Assembly (NCBI GenBank): GCA_963745035.1
Contig: CAVUVW010000026.1
Coordinates: 96,001 to 160,000, forward strand
Length of the DNA: 64,000 bases
Direction: 5' to 3'
Origin: an uncultured delta proteobacterium
GTDB lineage: Bacteria; Desulfobacterota; Binatia; UBA9968
Shown: piece after piece, positions 1 through 64,000 of the stretch
How positions within the stretch are numbered: the first letter of the stretch is position 1
Layout: the number at the start of each line of letters is the position of its first letter
Made by a program: the position numbers and the translations under genes
The notes under the pieces: model-generated
Told to the model about the DNA's origin: nothing
Seen by the model: only the letters and a program-made list of their open reading frames with translations
Databases searched by the model: none

Positions 1-500
1 CCGACGAGTCATTCGACCGATCCATGGCATTACTCATCGTCAACTTTATCCCCGATGCTCCAAAGGCGGCGAAAGAGATGCGCAGAGTGACGCGGTCAGG
101 AGGTATAGTTGCAACGACGATGTGGGACCGCCGTGCTAACGAACTCAATGCCTGCTTGTGGAAGGCCGCCGTTGCGATCGATCCGACTGTGAAACGGCCT
201 ACTGAGACGGGACGGTCGTACGGTTCTGCGGAAGCGCTTTCAGATCTCTGGAAAAGCGCCAGTCTTACAGACATCGAAGTTACAGACTTGATGATGCCGT
301 GCTAGTTCTCTTCGTTTGATGAGCTGTGGCAACGTAGTCTGACTGGCGAGAGCGCTGGGAGCGCTTACGTGCTCAGTCTGACAGAGGATCGCCGCCAGGC
401 GTTAAGACAACAGTTGCGGCAAGATGTTCTGCACGGCAATGCCGATGGGCCGTTTACACTTCAAGCGAAAGCGTGGGCGGTGCGTGGTCTCGTGCCTTGA
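1..500 (+). pseudogene. Class I SAM-dependent methyltransferase, C-terminal part (runs off window), in-frame TAG at 303-305
   Basis: Frame reads DESFDRSMALLIVNFIPD..KEMRRVTRSGG (motifs II/III); past the TAG it continues FSSFDELW...AKAWAVRGLVP* to TGA 498-500. Confidence 0.75.
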
Positions 501-553
501 ATCGAATTGCGTAATACCCGGGGAAGAAGTTGAGAGCTGTTATTGACAGATTT

Positions 554-608
554 GCCTAACCTCCGGCTTGAGAAAGGCGCTTCGCGCTTCTCAGCCTTCA
601 CGTTAACG
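554..608 (+). mobile_element. Integron attC site (59-be type)
   Basis: R'' GCCTAAC, 5-nt spacer, L'' GCTTGAGA, central GCG-CTTCG-CGC hairpin, L' TCTCAGC (complement of L'' minus one extrahelical T), 6-nt spacer, R' GTTAACG; lies just 3' of the methyltransferase stop. Confidence 0.75.
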
Positions 609-753
609 CTAGGATTGAACTGAATTCTCCATCAACGCAATCTGGCGTGAGATCACATTGAAGCGACGAAATTTGGGTTCCCCTTTGACGAATACTGTCA
701 AAGGCATGGGCCGCGGGGACGCTGATATTCAGTCAGCGGAATATTTCCATTCG

Positions 754-805
754 ATGTAGCGTGCGAAGCGAGGCGGTTTTAGCGGCGCCTCTCACCTAAT
801 TAGGA
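754..805 (-). mobile_element. Possible degenerate attC
   Basis: Minus strand TCCTAAT..GTGAGAGGCGCCGCTAAAAACCGCCTCGCTTCGCAC-GCTACAT downstream of the second methyltransferase; both core sites are mutated. Confidence 0.3.
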
Positions 806-853
806 TGATCACACCTATCGCCATTTTCCGTAAAAGCAGTCCGGAGAAAATTT

Positions 854-1332
854 TTATCCTGCCGGTACTACTCCGCGCACTGCCCAAGCCTTTGCACGAA
901 GTTTAATCGACCCATCAGGGCGATTACCAAGACTGTCTGTGCGTAGTCGCTCCTTCAATACCTGTCGGCGATCGTCGGAGAGACTACTGATATAAGGTTT
1001 AGGCGGTCCCTGGGTATTTGACAAGAGACTCCAGAAATCGTCAAGGGAAGTTTCTGAGCATCTCCGATTTCAAAAGCAACATGCGGATGTGAATTCTGCG
1101 CACGAGCATATTCTAAGTAGCCAACTGAAGGGTCAATGCCGACAACAGTTGAGGCTTTTGTTGTATCAGCGATAGTGAATGTCAGTGAACCCGTACCACA
1201 GCCTACGTCTAATACCCGATCCCCTTCTTTAATACCGTCTATAAATTTGATGAAGAGAGGAGCAAGGGTTTTACTCCTGCTTGCCATTCCGGCCTGATAC
1301 TTATCAGCATCCGTGTGCAGGTTGGGTTCCAT
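854..1332 (-). pseudogene. SAM-dependent methyltransferase paralog with internal deletion and frameshift at ~1043
   Basis: N-part has VLDVGCGTG motif I and ends GDAQKLP; another frame continues DDFWSLL...AKAWAVRGVVPAG*, matching the C-terminus of the 1-500 gene; GTTAGAC (1367-1373) and GGAGG lie upstream. Confidence 0.75.
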
Positions 1333-1563
1333 AGTCGCCTCCGTAACCGTGTTGACCGGGACTGACGTCTAACTACCAACATACTGATAGCTTTTGCGGA
1401 TATTAATATCGCCAAAGGCCGCCGGCAAGGTAAAGGCCGATTCTAAGCTGTGCCTGTTCTGTGCCAGAACCAGAGCAGAACATCATATCCCATTGCCTAA
1501 CGCCCTGGAGACGAGCGTTAGAATTATTGGCTTTTCTTGTTGATGCTCTGGTCTGCGCTTGAA

Positions 1564-1582
1564 TTGACTCTTAATCAGCGGG
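1564..1582 (+). other. tRNA-Lys(CTT) anticodon-arm fragment (att-site relic)
   Basis: TTGACTCTTAATCAGCGGG matches the Lys anticodon stem-loop; no D or acceptor arm; TGTGCC arm-type repeats at 1449-1465. Confidence 0.5.
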
Positions 1583-2188
1583 CATAGGGTCTTCTGTGAT
1601 GCTAGGATTGAACTTGAGTAGAAGTTACGCACCCGGAACGACTTAATCACCCTTCCAACCTGTCAAAGAACAGAGACAACCACGCTCAATCATTTCGATC
1701 CTTGCACTTCAGCTGACAGAAATAATCCGGTCTCGCACTTGCTCTCCCCCGATCCGCTCTCAGGACAAAAGCTGTTGGAAAGCAACTACGGGTGAAATGA
1801 GCAAACAGCCAGAGTGGCCTCTCTTTGCAGTGCCATGCTTGCTATGCGGACACACAAGTTGTCGTGACTGTCGTACGGTGTCGCCTTCTACACTCGCCTG
1901 CTGTCGATGTGGAGAGAATGCAACGAAATGTATTGAAAAGTTTGTAGAGCTTCAAAAACCGAAGGCGAATGCATAAGTGCCAATTTTGGCCACTGCTCAA
2001 GGTTGTACCGATTAATCCACGCGTAGTGCGCCAGCTGCGCTGCGCTCGTTGTTTTCTGATCGGCGATGTCTTCCTCAGTCATCATTTGCAACCAATTGGT
2101 CGGTCACTATTGACTGGCCTACAATCTGCTCAACGCTGTGTGCCGGCCGGCACAAACATACTGATGACCTTGAATAGGAGGAAAACGA

Positions 2189-2635
2189 GTGAACAAGAAA
2201 CTCTCAAAGGTAAGCGTAATGGCTGCAGTGGTTTTATTCGCTGCTTCAACATCTGTAAATGCACACCATCTATTAGCCCCGACGACTGTACTTTGTCCGA
2301 TCGTCAACAACGTCATTCAAGTGAATTGGGATGACTTAGCCGAGGCTACGAAATACTCAGTAAATGTCGTAGTGAGTTACGATACCGGCATTCCCGGAGA
2401 TACGACGGACGACACCAGCAAGGATTGGGATTTCGGCACCGGAGACCGGATGGATGGGTTTCCAATTTCTCAGTCCGACTTGATGATTCCACTGAACGCT
2501 TTGATTCACGATTTCGGAACAGGACCGTTGTCTCCTCTTGCAGTTCAGCTCCGTGTTAAAGGTCTCCACGCTGGGAAGAATCAAGAACGGCAAAATAACC
2601 TATTTTCGGATTTTTGTTTTCCCGCAGCTGTGTAA
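2189..2635 (+). CDS. Secreted hypothetical protein
   Basis: AGGAGG RBS, signal peptide ending VNA, two Cys, beta-rich mature part, followed by a hairpin. Confidence 0.75.
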   Translation: MNKKLSKVSVMAAVVLFAASTSVNAHHLLAPTTVLCPIVNNVIQVNWDDLAEATKYSVNVVVSYDTGIPGDTTDDTSKDWDFGTGDRMDGFPISQSDLMIPLNALIHDFGTGPLSPLAVQLRVKGLHAGKNQERQNNLFSDFCFPAAV

Positions 2636-2654
2636 CCGACATCATAAATAAATC

Positions 2655-2692
2655 CACACCGAGGCACTCTCAACGAAGGGTGCCTCGGTGTG
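2655..2692. terminator. Strong hairpin after the secreted-protein gene
   Basis: CACACCGAGGCAC...GTGCCTCGGTGTG inverted repeat. Confidence 0.6.
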
Positions 2693-2926
2693 ACCGTTAT
2701 GTGAAGAGTTCCGCGTAAGGTGGCTTCAACTGTGGTCAGCCGGTTGCCCTGTAGACTGCTCTCGGCTCAAAACGGAAATGGACGGAAATTCATTTCCGTC
2801 TTGGGGATGAATCGGGCTGAAATCGGGAATTATCGGGCAATATCCCAAGATCAGCCGGAAACAAAAAAGCCGCGCATATCCATAGACATGCATGGCTTTA
2901 TTCACTTTTTTCTTTCTTGTGTTTTA

Positions 2927-2964
2927 CACGGCGAGTTTGGGTTCAAATCCCGTCGGGGACGCCA
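2927..2964 (+). other. tRNA-Glu 3' fragment (att core relic)
   Basis: CACGGCG..GGGTTCAAATCCCGTCGGGGACGCCA = T-arm, acceptor 3' strand and CCA; 5' half absent; ATCGGG repeats at 2810-2838. Confidence 0.65.
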
Positions 2965-2978
2965 CTCTATTCCAAGAC

Positions 2979-3190
2979 TTAGGAAATTGACCGGAAAAGG
3001 TTCCGGTTTTCTGCGCAACGTAAAGCGCGTAACAGCGCGTCGCGATCATCGCGAATATACTTCCTGTAGTGCTCTTGAATCATGACGATGCTTGTTCCGG
3101 TCTGCTCCGCGATCCACTTTTGATTACTGCCCAAAGTCAACGCGGTGCCGATGTACCGAATGGCGCAGGTCGTAAAACGGGCGTTGGCGG
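2979..3190 (-). pseudogene. Tyrosine recombinase/integrase C-terminal relic
   Basis: RPFYDLRHS, then a frameshift, then YIGTALTLGSNQKWIAEQTGTSIVMIQEHYRKYI: box II and catalytic Tyr region; adjacent to the tRNA fragment. Confidence 0.7.
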
Positions 3191-3202
3191 TATTAATGAT
3201 TG

Positions 3203-3370
3203 TTAGGGCTTTTTGAGTTTTTGCTGCTCTTGGATTTGTGCTCGGATTCGACGCGAGCGGGCGACCGCTGCCTTGGTTTGTTCCACAGCAGTCTTGGACT
3301 CGTCGCGCAGAACACGGGACTCCTCACACAATTTTCTACTGTAGTCTACGGTTACGTCAGATCGGGCCAT
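3203..3370 (-). CDS. 55-aa helical hypothetical protein (not in ORF track)
   Basis: MARSDVTVDYSRKLCEESRVLRDESKTAVEQTKAAVARSRRIRAQIQEQQKLKKP; AAAGGAG RBS within the repeated leader. Confidence 0.55.
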   Translation of the reverse strand: MARSDVTVDYSRKLCEESRVLRDESKTAVEQTKAAVARSRRIRAQIQEQQKLKKP

Positions 3371-3375
3371 GCGCA

Positions 3376-3440
3376 GGACTCCTTTCCCCTGGTGAGGGTT
3401 CGGGCTTCCGGTCCTGTGGCCCCGGTGGATAAGCTCAAAC
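3376..3440 (-). repeat. ~65-bp conserved leader, copy 1
   Basis: GGACTCCTT..GTTCGGGCTT.CGGTCCTG.GG.CC.GGTGGATAAGCTCAAAC, also present at 4206-4271. Confidence 0.8.
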
Positions 3441-3467
3441 GATTATTAGTTTCTAGCTGGGTAGATT

Positions 3468-3778
3468 TTACAGCATATGCGACAAATTTAAGTCTCCGAT
3501 CTCTTTGATGGACCGACCGACGTTTGCCTGCAAGATCGTATAAATTTGGTGGCAGAATTGGCGATCATCCAAGTGGATCGAGCCCATATATCGAAAGCTT
3601 GATACTGGATGAACATAAAAATTTTGTTATCGAACAGTGCGTGCATCATCGCGCGTTCGAGAGTCCCGATTTCCCCGGTCGGTCTGTCGTTAGCGTCCAG
3701 GCGTGTCGTTGTCCAGGTTGGCGGCCAACTTGGAATGCCGCTCTTGCGGGTCATTAGCGGGTGATCACGAAACCGCAT
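3468..3778 (-). CDS. Hypothetical protein (HPLM-WPP family), frameshift near 3597
   Basis: MRFRDHPLM..WPPTW..GEIGTL; after correcting one base it ends DDRQFCHQIYTILQ..IKEIGDLNLSHML, colinear with 3894-4202. Confidence 0.7.
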
Positions 3779-3893
3779 GCCCGCAATTAGACAGGACTCA
3801 CTGGGAAGAGTCAACGAAATAGTACAATGTCAGAAAGGCGACAATTAAGTTCAAGGCGCCGCGCGGTTCACTTCACCGATGGCGACAGTTACG

Positions 3894-4202
3894 CTAAAGC
3901 GTATAGGAGATGTCCAAAGAGCCGATGTCTTCAATCGCGAGGTTCACATGATGTTGCAGCACAAAGAAGAGATGGCGACAAAAGGCCGCATCATCGATGA
4001 GAATCGTACCCAAGTAGTTCCGGCCTTCGTATTCGGTGTACAAATGGCAGGTATAGCCTTCCATTGACGAGTAGGAAACCCGCCTTAGTGTCCCTAGTTC
4101 ACCCGTCAGGATTTTATTTCTAGGCTCTTCTGTCGGACTCCATCTTGGAGGCCAGGTCGGCATGTCGTAATATCGCATTAGCGGGTGATTTCGGAGTTCC
4201 AT
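3894..4202 (-). CDS. Hypothetical protein (HPLM-WPP family)
   Basis: MELRNHPLM..WPPRW..GELGTL..DDAAFC..IEDIGSLDIS; paralog of its neighbour; AGGAG RBS. Confidence 0.8.
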   Translation of the reverse strand: MELRNHPLMRYYDMPTWPPRWSPTEEPRNKILTGELGTLRRVSYSSMEGYTCHLYTEYEGRNYLGTILIDDAAFCRHLFFVLQHHVNLAIEDIGSLDISYTL

Positions 4203-4205
4203 TCC

Positions 4206-4271
4206 GGACTCCTTCCCACGGCGTTAGCGTTCGGGCTTTCGGTCCTGCGGGCCGGGTGGATAAGCTCAAAC
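4206..4271 (-). repeat. ~65-bp conserved leader, copy 2
   Basis: Near-identical to 3376-3440; directly upstream of ATG 4202. Confidence 0.8.
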
Positions 4272-4467
4272 TGTTATCCAGATAGCCCAGAGTAGGCTCA
4301 TCGCGGAGGCACGTTCAAGGGGTTTCAAGAAGCGGATGGATAATTTTGACTTTATTCGCTCTGTGCGGACTTGCGCCCCGATGAGCCGACTGGTTTTAAT
4401 GGCAAACGTCGAGGCCTTTTTAGTGACCGCGAACATTCTTGCAAGAATTTTTCACAACACTGCCGCG

Positions 4468-5301
4468 TCATCGCTGCTTGGGATCGAGCAGATCGCGCAA
4501 TCCGTTGCCCAGTATATTGAACGCAAGGATCGTGACGAAGATCGCCGCGGCGGGAAAGGCGATGACGTGCGGATAGCTGCGCATCGCGCGGTAGCCGTCT
4601 TGCGCCAAGGTGCCCCAGCTCGTGCCCCACGCGCTGTACGGATCGTTGATGCCGAGGCCGATGAAGCTCAAGGTCGATTCGGCGAGGATCGCGGACGGAA
4701 TGCTGAACGTGAGGGTGACGATGATTGGACCGATGATGTTGGGCAGAATGTGCCGCAGCAAGATCCTGCTTCGCGGCGAGCCGAGAGCGGCGGCGCTTTC
4801 CACGAACAGCAGCTCTTTGGCTTGCAGCACCTGGCCGCGCGCAATGCGCGCGAAACGCACCCAGGTCACGAGACCGAGGGCGATGAGAAGGCCGCCGACG
4901 TTCCTTCCTAGCACAAGCGACAGCAAGATAAAGATCAATAGATCAGGCAGGCCGTAGAAGACGTCCACGGTGCGCATCATGAAGTGATCCCAGCGGCCGC
5001 CTTTAAAGCCGGCAATCATTCCGTAGCCCGTGCCGATCACCAGCGCGATCAAGGCCGTTCCGACACCGACCGTGATCGAGACACGCGCGCCGTACAGCAC
5101 TCGCGTCAAAAGGTCCCGGCCGAGGCCGTCCGTGCCCATCCAGTGCGCCGTGCTCGGTGGCTCCAAGAGGCGCTTCGCTTCCAGGCCGCCGGCGGCGTAC
5201 GGGGCGATCCAGGGAGCGAGAAATCCCAGCGCGATCACTACCGAGACGACGACGCCGCTGGTGACAAGCCAAGGATTGGTTGCCGTCGCGGCGCGGTTCA
5301 A
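4468..5301 (-). CDS. oppC: Peptide ABC transporter permease OppC/DppC
   Basis: HWMGTDGLGRDL, EAA-type loop, LSFIGLG, ends LRDLLDP; start taken as TTG 5301. Confidence 0.9.
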   Translation of the reverse strand: MNRAATATNPWLVTSGVVVSVVIALGFLAPWIAPYAAGGLEAKRLLEPPSTAHWMGTDGLGRDLLTRVLYGARVSITVGVGTALIALVIGTGYGMIAGFKGGRWDHFMMRTVDVFYGLPDLLIFILLSLVLGRNVGGLLIALGLVTWVRFARIARGQVLQAKELLFVESAAALGSPRSRILLRHILPNIIGPIIVTLTFSIPSAILAESTLSFIGLGINDPYSAWGTSWGTLAQDGYRAMRSYPHVIAFPAAAIFVTILAFNILGNGLRDLLDPKQR

Positions 5302-5317
5302 ATCATCCTCATGTGGA

Positions 5318-6232
5318 TCACGCCCGGATGCGCGGATCGACGTAGCCGTATAAAATATCCACGAGAAAATTCGCGAGAACCAACAACGCCGCATACACCA
5401 AGGTCACGCCCATGATCAACGTATAATCGCGATCGGTAACCGCGGTGATAAAAAATCGCCCCATGCCGGGAATCGCGAACACATACTCGACCACGAAAGA
5501 ACCGGTGAGGAGAGCGGCGGCGAGCGGGCCCATGACCGTCAATACCGGGATCAGTGAGTGCGCGAGCGCATGCTTTACAACGACCACGGATTCCCTCAGG
5601 CCTTTGGCGCGGGCGGTGCGAACGAAATCCTCACCCAAGCTTTCGATGAGAGTCGAGCGCAGCAGAGCGGAAAGATAGGCGGCGGGAGCGGCGCCGAGGG
5701 TGATCGTCGGCAGGATCACGCTGCGCCAGTCGTCCCACCGTCCCGCTTGCAGCCAGCCGAACTCCAGCGCCACGAGCCAGATCAGCAGCGCGCCGAGGAT
5801 GAAGTTCGGCAAGGAGATGCCGAGGGTCGTCAGCAAAAGACCCCAACGGTCGATGAACGAGCCGTGGTAATACGCGGTCAACAAGCCCATCGGAAAGGCC
5901 GTAAAGAGCGTGAATAGCAGCGCAAGCGCGCCGAGCAGCGCGGAAGTCGGCAAGGTTTCCCGGATAATCTGACTCACGCTTCGGTCGAGATATTTGTACG
6001 ACGGGCCGAGATCGCCGCGCGCGATACCGCCGAGATAGCGGGCGTACTGCATGAGAATGGGCTCGTTGAGATGATACTTGGCCTCGAGATTGGCGAGCAC
6101 TTCGGGCGGCAGCTTGCGCTCGCTATCGAACGGGCCGCCGGGGGCGAGGCGAAGAAGCAAAAACGTAAATGTGGCGACGGTCCAGAGAACGATCAGACCA
6201 TGGACTGTGCGCTTCAGCAGGATCGCGATCAT
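5318..6232 (-). CDS. oppB: Peptide ABC transporter permease OppB
   Basis: APGGPF, GDLGPS, RTARAKGL, ends DPRIR. Confidence 0.92.
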   Translation of the reverse strand: MIAILLKRTVHGLIVLWTVATFTFLLLRLAPGGPFDSERKLPPEVLANLEAKYHLNEPILMQYARYLGGIARGDLGPSYKYLDRSVSQIIRETLPTSALLGALALLFTLFTAFPMGLLTAYYHGSFIDRWGLLLTTLGISLPNFILGALLIWLVALEFGWLQAGRWDDWRSVILPTITLGAAPAAYLSALLRSTLIESLGEDFVRTARAKGLRESVVVVKHALAHSLIPVLTVMGPLAAALLTGSFVVEYVFAIPGMGRFFITAVTDRDYTLIMGVTLVYAALLVLANFLVDILYGYVDPRIRA

Positions 6233-6380
6233 TGAGCTGTTGGAACTGTAGCGCTTCGCTCAGGTGTTGTCATTCTCGCTGGCCCGAGTGTTTCAGAACT
6301 CACCACGAAGTGATTCATGATCTTCGCTCATTCACAGATGCTGAAAACAGGGAGTTCCCACGGCACGATTTTCCCGCCAT

Positions 6381-6458
6381 CGTCATTCCCGCGCAGGCGG
6401 GGAATCCAGGTTTGTTCTCGCCAAATTAGCCTGGATACCGGCCTTCGCCGGTATGACG
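6381..6458. repeat. GTCATTCCCGC-type palindromic REP/MITE
   Basis: CGTCATTCCCGCGCAGGCGGGGAATCCAGG...CCTGGATACCGGCCTTCGCCGGTATGACG; related element at 18249-18326. Confidence 0.75.
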
Positions 6459-6590
6459 GAATCAAACCGCGCTGCCCTAGGGGTTAGCATCCCGTCACGT
6501 ATTTTCGAAGAGAACGAAGCTGGTACTGTGCCGCGCCCACCACCCGGTCCTCAGTCGAAGACCGGGGCGTGGCTGTCATGCACGGCTCCA

Positions 6591-7940
6591 TCAATACTCT
6601 TCAAGCTTCTTTTCCAACCAGCGGGTGTTGACGGCGCCGGCGCGGTACTCGGGATCGGCGATAACGGCCTTCAGAAAAGGAATTAAAGTGTCGATGCCGG
6701 TCACGTGAAAATTGTCGAGCGCGCGCGCCGCCGCATCCGCCGCGGTTTCTCGCGTGGCGGCGTGCACGATCAACTTAGCGAGCAGAGAATCGTAATAAGG
6801 CGGCACGAAGTAGCCGGGATAACAGTGGGTATCGAGCCGGATGCCGGTACCCTGGGGTGCTTGCCATTCGATGATTCGCCCCGGACAGGGACGAAAACCG
6901 TGCTGTGGCGATTCCGCGGTGATGCGGCATTCAATGGCATGGCCGGAGAACGTGATGTGCGATTGCTTGAACGGCAGCGCCTCGCCGCGCGCAACGTGGA
7001 GCTGCTGCTGCACCAGATCGACGCCCGTGATCATTTCGGTGACCGGGTGCTCAACCTGGATGCGCGTGTTCATCTCGAGAAAATAAAAATCCGCCGAGTC
7101 GTTGTCATAGATGAACTCGATGGTCCCGGCGCTTTGGTAGCCGATGCTCCGCGCCAACGTCGCCGCGGCGTTGCAGATCTTGGCGCGAATGTCCTGGGGT
7201 ACGGCGTACGCGGGCGCCTCTTCGACGATCTTTTGATGGCGGCGCTGCAACGAGCAGTCGCGCTCGCCGAGGTGAATTACATTGCCGTGCCGGTCGCCGA
7301 GAATCTGTACCTCGATATGCCGCGCGTTGCCGACATAGCGTTCCATGTAGAGCGTGTCGTTGCCGAATGCGGACCGCGCCTCGGCGGCGGCCGTGCGGAA
7401 CGTGTCTTCGATCTCGCCGCGATGGTTCACAAGCTTGATACCCCGGCCGCCCCCGCCCGCCGATGCTTTCAGCAGGAGCGGGTAGCCGATCTGCTCGGCG
7501 AGGCGCGCCGCTTCCTGCGGATTTTTTGCTTGATCCGATCCCGGCACCAGCGGCACTCCCGCGCTGCGCGCGATCTTGCGCGCCTCGAGCTTGTCGCCCA
7601 TCATGGTGATGTTTTCGGCGCTCGGCCCGACAAACGTAATTTTGTTGTCCGCGCACGCTTGGGCAAGAGCGGCGCGCTCGGAAAGGAAGCCGTAGCCGGG
7701 ATGGAGCGCGTCACAGCCCGTGCCATGGGCCGCAGCGATGAGGTTTTCGACCTTGAGATAGCTGTCGGTGGAGCGCGGCGGGCCGATGCAAACGGAACGG
7801 TCGGCCATCTGCGCCGCCATGCTCTCGCGATCGGCGTCGGAGACCGCCGCGACCGTCTCGATCCCCAAACTCTGGCACGCCCGAATAATTCGCACGGCGA
7901 TCTCGCCGCGGTTGGCGACCAGGACTCGTGTGACGCTCAT
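6591..7940 (-). CDS. accC: Biotin carboxylase
   Basis: VLVANRGEIAVR, HPGYGFLSE, KASAGGGGRG, RDCSLQRRHQK, EMNTRIQVEH. Confidence 0.93.
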   Translation of the reverse strand: MSVTRVLVANRGEIAVRIIRACQSLGIETVAAVSDADRESMAAQMADRSVCIGPPRSTDSYLKVENLIAAAHGTGCDALHPGYGFLSERAALAQACADNKITFVGPSAENITMMGDKLEARKIARSAGVPLVPGSDQAKNPQEAARLAEQIGYPLLLKASAGGGGRGIKLVNHRGEIEDTFRTAAAEARSAFGNDTLYMERYVGNARHIEVQILGDRHGNVIHLGERDCSLQRRHQKIVEEAPAYAVPQDIRAKICNAAATLARSIGYQSAGTIEFIYDNDSADFYFLEMNTRIQVEHPVTEMITGVDLVQQQLHVARGEALPFKQSHITFSGHAIECRITAESPQHGFRPCPGRIIEWQAPQGTGIRLDTHCYPGYFVPPYYDSLLAKLIVHAATRETAADAAARALDNFHVTGIDTLIPFLKAVIADPEYRAGAVNTRWLEKKLEEY

Positions 7941-7957
7941 GGGAACTCCTGAAAAGA

Positions 7958-7985
7958 GTAGGGGCGGATTTAAATCCGCCCCTAC
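7958..7985. repeat. GTAG-family REP palindrome
   Basis: GTAGGGGCGGATTTAAATCCGCCCCTAC, perfect palindrome between accB and accC. Confidence 0.7.
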
Positions 7986-8025
7986 GAAAATCCATCGATA
8001 AAATTTCCAGAGATCGCAGACCGCG

Positions 8026-8511
8026 TTACGGCTTGACGATAAACAGTGGCTGGCCGAACTCGACAAACTGACCGTTTTGCGCCACCACTTCGACGATCGT
8101 GCCTTTGACGGTGGCGCGCACGCTGTTGAAGACTTTCATCACCTCGATCAAACCGACGGTCGTGTCTTCGGTGATCTGCTGGCCGACTTTGACGAAGGGC
8201 GGTGCGCCCGGTTCCGGGGCGACATAAAAAGTTCCGAGAAGCGGCGCGGTGATCGGCAGCATGCCTTCCGGAATTACGGCAGGTTTGGCTGCTGGCGCCG
8301 CCGGCGCAGCGGCCGGCTTTGCGGCTACGGCGGGAGCTGGAGTTGGCGCGGCGTTGACGGCGGCCGGCTGCGGAGCTGCGCCCGCCAGCGGAATAGGATC
8401 GCCCTTGCTGACGGTGATCTTTAATTCGCCGACTTCGAGCTGAAAGTAGTCGAATTTCGATTCGTCGATCAATTTCAAGATGTGCAGGACATCATCTTCG
8501 CTGAGTTCCAT
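8026..8511 (-). CDS. accB: Biotin carboxyl carrier protein
   Basis: Ala/Pro-rich linker, IEVMKVFN biotinylation motif. Confidence 0.92.
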   Translation of the reverse strand: MELSEDDVLHILKLIDESKFDYFQLEVGELKITVSKGDPIPLAGAAPQPAAVNAAPTPAPAVAAKPAAAPAAPAAKPAVIPEGMLPITAPLLGTFYVAPEPGAPPFVKVGQQITEDTTVGLIEVMKVFNSVRATVKGTIVEVVAQNGQFVEFGQPLFIVKP

Positions 8512-8585
8512 TAGCCTCGCCTTCCTCGGAGTTGATTGGTTTTATTTCTTATGTGATTTCCGCGCGCTTGGCAAATTCCGGCGGT

Positions 8586-10191
8586 TCATTTCTGCGCCGA
8601 AGTCGCGGCTCTTACGTTGCGCAGGTCCATGCGCGCCATGGCATTGTACTCCAAGCCGGTGAATTTAGGATTGAGGACCGTTGCTTCGGCTTTCCAATAA
8701 AGCGGCACGATGGCGGCGTCGATTTCGGTGAGCAGTCTTTGCGCTTGGTCGTAGATCTGCGCGCGTTTTTTCGCGTCCAGTTCGCGCGCTGCGAGCTCGA
8801 GAAGTTGATCATACCGAGAATTTTTCCAACGCCCGTGATTGTTGCCGCTGTTGGAGGTGAACAACTTCATGAAATTATCCGGGTCGGGGTAATCGGCGCC
8901 CCAGCCGGAGCGAAAGACCGGGAACGGGTCGGTCTGAAGCTTCTTGAGAAATACTTTCCATTCCTGGTTTTCAATGCTGACCACTACGCCGAGATGCTTC
9001 TGCCACATGCTCTGGATCGCCTCGGCGATCAGCTTCTTTTCTTCGTCGGTGTTGTAGCCGAGCACGATGGGCGGCAGCCCTTTGCCGTCCGGATAGCCCG
9101 CATCCTTGAGGAGCTTGCGCGCTTCGTCCGGATTGAACTTGAGGCCGATCTCGGGATTGTGCGCGAGCATGCCCGGCGGGATCCACGAAGTCGCCGGAGT
9201 GGGGCCGCCCTGGAGAATCTTGGGCAGCACGTCGCGGTCGATGGCCATGGCGAACGCTTTTCTCACCAACGGATTGTCGAAGGGCTTACGATCGACGGCG
9301 AAGCTGTAGTACTCGCCGCGCAGCTGCGGCACGACCTTGAAGCCCGGGAGTTTCGACAAGCGCGGCTTTTCCAGCGGCGGAATGCTGTGCGATTCGTCCA
9401 TGAAATCTAAATTTCCCTGCTCGTACATGGCCACCGCCGTGGTTCTTTCATTGACCATGTACATGGTCACTTTTTCGAGCGTGGGCTTGCCGCGAAAAAA
9501 ATCCGGGTTGGCGCTGAGCTCGATCTGGTTCTCGTGCTTCCACGACGTCATGCGAAATGGCCCGTTGGTGACGATGTTCCCGGGTTCGGTCCAGCGGCTG
9601 TCGAACTTTTCAATGATGTCCCGCCGTTGAGGGTAGGTGACTTCAAACGTGGTGATCGCGAGAAAATAAGAGGCTGGATGGCGCAAAGTGACCACGAGAG
9701 TTTGATCGTTCTCGGCTCGCACACCTACCGCCGCCGGATCTTTTAGTTTGCCTTCGTTGTATTCCTGGGCGTTTGCCAGGTCGAACAAGAATATAGGCGT
9801 ATTGCGACGCGGTTTTTGGGTCGAGCAGGCGCTTCCAGGAATATTCGAAGTCCTGAGCACGAACCGTTTTGCCGTCGCTCCACTTTACGTCGTCGCGCAG
9901 ATGAAAGACGATTTTTTTTCCGCCCTCCTGCAACTCCCACGATTTGGCAATGACCGGCGCGGGCTTCAAATCTTTGTCGAACTCGGTCAAGCCGACCATC
10001 AAGTTCGAGATGACGTTGAAGGAAACGTGGTCGGTGGCGAGCGACCAGTCCAGGCTGGGCGGTTCGGTGCCGAGATTGACGCGAAAATGTTTGTCGCTGC
10101 CCTGCGGCGTGGATTTGCATCCGCCTGCGAGCGCCAGGAGCGACGCTATCGCCAGGGTGAGCAGCCAGGGAAGTTTTACGGCATTCAACAA
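8586..10191 (-). CDS. oppA: Peptide ABC substrate-binding lipoprotein OppA (frameshift near 9790)
   Basis: ORFs 9643-10191 and 8586-9860 join; lipobox-like ALAGGC, EPPSLD, KWSDG, NGPF, WGADYPDP. Confidence 0.85.
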
Positions 10192-10276
10192 GGTTTGTTC
10201 ATCTTGCCTGAAAGAGGTTTAGCCGGTATTACTAGCGCAATACTTTCGTTCCTTCAAGAAAGGCGGCCGCGCACTT

Positions 10277-11308
10277 ATGGACGCAAAAGAACTGGTGATG
10301 ACGAGCTTGGTCATCGAGGGTCATCGTGACGTTTACGAGCAGCTCTATCGGACCTCGATAGGCGAAAAAGCGCCGATCCGCGACGGTGTCGCGCCGCGCT
10401 TGATCCGCGACGGCATCAATATGACGGTCTACGCGATCAGCGGCGATTCCTACTCGCACTCGCAGAATACCGGGCGCTACCTCGAAACCACGCTCGATCA
10501 AATCGATCAGTTTCTGGAGGAGGCGCCGCGCTCCGAAGGCATGATTCAGATGGTCAAGACTCGCGGCGATCTGCCCGAGAAAGTCGAGCCGGGAACGGTC
10601 AAGTTTCTGCTTCACTTCGAAGGCTGCATGCCGCTCCGCGGCAGCATTCATAATTTGCGAAATTTTTACCGGCTCGGCCTGCGCTCGCTGCAGCCCGTGT
10701 GGAATTTCCGCAACGAGCTGGGCGACGGCGTTTGGGAGAACCGCACCGGCGGCGGGCTGACGAACTTCGGTGTCGAGGTGATCAAAGAAGCCAATCGGCT
10801 GGGGATGGTGGTCGATCTATCGCACATGAATCGCGAAGGCTTTTTCCAGACGTTGGACGTCGCCACGGCGCCGCTCTTGGTCAGCCACGCCAATGCCTGC
10901 GGCATGCTCGACAATCCGCGCAATCTCGCGGACGACCAGATCAAGGCGATCGCCAATCAAGGCGGGCTGGTCGGCATTCTCGCTCTACCCGAGCGGGTCG
11001 GCAAAGGCGAAGTCGCTATCGAAGACATGCTCCGGCACATGGATTACATGATCAAGCTCGTCGGCATCGAGCATCTCGCTTTGGGCATGGATTTCGTCAA
11101 GTACGACGGCCCGCGCACTCTCAAAGACCGCCACCATCCGCTGCACAAAGATCCACTGATCAAAGGCTTCGAGGAAATCGAGGATCTGCCGAACTTGATC
11201 GATGGTCTGCAGAAACACGGCTACAAGGATGAGGAGATCAGTTTGATTCTCGGTGGCAACTATTTGCGAGTGTTGAAGACGATCTTGCCGGAGCAGTCGG
11301 TGATCTGA
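10277..11308 (+). CDS. Membrane dipeptidase family (peptidase M19)
   Basis: EGHRD, GGLTNFG, VVDLSH, SHAN..RN, GMDF. Confidence 0.88.
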   Translation: MDAKELVMTSLVIEGHRDVYEQLYRTSIGEKAPIRDGVAPRLIRDGINMTVYAISGDSYSHSQNTGRYLETTLDQIDQFLEEAPRSEGMIQMVKTRGDLPEKVEPGTVKFLLHFEGCMPLRGSIHNLRNFYRLGLRSLQPVWNFRNELGDGVWENRTGGGLTNFGVEVIKEANRLGMVVDLSHMNREGFFQTLDVATAPLLVSHANACGMLDNPRNLADDQIKAIANQGGLVGILALPERVGKGEVAIEDMLRHMDYMIKLVGIEHLALGMDFVKYDGPRTLKDRHHPLHKDPLIKGFEEIEDLPNLIDGLQKHGYKDEEISLILGGNYLRVLKTILPEQSVI

Positions 11309-11363
11309 TTCTTTTTTTGGGTATAGGAGCATGGTGAAGCACTCTTCCTCTTTTAATCCGATT

Positions 11364-11459
11364 CTCTCCCCCTTGACGGGGGAGAGTTAGAGTAGGGGTG
11401 ATGAGTTGTTGCTTCGAAGGCTCACCCCCATCCTGACCTTCCCCCGTCGAGGGGGAAGG
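11364..11459. repeat. CTCTCCCC..GGGGAGAG-type REP doublet
   Basis: CTCTCCCCCTTGACGGGGGAGAG and CCTTCCCCCGTCGAGGGGGAAGG in inverted arrangement. Confidence 0.7.
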
Positions 11460-11536
11460 TACCTAACAGAAAACATCTTTTCTCTTACCGCACGGTCTGA
11501 ATCTCCACGGCTGCATACGCCGGATTTATCCTCATT

Positions 11537-13801
11537 ATGACCATAGGCGTTTCCACCCCGCGCATCGACGGCATCGAAAAGGTAACGGGCGCGGCCAAGT
11601 TCACCGGCGATATCGCGCTTCCCGGCCTGCTCGAGGCAAGAGTCCTCCGCAGCCCCTTGCCGCATGCGGCGATCGAAGCGATCGACATCCGCAAAGCCGA
11701 AGCACTGGCGGGCGTTGTCGCGGTGCTGACGCGCGACGATCTCAAGGACATCGATCCTTTTTACGGCAATTGTCTGCGCGACCGGGCGATCGTCGCCATG
11801 GACCGGGTGCGTTTTGTCGGCGAGCCGGTCGCCGTTGTCGCCGCTGAAGACGCGCTGATCGCCGAGGAGGCGCTGGCACTGATCGACGTTCGCTACAAAG
11901 AGCTGCCTTGCGTGGCGGACATCGACGCCGCACGCGCGGAAGGCGCGCCGTTGCTGCATCAAGATGCGGCGGGAGCGGGCGAGTTTCACGACGTCGCCGG
12001 AGTGGGTGAGCGGTTCGGCGGGAATATCTGCCACCGTGAACATTTCGTAAAGGGCGACCCGGCTTCCGCGTTCGCGCAGGCCGACGAGATCGTCGAAGAG
12101 TGCTTCGAGTTTCCGATGGTCTATCAGTACGCCATGGAGCCGCACACGGCCGTCGCGCGCGTGACCGTCGACGGCATCACCTTGTGGAGCACTTCGGCGC
12201 ATCCTTTCCTGGTTCGCTCGGAGCTTGCGCATATGTTTGGTTTGCCGCACGCCAAGGTCGAAGTGATCGTGCCCTTCGTCGGCGGCGCCTACGGCAGCAA
12301 GTCCTATTTCAAAATCGAGCCGCTCGCCGTCGCCATGGCGCGCAAGACCGGCGGCCGGCCGGTGCGCGTGGCGCAGAGCCTCACCGAGGCGATGTTGACG
12401 ACGCGGCGCCACTCGGCGCGCGTGCGCATGAAGACCGGCGTGAAACGCGACGGCACGTTGGTCGCGCGCGAAGCCGAAGTTCTGATGGATACCGGCGCTT
12501 ATGCGGATAACGGCCCGCGCGTCGCCAAGCGCGCGATCAGCCGCATGCTCGGTCCTTACAAGCTCGATCACTGCAAAGTCGAGGTGCTGGCGTTCTATAC
12601 GAACACGGTTCCCGCCGGTTCCATGCGCTCCATCGGCGGGCCGCAGACGATCTGGGCGCTGGAATCGCACATGGACACCATCGCGGCGCGGCTCGATCTC
12701 GATCCGCTGGAATTTCGCATGCGCAGTCTCTTGCGCCGCGGGGAAATCTTAAAGCCGGGCGCGACACCGGTGGATGCCGATCTGTGTCAGGGAGCAAAGG
12801 CGGCCGTCAGACCACTTGAATGGAACGCGGCAAAAGACGGCAAAGGCAAGGGCGCAGGTGTCGCTGTCGGAGTTTCCGATTCCGAAGCGATGCCGGTTTC
12901 GGTTGCGTTGGTGCGCCTGCTCGCCGACGGCAGCGTGATCTTGAGCGCGGGGACAACCGAAGTGGGTCAAGGCGCGCGCACGATTCTCAGCCAGATCGTC
13001 GCGCAGGAATTATCTCTGCCTGTCGAGCAGGTGACCATGAGCGGCACGGATACGAAGTGGACGCCTTTCGACCGCTCCACCGGCGCGAGCCGATCGACGA
13101 CGGTCATGGGCAGCGCCGTCAAAGCCGCGGCTGAAGATTTGCGCCGCCAGTTGATCGATGCCGCCGCGGAAAGTTTCAACGCAAGTGCAACGACGATCAA
13201 GTTGAAAGACGGCGAAGCTCATTCGGCGGACAAGCACTTGCCGTACGGCAAAATCGTCAGCGCTTACTTCGGCATGCCGGGCGGTGAATTGATCGGCCGC
13301 GGCTACATGCGTCCGGGCGCCGGCTTGGGGTCGACGTTTCCATTATTTTGGGAAACAGGCATGGGCGGCGCTGAAATCAAGGTCGACGGCGAGACCGGCG
13401 AAATTCGCTTGGAAAAGTACATGACCGTGGCGGACGTGGGCACGGCGATCAATCCGCAGCAGGCGGAAGGGCAGGATGAAGGCGCGGCCGTTCAGGGATT
13501 CGGCCCGGCGTTGTTCGAGGCGCTGGTTTACGAGCAAGGTCAGCCGCTCAACGCCAATCTGGTCGACTACCGGGTGCCGCGATTCACCGATCTGCCGGAT
13601 CATTTCGAGTCCGCACTGATCGAAAATCACGACGGGCCGGGGCCCTACGGCGCCAAAGGCATGGGCGAGTCCGGCATCGTTTCCGTGGCTCCGGCAATCG
13701 GCAATGCGCTTTATCGCGCGACGGGCGTTCGAATTCGTGAACTGCCTTTGACGCCGGAGCGGGTTTGGCGGGCTCTCAAAGATTCCAAGCGGGCGGAATG
13801 A
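11537..13801 (+). CDS. Xanthine dehydrogenase family molybdopterin-binding large subunit
   Basis: KVTGAAKF, GGAYGSK, DTGAY, EVGQG, GAKGMGE. Confidence 0.9.
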   Translation: MTIGVSTPRIDGIEKVTGAAKFTGDIALPGLLEARVLRSPLPHAAIEAIDIRKAEALAGVVAVLTRDDLKDIDPFYGNCLRDRAIVAMDRVRFVGEPVAVVAAEDALIAEEALALIDVRYKELPCVADIDAARAEGAPLLHQDAAGAGEFHDVAGVGERFGGNICHREHFVKGDPASAFAQADEIVEECFEFPMVYQYAMEPHTAVARVTVDGITLWSTSAHPFLVRSELAHMFGLPHAKVEVIVPFVGGAYGSKSYFKIEPLAVAMARKTGGRPVRVAQSLTEAMLTTRRHSARVRMKTGVKRDGTLVAREAEVLMDTGAYADNGPRVAKRAISRMLGPYKLDHCKVEVLAFYTNTVPAGSMRSIGGPQTIWALESHMDTIAARLDLDPLEFRMRSLLRRGEILKPGATPVDADLCQGAKAAVRPLEWNAAKDGKGKGAGVAVGVSDSEAMPVSVALVRLLADGSVILSAGTTEVGQGARTILSQIVAQELSLPVEQVTMSGTDTKWTPFDRSTGASRSTTVMGSAVKAAAEDLRRQLIDAAAESFNASATTIKLKDGEAHSADKHLPYGKIVSAYFGMPGGELIGRGYMRPGAGLGSTFPLFWETGMGGAEIKVDGETGEIRLEKYMTVADVGTAINPQQAEGQDEGAAVQGFGPALFEALVYEQGQPLNANLVDYRVPRFTDLPDHFESALIENHDGPGPYGAKGMGESGIVSVAPAIGNALYRATGVRIRELPLTPERVWRALKDSKRAE

Positions 13802-13802
13802 T

Positions 13803-15077
13803 ATGGAAACAAATTCGCACTACGAAAAAGTGATCAAAGCCATAGCCGAGCAGAAGAACGACCTGGTCGACTTATGCTTGCAGCTGGGCAATACCCCGAG
13901 CTTTCACGCTCAGGAGCGCAAGCTCGGCGAAGCGGTGTTGCAATGGCTCGGCGCCGCGGGAATAGAAGGCGAGCTGCAGTTCATTACCAGCGAGAGCGTC
14001 AATGCGGTGGCCACCCTTAGAGGCAGCGGCGGAGGCAAGAGTTTGATTTGGAACGCGCACATGGACACCGGGCCGGAGCTTGGGCCTGATGCGACAGACG
14101 ACGACAGGAAATTGGAGACAGCCTGGATCGACGGCGACATGCTGTTCGGCAAAGGGATGATCAACGACAAGGCGCAGCTCTGCGCCTTCATGATCGCCAT
14201 GCGAGCCATCAAGCAATGCGCTATCGAATTGAAGGGCGATCTCACCCTGACCGCCGTGGCATTCGAAACCGGCGCTCCGTCGGTGGATCAACAGCAAGGC
14301 ATCAATTTTCCCGGCGAGGGGTTCGGCACCAAGTGGGTCGTCGATCGCGGTGTGGTCGCCGATTACGCGCTGGTCGGCGAGACCTCGGGTTTCGGCATCG
14401 TGCAAGCGGAGTGCGGCGCGGGCTGGTATAAGGTGCGGGTGAAGGGCAGAGAAGTTTACACGCCGCGTCTCGAGCGGGGAACTTCCGTCCAGGAAAATCC
14501 CAACGCTTTCGTCAAAGCCGTCCCAATTATCTCGGCCATCGAAGCATGGGCGGTCGACTACGAAAAACGCGAGACCATGAAATTTGCCGGCGGCACGATC
14601 ATTCCCAAGGCGCAGATCGTAGAAGTCCGCGGCGGCGGGCGGGTCGACCGGGCCAGTCCGTTCTGCGATATTTTTATCGACGTGCGCATCGTGCCGGGGA
14701 AAAATCCCAACGACATCAAAAAAGAAATCGAGGCGGCGCTCGCGCCGCTGCGGATCGATTGCGCGGTATCGCTGTTCCAGTATTCGCGCGGTTACATCGC
14801 CAAGAATGCCGAGCCGCTCATCGATGCGATCGCCGAAGCGCACCGTTACATATTCAAATCCGAACCGCCGGCGCCGCCATCCGCCGAAACCAGCATGTGG
14901 CGCGATTTGAATGTTTTCAACGAAGTGGGCATTCCCTCGGTGTGTTACGGACCGCCGCGCCAACGCGAGCCGCTGAGCGGGGCCGGGAATCGCGCCATGA
15001 AGATCGCTGACCTGATCGACGCGACCAAAGTTTATGCGCTCACCGCAATGAAACTCTGCGGTATTCACGAAAAATGA
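13803..15077 (+). CDS. M20/ArgE-like metallohydrolase with non-canonical ligands
   Basis: WNAHMDT, GKGMINDK, VGE, DVRIVPG, GIPSVCYGP. Confidence 0.8.
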   Translation: METNSHYEKVIKAIAEQKNDLVDLCLQLGNTPSFHAQERKLGEAVLQWLGAAGIEGELQFITSESVNAVATLRGSGGGKSLIWNAHMDTGPELGPDATDDDRKLETAWIDGDMLFGKGMINDKAQLCAFMIAMRAIKQCAIELKGDLTLTAVAFETGAPSVDQQQGINFPGEGFGTKWVVDRGVVADYALVGETSGFGIVQAECGAGWYKVRVKGREVYTPRLERGTSVQENPNAFVKAVPIISAIEAWAVDYEKRETMKFAGGTIIPKAQIVEVRGGGRVDRASPFCDIFIDVRIVPGKNPNDIKKEIEAALAPLRIDCAVSLFQYSRGYIAKNAEPLIDAIAEAHRYIFKSEPPAPPSAETSMWRDLNVFNEVGIPSVCYGPPRQREPLSGAGNRAMKIADLIDATKVYALTAMKLCGIHEK

Positions 15078-15099
15078 GGAAGCGAAAATAATTATAGCA

Positions 15100-16107
15100 A
15101 TGAAGTTCTGCCTGCAACTCAATCCTCAGGTCTCGATCGACAAACCCGGCGAATCGTTGATGCCCACGTTGATCGAGCAGGTGCGTGTCGCCGATGCAGT
15201 CGGCTTCGACGCCTTCTCGATGGGTGACCATTACAATATTCCCGGTCTGCAGAGGCTCAATCAGGTTCCCGCGCTGGCGCGGCTGTGCGCGGAGACAAAG
15301 CACTGTGCCGTGGGCACTGCCGTGACACTGCTTGGCTTGCGCCATCCGGTAACAGTGGCCAGCGAGCTCGCGAGCCTCGATGTCTTGAACGAGGGCCGAT
15401 CATTTGCAGCCTTTGGCCTAGGCTACCGCGACGAAGAGCTGAAAGCGTTCAACCTTACCAAGAAGCAGCGCTTCCAGCGCTTCGCCGAGGGCGTCGAGAT
15501 CATCAAACGGCTCTGGACCGAAGACCATGTGAGTTTCAGCGGCGAAGCGTTCACTCTCACCGATGTCACAGTTGATCCCAAGCCGTTGCAGAAGCCGCGC
15601 CCGCCGATCTGGATCGCCGCCAATACCGACGCCGCGGTGGAGCGCGCGGCGAAGCTGGGCGACGGCTGGATGATCGGACCGCACTCGGCCATCGATGAGT
15701 TGGAGCGTCAGGTCGAGCTATGCCGCACAGCGTGGAAGGGCGCGGGCAAGGAGGGAGTGCCGGAGACGCCGATCATTCGCGAAACGTTCGTCGCCGGCGA
15801 TAGGAAGGAGGCGGTGGAGAAGGCGCGTCCCTGTCTGGAGCATCTGTATCGCGCGGTATACATCAAGTGGAAACAAAACGAGGCGATGAACGATCCCAAC
15901 GAATTGGCCTGGGCATTCGACAAATTGGCCAAGGGCCGTTTCATCCTGGGTTCGCCGTCGGAATGCATCGATCAGATTCAGGAGTATAAGGAACGGTTGG
16001 GGATATCGTACATGCTGCCCCGCTTCGACTGGACGCCGGGCTTGCCTCAAAGCGAAATTCTCGCTTCAATGCGGCTGTTCGGCGAGAAGGTGATCCAGAA
16101 ACTTTAG
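15100..16107 (+). CDS. LLM-class flavin-dependent oxidoreductase
   Basis: GFDAFSMGDH, HPVTVASELASLD, GLGYR..E, PKPLQKPRPPIW. Confidence 0.9.
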   Translation: MKFCLQLNPQVSIDKPGESLMPTLIEQVRVADAVGFDAFSMGDHYNIPGLQRLNQVPALARLCAETKHCAVGTAVTLLGLRHPVTVASELASLDVLNEGRSFAAFGLGYRDEELKAFNLTKKQRFQRFAEGVEIIKRLWTEDHVSFSGEAFTLTDVTVDPKPLQKPRPPIWIAANTDAAVERAAKLGDGWMIGPHSAIDELERQVELCRTAWKGAGKEGVPETPIIRETFVAGDRKEAVEKARPCLEHLYRAVYIKWKQNEAMNDPNELAWAFDKLAKGRFILGSPSECIDQIQEYKERLGISYMLPRFDWTPGLPQSEILASMRLFGEKVIQKL

Positions 16108-16132
16108 GCGCATATTGCAAAGGAGGATGGTA

Positions 16133-17083
16133 ATGAAACGAATTGTCGTCTCGCTCGCGGTAATGCTCTGCTTGCTCGGCATGGCTCCATCCAGGAGCGC
16201 GGCAAAGATCATCGTCGGCCTGTCCTCGGTAAACGTCGCTTTCCTGCCGGTCTACGTGACCGAGGCGAAAGGTTTCTTCAAAGACGAGGGACTCGACGTG
16301 TTGTTGGTCCTGTTCAACGCCGGCGCGACCAACTTGCAGGCGCTCGTCGGCGGCGACGTTCACATCATGGGCAGCGCCTTCGTGGAAACCATCGGCGGAC
16401 GCGCCGCCGGGATGGATATCAGGAATTTTTGGGGTATCTCCAATATCATGCCGTTCCAGCTTTATTCGCAGCCGGATTTTAAATCGATGAAGCAGGCCAA
16501 AGGCAAGCGCTTTGCGATCAGCCGGTTCGGGTCGCTTACGGACTTCTTAACGCGATCGAGTTTGCGCCACTTCGGCGTGGACGCCAAGGACGTGACGATT
16601 CTCCAGATCGGCAGCACGCCGGCGCGCTTCGCCGCGCTATCAGCAAAGGGCGTTGACGCATCCCTGGTGTGGTTTCCGGTGACGGAGATCGCCAAAGCGC
16701 AGGGGTACAACAAGCTGCTCGACCTCAAGGAAGTGTTTCCAGAATGGCCGTATGAAACATTCGCCGCGAAGGAGTCGTATCTCAGCAAGGAAAGAGATCA
16801 GGTCACGAAGTTTCTCCGGGCTTACCAGCGCGGCATCAAGTACACCCATGAGAACAAGGCCGACGCGGTGCGGATCATGGGCAAGTATGTGAAGATAGAT
16901 CAGGCCTATGCTCCCGCCGGTTACGACGAGTATCGCGACTCGTTTCCGATGAACGGACAAATCGCCGAAAAAGCCATTCCGGTCGTGATCGAAGAAGAGT
17001 TCCAAGCCGGCAGAATCAAAAGGAAGATTACCCTCGAAGAAATGATTGACCGCTCGTTCATCAAAATGTTAGGGGGAAAGTAA
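16133..17083 (+). CDS. NMT1/SsuA-type ABC substrate-binding protein
   Basis: Signal peptide, KGFFKDEGLDV, AISRFGS. Confidence 0.88.
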   Translation: MKRIVVSLAVMLCLLGMAPSRSAAKIIVGLSSVNVAFLPVYVTEAKGFFKDEGLDVLLVLFNAGATNLQALVGGDVHIMGSAFVETIGGRAAGMDIRNFWGISNIMPFQLYSQPDFKSMKQAKGKRFAISRFGSLTDFLTRSSLRHFGVDAKDVTILQIGSTPARFAALSAKGVDASLVWFPVTEIAKAQGYNKLLDLKEVFPEWPYETFAAKESYLSKERDQVTKFLRAYQRGIKYTHENKADAVRIMGKYVKIDQAYAPAGYDEYRDSFPMNGQIAEKAIPVVIEEEFQAGRIKRKITLEEMIDRSFIKMLGGK

Positions 17084-17112
17084 TTCATTCCGAGTCCAAG
17101 AAGGAGGGCGCT

Positions 17113-18207
17113 ATGATTATCGATCTAGATTCTCATTTGCGTGAAGGTTATTTCATGGACGAAGTTTACAACCTGCCGGAGCCCTACGCGCGCTTTACGC
17201 CGCAGAAAGCCGGCGAAGGCAGAAATCACAATACCAAGTGGGTTCATTCTCTGGATCCGGGCGATCCGCAGGGGCGCGCGGCGCATCGCCATCCCTACAT
17301 CTACGATCCTAAAGTGAACTGGCGCAACGGCGAGATCGCGGCGCGCCAGATCGCCGGGCATGATATGGAGTTTCGCTTCAACGACATCAAAAGAGAAGGC
17401 CTTGATAAGCAGGTGCTGTTTCCCACCGGCATCAACGTCGCCACGGAAAACGTCGGTGGCTTGGGCCTGGCGTGCGCCCAGTCTTACAACAACTGGGTGC
17501 GAAAGCTGATCCGTGGTCATGAAGACATGTTTTTACCGGTCGCCATGGCGCCCGCCGGCTGTCCGGAAGAGATGGCGAATGAGCTGCGGCGCTGCGTCAA
17601 GGAGCTGGGCTTCAAGGCGAGCCATCTTGTGCCGTACATCGGACGGCGCAACCTCGACCATCCGACGTTTTATCCGTACTATCAGGCGGCTGAGGAGTTG
17701 GGCGTGCCGCTCTTTTGCCATCCGAACAGCAATGGCGAATTGACCGACCGCTTCGATAATTTTTTTAAAACGCACGTGCTCGGCCGGGTGATGAACTGCA
17801 CGCCGGCTCTGGTGGCGCTGGTGCTCGGCGGCGTGTTCGAGAAATTTCCCAAGCTCAAAGTCGCGTTCTTCGAATGCAGCGCCGAGTGGCCGCTCTACTG
17901 GATGCACCGCATGGACGACGACTGGGAGTGGGCCAAAGACTTTCCCCAAGTATCCGGTGATCTCAAGATGGCGCCATCGGAGTATGTCAAGCGCAACTGC
18001 TATTTCACCTGCGAGGCCGACGAAGGCGACATGAGCCAATCGCTCAAAGAAGTCGGAGAGGATCATTTTCTGATGGCGACCGACTACCCGCACTTCGATT
18101 CGGAGTTTCCGCACACGGTATCGGGCATTCGCGAGCGCACGGATTTAAGCGCCAAGCAGAAGGATAAGATTCTCGGAGAGAACGCGGCCAAGCTGTTGAA
18201 TCTGTAA
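17113..18207 (+). CDS. Amidohydrolase_2 family protein
   Basis: IDLDSH, LFCHP, FEKFPKLK, ATDYPHFD, ILGENA. Confidence 0.9.
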   Translation: MIIDLDSHLREGYFMDEVYNLPEPYARFTPQKAGEGRNHNTKWVHSLDPGDPQGRAAHRHPYIYDPKVNWRNGEIAARQIAGHDMEFRFNDIKREGLDKQVLFPTGINVATENVGGLGLACAQSYNNWVRKLIRGHEDMFLPVAMAPAGCPEEMANELRRCVKELGFKASHLVPYIGRRNLDHPTFYPYYQAAEELGVPLFCHPNSNGELTDRFDNFFKTHVLGRVMNCTPALVALVLGGVFEKFPKLKVAFFECSAEWPLYWMHRMDDDWEWAKDFPQVSGDLKMAPSEYVKRNCYFTCEADEGDMSQSLKEVGEDHFLMATDYPHFDSEFPHTVSGIRERTDLSAKQKDKILGENAAKLLNL

Positions 18208-18248
18208 CTGCGCGCGCCAATTCAACGCGAGGATAGAACTCTTTATGG

Positions 18249-18326
18249 CGTCACCCCCGAACGTTTTTATCGGGGGTCCAGTCGGAGTCTCGCCTGGATT
18301 CCCGCTAAAAGCATGCGGGAATGACG
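18249..18326. repeat. GTCA..TGAC palindromic REP/MITE
   Basis: CGTCACCCCCGA..GGGGGTCCAG...CTGGATTCCCGC..GCGGGAATGACG. Confidence 0.7.
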
Positions 18327-18434
18327 GAGTGTTAGGGCGAGAACTTGTCGTAAAGCAGCGCAGAACGCTTTTTCGGAAAAACAACAGAGCTTTCTGATGC
18401 GCGATAATCCCGTCGTCAACTCAGCCTAACATGC

Positions 18435-19402
18435 CTACTTAACCAGCCCGGCTTTCTTTGCGATCTGCTCGACCTGCCGGTGTTCTTCGCGAATTTCAGC
18501 GAGGAGCTTGTCGGGGGGAGCGTAGTCGGCGACCAGGCCGAGGTTGCCGAGCTTCGAAGCCACTGCCGGGTCCTTCATAACTTTCTCCAAGCGCGGCGAT
18601 CAGACTTTTCGACACTTCCGCGGGCACGCCGGCCGGGCGCGAAAAACGCGGACCAGACACCCAAAAGGTTTTGCTTGTAGCCTAACTGAGGCAAGGTTGG
18701 GATCTGAGGAAACTCCGGCATCTTCGTCGATGCCACGATTCCTCTCATCGTGCCTGCTTTTAAATGTTCGGCGACGACGCCCTGAGCGGCGGCCGCTCCC
18801 TCGATGTGACCGCCTAAGGCCGCGGTCACTCCCGGTCCAGCGCCTTTGAACGGCACCATGGTGATATCCGCGCCGGTAAGGGAGTTTATGATCTCGACGG
18901 TAAAGTGGCCGACGGATCCCGGCCCTACGGTGCCGACGCGCAAGCTGCCGGGATTTTTCTTGCCGTACTCGACCATCTCGGCGAAATTTTTGAACGGTAC
19001 GTTGCTATGGACCGCAAGCAGGATCGGTGTGCGCACCGCCATGCCAATCGGAGTCAGGTCCTTGAACGGATCGTAAGGAACGGCGTCAGGCGTGAGAATG
19101 CGATTGAATATCAGCGACGCATTATTCGCGATCAGGATCGTATAGCCGTCCTTGGGCGCTTTCACCGCGCTGTCGGTGCCGATGGTTCCGCCCGCGCCGG
19201 GTCTGTTAACCGCGACAACCGGTACTTTGAGCAGTTTGGAGAGGCCTTCGCCGATGGTACGACCAGCCACGTCCGTGGCATCGCCGGGCGCCAGTGGGAA
19301 TGATGAGATTGATGGGTTGTTTTGGATAAGCTTGAGCGCGGAGCGACTGAGGCGGGAAGAGAAGCACAAGCCTGTCGATAGAGCCAGTAAACTACGAATC
19401 AT
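18435..19402 (-). CDS. Tripartite tricarboxylate transporter receptor (Bug/TctC), several frameshifts
   Basis: PG.ATD..GR, NRPGAGGTIG, DGYT, VPFKGAG; both ends shift frame (~19320, ~18480-18640). Confidence 0.8.
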
Positions 19403-19413
19403 GAAGTTCTCCT

Positions 19414-20442
19414 TTAGCGCGAAACTTCCGCGCCCCAAATCTCTTTCAGAAAGCCACTCTTCTCTAGATCCTCAGCGAATCGGTTGTCAATGATATCTCC
19501 GGGCTTGCGCCGCACGTTGGTGCCCTGCTCGCGAACAACTTCGATGGCGCCGGCCACGGTACTCTCGGGCACGAGCAATCGGCGGTTGACCAGCAATTTC
19601 GCGTAGGCGTCGTAAGCCGATTGGAGCGCATCCGCGTCGTTGAGCTTGAGCGCTTTGCTCACCGCTGCTTTGCCTTTCTCCGGATTTTTCTCGACGAATT
19701 GGATCGACTCCGCCAGTGCCGCGACAAACTTTTGTGTCACGGCTGGACGCTCTTTCAACGACTTCGCGTTGGCATGAAGCGAACTGTAAAGCGCCGGCAA
19801 GCCGAGGTCGTTAAGTCGGTAAACGAGGTTGAAGCCGTCGCGCCGGCCGCGCACATCGAGCGGCGGGGTGACCAAGGCCGCTTCGGCCAGGCCCGCGCGC
19901 ATGGCGTTGAACGGCTCGACCTGGCCCGTACCCCCGACAGTGAGAATCTTGACGTCGCTTTCGGTCAAGTTGAATTTCCTGAGCAACGCACGCGCAAGAC
20001 GAAACGTCAGATCGCCGGCGCGCGTGACGGCAATGCTCTTTCCCTTAAGCTCTTCAGGCCTTTTGATATCCTTGCGCGCCAGCATGACCCAGGGCAGGCC
20101 GACGAGCGGCGAAGCGATCAATTTAGCGTCGCTGCCGGAAGCCATACCCGGAATCGTCGCATCCGCCGCGCAGTAGAGATATTGAATCTCGTCGGCAGCC
20201 AAAGCCGCGAGCGCGACGCCGCTGCCGCGGATCGAGACGAATTCAACCTTGACGCCGTACTTATCGAACAGATTGGAGTCGAGAGCGGCGTAGAGGTGAA
20301 TGAAGCCCCCAGTTATGGCGCAGGTCGCCGCGCGGACGGTCGCGACCGCTTCTCCCGGTTTCGACAAATATGGGTTGGCGTACACCGGCCACGACACCGT
20401 GACGGCCGCGCATGCCAACAGGGTGGAAACAAAGCGTCTCAT
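19414..20442 (-). CDS. NMT1/SsuA-type ABC substrate-binding protein
   Basis: Signal peptide, FDKYGVKVE, LKGKSIAVT, ends LEKSGFLKEIW. Confidence 0.88.
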   Translation of the reverse strand: MRRFVSTLLACAAVTVSWPVYANPYLSKPGEAVATVRAATCAITGGFIHLYAALDSNLFDKYGVKVEFVSIRGSGVALAALAADEIQYLYCAADATIPGMASGSDAKLIASPLVGLPWVMLARKDIKRPEELKGKSIAVTRAGDLTFRLARALLRKFNLTESDVKILTVGGTGQVEPFNAMRAGLAEAALVTPPLDVRGRRDGFNLVYRLNDLGLPALYSSLHANAKSLKERPAVTQKFVAALAESIQFVEKNPEKGKAAVSKALKLNDADALQSAYDAYAKLLVNRRLLVPESTVAGAIEVVREQGTNVRRKPGDIIDNRFAEDLEKSGFLKEIWGAEVSR

Positions 20443-20594
20443 AATTCGTTCCCCCTTCCGCGCCTGCGATACAACCGTTGGTTCTGAGTTGTCAACCTCG
20501 GAGAGGCTGTACTAGAGTGGCGCCGTGGGAAAAACAAATAGCGGAACAATTTCGCACGCGGTGCTGCCGTCGATCTGAAAGGCGGTGTTTCGTG

Positions 20595-21572
20595 ATGGTT
20601 CCAACCTTATACAGTTTGGTATTTCTGCTGAGTGTCATCTTCTTGTCGGCGCCGCCGGCGGCGGCGCAATCGCTCAAAGTCGGCATGACTTCGAAGACGC
20701 TCTTTTACCTGCCGTTCTACGTCGGGCTCAAGAAAGGCTTCTACGCGGCGGAAAACTTGAAGACGGAGTTGATTCTCATCGGCCGGAGCGACGTTCAGCT
20801 TCAGGCGTTGATCGCGGGCGAGATCGATTTCGGCACGCTCAACGCCGACGGTGTGATCCTGGTCAACGAGAAAGGCGCCAATCTCAAGGTCATCGCCGGC
20901 GTCGACAACGCCGCTCCGTATATTTTGGTCGGCGGCAAAGCATACAAAAAGATCGAGGATCTCAAAGGCGCGCGCTTGGGCGTGTCCGGATTGCGCGGGG
21001 GCGCGACTTCCATTTTGACGGATTATCTGAAGAGCAGGGGCCTGCACTATCCGCGGGACTATACTTTCACGGTTATTTCCGGCGGCACTGCGGCGCGGCT
21101 GACGGCGCTCGAGAGCGGCGCGATCGCGGCAGGCATACTCGGCATTCCATATTCGGACATCGCTATCGATCAGGGCTTCAACAAGCTGGGCGACACCATG
21201 GAAGTGATCTCGACCTATCAGTTCAACGGCATCACCGTGAATCCGGCGTGGGCGGAGAAGAATCGCGCGACAGTCGTCAAGTTTCTCAAGGCGCACATCC
21301 GCTCGCTGCGCTGGATCCATGAGCAACCGCAGCAGGCCGCGGAATTTTTTACCGCGGAGATGGGCGTCAAGCCTCCCTATGCGCGCAAGGGCATCGACTA
21401 CTTTACGAAGAACAAGATTTTTCCCGTCGATGGCGCGGTGACCCTCGATGGACTCAAGGTCAACATCGAAGTCCAATTTCGCGACGGTATCCTGAAGGAA
21501 CCGCTGCCGGCGCCGGAAAAATACGCCGATCAGAGTTACGTCAAGCAGGCGCAGAAGGAACTCGGATTGTAG
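20595..21572 (+). CDS. NMT1/SsuA-type ABC substrate-binding protein
   Basis: Signal peptide, KGFYAAENL, DLKGARLGVS. Confidence 0.88.
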   Translation: MVPTLYSLVFLLSVIFLSAPPAAAQSLKVGMTSKTLFYLPFYVGLKKGFYAAENLKTELILIGRSDVQLQALIAGEIDFGTLNADGVILVNEKGANLKVIAGVDNAAPYILVGGKAYKKIEDLKGARLGVSGLRGGATSILTDYLKSRGLHYPRDYTFTVISGGTAARLTALESGAIAAGILGIPYSDIAIDQGFNKLGDTMEVISTYQFNGITVNPAWAEKNRATVVKFLKAHIRSLRWIHEQPQQAAEFFTAEMGVKPPYARKGIDYFTKNKIFPVDGAVTLDGLKVNIEVQFRDGILKEPLPAPEKYADQSYVKQAQKELGL

Positions 21573-21578
21573 AGATTG

Positions 21579-21618
21579 GTTCAAGCCGTTCAAATCGTTC
21601 AAAACGTTCAAGCCGTTA
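21579..21618 (+). repeat. 9-bp tandem repeat (CGTTCAA.. units)
   Basis: GTTCAAGCC GTTCAAATC GTTCAAAAC GTTCAAGCC GTT. Confidence 0.7.
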
Positions 21619-21733
21619 ACGGAACAAGTCCCAGAGGTACCCAGGGGTGGAATCTGATTGACGGCAGGTGGGGTGCTTTGTTATCCGATCAAAGGATAGA
21701 ATTCTTGTCGCGCAACGGGAGCCTTCAACGAAT

Positions 21734-22747
21734 ATGAGTCACCATAGTGTGTTAGCTGTTTTCCTTTTCCTCGGCATAGCGCTTTTTTCTCTCAACGCTG
21801 AAGCTCAGCCCAGGTCAAAAATCGTTATCGGTTACGCCTCGATGAGCTCGGTGGTGACCACGCTCTGGATAGCGCAGGAGAAAGGCTTCTTTGCCAAAAA
21901 CGGCCTGGACGTGCAGTCTATATTTATTCCGGGGTCGCCGACGTTGATTGCCACGCTTAACACCGGCGACGTGCATTTAGGTTACACCGGCGGCACGGCA
22001 ACACTGGGAGCCGCGGTCGGCGGACTCGATCTGAAAATCGTCGCGTCCTTCGGTAATTTCGTTCAAACCGATTTGGTGGTTCGGCCGGACATCAAAACCG
22101 CGGCGGATCTCAAAGGAAAGCGCATCGGCGTTACCAGTATCGGAGGAACTGGCTGGATGTCGGCAATGTTGGGCCTGGAGCAGATCGGTTTGAATCCGGA
22201 GCGCGACAAAATCTCGATTGCCGCTTTCGGCGATCAAAGAGTCATTAGCCAGGCTCTGGAATCGGGAACGATCCAAGGCGCTTCGATTTCCGGAATCTTC
22301 AGTCGAAAGTTGAAAAGGGCCGGCTTCAATTTCTTGGGCGATCTGGAAAAGATTCCGCTGGTCGGCACCAGCCTGGTCGTGAAGTCCGAGTATCTGGCCA
22401 GCCATCAACCCATCGTGCGCGGCGCTGTTCGAGCGCTCATGGAAGGCCACGGGTTTGTGTTGAATCCGGCGAACAAGGCGACGGTGATCGAAGTCGTAAG
22501 CAAGAAACTCGGCATTACCGATCCGGTGGCCGCTAACGATGGTTATGACGATTACGTGCGGCGCACCGACAAGAAAGGCTTTGTCGTCGTCGACGGACTG
22601 AAAAATATTCAGCGCTTCATGAAACTGCGCAATCCAAAGATCGGCGATATCAATCTGGAACGGATGATCGACGAAAGTATTTTGCGAGAGTTGGAAAAGA
22701 GTGGATTTCTTGAACAGGCGATGAGCGGCAAAACCACCGTTCGCTGA
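21734..22747 (+). CDS. NMT1/SsuA-type ABC substrate-binding protein
   Basis: KGFFAKNGLDV, DLKGKRIGVTSIGGT, LEKSGF. Confidence 0.88.
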   Translation: MSHHSVLAVFLFLGIALFSLNAEAQPRSKIVIGYASMSSVVTTLWIAQEKGFFAKNGLDVQSIFIPGSPTLIATLNTGDVHLGYTGGTATLGAAVGGLDLKIVASFGNFVQTDLVVRPDIKTAADLKGKRIGVTSIGGTGWMSAMLGLEQIGLNPERDKISIAAFGDQRVISQALESGTIQGASISGIFSRKLKRAGFNFLGDLEKIPLVGTSLVVKSEYLASHQPIVRGAVRALMEGHGFVLNPANKATVIEVVSKKLGITDPVAANDGYDDYVRRTDKKGFVVVDGLKNIQRFMKLRNPKIGDINLERMIDESILRELEKSGFLEQAMSGKTTVR

Positions 22748-22762
22748 AAAGGAGGAGGCGCT

Positions 22763-23854
22763 ATGGCCATCGACGGCATGAAAGTGATCGATCTGGACAG
22801 TCATCTGGTGGGCGATTTGGAGAGTTGGCATCAAACGGTCGAAGCGAAGTACAAGGATTTTTGCCGCGCAAGCTGCCGACCAAGGATAACGAGCGGCGCA
22901 AGACTCTGGTCGGCAATCAGATCATGGTCGGTTCCGAGCTTGGCCGGCAAAAGGCGGAAAAGAAGGAGTGGGTCACCGAAGCCGACCTCACGCCGCAGGG
23001 GCGGGTGCGCAATATGAATCTCGATGGCATCGACGTCGCGGTGCTTGTCGCCCAACTCGCCGGCGCTCGATATACTCTGGTTCGCGGACGATGCGGAGCT
23101 CGGCGCGGCCTACGCGCGGGCGCAAAACAATTACATGAATTGGTACTCCTCGCAGCAGCCCGGCCGCCTCATGTGGGCGGGCGTGATTCCGCTGCAAGAC
23201 CCAAAGGAAGCGATCAAAGAGCTGCACCGATCGCGCGAGCTCGGCAGCAAAGCGCTCAATGTGAAGGCGACGCCGATCCCGGGAAAGGAATGGTGGGACC
23301 CGCACTTCGATCCGATCTTCGATGAGCTCGAGAAAACCAAGACGCCGATCATTTTTCACGACACCAAGACCGGCTCCATGGGACATGAGCGTTTCGCCGA
23401 TAATTTTTTCTTCTCGCACATGGTCGGGCGCACCATCGAGAGCATGGTTTGCCTGATGGTTTACCTTTGCGGCGGCGTGATGGAAAAGCACCCGAATTTG
23501 AAAATCATCTGCCTCGAGACCGGCGCATCGCAAATGCCCTGGTGGCTGTCGCGCATGGACGAGCACTGGGAAAAGCTGCCGCATCTGGTTCCCTGGCAGA
23601 AGCGCAAGCCATCGGATATTTTCAACGAAAGCGTGTACGTCGGCTGCGAGCCATTCGAAGACGGCCTGTTCGAATGGGCGGTGGAATATTTGGGCGGCGA
23701 CCGGCTCGTGCTGGCGACCGATTCGCCGCATTGGGATTCCTCTCAGCCGGGGCAAGTGACCGGACCGATCTCGCAGAGCACGAAAATTTCGCAGGAAAAT
23801 AAGCGGAAGGTGCTCGGCGAGAACGCGATCAATCTTTTGGGCTTGGGTTTGTGA
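22763..23854 (+). CDS. Amidohydrolase_2 family protein (frameshifts ~22860, ~23045)
   Basis: Three ORF pieces join: IDLDSH...DGIDVAVL...ATDSPHWD...VLGENA; AGGAGG RBS. Confidence 0.82.
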
Positions 23855-23922
23855 GATTTCAGCGACAAGGAAAGCTTCGCTCGGAAGCGTATCGTATTTC
23901 GGCTCCAATGAGAGGAGACGTT

Positions 23923-24936
23923 ATGAGTTGGTTACTAGCGGCTGCTCTTGCGGTTGTGAGTTTGCTTGCGCACTCCAGCACTTCTCACGCCGCCAGCGCC
24001 GGCCGCACCGTAGTCATCGCGCATGCGGCGATGAACGCCCGGGTGGCGCCGCTATGGGTGGCGCGCGACCGCGGGTTTTTTGCTAAGTATGGAGTGAACG
24101 CTGACACGATCTTCGTGCGCGGGGCGCCGACGCTGGTCGCCGCCATGCAGTCCAATGAGATCGACGTTGGCTACACGGGCGGAACGGCCGTCGTCGGAGC
24201 AGTCGCCAACGGCGCCGATCTGAAAGTCCTCTCCGCGTTCACCAATCGCGTGACCTACGACCTGATGGTCAAGCCTGGCATTAAACGGCCGGAGGATTTG
24301 CGCGGCAAAATATTCGGCATTCAAAGCATTGGCGGCACCGTATGGATGGGCGCCATTCTTGCTCTGGAGCATCTGAAGCTCGACGCAGATCGCGACAAGA
24401 TCAATATTATCGCAGTCGGCGACCAAAACGTATTAGCTCAAGCGCTGGAAGCGGGGACCATCGATGCGACCGTGCTCGACGGCGTGCAAAGCCGCCGCTT
24501 GAGCGCGCTGGGATTTGCGACGCTTGCGGATTTGAACAAGGCAAATTTGCCGATCCTGAGCTCCGGCTTCGTCATGAGAGAGCCCAACATTCAAAAGAAT
24601 CCGCAGCTCGCGGAGAACCTGATGAAAGCCGTTATCGAAGGTGCGGTGTTTTCGCTTTCGCAATCACAAAAACCCACAACGTTGAAGATCTTGCAAAAAT
24701 ATCTTCGAGTTACCGAAAAGGACGCGGAAGAAGGTTATCGCGACCTGGTGATTGGGACGGACAAGAAGCCTTATGCCGCGGCCGCGGGCGTTACGAACGT
24801 CGTTCGCCTGATGAAGCGAGGCAATCCGAAAGTTGAAAACGTTAAACCGGAAACGCTGATCGACGATCGCATTTTGAAAAAAATCGATCAGAGCGGTTTT
24901 ATCGATGAGGTGTTGGCAAAGTACGGAGTGAAATAG
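23923..24936 (+). CDS. NMT1/SsuA-type ABC substrate-binding protein
   Basis: RGFFAKYGV, DLRGKIFGIQSIGGT; close paralog of 21734-22747. Confidence 0.88.
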   Translation: MSWLLAAALAVVSLLAHSSTSHAASAGRTVVIAHAAMNARVAPLWVARDRGFFAKYGVNADTIFVRGAPTLVAAMQSNEIDVGYTGGTAVVGAVANGADLKVLSAFTNRVTYDLMVKPGIKRPEDLRGKIFGIQSIGGTVWMGAILALEHLKLDADRDKINIIAVGDQNVLAQALEAGTIDATVLDGVQSRRLSALGFATLADLNKANLPILSSGFVMREPNIQKNPQLAENLMKAVIEGAVFSLSQSQKPTTLKILQKYLRVTEKDAEEGYRDLVIGTDKKPYAAAAGVTNVVRLMKRGNPKVENVKPETLIDDRILKKIDQSGFIDEVLAKYGVK

Positions 24937-24937
24937 C

Positions 24938-25061
24938 CGGGCTGGTGAAAACGTCCATATGCTTCGTTGCGCTTGATCGTCTCGCTCCAATGTACTGCAG
25001 AGTACGCCTCCGCGCGCCGATTCTGAGCGCGCCTCGCATCTGGAACGTTTTGACCAGCCCG
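24938..25061. mobile_element. MITE-like element
   Basis: ~25-bp imperfect terminal inverted repeats CGGGCTGGTGAAAACGT.. / ..ACGTTTTGACCAGCCCG; no ORF. Confidence 0.6.
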
Positions 25062-25109
25062 CAATCATTTTAGCTGACGCTTAGAGATCCGATATAAGGA
25101 GCAAAGGAA

Positions 25110-26246
25110 ATGTACATCGACGGCGATACACACTACTGGCCGCTGCGCTTCCTTGACAAGGTAAAGCACCCGGGGAAAGGGCATCTCGAAGTCGTCGAGG
25201 ACAAGGGCGACATGGTGCGCTACGGGGAAGTCGTGCCGGGGAAGGTGGCCACCTATTATCGCGACGGCAAAAAGATCCATTCCTTCAAGGAAGGGCGCTG
25301 GAGTTTATCGCTGCGCGCCGAGTTCATGAAGAAAGACGGCTTCGATGTGCAGGTACTGATTCCGGATAACCGGCCATTGATCTACGAATGCGAGCCGAGC
25401 TCGGCCGCCAGTTGGCCCGCGCGTACAACGACACGGTCGCCGAGGATATCCAGGGCGACGAGCGGTTCATCGGCGTCGCTTGGATCTATTTGCCCGACAT
25501 CAAGGAAGCCGTGAAGGAGCTTCGCCGCGCGGTGAAGGAGCTGGGATTGAAGGCGGTCAAGTTCAACGGCGGCTGGGGCGACGGCGATCTCGACAATGAA
25601 GTGCTGTTGCCGCTTTACGAAGAGATCGCCGATCTCGATATTCCGATTCTGCTTCACCCGGCCGCGCGAGTGTTCGAACTGCAGCATAGCCATCCCTGGC
25701 TGGTCGGCGCCGAGCGCTATCAGGGCTTTCAACATTTTCCGACGGCGCTGGGATTTCCTTTGACCTACATGGTCAGCGCGGCGCGCTTGATCTTCGGCGG
25801 CGTGCTCGATCGCTTTCCCACCTTGAAGTTCGGTTTTTTCGAAGGCGGCATCGGCTGGGTGCCATGGCTCATGCACACGCTGGATGCCCATATGCCCAAT
25901 GAAGCGACGGTCTCCGATCTCCGTGCAGCAGTTTTTTGAAGGCAAGAAGGGCATCAAGAAATCGCCCAGCCAGTATTTCGATCAATTCTACATCGCCGCG
26001 GTCTCGTGGGAATCCTACCTCGCTGACACGGTAAACGGCTGGCCGAACCATAACATCATCATCGGCAGCGATTTCGATCACGGCGACGCCGTCGCTACTT
26101 GGCCGCGCACCGTGGACGTTATCAAAAAGATGAAAACCCTCTCCGATGTCGACAAGGAAAAGGTCCTCGGCGGCAACGCGATGAGAATGTTCGGGTTGCA
26201 TGGCAACGGCGGCAATACAGTTGGCATATCCTCCGAGGCAAATTGA
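25110..26246 (+). CDS. Amidohydrolase_2 family protein (frameshifts ~25395, ~25900)
   Basis: IDGDTH, ILLHP, GGVLDRFPTLK, GSDFDHGD, VLGGNA. Confidence 0.82.
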
Positions 26247-26377
26247 AGCGGATGACTGCACCACAGAATCCTGACAATTCCGCAGTTTGAAGGAAACTTC
26301 CTCCGGAAAATCACTACATCGGAAAGATCCGTCAGAAAAGTGTCGGCAAAAGGGTGGAGTGTCTCTAACACGCCGTT

Positions 26378-26393
26378 TGGCACCGTGGTTGCC
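26378..26393 (+). promoter_or_regulatory. Sigma-54 (-24/-12) promoter
   Basis: TGGCACCGTGGTTGC upstream of the USP gene. Confidence 0.65.
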
Positions 26394-26424
26394 TTATTCA
26401 TAAAGGTGAAAGGAGGTGTAAATC

Positions 26425-26979
26425 ATGATTACTATAAGAACGATTCTCGTGCCTACGGATCTTTCTGCCGCCTCGGTGCCCGCTATCGCGTATGCTGCGT
26501 TCCTAGGGAAGGCTCATGACGCAGAAGTTGCCCTGCTGCACGTCGTTCCGATGGAAGCGAATAAGGGGCATTTCACTGATAGCTATGCCGAAGGGGTTGG
26601 GTTTGCGCTGGGTAATCAGCCGGCTGGTCGGCTGCAGCACGATGTGGAAGCCATCTACGCGCCCAAGAAGGAAATTCTGCTTGGTTTTCTCGATCACAAT
26701 ATAGGAGCCGATCTTCGCAAGACGACAAAGTTCAGGGCGCTCGTCAGACCTGGAAAGGTCGTTGAGGAGATTATTGCTGCGGCTAAAGAGGAGAAATCCG
26801 ATCTCATCGTGATGACGAAACAAGCAGGGAATCTGCGACGACTGTTTGGCGGAAGCGTCACCGAGCGCATTGTTCGACATGCTCCGTGCCCGGTCCTCTC
26901 GATGCAGCCATCAGCCGAAGTCAGGACAGAAAAGAACGAACGGTTTCCGGTCAAGCTCATCGACAGGTGGGCTGCTTGA
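26425..26979 (+). CDS. Universal stress protein
   Basis: ILVPTDLS, LLHV, DLIVM, GSVTERIVRHAPCPVL. Confidence 0.92.
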   Translation: MITIRTILVPTDLSAASVPAIAYAAFLGKAHDAEVALLHVVPMEANKGHFTDSYAEGVGFALGNQPAGRLQHDVEAIYAPKKEILLGFLDHNIGADLRKTTKFRALVRPGKVVEEIIAAAKEEKSDLIVMTKQAGNLRRLFGGSVTERIVRHAPCPVLSMQPSAEVRTEKNERFPVKLIDRWAA

Positions 26980-26997
26980 TTACTCTTGGTTGCCGAC

Positions 26998-27031
26998 GCG
27001 AAACCCCGGCCAGTCTATGGCCGGGTTTCGC
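26998..27031. terminator. Hairpin after the USP gene
   Basis: GCGAAACCCCGGCCA..TGGCCGGGTTTCGC. Confidence 0.5.
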
Positions 27032-27245
27032 CCGACTGATGTCCGCCCCGGCAGTAAGCTTAATCATCCTATCCTGCCCTTGATCGCCACACGGCAGCGC
27101 TGAATCGAAAGCTATAGTCACGCCCACAGTCGACTGAAACCCGGTCGAACTTCGGGTTCATCGAGGGAGTTCGATTGACAACTTTCGGAGCATTGGATAA
27201 ATCTTTTTGCATAAACTTTTTCATAACATTGTTAGGAGAGAAATC

Positions 27246-28691
27246 ATGGCTAAGGATCTCAGGACCTTTATATCGGACTGCGAGCGTCAACTGCCGGGCG
27301 AGGTGATCCACATCACCAAGGAAGTCAATCCGGCGAATTACGACGTCACGGCGATCATCAAGCATCTCGGCGCGCAGAAGAAGTTTCCCATCATCATCTT
27401 CGACAATCCTAAGAATTTGAACGGCAAAGTCGGCCCGATCAAGCTGACGATGAACTGTGAGATCTCTCAAGGGAAGACGCAGATCGCTCTAGGCATGCCG
27501 AAAAACGCGACGCGTCCGCAGATGGCGGAAAAGTGCCTTGAGATGGAAGAGCATCGGGTTCCGCCGACGATCGTCAGCAAAAAGGACGCGCCGATCAAGG
27601 AAAACACCATGGTCGGCAAGGACGTGGATCTCTATCAGATCCCCATCATGCGCCACCACGAGATGGACGGCGGCCCGTATATCGTCTTGTCGACGATCAC
27701 CAAGGACCGTAAGTCGGGCATCTACAATCTCTCGTATCATCGCATGGAGGTGAAATCGAAAAATTCGACGGCGCTGTATGCCTCGCCACGCCATCTCTGG
27801 AAGATTTTCAAGGACTACGAAGAAAACAATATGGAGATGCCGGTCGCCACGGTGCTGGGCCATCACCCGGCGTTTCATATGGGCGCTTGCTACAGCGGGC
27901 CGTTCGAAGTCAGCGAGTATGATGTCATCGGTGGATACCTCGGCGAACCGTTGCGACTGGTCGCTTCGGAAACTTTTGGCGATGATTTACTGATCCCGGC
28001 TGATGCTGAAGTCGTCATCGAAGGCGTGCTCAAGCCGGGCGGCCGCGTCGTCGAAGGACCGTTCGGCGAAGCCCCCGGTTATCTCGGCCCGCAGCGGTAT
28101 ACGACCTGCGTTCACTATGAAGTGCGCGCCATCAACTATCGCAACGGCGCCATGTATCAATCGGTCATCACGCCGGAAGGCGACAAGCCGTGGATGGATC
28201 TGCCGCGCGAAGGCGCGTATCTGCGCCGCTGCCGCGAAGCGGTTCCAGGCGTAACCGCGGTCTGCAAGCAGGGCCGGCACGCGCATTACAACGTATTTAT
28301 CTCTATGAAAAAAATGTCGGAAGGCGATCCAGGCCGAGCCGCCGCTGCTGCGTTGACCTTCGATCACACCAAGAACGTTTTCGTTTTCGACGACGATATC
28401 GACGTGTTCAATCCGACGGATATTCTTTGGGCCTTTGCCACCCGCGTACAACCGCATCGCCAGGTGTCGATCTTGCAGCCGCTTTTCCGCGGCAATTTCC
28501 TGGATCCGTCGTTGGTCGACGAGATCAAAACCTCCGGCATGATCGTCGACGCCACCAAGCCGCTCGACCGGCCGTTTTCGCCGGTTTCGAAATGTCCGGA
28601 TGAGGCGATGGAGCGGATCAAGTTGGAGGAGTATGTGCCCGGTGAAGTTCTGCAACATATTCCGATGGATCGCACGACATACTGGGCGTAA
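27246..28691 (+). CDS. UbiD-family (prFMN-dependent) decarboxylase
   Basis: DGGPY, YHR, PADAEVVIEG, EGPFGE, DDDIDV, WAFATR, VDATKP. Confidence 0.92.
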   Translation: MAKDLRTFISDCERQLPGEVIHITKEVNPANYDVTAIIKHLGAQKKFPIIIFDNPKNLNGKVGPIKLTMNCEISQGKTQIALGMPKNATRPQMAEKCLEMEEHRVPPTIVSKKDAPIKENTMVGKDVDLYQIPIMRHHEMDGGPYIVLSTITKDRKSGIYNLSYHRMEVKSKNSTALYASPRHLWKIFKDYEENNMEMPVATVLGHHPAFHMGACYSGPFEVSEYDVIGGYLGEPLRLVASETFGDDLLIPADAEVVIEGVLKPGGRVVEGPFGEAPGYLGPQRYTTCVHYEVRAINYRNGAMYQSVITPEGDKPWMDLPREGAYLRRCREAVPGVTAVCKQGRHAHYNVFISMKKMSEGDPGRAAAAALTFDHTKNVFVFDDDIDVFNPTDILWAFATRVQPHRQVSILQPLFRGNFLDPSLVDEIKTSGMIVDATKPLDRPFSPVSKCPDEAMERIKLEEYVPGEVLQHIPMDRTTYWA

Positions 28692-28729
28692 GAGTTTAAT
28701 TACCCATTTGGCTATATTCAGGAGGAACG

Positions 28730-28876
28730 ATGGGCCAGGCTGTAGAGATAACTTGTCCAAGCTGTAAAAAGGTTTTCGTGGTGAATCCGCACATGCTCGG
28801 GTCGGGCATGAACTTTCATTGTCCATTCTGCGATCTTTATTTTCCGGAAAAAGACAGCCCGAAAATCCGCAAATAG
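28730..28876 (+). CDS. 48-aa zinc-ribbon protein (not in ORF track)
   Basis: CAGGAGG RBS; MGQAVEITCPSCKKVFVVNPHMLGSGMNFHCPFCDLYFPEKDSPKIRK with two CxxC. Confidence 0.75.
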   Translation: MGQAVEITCPSCKKVFVVNPHMLGSGMNFHCPFCDLYFPEKDSPKIRK

Positions 28877-28927
28877 TTTCACGCCGGCCACGGCGATTCT
28901 TTCGCCGTGGCCTTTTCTACTTCATCC

Positions 28928-31222
28928 ATGAACGAGAAGCACAGTTATTCGATTGCGGGAACCAATGCGCCCAGGGTCGACGGCGTCGAAAAAGTAACCG
29001 GCAAAGCGATCTATACGGGCGATATCCAGCTTCCGGGGATGGCGCATGCGCGTATACTGCGCAGCCCCGTCGCTCACGCGAAAATCGTTAAAGTCGACGC
29101 GACAAAGGCGAAGGAGCTTCCGGGCGTTATCGCGACCCTGACGCGCGATGATATCCAAGTGTTCAATTACAAGTACGGCGCGACATATAAAGATCAGTCG
29201 ATCGTTGCAGTCGATAAGGTCCGCTACGTCGGCGATCCGGTGGCCGCGGTACTGGCCGATGATCCGCCACGGCGGAACAGGCTCTGGAGTTGATCGAAGT
29301 CGAGTACGAAGAACTGGCCGAAAGTAACCAACATCGAAGAGGCTACCGCGCCGGGAGCCGTTCTCGTTCACGAAGCGGGCGTGGCGCGCGCCGAGCTGCG
29401 CGGCTCGGTTTACGGCGCGCCGGAGCGATTCAACGGTACCAACATTTGCTATTACCTCACCTTCGGGCGCGAGGATGTGGAAAAAGGCTTTGCCAAGGCC
29501 GATCAGATTTTTGAAGACACGTTCCGCTTTCAAAAAGTTCAGCACTATTCGCTCGAAGCGCACAACAATATCGCCTACTACGACGGCGAGAAGCTCACAG
29601 TCTGGGCGTCCTGCCAGGACCCGTTCACTCTGCGCGATCATCTCTCCGGCATATTTCGTCTGCCGCTCAGCCGCATAAGAGTTATCGTCCCGTACGTCGG
29701 CGGCGGCTACGGCGGCAAGCTCTACGTCAAAGCGGAGCCAATTTCGGCGGCGCTGTCGTGGATGACACGCAGGCCGGTAAAGCTTCAGCTATCGATCAAC
29801 GAAAGCTTCAAGACCGTCACGCGCCATCCGGCGCGCGTCACGGTGAAAACCGGGGTCACGAAGGACGGCAGGCTGATCGCGCGCGAGTGCCAGGTCTACA
29901 TGGACACCGGCGCTTACGCGGACGCCGGTCCGCGCGTGACGCAGAAAGCGGCTTATCGAGCTCTAGGCCCTTATAGGATTCCGTACGCTAAAGTCGAAGC
30001 TTACGGTGTTTACAGCAACACCGTCCCGGCGGGTGCTTTTCGCGGTTTCGGCGCGCTGCAAGTCACTTGGGCTTACGAATCACAGATGGACATGATCGCC
30101 GATCGGCTCGGCATCGATCCGCTGGAATTCCGCATCAAGAATCTACTCAAGAAGGGCGACATCTACACGAAGGGTGACACCCCCGTGGATTGCGATCTGG
30201 AAGAGGGACTGTTGAAAGTCGCCGACGCGATCAAGTGGAAGGAAAATTCCAGCAAGCCCAATCGCGCCAAAGGCATCAGCTGCTGCATCAAGGACGCCGG
30301 CGGAACTTACAAAGTTGCGGGGGCCACGGTCAAAATGTCATCCGATGGCAGCATCGTCTTGCTCACCGGCACGGTTGAAATCGGTCAGGGACCGCGCACG
30401 GCATTGAGCCAAGTCGTTTCGGAAGAACTCACAGTAGGCATGGAGCAAATCACCGTTGCCCAACTCGATACCGACGTGACGCCCTACGACATCTCCACCA
30501 GCGCCAGCAGTTCGATGGTGGTCATGGGGACTGCGGTGCTGCGAGCGGCGCAAGACGCGCGCAAGCAGTTGCTGCAGTGCGCCTCCAAGGTGCTGAAACA
30601 AAAAGTTGAAAACCTGAAACTTCACAACGGTCACGTCGTCTTTGGCGAGAGCGCGCCTATTTCCTTTAGCAAAGTGATCGTTGATTTCTTCGGCAGCAAG
30701 GCCGGAGAAATTATCGGTAAAGGACTTTACCAAGATAAAAAGAACCCCAAGGCCGTATTGGGGTCGACAACGACATTCTGGGAGGTGGGGTGGGGTGGTG
30801 TCGAGATCGAAGTCGATCCAGACACGGGTATGGTTCGGGTTCTGAATTACGTTTCTGCTTGCGATACCGGCAAGGCGATCAATCCGGAGCAGTGCATCGG
30901 CCAAGACGAAGGCGCCGTCTTATTCGGCATCGGCCACACTTTAATGGAAGAAATGGTTTACGAGGACGGCCAGCTTTTGAACGGCAATCTGGTCGACTAT
31001 CGCGTCCCAAGATTCGACGATGCGCCGGAACATCTCCACACGATTCTCATCGAGAACGGCAATGGTCCAGGTCCGTTCGGCTCCAAAGGCATCGGCGAGG
31101 GAGGCCTGTTGCCGGTCGCCTCCGCGGTCGCCAACGCGGTTGCGCGCGCGGTCGGCGTGCGCATTCAGGAATTGCCGCTCACCCCGCCGAAGATCTGGCA
31201 GGCGTTGCAACGAAAACAATAG
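28928..31222 (+). CDS. Xanthine dehydrogenase family Mo-binding large subunit (frameshifts ~29265, ~29320)
   Basis: KVTGKAIY, GGGYGGK, AFRGFG, EIGQG, GSKGIGE; paralog of 11537-13801. Confidence 0.87.
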
Positions 31223-31366
31223 CTCCGCTATCGCTTTTGATATCTTAAAGTTATTGTTTATATCGGATGCGCGGAGTTACGCCGATCTCGGCTCGGCTCG
31301 TCAGGGCTGTGAAAGCGGCATCGAAATTAGAATCGGGTCAAACTAGATCCTGCCTCATGCGAGAGA

Positions 31367-31870
31367 CTAAACCTCCAAAACCTGCCCGCATTTTTTGCAC
31401 GTCGCCAACGCCGCATTGCTCTTCAATGCGTTGGTTGCCTCATTGACGGCGCCGCCCGGATCGTCGAAGCGAACCCGGGCTTCGTACAGATTATTGCCGC
31501 AGTTTTCGCACGGCCAGATGAAGCGATCGATTTCCTGCGGGCTGCGGCGGCGCTCGACGACGAAAGTCCATGAGCCGTCCGCTCGGCGCGGCGAATGCGG
31601 AATGCTGGCCGGCAAAAGAAATAAATCGCCGGCGCCCAGCACGGCGACATCGTGTTTGTCGTCTTTCAGATAATGAAGATTCAGCTCGCCTTCGAGCTGG
31701 TAGAAAATCTCATCGCCGGGATTGATGTGATAGTCTTTGCGCTTGTTCGGCCCGCGCGTGACAAATGCGATGAAATCGGAGTCCTGCCAGATGACCCTTC
31801 GCTGGCCCCAATTGCCGCGATTCTCGTCGATCCATTTCTGGAGACTGAAGCCTTTCAGATGTGGCAGCAT
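31367..31870 (-). CDS. nbaC: 3-hydroxyanthranilate 3,4-dioxygenase family
   Basis: GPNKRKDYHINPGDEIFYQL, PHSP.R, rubredoxin-like CENC and CKKC. Confidence 0.85.
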   Translation of the reverse strand: MLPHLKGFSLQKWIDENRGNWGQRRVIWQDSDFIAFVTRGPNKRKDYHINPGDEIFYQLEGELNLHYLKDDKHDVAVLGAGDLFLLPASIPHSPRRADGSWTFVVERRRSPQEIDRFIWPCENCGNNLYEARVRFDDPGGAVNEATNALKSNAALATCKKCGQVLEV

Positions 31871-31936
31871 AAGACCTCCATCGGATGGAAACACTATAGA
31901 ATTGCCTCCGGCGGGGAATCAAGGCTAAAACTAGCC

Positions 31937-32428
31937 ATGGTGTCGGCACGCAAACGAATGAAGTTGAAATCCGGCCGCATCGGCTTGATTTCCGACACGC
32001 ACGGCTTGGTTAGGCCCGAGGCGCTCGCCGCGTTGAAAGGGAGCGAGCTTATTATTCACGCCGGTGATATCGGCAATCCGGAAGTGCTCACTGCGCTCAA
32101 AGAAATTGCGCCGGTCATCGCGATTCGCGGCAACAACGATCGCGACTTTTGGGCAAAAGAGATTCCGGATTTTTTGGAGTTGAAGATCAACGGGATCAAG
32201 ATCTATGTGATCCACAATGTCAATGAATGGAAGCCGGACTCCAGGGGCGCTTTTCACGCTGTGATCAGCGGCCATTCGCATAAACCGAATGTGATCACCA
32301 AAGACGGCGTCCTTTTTATCAATCCGGGTAGCGCCGGTCCGAGACGCTTCAAACTGCCGATTGCGGTGGGCCGGCTTCGAATCGATGGTGGCAAAATCCG
32401 CGCAAATATATTCAATCTGGAAGTTTAA
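31937..32428 (+). CDS. YfcE-like metallophosphoesterase
   Basis: ISDTH, HAGD, RGNND, SGHSH, NPGS. Confidence 0.9.
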   Translation: MVSARKRMKLKSGRIGLISDTHGLVRPEALAALKGSELIIHAGDIGNPEVLTALKEIAPVIAIRGNNDRDFWAKEIPDFLELKINGIKIYVIHNVNEWKPDSRGAFHAVISGHSHKPNVITKDGVLFINPGSAGPRRFKLPIAVGRLRIDGGKIRANIFNLEV

Positions 32429-32440
32429 ATCGAAACTTTC

Positions 32441-32469
32441 TTGACATTGATTTAGCCGCGCGATACAAA
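32441..32469 (+). promoter_or_regulatory. Sigma-70 promoter of the pyr operon
   Basis: TTGACA, 17-bp spacer, TACAAA. Confidence 0.7.
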
Positions 32470-32478
32470 AATAGCAGT

Positions 32479-32513
32479 AACCTTTTAATCCGATCCTGTG
32501 AGGTCGGAAAAGG
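32479..32513 (+). ncRNA. PyrR-binding site (anti-antiterminator)
   Basis: CCTTTTAA-TCCGA-TCCTGTGAGG-TCGGA-AAAGG matches the PyrR element consensus (CUUUAA / UCCNGNGAGG). Confidence 0.88.
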
Positions 32514-32548
32514 AGTTATGAAGCTGATTTCGGAAATTATTAGCGCTC

Positions 32549-32586
32549 AAAGACCCTCTCGGTGATTCCGGAGGGTCTTTTTTTAT
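32549..32586 (+). terminator. Attenuator terminator of the pyr leader
   Basis: AAAGACCCTC..GAGGGTCTTT followed by a T tract just before the pyrR ATG. Confidence 0.85.
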
Positions 32587-32588
32587 CT

Positions 32589-33146
32589 ATGGCTGACAAG
32601 CAGCAAGTCGTCCTGGAACAGGCGGATCTTGGCAAGGCTATCCGGCGGATGGCGCACGAGATCTTGGAAAAGTGCGCCGACCCGACGGAGCTGGTCTTGA
32701 TCGGCATCCGTTCGCGCGGTGCCTATCTTGCTCGCCGGCTGGCGCGAACGATTGAGGAAATCGGGAAGTCTAGTCCTCTGGTCACGGCGATCGACGTGTC
32801 GGCGTTTCGCGACGATCGGGCCGTAACGCAGGAAAATTTATCTGGCGGCGTCTTCGAAACTGAACCCGTAGTCGAGGACAAGACCATCGTCCTGATCGAT
32901 GACGTGATTTATCGCGGTCGCACGATTCGAGCCGCGATGGAGGCGGTCGAGCGTCTCGGCCAACCGAAACGAATTCTCGTGGCGGCCTTGATCGATCGCG
33001 GTTCACGCGAGTTGCCAATACGCGCCGATATCGTCGGAAAAAATATCGACGTCGCGGAAGGTCAACGGGTCAACGTTCGGCTGGTGGAGGCCGATGGGAT
33101 CGATCAGGTGTTTTTGGTCGATTGGCGTGATCGTCGCGCTGTTTAG
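32589..33146 (+). CDS. pyrR: Pyrimidine attenuation protein PyrR / UPRTase
   Basis: RRMAHEILEK, GIRSRG, FRDD, VLIDDVIYRGRT, DRGSRELPIRAD.VGK. Confidence 0.92.
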   Translation: MADKQQVVLEQADLGKAIRRMAHEILEKCADPTELVLIGIRSRGAYLARRLARTIEEIGKSSPLVTAIDVSAFRDDRAVTQENLSGGVFETEPVVEDKTIVLIDDVIYRGRTIRAAMEAVERLGQPKRILVAALIDRGSRELPIRADIVGKNIDVAEGQRVNVRLVEADGIDQVFLVDWRDRRAV

Positions 33147-33162
33147 CGAAAAATAAAAAGAC

Positions 33163-35109
33163 ATGCGTAATCTGATTTCCATCGGCGATTTGACCAACGA
33201 AGAGATCGAGGAAATCTTTTCTCTGGCCGATGGCGCCGACGAATTGCGCGCGGAGAGACGCGCGAGCGGCGAGATCATGGCGACGCTGTTTTATGAGCCG
33301 AGCACGCGGACGCGATTATCATTCGAATCGGCGATGCAACGGCTTGGGGGCTCGGTGATCAGTTGCTCGGACATGAAGTCATCATCGACGGTCAAAGGCG
33401 AAACTGTCGCGGATACCGCGCGGGTCGTTTCGAGCTACGCGGATGTCTTGGTCGTACGCCACAACTGGGATGGGGCCGTGCAAGCGATGGCGGAGCACGC
33501 CGACGTGCCTGTGATCAACGCCGGCGACGGCAGCCACGAGCATCCGACGCAAACGCTTTGCGATCTCTACACCTTGCGCAAGGAGAAGGGCGAAATCAAA
33601 GGATTGACCGTCGTGGTGTGCGGCGATTTGAAGAACGGCCGCACGATTCACTCCCTGGTTTACGCGCTGGCGCGGTTCGGCGCCAACGTGGTGACGTTGG
33701 CCGCCAACGGCATGGCCTTGCCGCAGTATGTGATCGACCGCTTGGAGCGCGAATACGATTATGCCCTCGCTCCGGTGGGATCGGATGATCTAAACGCCGT
33801 CGTCACTGAAACTGATGCCTTATATCTCACGCCGAAGCAGCCGCATCAGCTGGCGCTTTACACGCAAGTCGACCAGGTCATTCAAGCGCGCCTCAACACC
33901 ATGGCCACCGGGCTGCGTTACGACGCCTTCTATATGACGCGAAAACAAAAGGAGCGCATGAAGGAAGGCACCACGGACGTGAGCTATCCGACCATCGGCG
34001 CCAATTTTCTGCGCGAGCAGCGTTTTCAAGATACCGTGGTGATGCATCCGCTGCCGCGTGTCGATGAGCTTTCACCGGAGGTCGATAAGGACCGGCGCGG
34101 CATTTACTTCAAGCAAGCCGCCTACGGCGTACCGGTGCGCATGGCGTTACTCAAGTTCCTCCTCGACCGGCGCGCCGAAAAGCACAACGCGTCAAAGGAC
34201 GCTACCGTCTTATATCAAAGTCCCGAGCCGATCGCGCCGCAATGCCGTAATCCCAATTGCGTGACGGTGAGAGAGCCGATTTCGAGCAGTAGGCGCTTTG
34301 AGATTGTGTCGCCCGGAAAAGCCACAACGTTGATTTTGGCCTGCGCCTATTGCGACCATCGCTTCAAGGTACAAATTGTCGGCAATGTAAAATCCAAGAA
34401 ATATTACGCATTCGATAGCTCGCTCATGTCGACGTTTCGTGCCTGGCTCAAGAAGGACGAGCTTGCGCTCTTTGATTCGATCAAAGTAGCGGAAGACTTG
34501 GGTTACGAGCCGTTCAAAAGCGGCCCCCAGAGAGTGCTCATGAGCGAAAGCGATATTCATGCTGCGCTGGTGAATATGGCCGGTCAGATCCTGGGCGATT
34601 TCCAGGAACCGAGCCGTTTGCTGATTTTGGGCGTGCGCGGCGCAGGTTCCCAGCTCGCGCAGAGATTGGCTAACGAGATCGCACAACAAGCGAAGCTGAA
34701 GCCCGAAGTCGGCGAGATCGAAATTTATGGCTCGGGAGATGATCTGAGAAGACTTTCCGCAGACGACCCTGATGCCGGACCATTGAACCTGAGGAACCGC
34801 GAAGTCATTCTGGTCGACGACGTCATATTCAGCGGTAGGACGGTCAAGAGCGCATTGAGCATCATCTTTCGCTCGGCCCGGCCGCAATCGGTGCGGTTGG
34901 CGGTCTTGATCGACCGCGGGCATCGGGAAGTTCCGGTAAAACCGAATTACGTGGGTAAACATATTCCAAGCTCGGAATCGGACCGGGTGCGGGTCAAGCT
35001 TCGCGAGATCGAACCCGGAGGGCCCGATCAGGCAGTGATCTATACGATCATGAATCCAGGCGAGCAAGCGAGTAGGCCCGCGCGCAGCGTGGAAATGACA
35101 AGCAAGTAG
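33163..35109 (+). CDS. pyrB: Aspartate carbamoyltransferase fused to a PyrI-type Zn domain and a PyrR-like PRTase domain
   Basis: aa 1-334 [26 protein letters not shown]; aa 361-397 CRNPNC..CAYC; aa ~456-635 [21 protein letters not shown]; one open frame. Confidence 0.9.
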
Positions 35110-35113
35110 CGAG

Positions 35114-36280
35114 ATGAAAGCGATCCTAGCACTGGCCGACGGGCGAGTTTTCGAAGGAGCGTCATTCGGCGCCGAAGGCGAGGCGATCGGCGAAGTGGTG
35201 TTCAACACCAGCATGACGGGATATCAGGAGATTCTCACCGATCCGTCCTACGAAGGGCAGCTCGTCGCGATGACTTATCCGGAGATCGGCAACGTCGGGG
35301 TCAATCCGGAAGACGTGGAATCGCGCAAACCGTTCGTCAACGGCTTCATCGTCAAGAATTACACGGCGCAGCCGAGCAATTGGCGCGCCGCCCAATCGTT
35401 GCACGAATACATGAAGGCGCACGGCATCGTCGGCATTCAAGGCATCGATACCCGCTCGCTGGTGCGCTACCTGCGCGATCAGGGTTCGCAAGAAGGCATT
35501 ATCTCGACGGTCACGGAGAACGTCGATGAGCTGATTGCTAAAGCCAAGAGATCCCCCGGCATGGTTGGCAAAGATCTGGTGCAAGAAGTCACCTGCGACG
35601 AGTCGTTCGATTGGAATCAAGGGATGTGGGACATCGGCACGGGCTACAAGACTCGGGATGGCGCGAAAGCCGCGCCGAAGCGCAAGGGCAGGGGAACCTT
35701 CGGCTCGCCTAATTTTTTCGTGGTCGCGTACGACTACGGCATCAAATACAACATTTTGCGCAATCTCGCCGAAGCCGGATGCCGGGTGAAGGTCGTGCCT
35801 GCGGCGACTTCAGCAGAAGATGTTTTGGCGCTCAATTCCGACGGGATTTTTCTCTCGAACGGTCCCGGCGATCCCGACGCCGTGCCCTATGCCAAAGAAA
35901 ACGTGCGCAAGCTCATCGGCAAGAAACCGATCTTCGGGATTTGTCTCGGCCATCAGATCATGGGGCTCGCGCTCGGCGGCAAAACCTACAAGCTCAAGTT
36001 CGGGCACCATGGCGGCAATCAGCCGGTGATGGATTTGACCACGCGCAAAGTCGAGATCACCTCGCAGAATCACGGGTTCGCGGTGGATGCCGATTCGCTC
36101 AAGGGCGCGGCTGAAGTGACCCATTTGAACCTGAACGACAATACCGTCGAAGGTTTGGCGCATCGTGAGCTGCCGATCTTCTCCGTGCAGTATCATCCGG
36201 AGTCCTCGCCCGGACCGCATGATGCGAGCTATCTTTTCAAGCGTTTCATCGACATGATGGCGAAACATCGAGGCAAGTAG
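35114..36280 (+). CDS. carA: Carbamoyl-phosphate synthase small subunit
   Basis: [33 protein letters not shown]. Confidence 0.97.
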
Positions 36281-36286
36281 CGACCC

Positions 36287-39523
<3,237 letters not shown>

Positions 39524-39529
39524 AGCAGC

Positions 39530-41731
39530 GTGAAGCCCACCGGATCTGCTCCCGATAGCCGCAACAAAAGCCAAGATCGAGCCGCCGGCGTGAGATCGGC
39601 TCTGCGCGCGCTCGACACACCGATTCAATTCCTGAGCGGCGTCGGACCCAAACGCGCCTCTCAGCTCGCCTCCGTCGGCATCAAGACCGTCGGCGACTTG
39701 CTGCAACACTTGCCGTTTCGCTATGAAGACCGGCGACAAATCAAGAAAATCTCTGCCGCGGTCCAGGGTGAGGAGGCGAGCTTTATCGGCCGGCTGATTG
39801 GGCTGCAGAGCAAATATATTCCACGCCGGCGCAGCCAAATGCTGCTCGGCATCTTGCTGGACGACATGGGCAGCAGCATGGATCTCGTTTGGTATCGCGC
39901 GCCGAAATTCTTGATCTCAGGTCTCGCGAAAGATCAAACCTTGCTCGTTCACGGTAAACTCGAGCCGAGCATGCATGGGCGCCTGCGCCTGGTTCATCCA
40001 GATTTTGAAATCATCGAGAATCACGACGATCCCCGGCTGCAACGGATACTGCCGGTTTATGTCCACCCCGCGGGCCTGTCGCTTTCTCGATTGCGCGGCT
40101 GGATGGCGCAAGCACTGAAAGATTACGACGACTATCTGCTCGAGAGTTTGCCTCAAGAGATCATCGAACGACAAAAACTCATTACTCCCGGCGCAGCTCT
40201 CGCATATCTTCATGATCCACCGCTCGATGCATCTCTCGATGTCCTAAACAGCTCTACTTCGACCGCGCACCGGACGATTATCTTCGATGAGCTTTTTTAC
40301 TTGCAGCTCGGTCTCGGTCTGCGCAAAAAATCGCGGGCACAAAGCGCCGCGGTGGATTTCGCTACACCGCGTGTTTCCCTGTGCGAGCGCATGCGCGCGC
40401 TGTTGCCTTTCAAGCTAACCGCGGCGCAGGAGCGCGTGCTCGGCGAAATCGAAACAGACATGGCGGGCGGGCAGCCCATGCAGCGGCTCGTGCAGGGTGA
40501 CGTTGGATCGGGAAAGACGATGGTCGCCTGGCTTGCCTCCCTGCGCGCCATCGAGCAGGGCCGTCAAGCGCTCTGGATGGCGCCCACGGAAATTCTCGCC
40601 GAGCAGCATTATCGCAACTTGCAAAAGTTCGCCGGCGCTCTGGGAATTTCCTCGGCCTTGCTCACCGCATCAACCCCTGCCAGAGAGAAAAGGGTGGTTC
40701 TCGAGCGAATCGCGGTTGGCGATACTTTATTCGTCGTCGGCACCCACGCGCTGATTCAGGAGGAAGTCCGCGCGCCGCTGATGGCCCTGGGCGTGATCGA
40801 TGAGCAGCACCGTTTCGGCGTGATGCAGCGGCTTTCCCTCCGCCGTTTGGTCAACGGCGAGAATACTAGGTCCGCTCTAGAGCCGCATATGCTGCTCATG
40901 AGCGCAACGCCGATTCCGCGCAGCCTCGCAATGGTGCTCTACGGCGATATGGAAGTTTCTTTCGTCGATGAGATGCCGCCCGGACGAATCCCGATTCAAA
41001 CCAGGGTGTTTAACGAGCGGGAGCGCAATCGAGTCTACGCCCTTGTCCTCGACGAGTTGAAACGCGGTCATCAGGCTTTCGTCGTGTTGCCACTCGTGGA
41101 GCCTTCCGAACAGCTCCAGCAAGTGCGCGACGCGACACAGATGGCGGAGAAGATGCGCGAGACACTATTTAAAGATTACGGCGTGGGTCTCGTCCACGGC
41201 CGGCTCAAGGCCGAGGAACGGGACCGAATCATGCGTTCTTTTCGCGATGGTAAGCTCGGCATTCTCGTCGCCACCACCGTGATCGAAGTCGGCATCGACA
41301 TTCCCAATGCCACGGTGATGGTCGTTGAGCATGCCGAGCGCTTCGGCTTGTCGCAGCTCCATCAACTGCGCGGGCGAGTCGGGCGCGGGACGGCCGGCGG
41401 ATATTGCCTCTTGGTCAATCGCGGCACTGGCAGCGTCCTGGCGGCCGAGCGTCTGCGCGCCATGGAAAAGGAACATGACGGCTTCAAGATCGCCGAGGCC
41501 GATCTCAAGATCCGTGGCCCGGGCGAGCTGCTCGGCGCGCGCCAGTCCGGCTTGATGGATTTTCGCTTTGCCAATTTAGCGCGTGATGCGCGTTTGCTGG
41601 CCGAGGCGCGCCGGGAGGCCCTGGCATGGTTGGAGCACGACCCGAAACTTCGCGGCAAAGCTTCCGCAGGCATGCGAGAGATCCTGCGGCATCGCTGGGG
41701 AACGACGTTACAGTTGGGCTTGGTGGGCTGA
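39530..41731 (+). CDS. recG: ATP-dependent DNA helicase RecG
   Basis: QGDVGSGKT, DEQHRFGV, SATPIPR, QLRGRVGRG. Confidence 0.96.
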   Translation: MKPTGSAPDSRNKSQDRAAGVRSALRALDTPIQFLSGVGPKRASQLASVGIKTVGDLLQHLPFRYEDRRQIKKISAAVQGEEASFIGRLIGLQSKYIPRRRSQMLLGILLDDMGSSMDLVWYRAPKFLISGLAKDQTLLVHGKLEPSMHGRLRLVHPDFEIIENHDDPRLQRILPVYVHPAGLSLSRLRGWMAQALKDYDDYLLESLPQEIIERQKLITPGAALAYLHDPPLDASLDVLNSSTSTAHRTIIFDELFYLQLGLGLRKKSRAQSAAVDFATPRVSLCERMRALLPFKLTAAQERVLGEIETDMAGGQPMQRLVQGDVGSGKTMVAWLASLRAIEQGRQALWMAPTEILAEQHYRNLQKFAGALGISSALLTASTPAREKRVVLERIAVGDTLFVVGTHALIQEEVRAPLMALGVIDEQHRFGVMQRLSLRRLVNGENTRSALEPHMLLMSATPIPRSLAMVLYGDMEVSFVDEMPPGRIPIQTRVFNERERNRVYALVLDELKRGHQAFVVLPLVEPSEQLQQVRDATQMAEKMRETLFKDYGVGLVHGRLKAEERDRIMRSFRDGKLGILVATTVIEVGIDIPNATVMVVEHAERFGLSQLHQLRGRVGRGTAGGYCLLVNRGTGSVLAAERLRAMEKEHDGFKIAEADLKIRGPGELLGARQSGLMDFRFANLARDARLLAEARREALAWLEHDPKLRGKASAGMREILRHRWGTTLQLGLVG

Positions 41732-41907
41732 GGCGGTCGTCACGAGCTTAGGAGACATTCTCAGTTGCTGGGAAATGACAACTGTACCGCCATATCGTCG
41801 AAGGAACTGTGTTTGAAGCCTGGATGGAGCCTTTTTCTTGCACCCAATAGGGCGATAGCTTATAAAATGAGGTTATCCGTTTTTTGGAAAGGATTTAGGT
41901 AACCAAG

Positions 41908-43086
41908 GTGGAATTCCAGCGCATCAAGCGGCTGCCGCCCTACGTCTTCAGCATCATCGACGGCATGAAGATGGAAGCCCGCCATAGGGGCGAGGACATC
42001 GTCGATTTCGGCATGGGCAATCCCGATCTGCCTACGCCGCCGCACGTGGTCGCCAAGCTGGTCGAAGCCGCCAGCAAGCCGCAGAATCACCGCTATTCGG
42101 TATCGCGCGGCATCTACAAACTGCGCCTGGCGATCGTCGCCTGGTACAAACGCCGATACAACGTCGAGCTCGATGCCGACAGCGAAGCCATCGTCACCAT
42201 CGGCGCCAAGGAGGGCATATCGCATCTCGCCTGGGCGACTATCGATCCGGGCGATGTCGTGCTCTGTCCCAGCCCCACTTATCCGATCCATCAGTTCGCC
42301 GTCGTGCTCGCCGGCGGCGATCTACGCTGCATTCCGCTGACGACGAGCGAGGCTTTCTTCGGGAACCTCGAAGAAGCGATTCGCCAGACCTGGCCCAAGC
42401 CGAAGATGCTGATCATCAGCTTTCCGCACAATCCGACCACCGAAGTGGTCGATGTGGGGTTCTTCGAGCGAGTGGTGAAGAGCGCCAAGGAACACGGCTT
42501 CCTCGTCATTCACGATCTCGCTTATGCGGATCTGACCTTCGACGGCTACGAGGCGCCGAGCTTCCTTCAGGTGCCGGGCGCGAAGGACGTCGGCGTCGAA
42601 TTTTTCTCGCTGTCGAAAAGCTACAACATGCCCGGCTGGCGAGTCGGCTTTTGCGTCGGCAACAAGGAAGTCATCCACGCCTTGGCGCGCATCAAAAGCT
42701 ATCTCGACTACGGTATTTTTCAACCGATCCAGATCGCCGCGATTCAGGCGCTGAACGGACCGCAGGACTGCGTCGAAGAAATCCGTCTCATGTACGAGAG
42801 ACGGCGCGATTCTTTGATCGACGGGCTCGATCGCGCCGGCTGGAAGATTCCCAAACCCAAGGGCACGATGTTCGTCTGGGCGGAGATCCCTGAGCCGGCG
42901 AAAAAGCTGGGCTCCGTCGAGTTTTGCAAATATTTGCTTCAGGAAGCTCAAGTAGCGGTGTCGCCGGGCATCGGCTTCGGCCAGTACGGCGATGAGCACG
43001 TGCGGTTTGCGCTGATCGAAAACGAGCATCGGACGAAGCAAGCTGTTCGAAAGATCAAGCGGGCGCTGGGAAAACTGCTCGACTAG
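41908..43086 (+). CDS. alaC: Class I/II aminotransferase, AlaC-like
   Basis: [33 protein letters not shown]. Confidence 0.85.
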
Positions 43087-43119
43087 CGCGCGTTTCCAAG
43101 CTATTTTCTCCGGACATTT

Positions 43120-44511
43120 ATGGCAGCGGCGAACAAACGACGAAAAGTCGGCATTGGCCTGCTCGGTTCAGGTGTGGTGGGCGAAGCGATTCAGGACATT
43201 CTCTTTCAGAATCTCAAACGGCAACTTGAAGGGGATGTCGAGCTGGACGTTCGAAAAATCTACACGCGCAATCCCAAAGAAAAAAAATGGTTTAGAAAAC
43301 GGCCCGAGCTTTTTACTGCAAAAGCCGAAGAGGTCATCGACGATCCCGGCGTGGATATTCTGATCGAAGCGCTGGGTTTTCAACATCCATCTCACCTGCC
43401 GCAGTTCAGAGATTATTTTCTGCGCGCTTTCCGCAACGGGAAGTCCGTGGTCACCTCGGACAAGGCCGTGTTGGCGCGCTACGGAAAGGAAATCTGGGCA
43501 GCAGCCAAGAAGAGCGGCCGGCAGCTCCGCTTCGAAGCCTGTGTCGGCGGCGGGATTCCGGTGATCCGTTCGCTGAGCGAAAGCTTCGCCGTCGAGCAGC
43601 CGGAAGCGGTCTTCGGAATCGTCAACGGCACCTGTAATTATATTCTGTCGCAGATGGAAAAGAGCGGTAAGCCGTACGCGGAAGCGCTCAAAGAGGCGCA
43701 GCAGAAGGGCTACGCCGAAACCAATCCGGCGGCGGATGTGAGCGGCAGCGACGCCGAAGCCAAGTTGCTGCTTCTGAGCGCGGTTGCGTTCGGTCTCCAG
43801 ATTCACCCTGGCAGGATCTGGCGCAAGGGAATTGAGGAGATTCAAGCCGTCGACTTTCGCTACGCTCGGCGGATCGGCTCGAGCACGATCAAGCAGCTCG
43901 CGGTGGCACGGCGCCGTGGTTCAGTGGTTCAGGTTTTCGTCGCGCCAGCTTTGATTTCGGGGGAAAATTTTCTTGCCAGTGTGGATGGTGCCACCAACGC
44001 GGTCTGCTTTGCGGGCAGGAGCAGCAGTGCGAGTCGCGGCGAAAGGGACTGCGATTATGTTTTGGTCGGACCAGGTGCCGGCGGCGGACCGACCGCAGTG
44101 GCCGTGCTCGGTGATGTTTACGAGTTGGCGCGCGGCGAACGCAAGTTCAGCGGTATCCCGAGCCTAGTTCCTTTAGGAAGACTGCAACTCCAACCGGAGG
44201 ACGAGATCGATTTGCCCTTCTATATCCGATTCGTGGTTAAGGACCGCGCCGGCATCGTTGGTGATATCGGCAGGACTTTCGGCCGCATCGGCGTCAACAT
44301 TTCGGAAATCTGGCAGCTCAGGCATGTGGAAGAGGAGCTGCGTAGTCTGACCGACAGCTACCGGCTCAAGCACAGATCGAATGGCATATTGCCGTTCGTC
44401 ATCACGTTGGACCGCGCCACCCTTCGCCAAGTCCGCAGGGCTCTAGATTCCATCCGTAAACGAGATTATATCTTAGTCGATCCGGTTTGGTTCCCGATCT
44501 GGGGCACGTGA
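43120..44511 (+). CDS. hom: Homoserine dehydrogenase with ACT domain
   Basis: GSGVVG, FEACVGGGIP, NGTCNYIL, GYAE.NP..D, GPGAG..PTA. Confidence 0.92.
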   Translation: MAAANKRRKVGIGLLGSGVVGEAIQDILFQNLKRQLEGDVELDVRKIYTRNPKEKKWFRKRPELFTAKAEEVIDDPGVDILIEALGFQHPSHLPQFRDYFLRAFRNGKSVVTSDKAVLARYGKEIWAAAKKSGRQLRFEACVGGGIPVIRSLSESFAVEQPEAVFGIVNGTCNYILSQMEKSGKPYAEALKEAQQKGYAETNPAADVSGSDAEAKLLLLSAVAFGLQIHPGRIWRKGIEEIQAVDFRYARRIGSSTIKQLAVARRRGSVVQVFVAPALISGENFLASVDGATNAVCFAGRSSSASRGERDCDYVLVGPGAGGGPTAVAVLGDVYELARGERKFSGIPSLVPLGRLQLQPEDEIDLPFYIRFVVKDRAGIVGDIGRTFGRIGVNISEIWQLRHVEEELRSLTDSYRLKHRSNGILPFVITLDRATLRQVRRALDSIRKRDYILVDPVWFPIWGT

Positions 44512-44562
44512 CACGCGCTCCCATGTTTTGAGTTTCGCGTTGTTAAACGGAGCGAAGGTTTC

Positions 44563-45783
44563 GTGAAATACATCATTCTTCAAGGCGACGGCATGGCGGA
44601 TTACCCGCTCGAGGTATTGGGCGGAAAAACACCGCTCGAAGCGGCACGCACGCCGAACATGGACTGGCTCGCCGTGCACGGCGTGTACGGCATCGCCCAC
44701 GTGATCCCCGAAGGTTTTCCTCCCGGCAGCGACGTCGGCAACATGAGCATCATGGGCTACGATCCGGCGGTTTATCACACCGGACGATCACCGCTGGAAG
44801 CGGCAAGCATGGGCGTCGCCCTCGGCCCGAACGATATCGCGTTTCGCTGCAACCTGGTGACCCTCGGCGGCAGCGGCGATGAAACTTTCATGGAAGATTT
44901 CACGAGCGGGCATATTTCCACCGAAGAAGCGGGTGAGATCATTCGCGACCTCGCCCGGAAGCTCGTCGGCGACGGCATCGAATTTTTCCCGGGCGTGAGC
45001 TATCGCCACTTGATGGTCTGGCGCGGCGGCAAAGAAAAAATGGAAACCACGCCGCCGCACGATATCACCGATCAAAAGACCGCCGGCTACATGCCCAAAG
45101 GCGACGGCGCGGAGCGCCTGCTCAAATTGATGAACGCCTCGCAGCCGCTGCTGGCGGCCCATCCGGTAAACAAGAAACGCCAAGCGGCAGGTCAACGGCG
45201 CGCCACGAGCATCTGGCTCTGGGGGCAGGGGAGAGCGCCGCAGCTGCCGCCGCTGACGGAGCGTTTCGGCATCAAGGGCGGCGTCATTTCCGCGGTCGAT
45301 ATCATCCACGGTTTAGGCGTCTACGCCGGTCTCGAGCGCATCGACGTGCCGGGCATCACCGGCTTTCTCGACACCAACTACATTGGCAAGGGCGAGTATG
45401 GGGTGCGCTCGCTGGAAAAAAATGATCTGGTCTTTATACATGTGGAAGCGACGGACGAAGCCGGACACATGGGGGATGTCGAAAAGAAAATTCAGGCTTT
45501 GGAAGACTTCGACGAGAAAGTCGTCGGCACGGTGCTCAAGGGGATGGCACATCGCAGGGATTATCGAATTCTTTTGATGCCGGATCATCCAACCGCGATC
45601 GCGCTCAAGACCCACGTCTCCGACCCCGTTCCCTTCGTTTTGTTTTCCGCCGAGACGCCGCAAAACAACGGCACCGTCGGTTACAATGAAAAGGATGCGA
45701 GGACGACCGGCATCGTCGCCAAAAAAGCCTATCGTTTGATGGACGCGCTGATCGAAGGGAGGCCGACATGGACCGAAACTTAG
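44563..45783 (+). CDS. apgM: ApgM-type cofactor-independent phosphoglycerate mutase family
   Basis: GDGMAD, PGSDV, TGRSPLEA, HVEATDEAGH, PDHPT. Confidence 0.88.
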   Translation: MKYIILQGDGMADYPLEVLGGKTPLEAARTPNMDWLAVHGVYGIAHVIPEGFPPGSDVGNMSIMGYDPAVYHTGRSPLEAASMGVALGPNDIAFRCNLVTLGGSGDETFMEDFTSGHISTEEAGEIIRDLARKLVGDGIEFFPGVSYRHLMVWRGGKEKMETTPPHDITDQKTAGYMPKGDGAERLLKLMNASQPLLAAHPVNKKRQAAGQRRATSIWLWGQGRAPQLPPLTERFGIKGGVISAVDIIHGLGVYAGLERIDVPGITGFLDTNYIGKGEYGVRSLEKNDLVFIHVEATDEAGHMGDVEKKIQALEDFDEKVVGTVLKGMAHRRDYRILLMPDHPTAIALKTHVSDPVPFVLFSAETPQNNGTVGYNEKDARTTGIVAKKAYRLMDALIEGRPTWTET

Positions 45784-46718
45784 CTTTGGAAGCCGTTCGT
45801 GTGACTGAAGCGGCGGCGCTCAACTGCGCCCGTTGGACCGGCCGCGGCGACGAGAAGGCAGCCGATCAGGCGGCGGTCGATGCCATGCGCAAGGCTTTCG
45901 ATGCGCTAGCCATCGACGGCACGGTCGTCATCGGCGAAGGCGAGCGCGACGAGGCGCCGATGCTCTACATCGGCGAAAAAGTCGGCTCCGGCGGACCTAA
46001 GGTCGATATCGCTCTCGATCCCCTCGAAGGCACGACGATCTGTGCCACCGGCGCGCCCAACGCGCTCGCGGTCATCGCGATGGCCGACGGCGGCAATCTG
46101 CTGCATTGCCCGGACACGTACATGGCGAAAATTGCCGCGGGCCCGGTCGGCAGGGGGGTCGTCGATCTCGACAAGTCGCCGACCGAGAATTTGCATAGGT
46201 TGGCGGAAGCCAAGCGCTGTAAGGTCGAAGATCTGACGGTAATTATTCTTTCCCGGCCGCGTCACGAGGCAATCATCCAAGAAGTGCGCAAGGCCGGCGC
46301 GCGCATCCGTCTGATCGGCGACGGCGATGTGTCTGCGGCAATCGCCACCACCAAGCCGGAAACCGGCATCGACTTGCTGCTCGGCATCGGCGGCGCGCCG
46401 GAAGGCGTGCTCGCCGCTGCGGCGTTGCGTTGCGTCGGCGGAGAATTTCAGGGCCGCCTGGCGCCGCGCAACGACGAAGAAATCGAACGGGCAAAAAAAA
46501 TGGGCGTCACGGACATCAAGAAGAAGTTCATGATCGACGAGCTTGCGGCGGGCGACGTGATGTTCGCCGCCACGGGTGTCACGGACGGCGACTATCTCCA
46601 GGGTGTGCATTTCTTCGCCGGCGGCGCGACCACGCAGTCGGTGGTGATGCGGTCCAAGACAAAAACCGTCCGCATCATCAACGCTTCTCACTATTTCGAG
46701 CATAAGCCTTCCTATTGA
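45768..46718 (+). CDS. glpX: Class II fructose-1,6-bisphosphatase
   Basis: VIGEGERDEAPML, DPLEGT, DGDV, GGAPEGV. Confidence 0.96.
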   Translation: MDRNLALEAVRVTEAAALNCARWTGRGDEKAADQAAVDAMRKAFDALAIDGTVVIGEGERDEAPMLYIGEKVGSGGPKVDIALDPLEGTTICATGAPNALAVIAMADGGNLLHCPDTYMAKIAAGPVGRGVVDLDKSPTENLHRLAEAKRCKVEDLTVIILSRPRHEAIIQEVRKAGARIRLIGDGDVSAAIATTKPETGIDLLLGIGGAPEGVLAAAALRCVGGEFQGRLAPRNDEEIERAKKMGVTDIKKKFMIDELAAGDVMFAATGVTDGDYLQGVHFFAGGATTQSVVMRSKTKTVRIINASHYFEHKPSY

Positions 46719-46796
46719 GCGAGTTAATTTCCAGGCAGTTTTTATCTCGCGCCATCGACCGTGCTCGCGGGAGAACGGAGGCTTCTGTGGGTGCCC

Positions 46797-47078
46797 ATGG
46801 CGCGCAAGAAGCAGCGCAAGAAAAGCTGGGTACGCATGCTCGTGCTGTTTTTCGTCATTCCTTTCGCGATTTGGTTGATGGCTTTTTTGCTTTGGTTCTA
46901 CTGGCACGACCTGAGCCACATGTTTGGCCGGGACGAACCGGGTCGCATGATTCCGAAGCCCGCACCTCAGATGGAAAGAAACGAGCGGCGCGAACGCCCG
47001 GCGTCGGAACCGCCTCAAGAGAAGATCTTCGAGGAAGATCGTCAGAAACTCGAAGACATACTCAAGCGCAGAAGTTGA
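46797..47078 (+). CDS. Single-pass membrane hypothetical protein
   Basis: Basic N-terminus, one TM helix, ends EKIFEEDRQKLEDILK. Confidence 0.65.
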   Translation: MARKKQRKKSWVRMLVLFFVIPFAIWLMAFLLWFYWHDLSHMFGRDEPGRMIPKPAPQMERNERRERPASEPPQEKIFEEDRQKLEDILKRRS

Positions 47079-47148
47079 GCAGCGCGAAGCAAACAGACAC
47101 CCGGCTTGGATGGCATCCCAGCCGATGATAACCTGAGCATCAATCGCA

Positions 47149-48325
47149 ATGAGTTTTTGGCGTGACATTCCAGGGCCCATCATCGGTCTCTCCCCCATGG
47201 ACGGGGTGACGGACGCTTCGTTCCGCTACATCACGGCAAAGTACGGCCGGCCGGATGTTACACTAACCGAGTTCGTCAACATTCAATCTGCTCTCTATTC
47301 GCCCCATACCTTGCTCAAGGATTTTACCTACTCGGAGATCGAGCGGCCGATCGTCGCACAGATTTACGGCAAGACGCCCGAGCTTTTTTACAAAGTCGCG
47401 CACGTGGTCTGCGAGTTGGGTTTCGACGGCGTCGATATCAACATGGGCTGCCCGGCAAAAAAAGTCGCCGCATCAGGTTGCGGCGCGGCGCTCATCCGGA
47501 CACCCGATTTGGCGCGCGAGATCATCCAGTGCAGTACGGAGCGGCATCAGCGATTGGCAAGGCGGCCAGACGCTCCGGCAGGTGGAATTCGACGATGACA
47601 CGATCGAACAGATAGCTGCAGCGAATCGCCGGCGCAGCGGCGGAAACGCGCCGTTGGAGCGCCGGCTCATTCCCCTTTCGGTCAAGACCCGTCTCGGCTA
47701 CGACCGGGTGGTTATCGATGATTGGCTCGCAACGCTTTTGACCGAAACGCCCGCGGCTGTTTCGCTTCATGGGCGCACCCTCGAACAAGGATACAAGGGC
47801 GAAGCGGATTGGAAGGCGATCGCGCGCGCCGTCGAGATAGCCAGGGGATCGGGCACGTTGATTCTCGGCAACGGCGATGTGCGCGACTTGCCGGACGTCT
47901 GCCGCCGCGTGCGTCAAACCGGCGTCGCTGGCGTGCTGATCGGGCGAAGCGCCCAGGGAGATCCCTGGCTATTTCGTGAGAAAGACGCCGTCAAGGAAGC
48001 GCTTCAGTGCGGCTCGGAGGTGCGCTTGGTCTCAAGTCTCATCGATTTGGAAGAACGATTCCAAGTCGTCGCTGAACACAGCGAGCATTTCGAGAGCCTG
48101 TGTGGCCCCGCGCGATTCATGGCCATGCGCAAACACTTGACCTGGTATTGCCGCAATTTCCGCGGCGCCGCTGAGATGCGCGCCAACATGACTCGGGCCA
48201 ACAGCGCCGAGGATGTACGTCGCTGCCTGGCGGCCTTCATGGCGCGTCCGCCATGCGCCGATATGACGCATGGCGCATTTATACAGCGCAATGATCGTAC
48301 CGCCGAAGTTTTGCTGTCGTCGTGA
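47149..48325 (+). CDS. tRNA-dihydrouridine synthase (frameshift ~47530)
   Basis: SPMDGVTD, DINMGCP, SVKTRLG, HGRT, GNGD, MRKH. Confidence 0.88.
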
Positions 48326-48335
48326 CAAGTATTGC

Positions 48336-48965
48336 ATGAGACTGATTTTGGCCTCGACGTCTCCGCGCCGCCGCGAAGTTTTGACGCTTCTCGGCCTACC
48401 GTTCGAGATTATTACGCCGGCATTCGAAGAGCAGGTTTCAGATCATCTGTCCATTCGCGATGAGGTACTTCAGTTCGCGGTCGGTAAAGCGAACTCGGTG
48501 GCGCGAGACCACCCGAATAGCATCGTTATCGGCAGCGACACGATGATACTTTACGATGGGCGTAAAATCGGTAAACCTGCCGATGAAGCCGACGCCCGGC
48601 ACATCCTAGGGCTGCTTTCCGGAAAGAAGCATACGATTTATACAAGCGTCGCCATCGTTGACCGCAGCGGCGGACCGGGGCTCCACACAGTCGCCACCGT
48701 AGAGGTTCAGATGCGGCGTTTCACCCCTGAGGAGATCCGAGACTATGTGACGACGGGTGAATCGCTGGACAAGGCCGCCGCCTATTCGATTCAAGGAAAA
48801 GGCCGGAATTTGATCGAATCGATCCAGGGCGACTACCTGGCTGCGGTGGGACTTCCCCTCAAGCTGATCGCTCACTACCTTGAAGGCCGTGGCATTGGAG
48901 TGCCGTGTGACGTCGAGGAGCTGTATCGCGAGAAGCGTTTCCCCAATTGGCATGCTTTCGCATAA
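48336..48965 (+). CDS. maf: Maf nucleoside-triphosphate pyrophosphatase
   Basis: LILASTSPRR, GSDT, GKP, DKAAAYSIQG, VGLP. Confidence 0.93.
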   Translation: MRLILASTSPRRREVLTLLGLPFEIITPAFEEQVSDHLSIRDEVLQFAVGKANSVARDHPNSIVIGSDTMILYDGRKIGKPADEADARHILGLLSGKKHTIYTSVAIVDRSGGPGLHTVATVEVQMRRFTPEEIRDYVTTGESLDKAAAYSIQGKGRNLIESIQGDYLAAVGLPLKLIAHYLEGRGIGVPCDVEELYREKRFPNWHAFA

Positions 48966-49186
48966 CTCATGTCATGCAACTTGGCAGGCGTCAGTTTATT
49001 CAGCCGGGGCTGGTGCGGATCGCGGCAAATGAGCTTTGGGAGCTCTCTTTGCTGCATCCTCCAAAGAGCCGAAGAACGACGCGTGGCTCGTCACAACGGA
49101 CAATTTAGGCGGCAAGCGACAGAATTTGTTCAGAAAAACGGATCGCTACTGCAAGAATAACACTGAAAAATTCAGCCGTTAAGAAA

Positions 49187-49201
49187 TGGTACGACGCTTG
49201 C
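49187..49201 (+). promoter_or_regulatory. Sigma-54 promoter
   Basis: TGGTACGACGCTTGC upstream of the small ORF at 49225. Confidence 0.55.
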
Positions 49202-49224
49202 TGTAACAGGCAAGCGAAAACACC

Positions 49225-49419
49225 ATGAAACCCCTAAACCGCGATTTGAACCACGATCAGAACTGGACTTGGCCGGAAAAGACCTGGTTCCGCGAGCGTC
49301 TTAACGCCATCAAAGCTCGGGAAAACGAAGAGCGTCGCAAGACGCTAACAGGCTCTTCCAGAGCCGGGCAGGTTACTGTTCCGTCGGGCGCCACCAAAGA
49401 CGATCTGAAAGTCGACTGA
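49225..49419 (+). CDS. Small hypothetical protein (64 aa)
   Basis: ORF behind a sigma-54 motif; WTW...WFRERL. Confidence 0.5.
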   Translation: MKPLNRDLNHDQNWTWPEKTWFRERLNAIKARENEERRKTLTGSSRAGQVTVPSGATKDDLKVD

Positions 49420-49510
49420 GCGCCAACCGAGCGCGTCGGTCGATTTCTGCGTCTCCGCAACGCCCATCTTTTCTTTTCCAAATCTTTCGTTTGATGTCGC
49501 CGCCTTCCTT

Positions 49511-50053
49511 TTAGGGAAGCGGCTTTTTTTCACCTGGAACCGGCACATCAAAAGCGTTGAGCGTCATCGCCACCATCGCGTAGAACCCGATTGCGCTCAC
49601 CAACTCGACCAGCTTCTCCTCGCCGAATAGATCAAGACCGCGACGGAACGTCGTCTCACCGATCGTCATCGTGGTGTTGAGCTCGATGGTGATGTCGTAA
49701 ACAAAGCGCTCGTCTTCCCGCGTAAAAACCGGGCTGCGCCTTTCGCGAATCGCCTCGATGATCTCCGGCGTAATACCATGGTCGCGCGCATGCGGCTCGT
49801 GCACAAACCAGGCGAACTGTGCCGAAGCCTGCCGAGCGGCAATCAGAATCATCAACTGCACGAGACGGCGATCCAGTTTGACCCGCGAAGCGAACAAGTC
49901 CTGAAGCTCGAGTGTGTGCCGGGCGAGCTCGGCATTTCGCAGCCAGACTGCGAACGGGCCGCGTACCTGTCCGCGCACGCTCTTGATCCGTTCGTAGATC
50001 TCTCTTTGCTCGAGAGTAAGTCGTTCCGCATCGATCTCGGGTAGGCGAGTCAT
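49511..50053 (-). CDS. Carboxymuconolactone decarboxylase-like (AhpD fold) protein
   Basis: RGPF, W..H...A...G, GFYAMVAMTLNAFDV. Confidence 0.85.
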   Translation of the reverse strand: MTRLPEIDAERLTLEQREIYERIKSVRGQVRGPFAVWLRNAELARHTLELQDLFASRVKLDRRLVQLMILIAARQASAQFAWFVHEPHARDHGITPEIIEAIRERRSPVFTREDERFVYDITIELNTTMTIGETTFRRGLDLFGEEKLVELVSAIGFYAMVAMTLNAFDVPVPGEKKPLP

Positions 50054-50251
50054 GGTTTATCCTTTCTTGAGGACGTGTGTGCCATCACATAGCAAAGCGC
50101 CCCGATGATTCAAGAGAACAGAGGCGGCAATCGGTTCAACCTCAAGAAAAATCACGGCGTCACGACCGGCCAGCGCTCGTTCAGCTTGTATTTTTCCGGC
50201 CGCGGCTGTAATCGATTCTAGAATTCACATCCAGCAGGGAGGAGATAGCGG

Positions 50252-51988
50252 ATGGCACAAGCATCGACGAACGGTCAAAAGTGGGACTTGGAAGCGGATG
50301 TTGTCGTTATCGGATCCGGCGCGGCTGGGCTCCCGGCGGCCATCAAGGCAGCCGATGGCGGCGCGTCGGTGGTCGTTGTGGAGACCAACTACGACATCGG
50401 CGGTCATGCCATTATCAGCGGCGGTAACGTACCCCTCGGCGGCGGCACCAGCGCGCAAAAGAAATACGGCATCAACGACTCGCCGGATATGGTGTTCTCG
50501 GATCTCACCGACTGGACCATCGTGCAGAACAACGGCTGGCCGGATTATCGCTACAACGATCGCGCGGTCATGCGCGCCTTCGCCGATCACTGCGCGCCGA
50601 CGTTCGAATTTCTGCTCGAAAACGGAGTCAAATTCAAAGAAATTGCGCCGGACAATCAGGGCGGGCATAACCTCGGGAATTCCGCGCCGAGAGAGAATCA
50701 TGCCTTCTGGACCAAAGGCCCCGGCTATGAAAGCCCCAACAATAGAGCCGGGACCGGTGTGATCAGACCGTTGGAGAACAGCGCGCGCGCGAAAGGCGTC
50801 AAGTTTTTACTGAATTACAAAATGACTAGTCTCGTCCGGGAAAGCCCGAGCGCCGGGCGCGTCATCGGCATAACCGCCAAGCACACCCCGCGCATCATGC
50901 CCGGCCAATCAGCTCCTCTAAAGAGCTTTTGTTCCGACGGCAATATCGATCGCACGGAAGCGACGTTGAGCATTCGCGCCAAGAAAGCCGTGATCGTCGC
51001 CACCGGCGGCATGACCAGTAATTTGAACTTTCGCCGCATGTTCGATCCACGGTTAACCGACGTGCTGACGGTTGCGGGAGAGCCTTACACTTATCAAGAC
51101 GCGAGCGGCGAGCTTGCCGCGATGGCCATTGGCGCCTCGCTTTGGGGCTTGGTCAACCAGACCTTGGAGAACGGCGACAACATCCGCACGCAGCGGGCTC
51201 TCGCCACGAAGTGGAATTACATGACCTGGGAGCTCGAGAGTCCGATCTTCCCGCTGGTTAAATCCACCGGTCTCAACGTCAAGGACTGGCATGATTTGAT
51301 TTTGGTCAACCAGGTGGGCAAGCGATTTTACGACGAGACCAAAGGCGACTACCCGCACGGCAACGTGTACAACGACTTCAACCCCTACACGCCCAATGAC
51401 TACCGCAACAATGAAAGAATCGAATATCATCCGAACAAGTACAATTTCTTTAATGCAGCCGTCGCGATGAATGAATATTCGGAGCCGCCCGATTATTCCG
51501 CCGGGCCGATCTGGGCGATCTTCGACGCCGATGCGGTAAAGAGGGAAGGCTGGAAGGTGACGCCGCCTTACGTCGATCCTGATGGATATTTTTTCAGTGG
51601 CAATACGCTAGCGGAACTCGCCAGCGCGATTAAGAACGAGTATCAAGCCAAGCCGATGAAAGGCGAAATCTTGCAGATGACTGTCGATAAGTACAACTCG
51701 TTTGTCGACGCCGGCGAGGACGCCGATTTCGCTAAGCCGGCGCCAAAGTTCAAAATCCAGACACCGCCTTTCTACGCCGCATGGGCGACGCCCAACGTGC
51801 ACGACACCCGTTCGGGCTTGCGCATCAACGCCAAGTGCCAAGTGATGGACCTGAACGCCGAAGTGATTCCCGGACTTTACTGCGCCGGCGAATCCGCCGG
51901 CGGCTTCAACCAACACGGCCTCGGCCGCTGCACGACGCAAGGATTCATTGCCGGCATGAATGCGGCCGCAGAGCTGAAGCGCGATTAG
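50252..51988 (+). CDS. FAD-binding oxidoreductase (fumarate reductase / 3-ketosteroid dehydrogenase-like)
   Basis: DVVVIGSGAAG, ATGG, PPFYAA, GLRIN, IPGLYCAGE. Confidence 0.85.
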   Translation: MAQASTNGQKWDLEADVVVIGSGAAGLPAAIKAADGGASVVVVETNYDIGGHAIISGGNVPLGGGTSAQKKYGINDSPDMVFSDLTDWTIVQNNGWPDYRYNDRAVMRAFADHCAPTFEFLLENGVKFKEIAPDNQGGHNLGNSAPRENHAFWTKGPGYESPNNRAGTGVIRPLENSARAKGVKFLLNYKMTSLVRESPSAGRVIGITAKHTPRIMPGQSAPLKSFCSDGNIDRTEATLSIRAKKAVIVATGGMTSNLNFRRMFDPRLTDVLTVAGEPYTYQDASGELAAMAIGASLWGLVNQTLENGDNIRTQRALATKWNYMTWELESPIFPLVKSTGLNVKDWHDLILVNQVGKRFYDETKGDYPHGNVYNDFNPYTPNDYRNNERIEYHPNKYNFFNAAVAMNEYSEPPDYSAGPIWAIFDADAVKREGWKVTPPYVDPDGYFFSGNTLAELASAIKNEYQAKPMKGEILQMTVDKYNSFVDAGEDADFAKPAPKFKIQTPPFYAAWATPNVHDTRSGLRINAKCQVMDLNAEVIPGLYCAGESAGGFNQHGLGRCTTQGFIAGMNAAAELKRD

Positions 51989-52013
51989 ATAAGATGCGAT
52001 TGCGGATTCGGCA

Positions 52014-52043
52014 GAAAAGGGCGCCGTCGGGACGCGCCCTTTC
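52014..52043. terminator. Hairpin between convergent genes
   Basis: GAAAAGGGCGC..GCGCCCTTTC. Confidence 0.55.
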
Positions 52044-52045
52044 AT

Positions 52046-53047
52046 TTAGCGATACAGCGCCTCGATAAAATCGCTGGACTGCAACTGTCGGATAAATCGG
52101 TCGTCAAAAAACTTATGCGGATCGAGATCCTTCGCTTTGGGATTTCTGTCTGACAGCTCTTCCAAGACCGAACGAACACCCTCGGCGGTCGTGAGCGGCG
52201 TCTTCATCATGTATTTGGCGATCTGCACGTCGTAGGATTCCGTAAGCAAATCGTTATCCGTGGTGCGTAGATACTTCGATAGGACTTTCATTGTGAATGC
52301 CCGGTCTTTTTTCATCAGGGCGATGCCTTCGACTTGCGCGGTGAGATAACGTCGGACCAGATCCGGGTCGTCGCGGATTAGATCGCCGCGCGTCGACACC
52401 CCTGTCGATGCATACGGAATGTTGAGCGTGGGAATGTGCAGCAGCACGCGATTGCCTAGTTTCACTGCGCGGCTCGTCGCCGGATACCCGAAAACGCCTG
52501 CTTGCACGCGATTTCCTTGCATCGCGCCGACGATCCACTCGCCGGCGCCGATCTCGACGATGTGAACGTCTTTCCCCGGTTCGAGTCCGAGATGCTTTGC
52601 TGCCAGACGTGCGCCGGTGTGAAGTGAAGTGCCGAAGCGGCTGATACCGATGCTCTTCCCGCGCAGTTGCTCGGCTTTGTCGATCTCGGGGCGAACCACG
52701 AGATTCTGCACCAAGGTTCCGACGGTGGTTGCGACGATCTTCAGATCGGCGCCGCCCACCGCCGCCCCGGTGGTCGTGCCGCCGGCGATCTGCAGAAACG
52801 AAACTTCACCGGCAATCAGAGCGTTGGTCCCCTGAATCCCGCTCGGCGTTGCGATGACTTCGACCTGCAAACCATGTTTTTTGAAGATCCCCGCTTCATG
52901 AGCTGCCCATGGTGGCGCCATCGTGCCGGAGATCGATGTGACCGCGACGCGAATTTTTCGCAGCGATGAAACTTCGGCGGCCTCGGTGAGCGAGCTTATG
53001 TAGAATAACCCGATAGCGAAGAATCCAACGATCAGCCATTGTTTCAT
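52046..53047 (-). CDS. NMT1/SsuA-type ABC substrate-binding protein
   Basis: Signal peptide, GIFKKHGLQVE, LRGKSIGISRFG. Confidence 0.88.
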   Translation of the reverse strand: MKQWLIVGFFAIGLFYISSLTEAAEVSSLRKIRVAVTSISGTMAPPWAAHEAGIFKKHGLQVEVIATPSGIQGTNALIAGEVSFLQIAGGTTTGAAVGGADLKIVATTVGTLVQNLVVRPEIDKAEQLRGKSIGISRFGTSLHTGARLAAKHLGLEPGKDVHIVEIGAGEWIVGAMQGNRVQAGVFGYPATSRAVKLGNRVLLHIPTLNIPYASTGVSTRGDLIRDDPDLVRRYLTAQVEGIALMKKDRAFTMKVLSKYLRTTDNDLLTESYDVQIAKYMMKTPLTTAEGVRSVLEELSDRNPKAKDLDPHKFFDDRFIRQLQSSDFIEALYR

Positions 53048-53309
53048 CGTTTGCCTCCTTACAAACACCGCGTATGCCACTGATAGCTGAGAGCATTGCA
53101 GCGAGTCAAATAAGATTCCGCGTAAACAGCTCCCTCTCGCGCCGACGATATAACAGAACGTAAGATCATTGCAGTTTTCCAACAACAGCGTTGCGTTTCG
53201 AATTATCGCCGTGGTAAGCGGGGAGCATGAGCTGGAGTATTTTCTGACGGGGCGCGGTAGTCACGGAAGAGAAGACCGAAACAGTTGTTGCCACAAAGGA
53301 GGTAATGCC

Positions 53310-54353
53310 ATGCGATTCAATCCATGCGGGCGTTGGCAGACAATCGGTATCTTGTCCGTTGTTTCGATTTTTTTAGCTGCAACGGTCGAGGCTCAATCCC
53401 AACCGCGCACTCTCACGGTCGCTTCCAATCCACCGGGTACTGTTTTCTACGCGCTGGCCAGCGGGCTCGCTAAATTTGCCAGCGAAGGCGCGCCGTTCCA
53501 ACTGGTCGTCCAGCCCTACTCAGGCACGAGCACGTTCTTACCATTGCTCAACACCGGTGAGATCGACTTCGGCGTCAACAATGCCGTCGATATGGCGCTG
53601 TCGTATCAGGGACCCGAACGGCTCAAGATCGGCGGCCGCAATCCTTTCCAGCACACGCCGAATGTCCGCTTGATCATGCGCGGCTCAGTGCTGATGACCG
53701 CGCTCCTCGTCCGCAAAGATGCGCCGATCAAAACCATCCACGACATCCGCGGCAAGAGGTTGACCGGAGAGTACCCGGCGCAACTCGCCAATTGGTACAA
53801 TCTCTTCGGATTTCTTACGGGCGCCGGCATGAAATGGGAAGACGTAAAGATCGTGCCGGTGCCCGCGGTCAACGAAGGCATCGACGCGCTGGTTCAAGGC
53901 CGCGCCGACGTAAGCTTGTCGGCAATCGATTCGGCGAAGGTGAAGGAGGCGGATGCCGCAGTCGGCGTCCGCCACATCTCCTTGGACTGTTCCGCGGAAG
54001 GGGAGAAGCGGCTTCGGAAGGCGGTGCCGGGCTATTATCCGCATTGGCTCAAGCGCGGGCATGCCACGGCGATCGTGGAGGATACCTGCGTCAACGCGTA
54101 CGATATCTATCTGACGAGCCATAAAGGGGCGGCGGACCGGGTGGTGGAGACCGTTCTCAAGAACATTTGGGACAATACCGACAAGCTGCTGCCGCTTCAT
54201 CCCAATTTCAAGGACTGGACCCGGCAGCGGGCGGTCGACCCCGACGTGACGATTCCCTTTCATCCGGCGGCGATCCAATTTTTCAAAGCGCGCAGCCTTT
54301 GGTCGGCCCCGATCGATGAGAATCACCGAAGGCTTCTCGCCTTGAGTTCATGA
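53310..54353 (+). CDS. TAXI-family TRAP solute receptor
   Basis: NPPGTVFY, GEIDFG, IPFHPAA. Confidence 0.85.
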   Translation: MRFNPCGRWQTIGILSVVSIFLAATVEAQSQPRTLTVASNPPGTVFYALASGLAKFASEGAPFQLVVQPYSGTSTFLPLLNTGEIDFGVNNAVDMALSYQGPERLKIGGRNPFQHTPNVRLIMRGSVLMTALLVRKDAPIKTIHDIRGKRLTGEYPAQLANWYNLFGFLTGAGMKWEDVKIVPVPAVNEGIDALVQGRADVSLSAIDSAKVKEADAAVGVRHISLDCSAEGEKRLRKAVPGYYPHWLKRGHATAIVEDTCVNAYDIYLTSHKGAADRVVETVLKNIWDNTDKLLPLHPNFKDWTRQRAVDPDVTIPFHPAAIQFFKARSLWSAPIDENHRRLLALSS

Positions 54354-54371
54354 GCGCACAGATCGAGGTTC

Positions 54372-54863
54372 GTGGGAAACAAGGAAAATAATTTCGGTGA
54401 ACCGAGCACGCAAAACCGGTATCTCGCAGCACATGTGGCTCGGTTATTGAGCAGTTTTCGGCATTGGGTCGGAAAAGATCTCATCGCGCCCGGTCCGTCA
54501 GCGGAGATCTAGGCGCGGGAGTTGTTTTACGCACCTTTTGCGGTTCTGTCGCACGATACCGCGGCGGAGCCGATTTTGAATTATGCGAATCAGACCGCCT
54601 TGCGGCTGTTCGATCTCACTTGGGATGAGCTGATCGCCATGCCGTCGCGTTTGACCGCTCAGGCTCCGGCGCAAGCCGAAAGAGCGCGACTGCTGGCGCG
54701 GGTGTCCGAGCGGGGATTCATCGACGATTATCGCGGCGTGCGAATCACGAAGAGCGGCCGCAGGTTTTTAATCGAGCGGGCAACCGTATGGAATGTGCTG
54801 CATGAAAACGGCACGCGGTACGGCCAGGCGGCAACCTTCAGCGAGTGGCGGTTTCTCCCGTAG
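54372..54863 (+). pseudogene. MEKHLA-domain protein with in-frame TAG at 54510-54512
   Basis: LLSSFRHW.G..L...LFYAPFAVLSH, YAN..AL.LF, PSRLTA, RF.IE.A.VWN, GQAATF. Confidence 0.8.
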
Positions 54864-55329
54864 GGCGTTCGCCGCCGCGGATCGAGGAACGCTTCTTGTA
54901 CATGCGCACGGCGTGATCGCGGATCTCCGCGACAGGGATTTCCAATTCGCGGCGCAAACGCTCGCGGCTGCGATATTCGATCGTGATCGTTTCGTTAAGC
55001 GAAGGAAACGAGGAGTTGCAGACGCGCAACAATTGCCCTTCTTCTTCGTCGATGCGGCGGCCGATCGCCCGCAACGTCTCCGGCAGCCCGTCAAAGCTGA
55101 CCAGAGCTAAGGAGTGGCTGGGCCGCGCCTTGAATTGATCGTTCAGCGCCTTGATCTGCGCCAGGGAATAGTTGAGCGCGACCAAGTCCAAATACGGTGG
55201 CGTGGGTCCGCCGCACAGAACGGAAATCGCGTCGTCGGACTATTGCAGGTCAAACAAGTCGAGTCGCTGCTGCTCGAGCAGTTGCCCGACGACGCGCAAT
55301 GAATTGGATAGCGGATAGCGCGCAATCAT
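54838..55329 (-). pseudogene. Hypothetical two-repeat protein with in-frame TAG at 55240-55242
   Basis: MIARYPLSNSLRVVGQLLEQQRLDLFDLQ*SDD... in frame with ORF 54838-55191 (LRAIGRRID). Confidence 0.6.
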
Positions 55330-55509
55330 CGGCGTCTCTCTATCTCAAACCGCGCCGCGCTGGCCTTCCACTTGCGCCAAGTGGAAAATAGCGACTTGAA
55401 GCTCCTTAAACGCCTCTCGATTGTTGCCCGGGGGGTGGGATTAGGATTAGTTTCCACGGCATGGGTCGCAGCTTTGATTCTGCGGCTATTGAAGGGCTGA
55501 TCGGCGCGC

Positions 55510-56445
55510 ATGAACGCGCGTGGACATTTTTTGCGGCTGAGTCGCTGGCGCGGCTCGCAGAACATGAGGAATACTCTATTGTACGCGCTCATGCGCGCCG
55601 GCGCGTTTGCTCTGGAACGGTTGCCGCTGCGCGGCGTCGTTCGCCTGGTCGGCTGTTTGGCGCCGTTTATTTTTCGTCGTACAGCGCGCCGTGCCGAAGA
55701 GCATCTGGGCGAAACTTTGCCGCATCTGGATGCGCGTAAAACCACCCGGCGCATGTTCGTCCACTTCGCGGAGTCGATCTGGGAGTTATGCCAACTGCGC
55801 CGCTGGGTGCCGGAGCTCGAGCCTGCCGCACGCCGTGTTTTGGACGAAGCGTTGGCGGAAGGCAAGGGAGCGATCGTCATTTCCGGGCACGTCGGCAACT
55901 GGGAGATCCTTGGCCAGACGATTGCCGGCGCCGGCTATCCTCTGACAACCATCGCTACGCCCTTTTACGATCCCCGCATGACCAAATGGATGAACGAATG
56001 GCGCACCCAGCGGGGGCTAAAGATCCTCTGGCGCGAGGGCAACAGCGGCAAGGCGATCTTACGGGTCCTGCGGCAAAACCACTTGATGGCGTTTCTCATC
56101 GATCAGGACACCAAGACCGCAGGCGACTACGTGCCGTTCTTCGAGCGGCCGGCTTTTACGCCGACCACCCCGGCGGCGTTGGCGCTTCGCACCGGCGCGC
56201 CGGTGATATTTTGCTGGCACCATCGCCGCGGCAAACGCCACCAGATCACCATCGAGCGGCTCACCTACGAACGCAGCGGCGACCACCAGCGCGATGTCCT
56301 AGCGCTCACCGCAATGCTTACGGCACGCCTGGAAAACGTTATTCGCGCCGCTCCCGAACAGTGGGTTTGGATGCACCGCCGCTGGCGCACGCGGCGGGAA
56401 TCCACATTCGGTTCCCCGGCCCGAGAGCCGATCATTGGACCATAG
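55510..56445 (+). CDS. Lipid A / lysophospholipid acyltransferase (LpxL/HtrB family)
   Basis: GHVGNWE, LIDQD, VPFF, PEQWVWMHRRW. Confidence 0.9.
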   Translation: MNARGHFLRLSRWRGSQNMRNTLLYALMRAGAFALERLPLRGVVRLVGCLAPFIFRRTARRAEEHLGETLPHLDARKTTRRMFVHFAESIWELCQLRRWVPELEPAARRVLDEALAEGKGAIVISGHVGNWEILGQTIAGAGYPLTTIATPFYDPRMTKWMNEWRTQRGLKILWREGNSGKAILRVLRQNHLMAFLIDQDTKTAGDYVPFFERPAFTPTTPAALALRTGAPVIFCWHHRRGKRHQITIERLTYERSGDHQRDVLALTAMLTARLENVIRAAPEQWVWMHRRWRTRRESTFGSPAREPIIGP

Positions 56446-56586
56446 CCGTGCCGCGATTAGATGCCGCCGGTCCGCCGCTGCGTCGTCCTGTCGTTTTATC
56501 GCGGGTTGTCGAGAGCTTGGCGCGGTTGAACGGAAAGGTCTACCCGCTTACAATGAAGCCCGATTTAGCGCCGCAAAGGACATCTA

Positions 56587-57099
56587 TTGCCGCACGCCAA
56601 ATCCCTACGTGCCATCGGGCAATCACTGGAATCTCTCGGCGTGATCGCGTTCGTCATGGAGAAAAGCGGGCGTACGTATATCGTCCGCAGCGACTCTCTT
56701 CCCGACGTTTCACAGCTCGACCTCAAAAAGGATCTTACCGAGAAGGTCTGGGATGCCGTTGGCGCGGGCTCCCGGCACACGCGCCTGCTCGATACGGAAG
56801 GATCGTTGCGCTACGACCCGCCTTACGTTTCTTGGCTGGACGCGCAAGGCCGAAAAAAGCGCCGGCGGCGCCTCTCAGCTCAGGCCACCGGCACGATGAA
56901 GGTCTCCCAGCTCTTGCGCACGGTGGGAAAACATCTCGACAGATTCGAGCCCCATGCGTTCAGCATTCAGTGGACGAGTGAAAAAGTGGTGGTCGATTAC
57001 GAGCTGCCGGACGGACAGATCGCGCGTGAAATTTTATCCGTGGACAAGTTGCGCGAGCTCACCGTGCGCTCGCGGTTTCGACGGGCACGGCGCCGCTAA
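56587..57099 (+). CDS. Hypothetical two-repeat protein
   Basis: LRAIGQSLE and LRTVGKHLD repeats; similar to 54838-55329. Confidence 0.7.
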   Translation: MPHAKSLRAIGQSLESLGVIAFVMEKSGRTYIVRSDSLPDVSQLDLKKDLTEKVWDAVGAGSRHTRLLDTEGSLRYDPPYVSWLDAQGRKKRRRRLSAQATGTMKVSQLLRTVGKHLDRFEPHAFSIQWTSEKVVVDYELPDGQIAREILSVDKLRELTVRSRFRRARRR

Positions 57100-57199
57100 G
57101 CGACAAGCAAAGCGCTTCTTTCCCGTCTCGATCTTCTGCGGCCCCCGCCGCAGTGCCGGCGCCTGCGCGTTGTGGCTTAAACCGGTGTGGTGATACATT

Positions 57200-57739
57200 A
57201 TGGATGTTCACGTGATTGCCCAGAGAAATTCTTATTTGATCGTGATGCTCGCCGCGACCGTGCTGCTTTCGGCCTGCGCGCACAAATTGACCATGCATGC
57301 GCGGGACGGGGAGAAGCTCGACGGCAGGTGGCGCTTTGCCCGCGAAGGGAGCGCTCTCATGCAGGTCTTTGGCTCCGACGGCGAGGTCCTGGTCGGTATG
57401 CTCACGCCGGTCGCGCGCCGCGCGTTCTTTGAAAGCTATCAATCCGTATTCGGCCGGGGAGCGATCGCGGCCGAGACTCCGGATCTATCCGCATACGGCC
57501 ACGGGTTTTGGATGTTGCCGGGAACTTCCAATGCGCTGACGGATGTGGTTTACGGTGACAGCTTCGACGCGGTGGGCGGGCAAACGGTGGTCGGCCCGCT
57601 GTTCTATTGGACGGCAAATCTGCAAGGCGACCGGCGGACTCTCATGCATTGCTTTCTCATCGGTTCGGCGCACAGCGCCCGCGGTCTCGGCAGATGCAAA
57701 GGCGCAACGGGCAAGGAATATACCGTTCAATTTTTTTAA
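57200..57739 (+). CDS. Hypothetical lipoprotein
   Basis: Lipobox LSAC; C-terminal C..G.G.C. Confidence 0.7.
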   Translation: MDVHVIAQRNSYLIVMLAATVLLSACAHKLTMHARDGEKLDGRWRFAREGSALMQVFGSDGEVLVGMLTPVARRAFFESYQSVFGRGAIAAETPDLSAYGHGFWMLPGTSNALTDVVYGDSFDAVGGQTVVGPLFYWTANLQGDRRTLMHCFLIGSAHSARGLGRCKGATGKEYTVQFF

Positions 57740-57746
57740 TGTCGAC

Positions 57747-58283
57747 TCAGATGATACGCCGCCATTCCTTCGTTGTCAGCGGTAGCCGCGATATCTTTAC
57801 CTTGAACGCCTCCGAGTGCAGCGCCGTTTCCCGCGGACGTCGTATCTTGAGTTTGATTTGCGCCCACGAGCGATGGCCCCGCTTGCGCAATTGCAGGAGC
57901 GCGGCATAACTCTGTTGCAACGATTGCTCGCTCTCCTTGTGCCCCGATTCTCCCATCAGCGATTTGAATTGGTCGAAGGTCAGAGTTCGCCCGGAGGGTC
58001 TCGAGGATTTGGCGAGCCGCGGAAAGCGGTCGTTCTCGCTCCCACGCGCTGAAAAGATCGGCGGCGTCTTCACCCGTTTGTCTATCCAGGCCTGCGCCGC
58101 GCTTAACGCCCATGCCACCGCCTCGGCTTCCGTGACGGCGCGTTTGGGAAATCGGACAAACGCCGACTCGCGCTCCGAGCCGGCTACCCAGGTGATGTTT
58201 GCCTGGGATGCCCATAAACCGGACGCCGTATCGAAACTGGGGAACGCCATGATCGCGTGATCGCGATAGGATCGGCACCACAT
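57747..58283 (-). CDS. Hypothetical protein
   Basis: 178-aa ORF with AGGAG upstream; basic C-terminal half. Confidence 0.6.
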   Translation of the reverse strand: MWCRSYRDHAIMAFPSFDTASGLWASQANITWVAGSERESAFVRFPKRAVTEAEAVAWALSAAQAWIDKRVKTPPIFSARGSENDRFPRLAKSSRPSGRTLTFDQFKSLMGESGHKESEQSLQQSYAALLQLRKRGHRSWAQIKLKIRRPRETALHSEAFKVKISRLPLTTKEWRRII

Positions 58284-58420
58284 AGACTTGACTCCTCTCA
58301 GTGGAGCGGCACGCGCGAAGAGCTAAATCAGCCGTTGTGTGCGAAAACCCGAGAAATCTTCCACCTGGGGCGATTGTGATCGCTTCCAAAGGCGAAAACA
58401 AGGGGTTTGAAAAGGAGGGG

Positions 58421-58452
58421 AGTCCTCGCGCCAGCCAAGCCGGCGCGAGGAC
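58421..58452 (-). terminator. Terminator-like hairpin
   Basis: AGTCCTCGCGCC..GGCGCGAGGACT downstream of 58495-58872. Confidence 0.55.
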
Positions 58453-58494
58453 TTCACTGAAGATGCTTATCGGAATGCGGCTATCTTCCTGAAG

Positions 58495-58872
58495 CTAGCG
58501 CCACCATCCTCCATTCCGATCCCACCAGCCGCGCCGGTAAGAGCCCCGGTTGTAGTCGCCGTAATAGTCGTTGTTACTTCTCCGCCAGCGGTCACGGTCG
58601 TTCCAATCGCGCCGATGCTGCGCCAGCTCACGCCGCTCTCGCTGTATCGCCTCACGATCGCTGCGGAGCTCCTCACGGCTCGCGCCATTGCGCCGATCGC
58701 GACGGTACTCTTGTCGCGCTTCACGCAAATCGCTTCGATCTTCCCGATATTCGCGATATGCGCGGCGATCATTTCGGTCCCATCGGTCCGCCAGCGCCGG
58801 GGTCGCCGGAACCAAAAGACCGAGGCCCATGAGGAGCACCGCTCCGGAAATCCATTGTTTTGTCTTCGTCAT
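58495..58872 (-). CDS. Secreted Arg/Asp-rich low-complexity protein
   Basis: Signal peptide ending ALA, helical R/E/D repeats, two GWW motifs; GGAAGGAG RBS. Confidence 0.75.
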   Translation of the reverse strand: MTKTKQWISGAVLLMGLGLLVPATPALADRWDRNDRRAYREYREDRSDLREARQEYRRDRRNGASREELRSDREAIQRERRELAQHRRDWNDRDRWRRSNNDYYGDYNRGSYRRGWWDRNGGWWR

Positions 58873-59100
58873 GAGAATCCTCCTTCCATGTGCTTCGACG
58901 GTTAGCCAGCCAAAAGGTTACAAGAAAACTTGGCGGCTCTACCGCGACTCACTACTTGTACTTGTGCCGGAAAGGCGCGCCGATTCTCCAGTTGTATGCT
59001 TTCTCCTCGCTCGCGTCAGAAATATTCCTCCAGCGACTTCCGAAGCGCTACCGCGCTATCGTATGTCGGCGAAACAGTAAACGAAATCAAACACGCTTTC

Positions 59101-59115
59101 TGGCATAAGGCTTGC
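59101..59115 (+). promoter_or_regulatory. Sigma-54 promoter
   Basis: TGGCATAAGGCTTGC upstream of the HtrA gene. Confidence 0.55.
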
Positions 59116-59213
59116 GCGTCTAAATAACCGATCGCGTATCCCTACCGCCGTGCGAACGCTAGAGTTTGTACTGGTGGTTTTTTACTTTCTCGCCGGAAAG
59201 GAAAAATCCTAAC

Positions 59214-60350
59214 ATGCACCAGCTCCGAGATCGACTGATTGTCAGTTGCTTTTGTATTGTCGTTTCCGCCTGCGCCCACAGCGACGCGGACGTGAGCGGC
59301 AAGGGCGCCGTGTTGTCCGGCGGTGGGTCGACAAAAGGGCCGGATTTCGTTTCGCTGGCGAAAGGATTACAGCCCGCGGTGGTCAATGTCTCAGCGATGT
59401 TGTCGCCGGCCGAGAAGGGTGCGCCGAATCCGCAGCGGCCAGGCCCTCCGGAAGAAAACCTATTCGGCCTTCCATCGCCGGAGAATCCGGCGGAGCGAAG
59501 CCAGGGCTCGGGCTTCATCATCGCCGCCGACGGCTTGATCTTAACCAACGCTCACGTGGTCGAAGGCGCAAAAAAGATCATCGTCCGCTTGGTTGATAAA
59601 AGCGAGTTTGAAGCCAACGTGGTGGGGAAAGATCCGCATATCGACGTTGCGGTGATCAAGATTGCCGCCAAAGAGCGGCTGCCGATATTGACGTTGGGAG
59701 ACTCGGATAACTTGCAAGTGGGTGAGTGGGTGATGGCGGTCGGTAATCCGTTCGGCCTTGATAGCAGCGTGAGCTCGGGGATCGTCAGCGGCAAGGGACG
59801 CCACCTCGGTCAGGCTTACGATCGTCTAATCCAAACCGACGCTAGTCTCAATCCTGGAAGCTCGGGCGGACCGTTGGTGAATCTCAACGGGCAAGTCGTC
59901 GGCGTCAGCAAAGCGATCGTAAGTCAGGGCGGCGGCAATATCGGCATCAGCTTTGCCACCCCCATCAATTTGATCAAAGAGATTCTGCCGCAGCTTCGCG
60001 CCGACGGCAAAGTGACGCGCGGCTGGGCCGGTTTGGCGATTCAGGAAATCACGCCGGGCCTGGCCGATTCACTGGGGATGACGAAGCCCGACGGCGCGCT
60101 CGTGGCCGGCGTCGTTCACGGCGGACCCGCGGAACGCGGCGGCATAAAAGTGGGCGACGTGATCGTCGAGTTCGACGGCAAAAAAGTCGTCGACGCGATG
60201 GACTTGCCACTGTGGATCGCGCGCACGCCGATCGATAAGAGCGTCTCCATCAAAGTCCAAAGAGAGCGGCAGGAAATGCAACTGAATTTGATTGTGAGCT
60301 CGATGCCGGAAGCTCCGACGCGAGGAGCGCGCGGCAATCAGATCGGCTAA
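59214..60350 (+). CDS. HtrA/DegP-type serine protease, single PDZ, probable lipoprotein
   Basis: VSAC lipobox, GSGFII, TNAHV, DVAV, NPGSSGGPL, PDZ domain. Confidence 0.9.
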   Translation: MHQLRDRLIVSCFCIVVSACAHSDADVSGKGAVLSGGGSTKGPDFVSLAKGLQPAVVNVSAMLSPAEKGAPNPQRPGPPEENLFGLPSPENPAERSQGSGFIIAADGLILTNAHVVEGAKKIIVRLVDKSEFEANVVGKDPHIDVAVIKIAAKERLPILTLGDSDNLQVGEWVMAVGNPFGLDSSVSSGIVSGKGRHLGQAYDRLIQTDASLNPGSSGGPLVNLNGQVVGVSKAIVSQGGGNIGISFATPINLIKEILPQLRADGKVTRGWAGLAIQEITPGLADSLGMTKPDGALVAGVVHGGPAERGGIKVGDVIVEFDGKKVVDAMDLPLWIARTPIDKSVSIKVQRERQEMQLNLIVSSMPEAPTRGARGNQIG

Positions 60351-60659
60351 GCCCAAGCTGAAAGATCATCGAAGAAGCGCGTCTCAATCCCGTGCAGGTA
60401 TTTCCGGCGGCGAGTTCGTCGCGGCGAAAAAAATGCCGGATTGTGCCTGCGTATGGCTTGCTCGTCACGCTGCTGGCCCTGCGAAACTCACCATGATACA
60501 CGTAAACTGAAGCAGCATGGCGCCCGGTGGCAACGCCGTTCGCGATGGTCCTGGGATTAAACCAGCGCTACGGTTGCGACCATGACTCCGGCCGTGGCCA
60601 TGCTCTCGTAAGTTCTTTTTCTCCACCTAATGAATCGTCCGCCCGCTCGTTAGCCGCGC

Positions 60660-62552
60660 ATGCCGCTCCTTCGCCTGGACAATGTCTCACTGGCCTACGG
60701 CCACGTTCCTCTGCTCGCGGGTGTTGATTTTCAAGTAGACGCCGGTGAGCGGGTCTGTCTGGTCGGCCGAAACGGCGCTGGCAAGAGCACGCTGTTTCGG
60801 GTGATCGCGCGCGCGGCGGCGCCGGATGAAGGTGAGATCTGGCGCGCGGATACGCTCCGCATCGCGCACCTCGAGCAAGAAGTTCCGCCCGACACCGATC
60901 AGACAATATTCGAGGTCGTCGCCGGCGGCCTGGGAGAGCTTGGCGCGCTTCTCGGCCAGTACCATCAAGTCAGCCGGCAAGCCGGCGAGCGCGGCGCTTT
61001 GCAGCGGCTAGCCGAGCTACAGTCGCGCATCGAGGGCCGCGGCGGCTGGAATATCAGCCGGAAAGTCGAAGTCGTCCTCACTCGATTGAGCCTGCCCGAG
61101 GATAAGCCGCTCGCGGACTGTTCGGGCGGTACTCGGCGCCAGGTGATGCTAGCACGCTCTTTGGTTAGCGAGCCGGATCTGTTGCTGCTCGACGAGCCGA
61201 CCAACCATCTCGATATCGACGCCATCACGTGGCTGGAAAAATATCTGGTCCATTTCAACGGCGCGATCATGTTTATCACCCACGATCGGACCTTGGTGCG
61301 CCGCCTGGCGACCCGCATCGTCGAGCTTGATCGAGGCAGACTCACGTCCTTTCCCGGTGACTTCGACGGCTACCTCGCAAAGAAGGACGAGCTTTTGGAA
61401 ATCGAAGAGCGGGCGAGCGCCAAATTTGACAAGAAGCTCGCCGAAGAGGAGGCGTGGATCCGCCGGGGAATCAAAGCGCGACGCACGCGCAACGAAGGGC
61501 GGGTACGCGCGCTCCAGGCGTTGCGACGGGAAAAAGCGCTGCGCCTGGAGGCCCAGGGAAAGGCCCGCTTCGCCATCGATGCGGGCGCAATGTCCGGCAA
61601 GCTGGTCGCCGACGTGCGCCGGGTGAATTTTCGCTACGGCGAAACCACGATCATTCGTGATCTCTCGACGCGCATCCTGCGCGGCGACCGCATCGGCATT
61701 ATCGGTCCCAACGGTTCGGGAAAAAGTACCTTGCTGAAGCTCATTCTCGGCGAGCTCGCGCCGTCGAGCGGCGAGGTTGTCCTGGGCACCCGTCTTCAGG
61801 TCGCCTACTTCGATCAACACCGTCGCATGCTCGATACCGGGAAAACCGTGCGTGAGAACATGAGCGACTCCGATTACGTGACGGTTCGCGGCCGTTCGCG
61901 CCACGTCATCGGATACTTAAAAGACTTTCTGTTTCCTGCTCAACGCATCGATTCGCCGGTCAACGCTCTCTCCGGCGGCGAGCGCAATCGCTTGCTGCTG
62001 GCCAAGATCTTTACCCAGTCGGCAAACATGATGGTGCTCGACGAGCCGACCAACGATCTGGATGTGGACACGCTGGAGCTTTTGGAGGAGCTCTTGGCGG
62101 AGTACGAGGGAACCTTGTTACTCGTAAGCCACGACCGAACCTTTCTCGACAACGTCGTCACCAGCACTTTGGTGTTCGAGGGCGACGGCAATTTCAGGGA
62201 ATACGCCGGCGGTTATGACGACTGGGAAAGGTACCAGCGGCAAATTCCCGAAGCGCCGGCGACGCCGGTGAAGCGCGCCGTTCCGGCGAGCCAAACTGCA
62301 CCCGACGCAAGGCGCGAGGATCGGCCGCGCAAGCTCAGCTACAAGGAGCAGCGCGAGTTGGAAACCCTTCCCGCGAAAATCGAAGCTTTGGAGGCCGAGC
62401 AGTCCGGTCTGCACGCGCGCATGGCGGAGGGCGACTTTTATCGCCAGCGCGGCGAAGCCATCAGCGCGACGATCGAGCGCTTGCAGTCGATCAAGAGCGA
62501 GCTCGAGGCGAGCTACGAGCGCTGGCAGGAGTTGGAATCGCGCGGTCCGTAA
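60660..62552 (+). CDS. uup: ABC-F ATPase Uup
   Basis: Two ABC domains, GIKARRTRNEGRVRAL, C-terminal KLSYKEQREL. Confidence 0.93.
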   Translation: MPLLRLDNVSLAYGHVPLLAGVDFQVDAGERVCLVGRNGAGKSTLFRVIARAAAPDEGEIWRADTLRIAHLEQEVPPDTDQTIFEVVAGGLGELGALLGQYHQVSRQAGERGALQRLAELQSRIEGRGGWNISRKVEVVLTRLSLPEDKPLADCSGGTRRQVMLARSLVSEPDLLLLDEPTNHLDIDAITWLEKYLVHFNGAIMFITHDRTLVRRLATRIVELDRGRLTSFPGDFDGYLAKKDELLEIEERASAKFDKKLAEEEAWIRRGIKARRTRNEGRVRALQALRREKALRLEAQGKARFAIDAGAMSGKLVADVRRVNFRYGETTIIRDLSTRILRGDRIGIIGPNGSGKSTLLKLILGELAPSSGEVVLGTRLQVAYFDQHRRMLDTGKTVRENMSDSDYVTVRGRSRHVIGYLKDFLFPAQRIDSPVNALSGGERNRLLLAKIFTQSANMMVLDEPTNDLDVDTLELLEELLAEYEGTLLLVSHDRTFLDNVVTSTLVFEGDGNFREYAGGYDDWERYQRQIPEAPATPVKRAVPASQTAPDARREDRPRKLSYKEQRELETLPAKIEALEAEQSGLHARMAEGDFYRQRGEAISATIERLQSIKSELEASYERWQELESRGP

Positions 62553-62687
62553 ATCGCCATAGAATCACCAAGCCTCACGATCTTGCCGCCCGCTACAGAA
62601 AGAACTGACTTCAGCGCCGCCGGACTGCGCGAATTTCCAGAACGCATCACTCATCGCTGCAACCGCGCGTGAAGGGGGCGCCCCGCG

Positions 62688-63416
62688 CTAATTCCTGATC
62701 GCGGGCCAATCCGCCAGCAGTCTGCCGTAACCCAGGACGGAAAAGGAGCAGCCGAGCTTCGACAGCAGATTCCAGAGCATCGCCGAATTGCTGGTGATCA
62801 CCGGAACCGACAGGGCATTTTCCAGCCGCTGCAGGATCGGCAGCGGGTCCATCGTCGCGCCCTGAAAATAAATCGCGTCCGTCCGAGGGTTGACCCTGAA
62901 AGTTTTCTCCACGAGGCTAAACAGCTCGTCACCGCTCAAATTCACGGCGGAGCCGGCCTTGCGGTTTTCGAAAGCCGGTCCGAGATAAACGGTAAAGTCC
63001 AGACTGTTCAGATGCGTCTTGATAACGGCATCCGAAGCCGCGTCGAACGGCGTCATAAGCAAAACAGACTTGGCTTGGAATATTTTGAGCGCGGCGACGG
63101 CGGAGGAGACCGCGCTCACTACCGGCAAGCCGACCGCGTCCGCAACTTTCCTTTCCAGTCCCGGATTGAACAAAGTCACAAACCCACCGGTGATCATCAA
63201 ACCGCGGACGGAATGCCGCTCGACAAAATTCTTTGCAAGTTCAACCACACGCTCGGTCTTGCCGGCTAGATCTTGATAGGATTCCCCGAGCAAGCCAAGG
63301 CCTTCGTGCGCAATCGAGACGCCTTCGGGCAAGATATTGTCGAGCGACTTAAAGTGAGGACGATTGGGCGTTGCCGGAGACAACACGCCGATGCGAACAG
63401 ATTGCGGGTGAGTCAT
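62688..63416 (-). CDS. Maleate isomerase / arylmalonate decarboxylase (Asp/Glu racemase fold) homolog lacking catalytic Cys
   Basis: RIGVLSP, LMTPF, LENALSVPVITSN.AMLW, GYGRLL. Confidence 0.8.
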   Translation of the reverse strand: MTHPQSVRIGVLSPATPNRPHFKSLDNILPEGVSIAHEGLGLLGESYQDLAGKTERVVELAKNFVERHSVRGLMITGGFVTLFNPGLERKVADAVGLPVVSAVSSAVAALKIFQAKSVLLMTPFDAASDAVIKTHLNSLDFTVYLGPAFENRKAGSAVNLSGDELFSLVEKTFRVNPRTDAIYFQGATMDPLPILQRLENALSVPVITSNSAMLWNLLSKLGCSFSVLGYGRLLADWPAIRN

Positions 63417-63486
63417 GACAAAACCTCCAAACGGGCTATAGCACGAAGCATGAATCTGCCGCCAACCGCAAGGGAAACACATCCGT

Positions 63487-63563
63487 TCACCACAGAGACA
63501 CGAAGGACACGAAGAAATTCGAATAGTCGCAACTCCGAGCTCGCGCTCTTCGTGACTTCGTGG
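63487..63563. repeat. CACCAC(A/G)GAG-type imperfect inverted repeat
   Basis: CACCACAGAGACACGAAGGACACGAAG ... CTTCGTGACTTCGTGGT. Confidence 0.5.
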
Positions 63564-63658
63564 TCAGGTGAAATCGTCCACCCGATCTCGCCGTGTGTTC
63601 TAGCTTGAACTGAGATATCCAATCCCGCATAGTCGGCCATATTGCACTGGAGGATCTC

Positions 63659-64000
63659 GTGAAACTTCGCATCGCAGCCGTGGATTTGGTCAGCAACACT
63701 TGCTTTCCGGCGCTGGCCGCCGACGAGCTTGGGTTTTTCAAGGCCGAAGGCCTGGATGCGCGTATCGAGCTCGCGGCCATGCTCGGCGCAACCAAGGCGC
63801 TTCGCGCCGGCGATGCGGACGCCATGATCGCTGGCTCGGTACACGACGTGCTCACCGAGTTTCCTGATTGGAAAGGCGTGAAGATCGCGGTGGCGCTGTC
63901 GCAGGGAACGCCGTGGCTCCTGACCGTGAGAGCGGATCTTCCAGCCCGGCGTGGGGAGCTCAATGCCGTACGCGGTCTCCGCCTCACCGCCGCCGATGGC
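63659..64000 (+). CDS. NMT1/THI5-like binding protein without signal peptide (partial)
   Basis: GGAGG RBS, GTG start: MKLRIAAVDLVSNTCFPALAADELGFFKAEGLD; runs off window. Confidence 0.8.
   Translation, partial: MKLRIAAVDLVSNTCFPALAADELGFFKAEGLDARIELAAMLGATKALRAGDADAMIAGSVHDVLTEFPDWKGVKIAVALSQGTPWLLTVRADLPARRGELNAVRGLRLTAADG

Follow-up and report, generated by a model that had tools for sequence, protein, structure and literature searches.

The window, as the whole 64-kb stretch of DNA analysed here is termed, contains an operon with the order pyrR-pyrB'-carA-carB, in which a free pyrR gene is followed by a gene for a fused protein that unites an ATCase catalytic part, a PyrI_C-type zinc domain and a second PyrR domain, designated PyrR'. 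The leader, the genes and the domains are located as follows:

32441-32469, plus strand: promoter, read from the sequence, with a -35 box TTGACA (32441-32446), a 17-nt spacer and a -10 box TACAAA (32464-32469)
32479-32513, plus strand: PyrR-binding hairpin, CCUUUUAA..GAUCCUGUGAGGUC..AAAAGG, lying inside the RF00515 match
32518-32565, plus strand: leader ORF of 15 codons plus stop, MKLISEIISAQRPSR followed by the stop, whose TGA opens the terminator loop
32551-32584, plus strand: intrinsic terminator with 12-nt arms, the loop UGAUU and then seven U; hairpin of -18.7 kcal/mol
32589-33146, plus strand: free pyrR, predicted RNA-binding attenuation protein of 185 aa, with PDB PyrR and NF003549 matches
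33163-35109, plus strand: fused ATCase-zinc-PyrR' gene, 648 aa, with OTCace_N, OTCace, PyrI_C and Pribosyltran domains
33163-34170, plus strand: ATCase catalytic part, residues 1-336 (OTCace_N E 4e-50, OTCace E 4e-20)
33811-33915, plus strand: residues 217-251, about 35 aa inserted in the aspartate domain as a degenerate repeat, conserved in the family
34225-34392, plus strand: PyrI_C-type zinc domain, residues 355-410 (PF02748; Cys361, 366, 394 and 397)
34393-34527, plus strand: conserved strand-helix-strand-helix connector (W428..), pLDDT 83-89 in the C-terminal model
34528-35052, plus strand: PyrR' domain, residues 456-630, of PyrR fold, in which the phosphoribosyl loop and DRGHRE are kept and the RNA face and YRDD loop are lost
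35114-36280, plus strand: carA, downstream operon member
36287-39523, plus strand: carB, downstream operon member; the car genes are supported by TIGR01368 and NF003671

The search for homologs of the fused protein retained 466 of 5319 candidates at E<=1e-3, and the same domains were present in the full-length homologs among the best 120 of these 466 matches. Fifty-eight related loci were collected from species-representative genomes, which are MAGs mostly labelled Binatia. The order free pyrR, fused gene, carA and carB is retained in 56 of the 56 loci with upstream sequence (58 loci in total), and ATCase and PyrR' lie within one ORF in 57 of the 58. Candidates for a stand-alone 'Zn + PyrR' chain were rejected, because the starts of P0143 (313 aa) and P0122 (327 aa) lie within the C-terminal helix of ATCase (MAL(I/L)..) and the N-terminal half of P0139 is absent; all of them are fragments and lend no support to a split form.

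Upstream of the free pyrR gene, the promoter, PyrR-binding hairpin and terminator proposed in a preliminary description of the locus were all recovered where it had placed them. The Rfam model RF00515 ('PyrR binding site') scored 56.3 bits over positions 32477-32586, above its gathering score of 54 (E-values of 4.3e-6 and 9.6e-5 when 6 kb and 133 kb, respectively, were searched), and this is the only such site in the 64-kb window. Both the binding loop and the terminator of the model are present in the window leader, its middle stem being poorly matched, and the leader folds with -41.1 kcal/mol (z -3.75), a value attained by 0 of 200 shuffles. A consensus scan of the window leader flagged neither a promoter nor a terminator; the -10 box has no T at position 6, and the stem is bulged. 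Across the related leaders, TTGAC stands at a constant distance 5' of the hairpin in 49 of 52, and the hexamer 17 nt 3' of it carries A at position 2 in 49/49, with the consensus TATAAA. The hairpin motif was found in 52 of 54 related leaders, for which RNAalifold gave a hairpin of 11 pairs with compensatory changes in 4. Since only 11 of the 58 loci reached the RF00515 gathering score, Rfam alone under-reports the PyrR element, and the motif and the alignment are needed as well.

The leader ORF, whose Shine-Dalgarno-like element is at the same time the 3' arm of the hairpin (AAAGG), is conserved. In the 52 related leaders, its ATG follows the hairpin after 3-5 nt in 51 (GTG in the remaining one), and the conserved peptide comprises 15-16 codons, the ORF length being 16 codons in 33. 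This frame is open to the terminator in 51/52 leaders, the other two in 8/52 and 35/52, and its stop (TGA in 28, TAA in 18, TAG in 6) falls inside the terminator loop in 34. The conserved peptide, with its stop in the terminator loop, suggests translation-coupled attenuation, a mechanism argued here from conservation. In a nascent-RNA fold of the window leader the hairpin stays intact and no antiterminator is predicted; among 49 related leaders, the terminator 5' arm pairs over at least 5 nt with the hairpin region in 15, and a classical antiterminator is therefore possible in part of the clade. The conserved small ORF, and the lack of a predicted antiterminator in the window leader, would set this leader apart from the Bacillus pyr leader. 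Leader-peptide or translation-linked PyrR control was reportedly described in Thermus ZO5 by Van de Casteele in 1997, and PyrR translational repression in Mycobacterium smegmatis is said to have been described by Fields and Switzer in 2007. The present leader resembles these systems in that the PyrR site overlaps the ribosome-binding site and a short leader ORF enters the terminator, although the organism and the sequences are others.

The free pyrR gene is assigned the start ATG 32589, the GTG 32562 of the ORF list falling inside the terminator, and the reference sequence of free PyrR was taken from 32592, i.e., devoid of Met1. The protein matched the solved PyrR structures 1non (E 2.8e-42) and 1a3c (E 3.2e-38) as well as NCBIfam NF003549 (184.8 bits, cut-off 138), and the basic helix KAIRRMAHEILEK, DRGSRE and PIRAD..GK, which had been pointed out beforehand, are all present. 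The PyrR proteins of Bacillus subtilis and B. caldolyticus (1a3c, 1non) are RNA-binding pyr attenuation proteins with weak UPRTase activity. The RNA face of B. subtilis PyrR, which we take to comprise T18, R19, H22, R27, R141, R146 and K152, was reportedly identified through mutagenesis by Savacool and Switzer in 2002. In the free copies, this face is largely retained: R19 is found in 53/53, H22 in 51/53, K or R at position 27 in 51/53, R141 in 53/53, R146 in 50/53 and K152 in 48/53; position 18 is variable, as it likewise is in 84 other PyrR proteins. The flexible-loop residues R73-D74-D75 are kept in 53/53. The free copy accordingly resembles Bacillus PyrR in its RNA-face residues and in facing a cognate RF00515 hairpin, and departs from it in lacking H140, which is kept in 1/53 free copies and replaced by A, D, S or E in the other 52.

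The ATCase part of the fused protein has archaeal ATCases as its best PDB relatives (2rgw, E 5.5e-74) and is closest to the PyrI-partnered archaeal and enteric enzymes; TIGR00670 was matched with 294.6 bits (cut-off 237). The active-site motifs for carbamoyl phosphate and aspartate are intact, STRTR, HPTQ, TRxQKER and HPLPR being invariant in 72 of 72 fused-family proteins. The aspartate-domain insertion, which is conserved across the family, including its distant member P0164, repeats in degenerate form the strand and loop start preceding the 240s-loop region, residues 204-225 and 252-334 both aligning to the P. abyssi ATCase around 221-230. The full-length AF2 model is of moderate quality (pLDDT 73, pTM 0.66), with residues 204-281, which span the insertion, at a confidence below 50 and unreliable. 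Foldseek of the whole model returned ATCase catalytic chains only, with no PyrI chain among the matches listed.

A PyrI_C zinc domain, absent from the preliminary description, separates ATCase from PyrR'. It was matched by PF02748 over residues 360-404 (31.1-34.2 bits, GA 23.4), and the cysteines C361, C366, C394 and C397 are invariant in 72/72 proteins. The connector that follows, which contains residues invariant in the fused-family alignment, gave no Pfam match even at E 10 and belongs to no known family. The PyrI N-terminal allosteric domain, which binds CTP and ATP, gave no Pfam match in the 648-aa protein, nor in residues 330-461 at E 10, and for residues 340-648 a protein atlas look-up returned no usable match.

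PyrR' itself was recognized as a PyrR, matching 1a3c with E 1.1e-31 and NF003549 with 150.0 bits (cut-off 138), so that both copies share the PyrR fold and pass the NCBIfam PyrR model. The model of the C-terminal module (pLDDT 82.6, pTM 0.76) retrieved PyrR and HPRT chains in Foldseek, with TM values of 0.83-0.94 to PyrR chains and no PyrI chain among the matches listed. Unlike Bacillus PyrR, PyrR' is built into an enzyme and has lost the RNA face and the YRDD loop: in the alignment to 1a3c, V18, N19, G22 and D27 replace T18, R19, H22 and R27, YGSGDD stands for LYRDD and R146 becomes K, while DRGHRE is kept. The earlier claim that the fused copy lacks the helix-1 face and the YRDD loop and retains the PRPP motif and DRGHRE is borne out. 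The pattern extends through the clade, as R19 occurs in only 6 of 56 fused copies, the five residues most often seen at position 22 do not include His, and D or E occupies position 27 in 54. Y72 is changed to S, A, G, T or N in 54/56 (Ser or Ala in 44), position 73 is Gly in 39/56, and R42 is replaced by K, V, N, A or Q in 56/56. Conversely, D105, G111, T113 and R141 (56/56) and H140 (55/56) are kept, R112 is R or K in 55/56, and the phosphoribosyl-loop residues D552, D553, G558 and T560 are invariant in 72/72 fused-family proteins. Position 146 is K in 45/56 and R in 10/56, and K152 is kept in 55/56. An 'acidic RNA-mimic face' on helix 1 of the fused copies is not claimed, the difference in helix-1 net charge being modest (-1.9 in fused versus -0.5 in free copies).

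The preliminary description held that the free copy binds RNA and the fused copy does not, and the clade-wide split of the RNA-face residues supports this division well, at the level of sequence. The further proposal that the fused copy binds only ligand is one that we infer from the conserved 5-phosphoribosyl loop. Taken together, the evidence favors, with a probability of roughly 0.55, the reading that the nucleotide pool is sensed at two levels by PyrR paralogs of ancient divergence, the free protein as an RNA attenuator and PyrR' as an allosteric sensor of ATCase. At high levels of uridine nucleotides, free PyrR would bind the hairpin 32479-32513, whose 3' arm would serve as the ribosome-binding site of the 15-codon leader ORF; the bound protein would most likely block leader translation, whereupon the terminator would form and transcription would stop. 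When PyrR is not bound, a ribosome on the leader ORF would cover the terminator 5' arm and allow read-through. PyrR', presumably no longer RNA-binding and probably not a phosphoribosyltransferase, would keep a 5-phosphoribosyl/nucleotide pocket, would be tethered to the catalytic chain by the PyrI-type zinc domain, and would act as the nucleotide sensor of ATCase in place of the PyrI allosteric domain. Dimers of PyrR' would probably link two catalytic trimers, much like the dimers of the regulatory chain in the E. coli holoenzyme.

A tentative alternative, raised beforehand as hetero-oligomers through which ATCase abundance could titrate the attenuator, is that free PyrR and PyrR' associate, the amount or ligand state of ATCase titrating the RNA-binding protein and thereby coupling the enzyme to attenuation. 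The multimer prediction for PyrR' residues 452-640 with free PyrR stood in its favor, scoring 0.84 against 0.01 for the best of 3 controls, with runs that agree in at least 93% of contacts and a partner pLDDT of at least 83; 116 of 157 solved complexes attain this mark, as do 2 of 215 mismatched pairs, counts that are rough here, where own alignments were used. The predicted interface (fused residues 550, 561-569, 575-579 and 588-595; free residues 101, 112-120, 126-130 and 140-146) is the canonical symmetric one of PyrR. However, PyrR homodimers have been solved, and the pass may thus reflect only likeness to them. Moreover, the interface is the region of the protein where the paralogs are most distinct: among positions at which each copy is conserved, the two differ at 10 of 13 in the interface, versus 6 of 38 elsewhere (Fisher p 1e-4). 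An obligate asymmetric heterodimer would likewise be expected to have fixed paralog-specific residues at its interface, but the divergence is just as compatible with two homodimers that are insulated from each other. In a heterodimer, only half of the RNA-binding face would be present, and sequestration by a product of the same operon would amount to positive feedback of no evident benefit. The two genes adjoin and are co-transcribed in 56 of 58 loci, which carries little weight because pyrR beside pyrB is common in ordinary pyr operons. The presence of a PyrI-type zinc domain makes a regulatory domain of ATCase itself the simpler role for PyrR'. The titration reading is therefore regarded as improbable, and its more specific version, in which subunits are swapped between PyrR' and free PyrR depending on nucleotides and ATCase holds the attenuator as a silent heterodimer that is released on a change of ligand, is a still more doubtful one. 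If it were true, a catalytic enzyme would be a direct post-translational regulator of the RNA switch of its own operon.

The conservation of the pocket bears on a purely architectural role, in which PyrR' would be a dead enzyme kept to assemble the ATCase oligomer, with no ligand sensing. The loss of catalytic-loop residues (Gly for R73, Ser or Ala for Y72, and the replaced R42) and the strong conservation of the PyrR' dimer-interface residues would suit such a role, but the phosphoribosyl loop and DRGHRE, with R141 in 56/56, are kept as strictly as in a working PyrR. A mere scaffold would not need them, and this role is judged unlikely. PyrR' could also be an active uracil (or other) phosphoribosyltransferase, which would render the protein a bifunctional enzyme of biosynthesis and salvage; it has an intact PRT fold and PRPP motif, the H140 lost in free copies is kept in 55/56 fused ones, and an FRDD loop is still present in P0164, the distant member of the family. 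In the main clade, however, the flexible-loop Arg-Asp-Asp is degraded and Arg42 of the PPi loop is gone, which leaves this activity with a slim chance. That PyrR' has retained RNA binding, to this leader or to a different transcript, and ATCase is an RNA-binding regulator, is the least probable proposal, as the retained R141, K152 and basic position 146 are opposed by a helix 1 devoid of R15, R19, H22 and R27 and mostly acidic at position 27, and by a single RF00515 site in the window and in each locus passing the gathering score.

ATCase is a classic example of allostery, and to our knowledge three forms of it are known from bacteria: the bare trimer, the enzyme regulated by PyrI and the complex that includes a dihydroorotase-like subunit. 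The fused protein resembles the E. coli-type (class B) enzyme in a catalytic chain closest to PyrI-partnered ATCases and in a PyrI_C zinc domain whose four Cys are invariant, the domain through which the regulatory chain docks on the catalytic chain in that type. It differs in being one polypeptide, in the roughly 35 aa inserted into its aspartate domain and in having no PyrI allosteric domain; a PyrR-derived domain instead follows the zinc domain, and because this order (zinc then sensor) is the reverse of that in PyrI (sensor then zinc), the comparison is an analogy rather than a simple swap. Covalent joining of the regulatory chain recalls the fused PyrB-PyrI proteins of NCBIfam NF009916 ('bifunctional ATCase catalytic subunit / regulatory subunit'), but the window protein scored 89.9 bits against the cut-off of 800, through its catalytic part only, and is not a member. 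In the Pseudomonas-type (class A) enzyme, an inactive dihydroorotase-like subunit assembles the oligomer, and the recruitment of a degenerate pyrimidine-pathway paralog as a non-catalytic partner of ATCase is common to both; the partner here, however, is a PyrR paralog, fused instead of separate, with a conserved ligand pocket. A full-text literature search, judged from its search results, returned no description of an ATCase-PyrR fusion. PyrR' is probably the module through which a new type of ATCase senses nucleotides and is regulated, replacing the PyrI allosteric domain, and it is possible that an RNA-binding attenuator was exapted as an allosteric domain, giving rise to a fourth ATCase class. 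This form of ATCase, in which the PyrI zinc adaptor is kept and a PyrR paralog is the putative sensor, is widespread and strictly conserved in 58 species-level genomes of an uncultured lineage, and if the main reading is correct, its regulatory module was rebuilt from the RNA-binding regulator of the same pathway.

With regard to the history of the two copies, a local duplication had been suggested for phylogenetic testing. The window copies are 34% identical, and free and fused copies each form their own clade in the tree, which excludes a recent duplication; an ancient duplication in the stem lineage is allowed by the AU test (p 0.75). The tree comprised 124 rows, including 18 of 52 locus pairs (every third locus and the window) and, of the 133 ids P0138-P0270, only the 84 with a length of 165-205 aa. 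The AU test set held 45 rows, namely 7/52 locus pairs, 3 divergent fused proteins and 28/84 other PyrR, the long-branch rows P0243 and P0244 having been dropped. The arrangement of free pyrR and fused gene is ancient. Over 52 loci, the mean identity to the window is 62% for PyrR' and 59% for free PyrR; PyrR' is conserved as much as its counterpart and is therefore under selection instead of decaying. The two proteins represent a natural paralog pair that would separate RNA binding from ligand sensing, which is useful for dissecting PyrR. The reverse loss is likewise general, H140 being gone from the free copies and kept in the fused ones.

The preliminary description of two PyrR copies was correct, and both copies are genuine relatives of PyrR. 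Against solved PyrR structures, the free protein gives E 1e-42 and PyrR', the PyrR-like domain of the fused protein, 5e-33 (1.1e-31 to B. subtilis PyrR, structure 1a3c), and with 184.8 and 150.0 bits, respectively, both exceed the cut-off of 138 of the NCBIfam PyrR model NF003549. Moreover, when the C-terminal module is modelled (pLDDT 82.6, pTM 0.76), the result matches crystal structures of PyrR at TM scores of 0.83-0.94. The two copies of the window are 34% identical. Four parts are recognisable in the fused protein, namely both ATCase domains, a PyrI_C zinc domain, which the preliminary description did not contain, and a phosphoribosyltransferase domain; carA, carB and recG lie 3' of the fused gene.

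Features of the leader, free pyrR and the fused gene (window coordinates, forward strand)
start of 32441-35109: promoter read from the sequence, TTGACA, 17-nt spacer, TACAAA (32464-32469)
32477-32586: PyrR binding site, RF00515
32479-32513: binding hairpin
32518-32565: leader ORF, MKLISEIISAQRPSR
32589 (ATG): start of free pyrR, 185 aa
33163-35109: fused gene, 648 aa
33811-33915 (residues 217-251): about 35 aa inserted into the aspartate domain of ATCase, from alignment to the P. abyssi chain
residues 360-404 of the fused protein: PyrI_C zinc domain, 31.1 bits against a cut-off of 23.4
34393-34527 (residues 411-455): connector from the zinc domain to PyrR', 45 residues, strongly conserved, with W428
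residues 468-601 of the fused protein: phosphoribosyltransferase domain, from the domain search

The GTG at 32562, offered as the pyrR start by an ORF listing, was rejected, as it falls inside the terminator.

In the catalytic part, the motifs STRTR, HPTQ, TRxQKER and HPLPR, which we take by assignment from E. coli to bind carbamoyl phosphate and aspartate, are invariant in 72/72 sequences, as are all four zinc-domain cysteines (C361, C366, C394 and C397). The closest solved relatives of this part are PyrI-partnered ATCases, namely those of M. jannaschii (5.5e-74), P. abyssi (2.3e-72) and E. coli (about 1e-62), a Foldseek structure search likewise pointing to such enzymes, and the Pfam domain search found no PyrI allosteric domain in the fused protein. 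It is likewise distinct from the PyrB-PyrI fusions of family NF009916, where it reaches 89.9 bits, far below the cut-off of 800. The insertion, which is kept across the fused family including the distant member P0164, resembles a degenerate repeat of the strand and the beginning of the loop that come before the 240s-loop region, since two stretches of the query align to one P. abyssi segment. An AF2 model of the whole fused protein gave pLDDT 73 and pTM 0.66, with residues 204-281 below pLDDT 50. The connector, predicted as strand-helix-strand-helix, matched no Pfam family.

A database search with residues 340-648 of the fused protein returned 5319 candidates, 466 of them at E<=1e-3. Among the 120 matches listed, the full-length ones (about 640-665 aa) possess the identical domain set and are named in the database only as 'aspartate carbamoyltransferase catalytic subunit'. 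Among the papers listed by full-text literature searches with PyrR and ATCase terms, none is on an ATCase-PyrR fusion, and a protein atlas look-up gave no usable match. Scanning one genome per species yielded 58 loci, all from MAGs, which by the NCBI rank given by the submitters fall in Binatota (25), 'Deltaproteobacteria' (11), Myxococcota (9), Thermodesulfobacteriota (9), Verrucomicrobiota (3) and Chloroflexota (1). The order free pyrR, fused gene, carA, carB is found in 56/58 loci, the remaining two being cut off upstream, and ATCase and PyrR' share a single reading frame in 57/58; candidate split-form proteins were discarded as they turned out to be fragments. Over 52 loci, mean identity to the window is 82% for the ATCase part and 57% for the zinc domain plus connector; since PyrR' (62%) is as well kept as free PyrR (59%), sequence comparison indicates that PyrR' is maintained by selection. 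In one locus, L023, free pyrR, carA and carB are fragmented and of lower identity, suggesting either a poor assembly or decay of the locus. Distant family members (among them proteins P0139, P0143 and P0164) also exist: one group has SGWT instead of TGRT as its phosphate loop, and P0164 retains both an FRDD loop and DRGHRELPIQ and therefore looks less degenerate.

The leader upstream of free pyrR carries the single RF00515 site of the 64 kb (Rfam; 56.3 bits, gathering score 54, E 4.3e-6). Its fold comprises the binding hairpin, a small middle hairpin and then a strong stem with seven U, at -41.1 kcal/mol (z -3.75), a stability equalled in 0/200 shuffles. The hairpin CCUUUUAA..GAUCCUGYGAG..AAAGG recurs in 52/54 leaders with enough upstream sequence, the exceptions being loci L008 and L052, and RF00515 attains its gathering score in only 11/58 loci, so that the curated model under-detects the attenuators of this clade. 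RNAalifold recovered 11 hairpin pairs, four of them with compensatory changes. Neither promoter nor terminator was flagged in the window leader by a simple consensus scanner; its -10 box has A in place of a final T, and there is a bulge in the terminator stem. TTGAC is kept in 49/52 leaders and followed, after 17 nt, by a TATAAA-like box. The clade -10 consensus is TATAAA, position 6 being A rather than T in 45/49 leaders, on account of which a sigma-70 scanner misses these promoters.

3' of the hairpin lies a small ORF, which starts with ATG 3-5 nt past the hairpin in 51/52 leaders (GTG in one) and has a conserved length of 15-16 codons (16 in 33/52). Its frame is open up to the terminator in 51/52 leaders, against 8/52 and 35/52 for the other two frames; its stop (TGA 28, TAA 18, TAG 6) is automatically called within the terminator loop in 34/52, and the peptide sequences are otherwise not conserved. 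Its position and stop suggest translation-coupled attenuation. The AAAGG of the hairpin 3' arm stands where a Shine-Dalgarno element is expected, which suggests that PyrR binding blocks leader translation: a ribosome translating the leader would cover the terminator 5' arm, and PyrR on the hairpin would prevent this translation and allow the terminator to form. The scheme resembles PyrR control in Thermus ZO5 and, as to its translational part, in Mycobacterium smegmatis. The evidence on the mechanism is not one-sided, since nascent-RNA folding pairs the terminator 5' arm with the hairpin region in 15/49 leaders, the window leader not among them, and such pairing would make a classical antiterminator. 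No evident Shine-Dalgarno element precedes the pyrR ATG, which comes after the U-tract, and therefore translation of pyrR itself may be coupled as well.

The contrast between the copies that had been claimed for the window, with RNA-binding residues kept in the free and lost in the fused protein, extends to the whole clade and is reciprocal, because RNA-face residues are lost in the fused copies and H140 in the free ones. Savacool and Switzer (2002) are said to have placed T18, H22, R27, R141 and R146 on the RNA face. The charge of helix 1 differs modestly between the copies (-1.9 fused, -0.5 free).

Residues in 84 other PyrR proteins, 53 free copies and 56 fused copies (B. subtilis numbering via the 1a3c alignment)
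R19: other 67/84; free 53/53; fused 6/56
H22: other 45/84; free 51/53; fused, five commonest, E18, R11, G8, A8, Q5
R/K27: other 45/84; free 51/53; fused none (D42, E12)
PPi-loop R42: other 65/84; free 48/53; fused K22, V18, N8, A4, Q4
R73 (YRDD loop): other 82/84; free 53/53; fused Gly in 39/56
H140: other 72/84; free 1/53 (A30, D11, S8, E3); fused 55/56
R146: free R50, K3; fused K45, R10
D148: free 53/53; fused N in 55/56

Our preferred and simplest reading, to which we assign a probability of about 0.55, is that PyrR' serves as the ATCase's own nucleotide sensor, with its dimers joining two trimers; ligand binding, allostery and quaternary structure are what we infer here. In E. coli ATCase, regulatory dimers join two trimers and the zinc domain docks PyrI, and a zinc domain of this PyrI-docking kind is shared by the fused protein, where it ties PyrR' to the catalytic chain. 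By analogy with the E. coli regulatory dimers, dimerisation of PyrR' would then join two ATCase trimers. PyrR' would be RNA-blind and probably not catalytic, with its ligand pocket retained, and free PyrR would act as the attenuator, so that the uridine, perhaps guanine, nucleotide pool might be read twice by homologous sensors, on the RNA and on the enzyme.

It had been proposed instead that hetero-oligomers of the two copies titrate the attenuator, which we regard as unlikely. The complex prediction of PyrR' (452-640) with free PyrR passes with a score of 0.84, the best of three controls reaching 0.01, and at least 93% of contacts are shared between the runs, with a partner pLDDT of at least 83. 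This score, attained by 116/157 solved complexes and 2/215 mismatched pairs, a calibration that holds only roughly here because the alignments were our own, demonstrates likeness to a PyrR dimer rather than actual binding, since PyrR homodimers have already been solved; the predicted interface is the symmetric one expected for a PyrR dimer. Meanwhile, fixed differences, at which each group is at least 80% conserved for a different residue, concentrate at the interface (10/18 positions versus 6/163 elsewhere, p 3e-8), also when only positions conserved in both groups are counted (10/13 versus 6/38, p 1e-4). This divergence fits two insulated homodimer interfaces and one asymmetric heterodimer interface equally.

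That PyrR' is a dead domain of purely architectural role seems about equally doubtful: beside its substitutions stands an intact 5-phosphoribosyl loop, with D552, D553, G558 and T560 invariant in 72/72 and R112 as R or K in 55/56. An active phosphoribosyltransferase, for which the same loop would speak, is very improbable given the replacements at R42 and R73. Retained RNA binding is the least credible; R141 persists in every free and fused copy (and in 83/84 other PyrR proteins), beside the losses at R19, H22 and R/K27.

As for the origin of the copies, a 124-row tree places the free copies in one clade (SH-aLRT 100) and the fused domains, including three more distant fused sequences, in a separate clade on a long stem (94). 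These clades are not sisters. Since each kind of copy forms a clade of its own, a recent local duplication, as had been suggested for phylogenetic checking, is excluded. Their inner branching is similar and the backbone is unresolved; in a 45-row set, forcing free and fused copies together slightly improved the likelihood (AU test p 0.75, no rejection). A duplication in the stem of the lineage is thus possible from these sequences, as are long-branch effects on the placement.

Elsewhere in the window, two xanthine-dehydrogenase-family molybdopterin subunits are encoded, one of which (29381-31219) apparently lacks about 150 N-terminal residues relative to family models. Within the same 64 kb there are also six paralogs of the SsuA family (aliphatic sulfonate type), substrate-binding proteins that all score below the family cut-off.

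Other genes in the window
11537-13798: molybdopterin subunit
29381-31219: molybdopterin subunit
16115-17080: SsuA-family gene
19417-20442, reverse strand: SsuA-family gene
20478-21569: SsuA-family gene
21668-22744: SsuA-family gene
23851-24933: SsuA-family gene
52049-53185, reverse strand: SsuA-family gene

What the first reader, a model, noticed from the sequence alone, without database searches (positions are those of the whole stretch)
33163..35109. PyrB::PyrI-Zn-domain::PyrR triple fusion - an ATCase with a swapped allosteric sensor
Seen: one uninterrupted 648-aa frame holding a complete ATCase (aa 1-334), a CRNPNC-x27-CAYC domain (aa 361-397) and a full PyrR-like PRTase domain (aa ~456-635). 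Established: CPNxNC..CxYC is the PyrI zinc domain that docks on the catalytic chain; the PyrI N-terminal domain binds ATP/CTP/UTP and dimerises; PyrBI fusions are known (e.g. Thermotoga); PyrR binds UMP/UTP, guanine nucleotides and PRPP and is dimeric. No PyrI N-terminal domain is recognisable here. Inference: the PyrR domain has replaced it, giving UMP/GMP/PRPP allostery and possibly cross-linking catalytic trimers. I do not know of a described ATCase class with this architecture.
Basis: partly seen in the sequence, partly recalled or inferred. Interest (0 to 1): 0.9.

Follow-up and report, generated by a model that had tools for sequence, protein, structure and literature searches.

The report
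ATCase fused to a PyrR-like sensor
Uncultured soil bacteria of the Binatia group make the textbook allosteric enzyme aspartate carbamoyltransferase as one chain, in which a domain borrowed from the RNA regulator PyrR appears to take over the nucleotide-sensing part.

Summary
Window 33163..35109 (+) is one open 648-aa frame. Its parts are a complete ATCase (aa 1-334), a PyrI-type four-cysteine zinc domain (about 355-410), a conserved 45-aa adaptor (411-455) and a PyrR-like PRTase domain (456-628).

It is not an assembly artefact. The same architecture occurs in 37 other distinct ORFs fetched here. Its zinc+adaptor part was found in 174 of 401 sampled genomes of the same class. Contigs of other metagenome runs bridge both junctions without indels.

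It is the genome's only ATCase, and no PyrI allosteric domain was found. It sits in an operon: PyrR-binding attenuator RNA, stand-alone pyrR, fusion, carA, carB.

The fused PyrR domain keeps the phosphoribosyl-binding loop in 41 of 41 sequences. It has lost the basic N-terminal-helix residues and two conserved arginines that all 15 stand-alone PyrRs keep. It is predicted to homodimerise.

Best reading (inferred, untested): a single-chain, class-B-like ATCase whose regulatory dimer is a PyrR-derived, RNA-blind nucleotide sensor.

PyrR was probably appended to an existing sensor-less PyrB-Zn fusion, C-terminal to the zinc domain, rather than swapped in for the PyrI N-domain. My searches found no description in print.

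The parts
32477..32586 (+). PyrR-binding attenuator RNA (Rfam RF00515): binding stem-loop, then a terminator hairpin with a U-run that ends 2 nt before the pyrR ATG
   Evidence: 56.3 bits, gathering score 54, full-length model match 1-115; alignment shown.
32589..33146 (+). Stand-alone pyrR (ORF lister starts it at GTG 32562; ATG 32589, just after the attenuator, is the more likely start)
   Evidence: NF003549 184.6 bits (cut-off 138). Keeps R19, H22 and K at position 27 (B. subtilis numbering).
33163..35109 (+). Fusion gene, 648 aa: ATCase, Zn domain, adaptor, PyrR-like domain
   Evidence: AF2 model pLDDT 88.1, pTM 0.80.
33163..34164 (+). ATCase catalytic domain, aa 1-334 (PyrI-partnered, archaeal/E. 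coli type)
   Evidence: (M. jannaschii 2rgw 249 bits, P. abyssi 1ml4 244 bits, B. subtilis 2at2 140 bits); Foldseek TM 0.85-0.88 normalised to the target. Motifs STRTR 47-51, R99-H100, HPTQ 127-130, R160, TRKQ 259-262 and HPLPR 295-299 are invariant in 18 of 18.
33814..33918 (+). Insert in the Asp-binding domain (about aa 218-252): a degenerate first copy '[12 protein letters not shown]' of the strand+motif, followed by the functional '[12 protein letters not shown]'
   Evidence: P. abyssi residues about 221-231 align to both query 218-226 and 252-266. Low AF2 confidence for aa 205-250. Shared with PyrB-Zn relatives.
34225..34392 (+). PyrI-type zinc domain (about aa 355-410), Cys 361, 366, 394, 397
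   Evidence: PF02748 31.1 bits against 23.4. Four Cys invariant. Foldseek of the aa 340-455 model: the best 14 listed hits are ATCase regulatory chains.
34393..34527 (+). Conserved adaptor (aa 411-455): strand, helix 419-430, strand 434-437, helix 440-445; motif W428-L, then A435-x-F-x-S-x-K-x-A-E-x-L-G-Y-E-P
   Evidence: Invariant residues. pLDDT 89-93. Shared with the 460-490-aa PyrB-Zn proteins. No Pfam family reached its cut-off and Foldseek gave no match for it.
34528..35046 (+). PyrR-like type I PRTase domain (aa 456-628)
   Evidence: NF003549 150 bits, cut-off 138; B. subtilis PyrR 1a3c 112.6 bits; residue table; predicted homodimer.
35114..36280 (+). carA (carbamoyl-phosphate synthase small chain), 4 nt after the fusion's stop
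   Evidence: CPSase_sm_chain 187.6 bits, GATase 195.8 bits.
36287..39523 (+). carB (carbamoyl-phosphate synthase large chain)

Best explanation
The gene encodes the organism's only aspartate carbamoyltransferase, built as a single-chain holoenzyme. The N-terminal 334 residues are an active catalytic chain of the PyrI-partnered type and should form the usual trimer. The PyrI-type zinc domain that follows is the docking module; in E. coli this domain holds the regulatory chain on the catalytic chain. A conserved 45-residue adaptor connects it to a PyrR-derived PRTase domain. That domain no longer binds RNA and probably no longer catalyses, but it still binds a phosphoribosyl ligand (most likely UMP/UTP against GMP/GTP, as PyrR does). 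It pairs with the same domain of a chain from a second trimer. The expected result is a hexamer of fused chains, shaped like the E. coli c6r6 enzyme, in which ligand binding at three PyrR-type dimers shifts catalytic activity. Transcription of the operon is controlled separately by the stand-alone PyrR acting on the upstream attenuator RNA. The same nucleotide signals would then act at the RNA level and the enzyme level through paralogous domains. Shown here: architecture, conservation, genomic context, residue losses and retentions, predicted folds and predicted dimer. Inferred: ligand identity, allostery and the hexamer.
For: Architecture and catalytic motifs. Only ATCase in the genome, with no PyrI N-domain. 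Real and under selection: whole-length conservation (mean column identity 82% in 16 sequences); 37 other distinct full ORFs; 174 of 401 class genomes with the Zn+adaptor part; triple architecture verified in families f1, f113, f6, f8 and f116. Zn domain: Pfam above cut-off, four invariant Cys, structural match to PyrI chains. The ATCase is of the type that partners with PyrI, unlike the Bacillus-type plain PyrB of sister families. PyrR-like domain, 41 fused against 15 stand-alone sequences: D105, D106, G111 and T113 of the PRPP loop, plus R141 and K152, are kept in 41 of 41. R19 is R in 2 of 41 against 15 of 15. H22 is H in 0 of 41 against 12 of 15. Position 27 is D or E in 38 of 41, against K or R in 14 of 15. 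R42 is R in 5 of 41 against 14 of 15. R73 is R in 3 of 41 against 15 of 15. Numbering comes from the alignment to 1a3c; the roles of these residues are recalled. The review passage read says the PyrR dimer binds RNA through a basic concave surface, that UMP/UTP promote RNA binding and that GMP/GTP antagonise it. Dimer: ipSAE 0.62, best of 3 controls 0.00. The mark was reached by 20 of 30 proteins solved as pairs of one chain and 1 of 23 solved as single chains. The runs agree in at least 100% of contacts and partner pLDDT is at least 85. The interface (550, 561-562, 565-566, 569, 575-579, 588-595) lies on residues that are largely invariant. Full-length AF2 pTM of 0.80 suggests a defined domain arrangement. 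A complete PyrR attenuator and a stand-alone PyrR upstream leave the RNA job covered. A stand-alone pyrR ORF is present in 28 of 37 other distinct fusion loci.
Against: No ligand binding, kinetics or oligomeric state was measured. PyrR dimers are solved structures, so the pass may reflect likeness, not binding by this copy. The sensor sits C-terminal to the zinc domain, opposite to PyrI. Relatives with PyrB-Zn, with or without the adaptor, lack any sensor, so the zinc domain may serve stability only and PyrR may have been added for another reason. Loss of R42 and R73 could also weaken nucleotide binding. The arginine of the PRPP loop (R112) is W, M or K in 8 of 41 fused domains (families f6, f8 and f116), so ligand or constraint differs between clades. 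The functional roles assigned to PyrR residues rest on my recall; the two primary papers were not held.
Confidence: 0.55

Rival explanations
1. Bifunctional enzyme: the C-terminal domain is an active uracil phosphoribosyltransferase, so one protein joins de novo synthesis (ATCase) and salvage (UPRTase), with no allosteric role.
For: PyrR proteins are named bifunctional regulator/UPRTase by NCBIfam and by the review passage read. The PRPP-loop residues D105, D106, G111 and T113 are kept in 41 of 41. No canonical upp was found in the genome (best 27.1 bits over only 58 of 206 profile positions; genome 92.6% complete).
Against: The arginines at positions 42 and 73 are lost in most fused domains (R in 5 of 41 and 3 of 41) but kept in stand-alone PyrRs (14 of 15 and 15 of 15). 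By recall of type I PRTases these lie in the PPi loop and the flexible catalytic loop. Two stand-alone PyrRs in the genome could supply UPRTase. A zinc docking domain plus adaptor is not needed merely to tether two enzymes.
Confidence: 0.15
2. Structural module only: the PyrR-like domain is a dimerisation or stabilisation scaffold that holds two trimers together and senses no ligand.
For: Predicted homodimer. Class A ATCases use an inactive dihydroorotase homologue as a necessary structural partner (abstract of PMC7053772 in the listing; passage of PMC6022934). Several ligand-contacting residues are lost.
Against: Strict retention of the phosphoribosyl-binding loop and of R138, H140, R141 and K152 in 40-41 of 41 fused domains is hard to explain without a ligand. 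H140 is more conserved in fused domains (40 of 41) than in the local stand-alone PyrRs (4 of 15).
Confidence: 0.15
3. RNA-binding autoregulator: the fused domain still binds pyr leader RNA, so the enzyme represses its own operon.
For: A PyrR-binding RNA lies upstream of the operon. R141 and K152 are retained.
Against: The N-terminal-helix positions are no longer basic: R19 is E, Q, D, S or another residue in 39 of 41; H22 is never H; position 27 is D or E in 38 of 41. An intact stand-alone PyrR sits next to the RNA.
Confidence: 0.05
4. Artefact: a mis-assembly, a read-through of two genes, or a decaying pseudogene.
For: The genome is a metagenome-type assembly (28 contigs, 5.8% contamination).
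Against: Same uninterrupted architecture in 37 other distinct ORFs from independent assemblies, and 466 database proteins at E <= 0.001. Contigs of three DNA runs from three studies bridge one or both junctions with no indels (X1 record 6 and X5 records 31 and 32 cover both; X2 record 21 covers the first). Every domain is conserved.
Confidence: 0.02

Closest known systems
Class B ATCase (E. coli / archaeal PyrB6-PyrI6)
   Same: Catalytic chain of the same subfamily (best PDB matches M. jannaschii, P. abyssi and E. coli). PyrI-type four-Cys zinc domain. A dimerising nucleotide-binding domain attached to the zinc domain (predicted).
   Different: One polypeptide. No PyrI allosteric domain. The sensor is a PRTase fold placed C-terminal, not N-terminal, to the zinc domain. 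There is an extra 45-aa adaptor and an extra insert in the catalytic chain.
Fused PyrBI of Thermotoga type (NCBIfam NF009916; example P0232 here)
   Same: Catalytic and regulatory parts in one chain; the review passage speaks of regulatory subunits 'fused or unfused'.
   Different: NF009916 scores only 89.9 bits against a cut-off of 800. The Thermotoga-type order is PyrB, PyrI_N, PyrI_C (P0232). Here it is PyrB, PyrI_C, adaptor, PyrR-like.
PyrR (B. subtilis / B. caldolyticus pyr attenuation protein and UPRTase)
   Same: Fold family and NCBIfam score above cut-off. PRPP loop retained. Predicted symmetric dimer.
   Different: Fused to an enzyme. Only 34% identical to the neighbouring stand-alone PyrR. 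Basic RNA-surface residues and two loop arginines lost.
Class A ATCase with active or pseudo-dihydroorotase (Pseudomonas, Aquifex)
   Same: A pyrimidine-pathway protein recruited as the non-catalytic partner that assembles two trimers (abstract of PMC7053772 in the listing).
   Different: The partner is a DHOase fold on a separate chain, with no zinc docking domain. The catalytic chain belongs to the other subfamily.
PyrB-Zn and PyrB-Zn-adaptor proteins without a sensor (about 400-490 aa; metagenomic, one labelled Dehalococcoidia)
   Same: Same ATCase clade with the same insert, same zinc domain, same adaptor motif.
   Different: They lack the PyrR-like domain. My literature searches were not aimed at them, so I cannot say whether they are described.

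Membership tests
ATCase catalytic chain (PyrB, TIGR00670) | Profile score above the curated cut-off; both OTCace domains | tested here: met
   294.6 bits against 236.95. OTCace_N and OTCace.
ATCase catalytic chain (PyrB, TIGR00670) | Carbamoyl-phosphate and aspartate binding motifs (STRTR, R-H, HPTQ, R, TRxQ, HPLPR; list recalled from E. coli work) | tested here: met
   Invariant in 18 of 18 aligned relatives.
ATCase catalytic chain (PyrB, TIGR00670) | Catalytic activity and trimer formation | not testable with these tools
   Needs enzyme assay and SEC or cryo-EM.
Class B ATCase (PyrB + PyrI) | PyrI zinc domain with four Cys ligands | tested here: met
   PF02748 31.1 bits against 23.4. Cys invariant. 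Foldseek top hits are PyrI chains, prob 0.89-0.99, although E is only 0.14-0.6.
Class B ATCase (PyrB + PyrI) | PyrI allosteric (ATP/CTP-binding) N-domain, PF01948 | tested here: not met
   Absent from the protein and the genome (control genomes ring in 7 of 14).
Class B ATCase (PyrB + PyrI) | Two trimers bridged by three regulatory dimers | not testable with these tools
   Only the isolated PyrR-like domain dimer could be modelled; a hexamer exceeds the size limit.
Fused PyrBI (NF009916) | Profile score above cut-off | tested here: not met
   89.9 bits against 800.
PyrR (NF003549) | Profile score above cut-off; PRPP-binding loop | tested here: met
   150 bits against 138. D105, D106, G111 and T113 kept in 41 of 41.
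PyrR (NF003549) | Basic concave RNA-binding surface (review passage; residue list recalled) | tested here: not met
   R19, H22 and R27 are replaced, mostly by acidic or neutral residues, in fused domains but kept in stand-alone PyrRs.
PyrR (NF003549) | UPRTase activity; UMP/GMP binding | not testable with these tools
   Needs assay. Loss of R42 and R73 argues against catalysis (inference).
Class A ATCase (with DHOase or pseudo-DHOase) | Catalytic chain of the Bacillus/Pseudomonas/Aquifex subfamily partnered with a DHOase-fold chain | tested here: not met
   The catalytic part is nearest to archaeal and E. coli chains; Aquifex 3d6n scores 113.5 bits against 249 for M. jannaschii. Partnering with DHOase was not tested.

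The most novel reading that the evidence does not exclude
This is a fourth organisational type of bacterial ATCase. The PyrI zinc domain works as a general docking adaptor. A PyrR paralogue, stripped of RNA binding and catalysis, has become the dimeric allosteric sensor. One ligand code (UMP/UTP off, GMP/GTP on) then governs both transcription attenuation, through stand-alone PyrR, and enzyme activity, through the fused PyrR domain. More broadly, the PyrB-Zn scaffold may be a plug-in platform that has accepted different C-terminal modules in different lineages (PyrR here; an unknown 185-aa module in P0234).
Probability: 0.4. Interest if true: 0.8.

Novelty: new variant of a known kind. Interest (0 to 1): 0.7.

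Why it matters
ATCase is the textbook model of allosteric regulation. All described bacterial forms fall into three classes: with DHOase, with PyrI, or trimer alone (review passage). Here the catalytic chain and the zinc docking domain are kept while the sensor is exchanged for an unrelated fold taken from the pathway's own RNA regulator. That makes it a clean test case for how allostery evolves by domain recruitment, and for whether the zinc domain alone can transmit a signal from a foreign sensor. It also shows a regulator (PyrR) splitting its two jobs between paralogues. The form is common: it is the only ATCase type found in several families of an abundant, uncultured soil class. Public sources label it simply 'aspartate carbamoyltransferase catalytic subunit', so the feature is invisible in current annotation.

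Tried and rejected
Whole-model Foldseek recovered only ATCase catalytic chains and says nothing about domain packing. Model coordinates and PAE are not returned, so docking of the zinc domain on the catalytic domain could not be checked.

The ESM Atlas search with aa 340-648 gave no usable hit.

BLASTP of the two halves of the ATCase insert region against each other found nothing. The duplication is supported only by both halves aligning to the same P. abyssi segment.

P0128 (583 aa) was considered as a further architecture. It matches only through the adaptor and the first PyrR helix and then diverges into Arg/Ala/Ser-rich sequence, so it is probably a frameshifted gene call. P0234's C-terminal 185 aa has no similarity to the window's C-terminal part and no Pfam family; I did not follow it further.

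The idea that the fused domain is a recent tandem copy of the upstream pyrR is rejected: 34% identity, lower than its similarity to Bacillus-type PyrRs.

The idea that read-through of the upstream pyrR made the fusion is rejected: the stand-alone gene is upstream, whereas the fused domain is C-terminal.

In read laying some bins of X2 and X15 had no cover; this proves nothing. The depth spike at 33467-33563 is the conserved HPTQ region of many organisms. X15 is an RNA library whose contigs lie on 34191-34341, 34402-34552 and 34523-34723. This is not proof of transcription, because DNA can be present in such libraries.

Literature: six searches gave no paper on an ATCase-PyrR fusion. From the listings I read only passages of PMC7430163 and PMC6022934; of PMC7053772 I saw only the start of the abstract in the listing. 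Subscription journals and supplements are not covered, so 'not in print' means not found in these searches.

Eight genomes are flagged unpublished (G728, G778, G759, G731, G738, G474, G600, G595). They are among the 174 positives. L038 (from G728) is one of the 37 distinct ORFs. No claim depends on them alone.
Full report
OBSERVATION. Window 33163..35109 (+) is a single open frame of 648 aa.
- Pfam places OTCace_N at aa 2-139 (170.1 bits), OTCace (72.9 bits, in two stretches), PyrI_C at 360-404 (31.1 bits, cut-off 23.4) and Pribosyltran at 468-601 (63.1 bits).
- NCBIfam gives ATCase TIGR00670 at 294.6 bits (cut-off 236.95) and PyrR NF003549 at 150 bits (cut-off 138) for aa 456-617. The Thermotoga-type fused PyrBI model NF009916 reaches only 89.9 of 800 bits.
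- No PyrI allosteric domain (PF01948) is found in the protein or anywhere in the 7.43-Mb, 92.6%-complete genome.
- The fusion holds the genome's only PyrI_C match and its only ATCase above cut-off.

NOT AN ARTEFACT.
- A search with aa 335-648 found 466 proteins at E <= 0.001 among 5961 candidates. The 120 listed are mostly 641-665 aa, carry the same Pfam domains, and go down to 61% identity.
- Sixteen of them align over their whole length with 82% mean column identity.
- In loci fetched from other genomes I found 37 further distinct ORFs that hold ATCase, Zn+adaptor and PyrR-like parts in one frame. One of these, L038, comes from a genome flagged unpublished.
- Near-identical DNA is held by at least 14 runs from 6 studies of soil, rhizosphere and winery metagenomes.
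- When four runs were laid on the stretch, contigs bridged the ATCase-Zn junction (X1 record 6, X2 record 21, X5 record 31) and the adaptor-PyrR junction (X1 record 6, X5 record 32). No insertions or deletions were listed.

CONTEXT.
- Directly upstream lie a full-length Rfam PyrR-binding site (RF00515, 32477..32586, 56.3 bits, gathering score 54) and a stand-alone pyrR (NF003549 184.6 bits). The RNA has the binding stem-loop and a terminator hairpin with a U-run. The most likely pyrR start is ATG 32589.
- The fusion starts 16 nt after pyrR ends. carA follows 4 nt after the fusion's stop, then carB.
- The operon is therefore: attenuator, pyrR, fusion, carA, carB.
- A stand-alone pyrR ORF lies in 28 of the 37 other distinct fusion loci. 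In the other 9 the held flank was only about 470 nt or the contig ended, so absence is not shown.
- In families f6, f8 and f116 the gene after the fusion is a dihydroorotase instead of carA.

WHO HAS IT.
- Ten named loci carry depositors' labels: Candidatus Binatia in 5 of 10, and 'delta proteobacterium', Deltaproteobacteria, Chloroflexota and Syntrophobacter MAGs for the rest.
- With aa 335-466 (Zn+adaptor) as query, 9 of 401 sampled genomes of the phylum matched.
- In the class, 174 of 401 sampled genomes matched. By family, without the window's own genome: f1 55/63, f113 4/4, f6 93/94, f116 19/19, f8 1/1, f112 1/27 (weak). There were no matches in the other 14 families sampled, for example f4 0/55, f5 0/25 and f118 0/26.
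- Eight of the positives are flagged unpublished.
- By my count, 12 of the 150 listed matches have open frames under 600 aa (313-561). The rest are 619-901 aa.
- The full triple architecture was checked directly in f1, f113 (L048), f6 (L018, L019, L022), f8 (L021) and f116 (L065-L067).
- The one clear match outside the class (L023) is an ATCase+Zn frame of 480 aa with no PyrR part.

ORIGIN.
- The catalytic part is nearest to PyrI-partnered ATCases: M. jannaschii 249 bits, P. abyssi 244, E. coli about 212, B. subtilis 140.
- Class members without the fusion have a plain PyrB at the same place downstream of pyrR. It is only 32-34% identical to the fusion's ATCase part and is nearest to B. subtilis ATCase (214 bits). 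Two non-orthologous ATCases therefore occupy the same operon slot in sister families.
- A search of 1.84 billion cluster representatives found few full-length representatives of the triple fusion: P0121 (60% identity), P0123 (47%) and P0124 (45%). It found many proteins of about 460-490 aa that match query 2-450, and proteins of about 400-425 aa that match 2-401.
- Pfam shows these shorter proteins are PyrB+PyrI_C without any further domain. The longer ones share the adaptor motif.
- A quick tree of 59 ATCase domains was built, with four eukaryotic multi-domain rows and most plain ATCases left out. All insert-bearing and Zn-fused forms fall in one group (SH-aLRT 90-94) inside the PyrI-type ATCases, apart from the Bacillus-type rows (100). 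The 12 class triple fusions cluster together (82). P0123 and P0124 are unresolved, so a single origin of the triple fusion is not ruled out and not shown.
- The simplest order of events is PyrB with insert, then +Zn, then +adaptor, then +PyrR-like domain.

ANATOMY.
- ATCase. The motifs I recall as the carbamoyl-phosphate and aspartate sites of the E. coli enzyme are invariant in 18 of 18 relatives. They are STRTR 47-51, S75/K78, R99-H100, HPTQ 127-130, R160, T259-R260-x-Q262 and HPLPR 295-299.
- ATCase insert. An insert of about 26-35 aa precedes the TRKQKER motif. P. abyssi residues about 221-231 align both to query 218-226 (DALYLTPKQ) and to 252-266 ([12 protein letters not shown]). This points to a partial tandem duplication in which only the second copy keeps the catalytic Arg and Gln. 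AF2 confidence is low there (aa 205-250).
- Zinc domain. The four Cys and N363 are invariant; the four Cys are also invariant in 42 of 42 sequences. A separate AF2 model of aa 340-455 (pLDDT 79.8) finds ATCase regulatory chains as its best 14 listed Foldseek hits: 42-55 aligned columns, rmsd 1.5-3.2 A, probability 0.89-0.99. The E-values are weak (0.14-0.6; none at 0.001 or below), as expected for about 45 residues.
- Adaptor, aa 411-455. It is predicted as strand-helix-strand-helix with pLDDT about 89-93. W428, L429, A435, F437, K441, A443, E444, L446, Y448, E449 and P450 are invariant in 16 of 16. No Pfam family reached its cut-off and Foldseek gave no match for it. In the relative P0126 a weak Ada_Zn_binding hit (E 0.0034, below cut-off) overlaps it.
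- PyrR-like domain. It is 34% identical to the neighbouring PyrR and scores 112.6 bits to B. subtilis PyrR 1a3c. I used that alignment for numbering and compared 41 fused with 15 stand-alone sequences.
  - Kept in 41 of 41: D105, D106, G111, T113, R141, K152. Kept in 40 of 41: R138, H140.
  - R19: R in 2/41 fused against 15/15 stand-alone.
  - H22: H in 0/41 against 12/15.
  - Position 27: D or E in 38/41, against K or R in 14/15.
  - R42: R in 5/41 against 14/15.
  - R73: R in 3/41 against 15/15.
  - R112 of the loop is W, M or K in 8/41 fused domains.
  - Residue roles are my recall of the B. subtilis mutagenesis and of type I PRTases: T18, R19, H22 and R27 for RNA binding; R42 and R73 in the PPi and flexible loops. 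The primary papers were not held. A review passage confirms only that a PyrR dimer binds RNA through a basic concave surface, that UMP/UTP favour RNA binding and that GMP/GTP oppose it.

STRUCTURE PREDICTIONS.
- Full-length AF2 with a 104-row alignment gave mean pLDDT 88.1 and pTM 0.80.
- Two copies of aa 456-640 gave ipSAE 0.62 (runs 0.62, 0.62, 0.59) against 0.00 for the best of 3 controls. The mark was reached by 20 of 30 proteins solved as pairs of one chain and 1 of 23 solved as single chains.
- The runs agree in at least 100% of contacts, and partner pLDDT is at least 85.
- The interface is 550, 561-562, 565-566, 569, 575-579 and 588-595 on both copies.
- PyrR dimers are solved, so this pass shows that the dimer surface looks intact, not that this copy binds.

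MECHANISM.
- Most likely (0.55): catalytic trimers carry, in cis, a zinc docking domain, an adaptor and a PyrR-derived sensor. Sensors from two trimers pair and give a hexamer shaped like the E. coli holoenzyme. A phosphoribosyl ligand at the sensor shifts activity. The stand-alone PyrR keeps the RNA job.
- Rivals: active UPRTase (0.15). The genome lacks a clear upp but has two stand-alone PyrRs, and the fused domain has lost loop arginines.
- Scaffold without a ligand (0.15). This is contradicted by the strictly kept ligand loop.
- RNA-binding autoregulator (0.05). This is contradicted by the acidic replacements.
- Artefact (0.02).

COMPARISON AND NOVELTY.
- The present protein works most like class B. 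It fails one defining feature, the PyrI allosteric domain, and it is not a member of the fused-PyrBI family.
- Six literature searches found no description.
- Source labels call it 'aspartate carbamoyltransferase catalytic subunit' or, for fragments, 'pyrimidine operon attenuation protein/uracil phosphoribosyltransferase'.
- I rate it a new variant of a known kind.

LIMITS.
- Nothing here measures binding, kinetics or assembly.
- Residue roles are recalled.
- The tree is a quick one.
- Taxon names are depositors' labels.
- Supplements of papers were not consulted.

Noticed in passing
Sister-family loci L053-L056 (genomes G143, G110, G038, G076): Class members without the fusion carry a plain Bacillus-type PyrB in the same slot downstream of pyrR. 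It is 32-34% identical to the fusion's ATCase and nearest to B. subtilis 3r7d. This looks like in-place displacement of one ATCase subfamily by another within one class.
   Followed up: partly
Proteins P0126, P0130, P0131, P0133, P0134, P0136-P0138, P0140, P0148 (about 460-490 aa); P0139, P0147, P0154, P0158 (about 400-425 aa); locus L023: A broad metagenomic family of ATCases fused to a PyrI zinc domain with no allosteric domain, with or without the 45-aa adaptor. One relative is labelled Dehalococcoidia. What the zinc domain does there is open.
   Followed up: partly
P0234 (544 aa), P0204 (464 aa), P0232 (459 aa): Other ATCase fusions among the representatives. P0234 is PyrB, Zn domain, then an unknown 185-aa C-terminal module. 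P0204 is PyrB fused to a cytidine/dCMP deaminase domain. P0232 is a canonical PyrB, PyrI_N, PyrI_C fusion.
   Followed up: no
window 33814..33918 (aa about 218-252 of the fusion): Partial internal duplication in the aspartate-binding domain. A degenerate copy ([12 protein letters not shown]) is conserved across the family and precedes the functional [12 protein letters not shown]. It lies where the 240s-loop region of E. coli ATCase would be (my recall). AF2 confidence is low there.
   Followed up: partly
G000 contig C27:21192-21716 (-), locus L061: A second stand-alone PyrR in the same genome (NF003549 187.9 bits). The genome has 5.8% estimated contamination, so it may be a paralogue or foreign.
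   Followed up: no
G000, whole genome: No canonical upp (UPRTase, PF14681) found: the best hit is 27.1 bits over 58 of 206 profile positions. PyrR-type proteins may be the only UPRTases, or the gene lies in the missing 7%.
   Followed up: no
L019, L021, L065-L067 (families f6, f8, f116): In these clades the PRPP-loop motif reads GWT instead of GRT, and the fusion is followed by dihydroorotase (pyrC) rather than carAB.
   Followed up: partly
G418 (family f112), locus L057: A complete one-contig genome of the same order gave no ATCase hit above the TIGR00670 cut-off. The best hit was 145.7 bits in a 714-aa open frame.
   Followed up: no
P0099 (449 aa): A database protein with precomputed Pfam MoCoBD_1 (PF02738) plus PRTase that matches 93% of the query's C-terminal part at 64% identity. 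It is probably a gene-call artefact; a MoCo-binding dehydrogenase gene lies about 2 kb upstream of the pyr operon in the window (29381..31222).
   Followed up: no
window 29381..32428: Genes upstream of the operon: a molybdopterin-binding dehydrogenase subunit (29381..31222, +), 3-hydroxyanthranilate 3,4-dioxygenase (31367..31894, -) and a calcineurin-like metallophosphoesterase (about 31955..32428, +).
   Followed up: no
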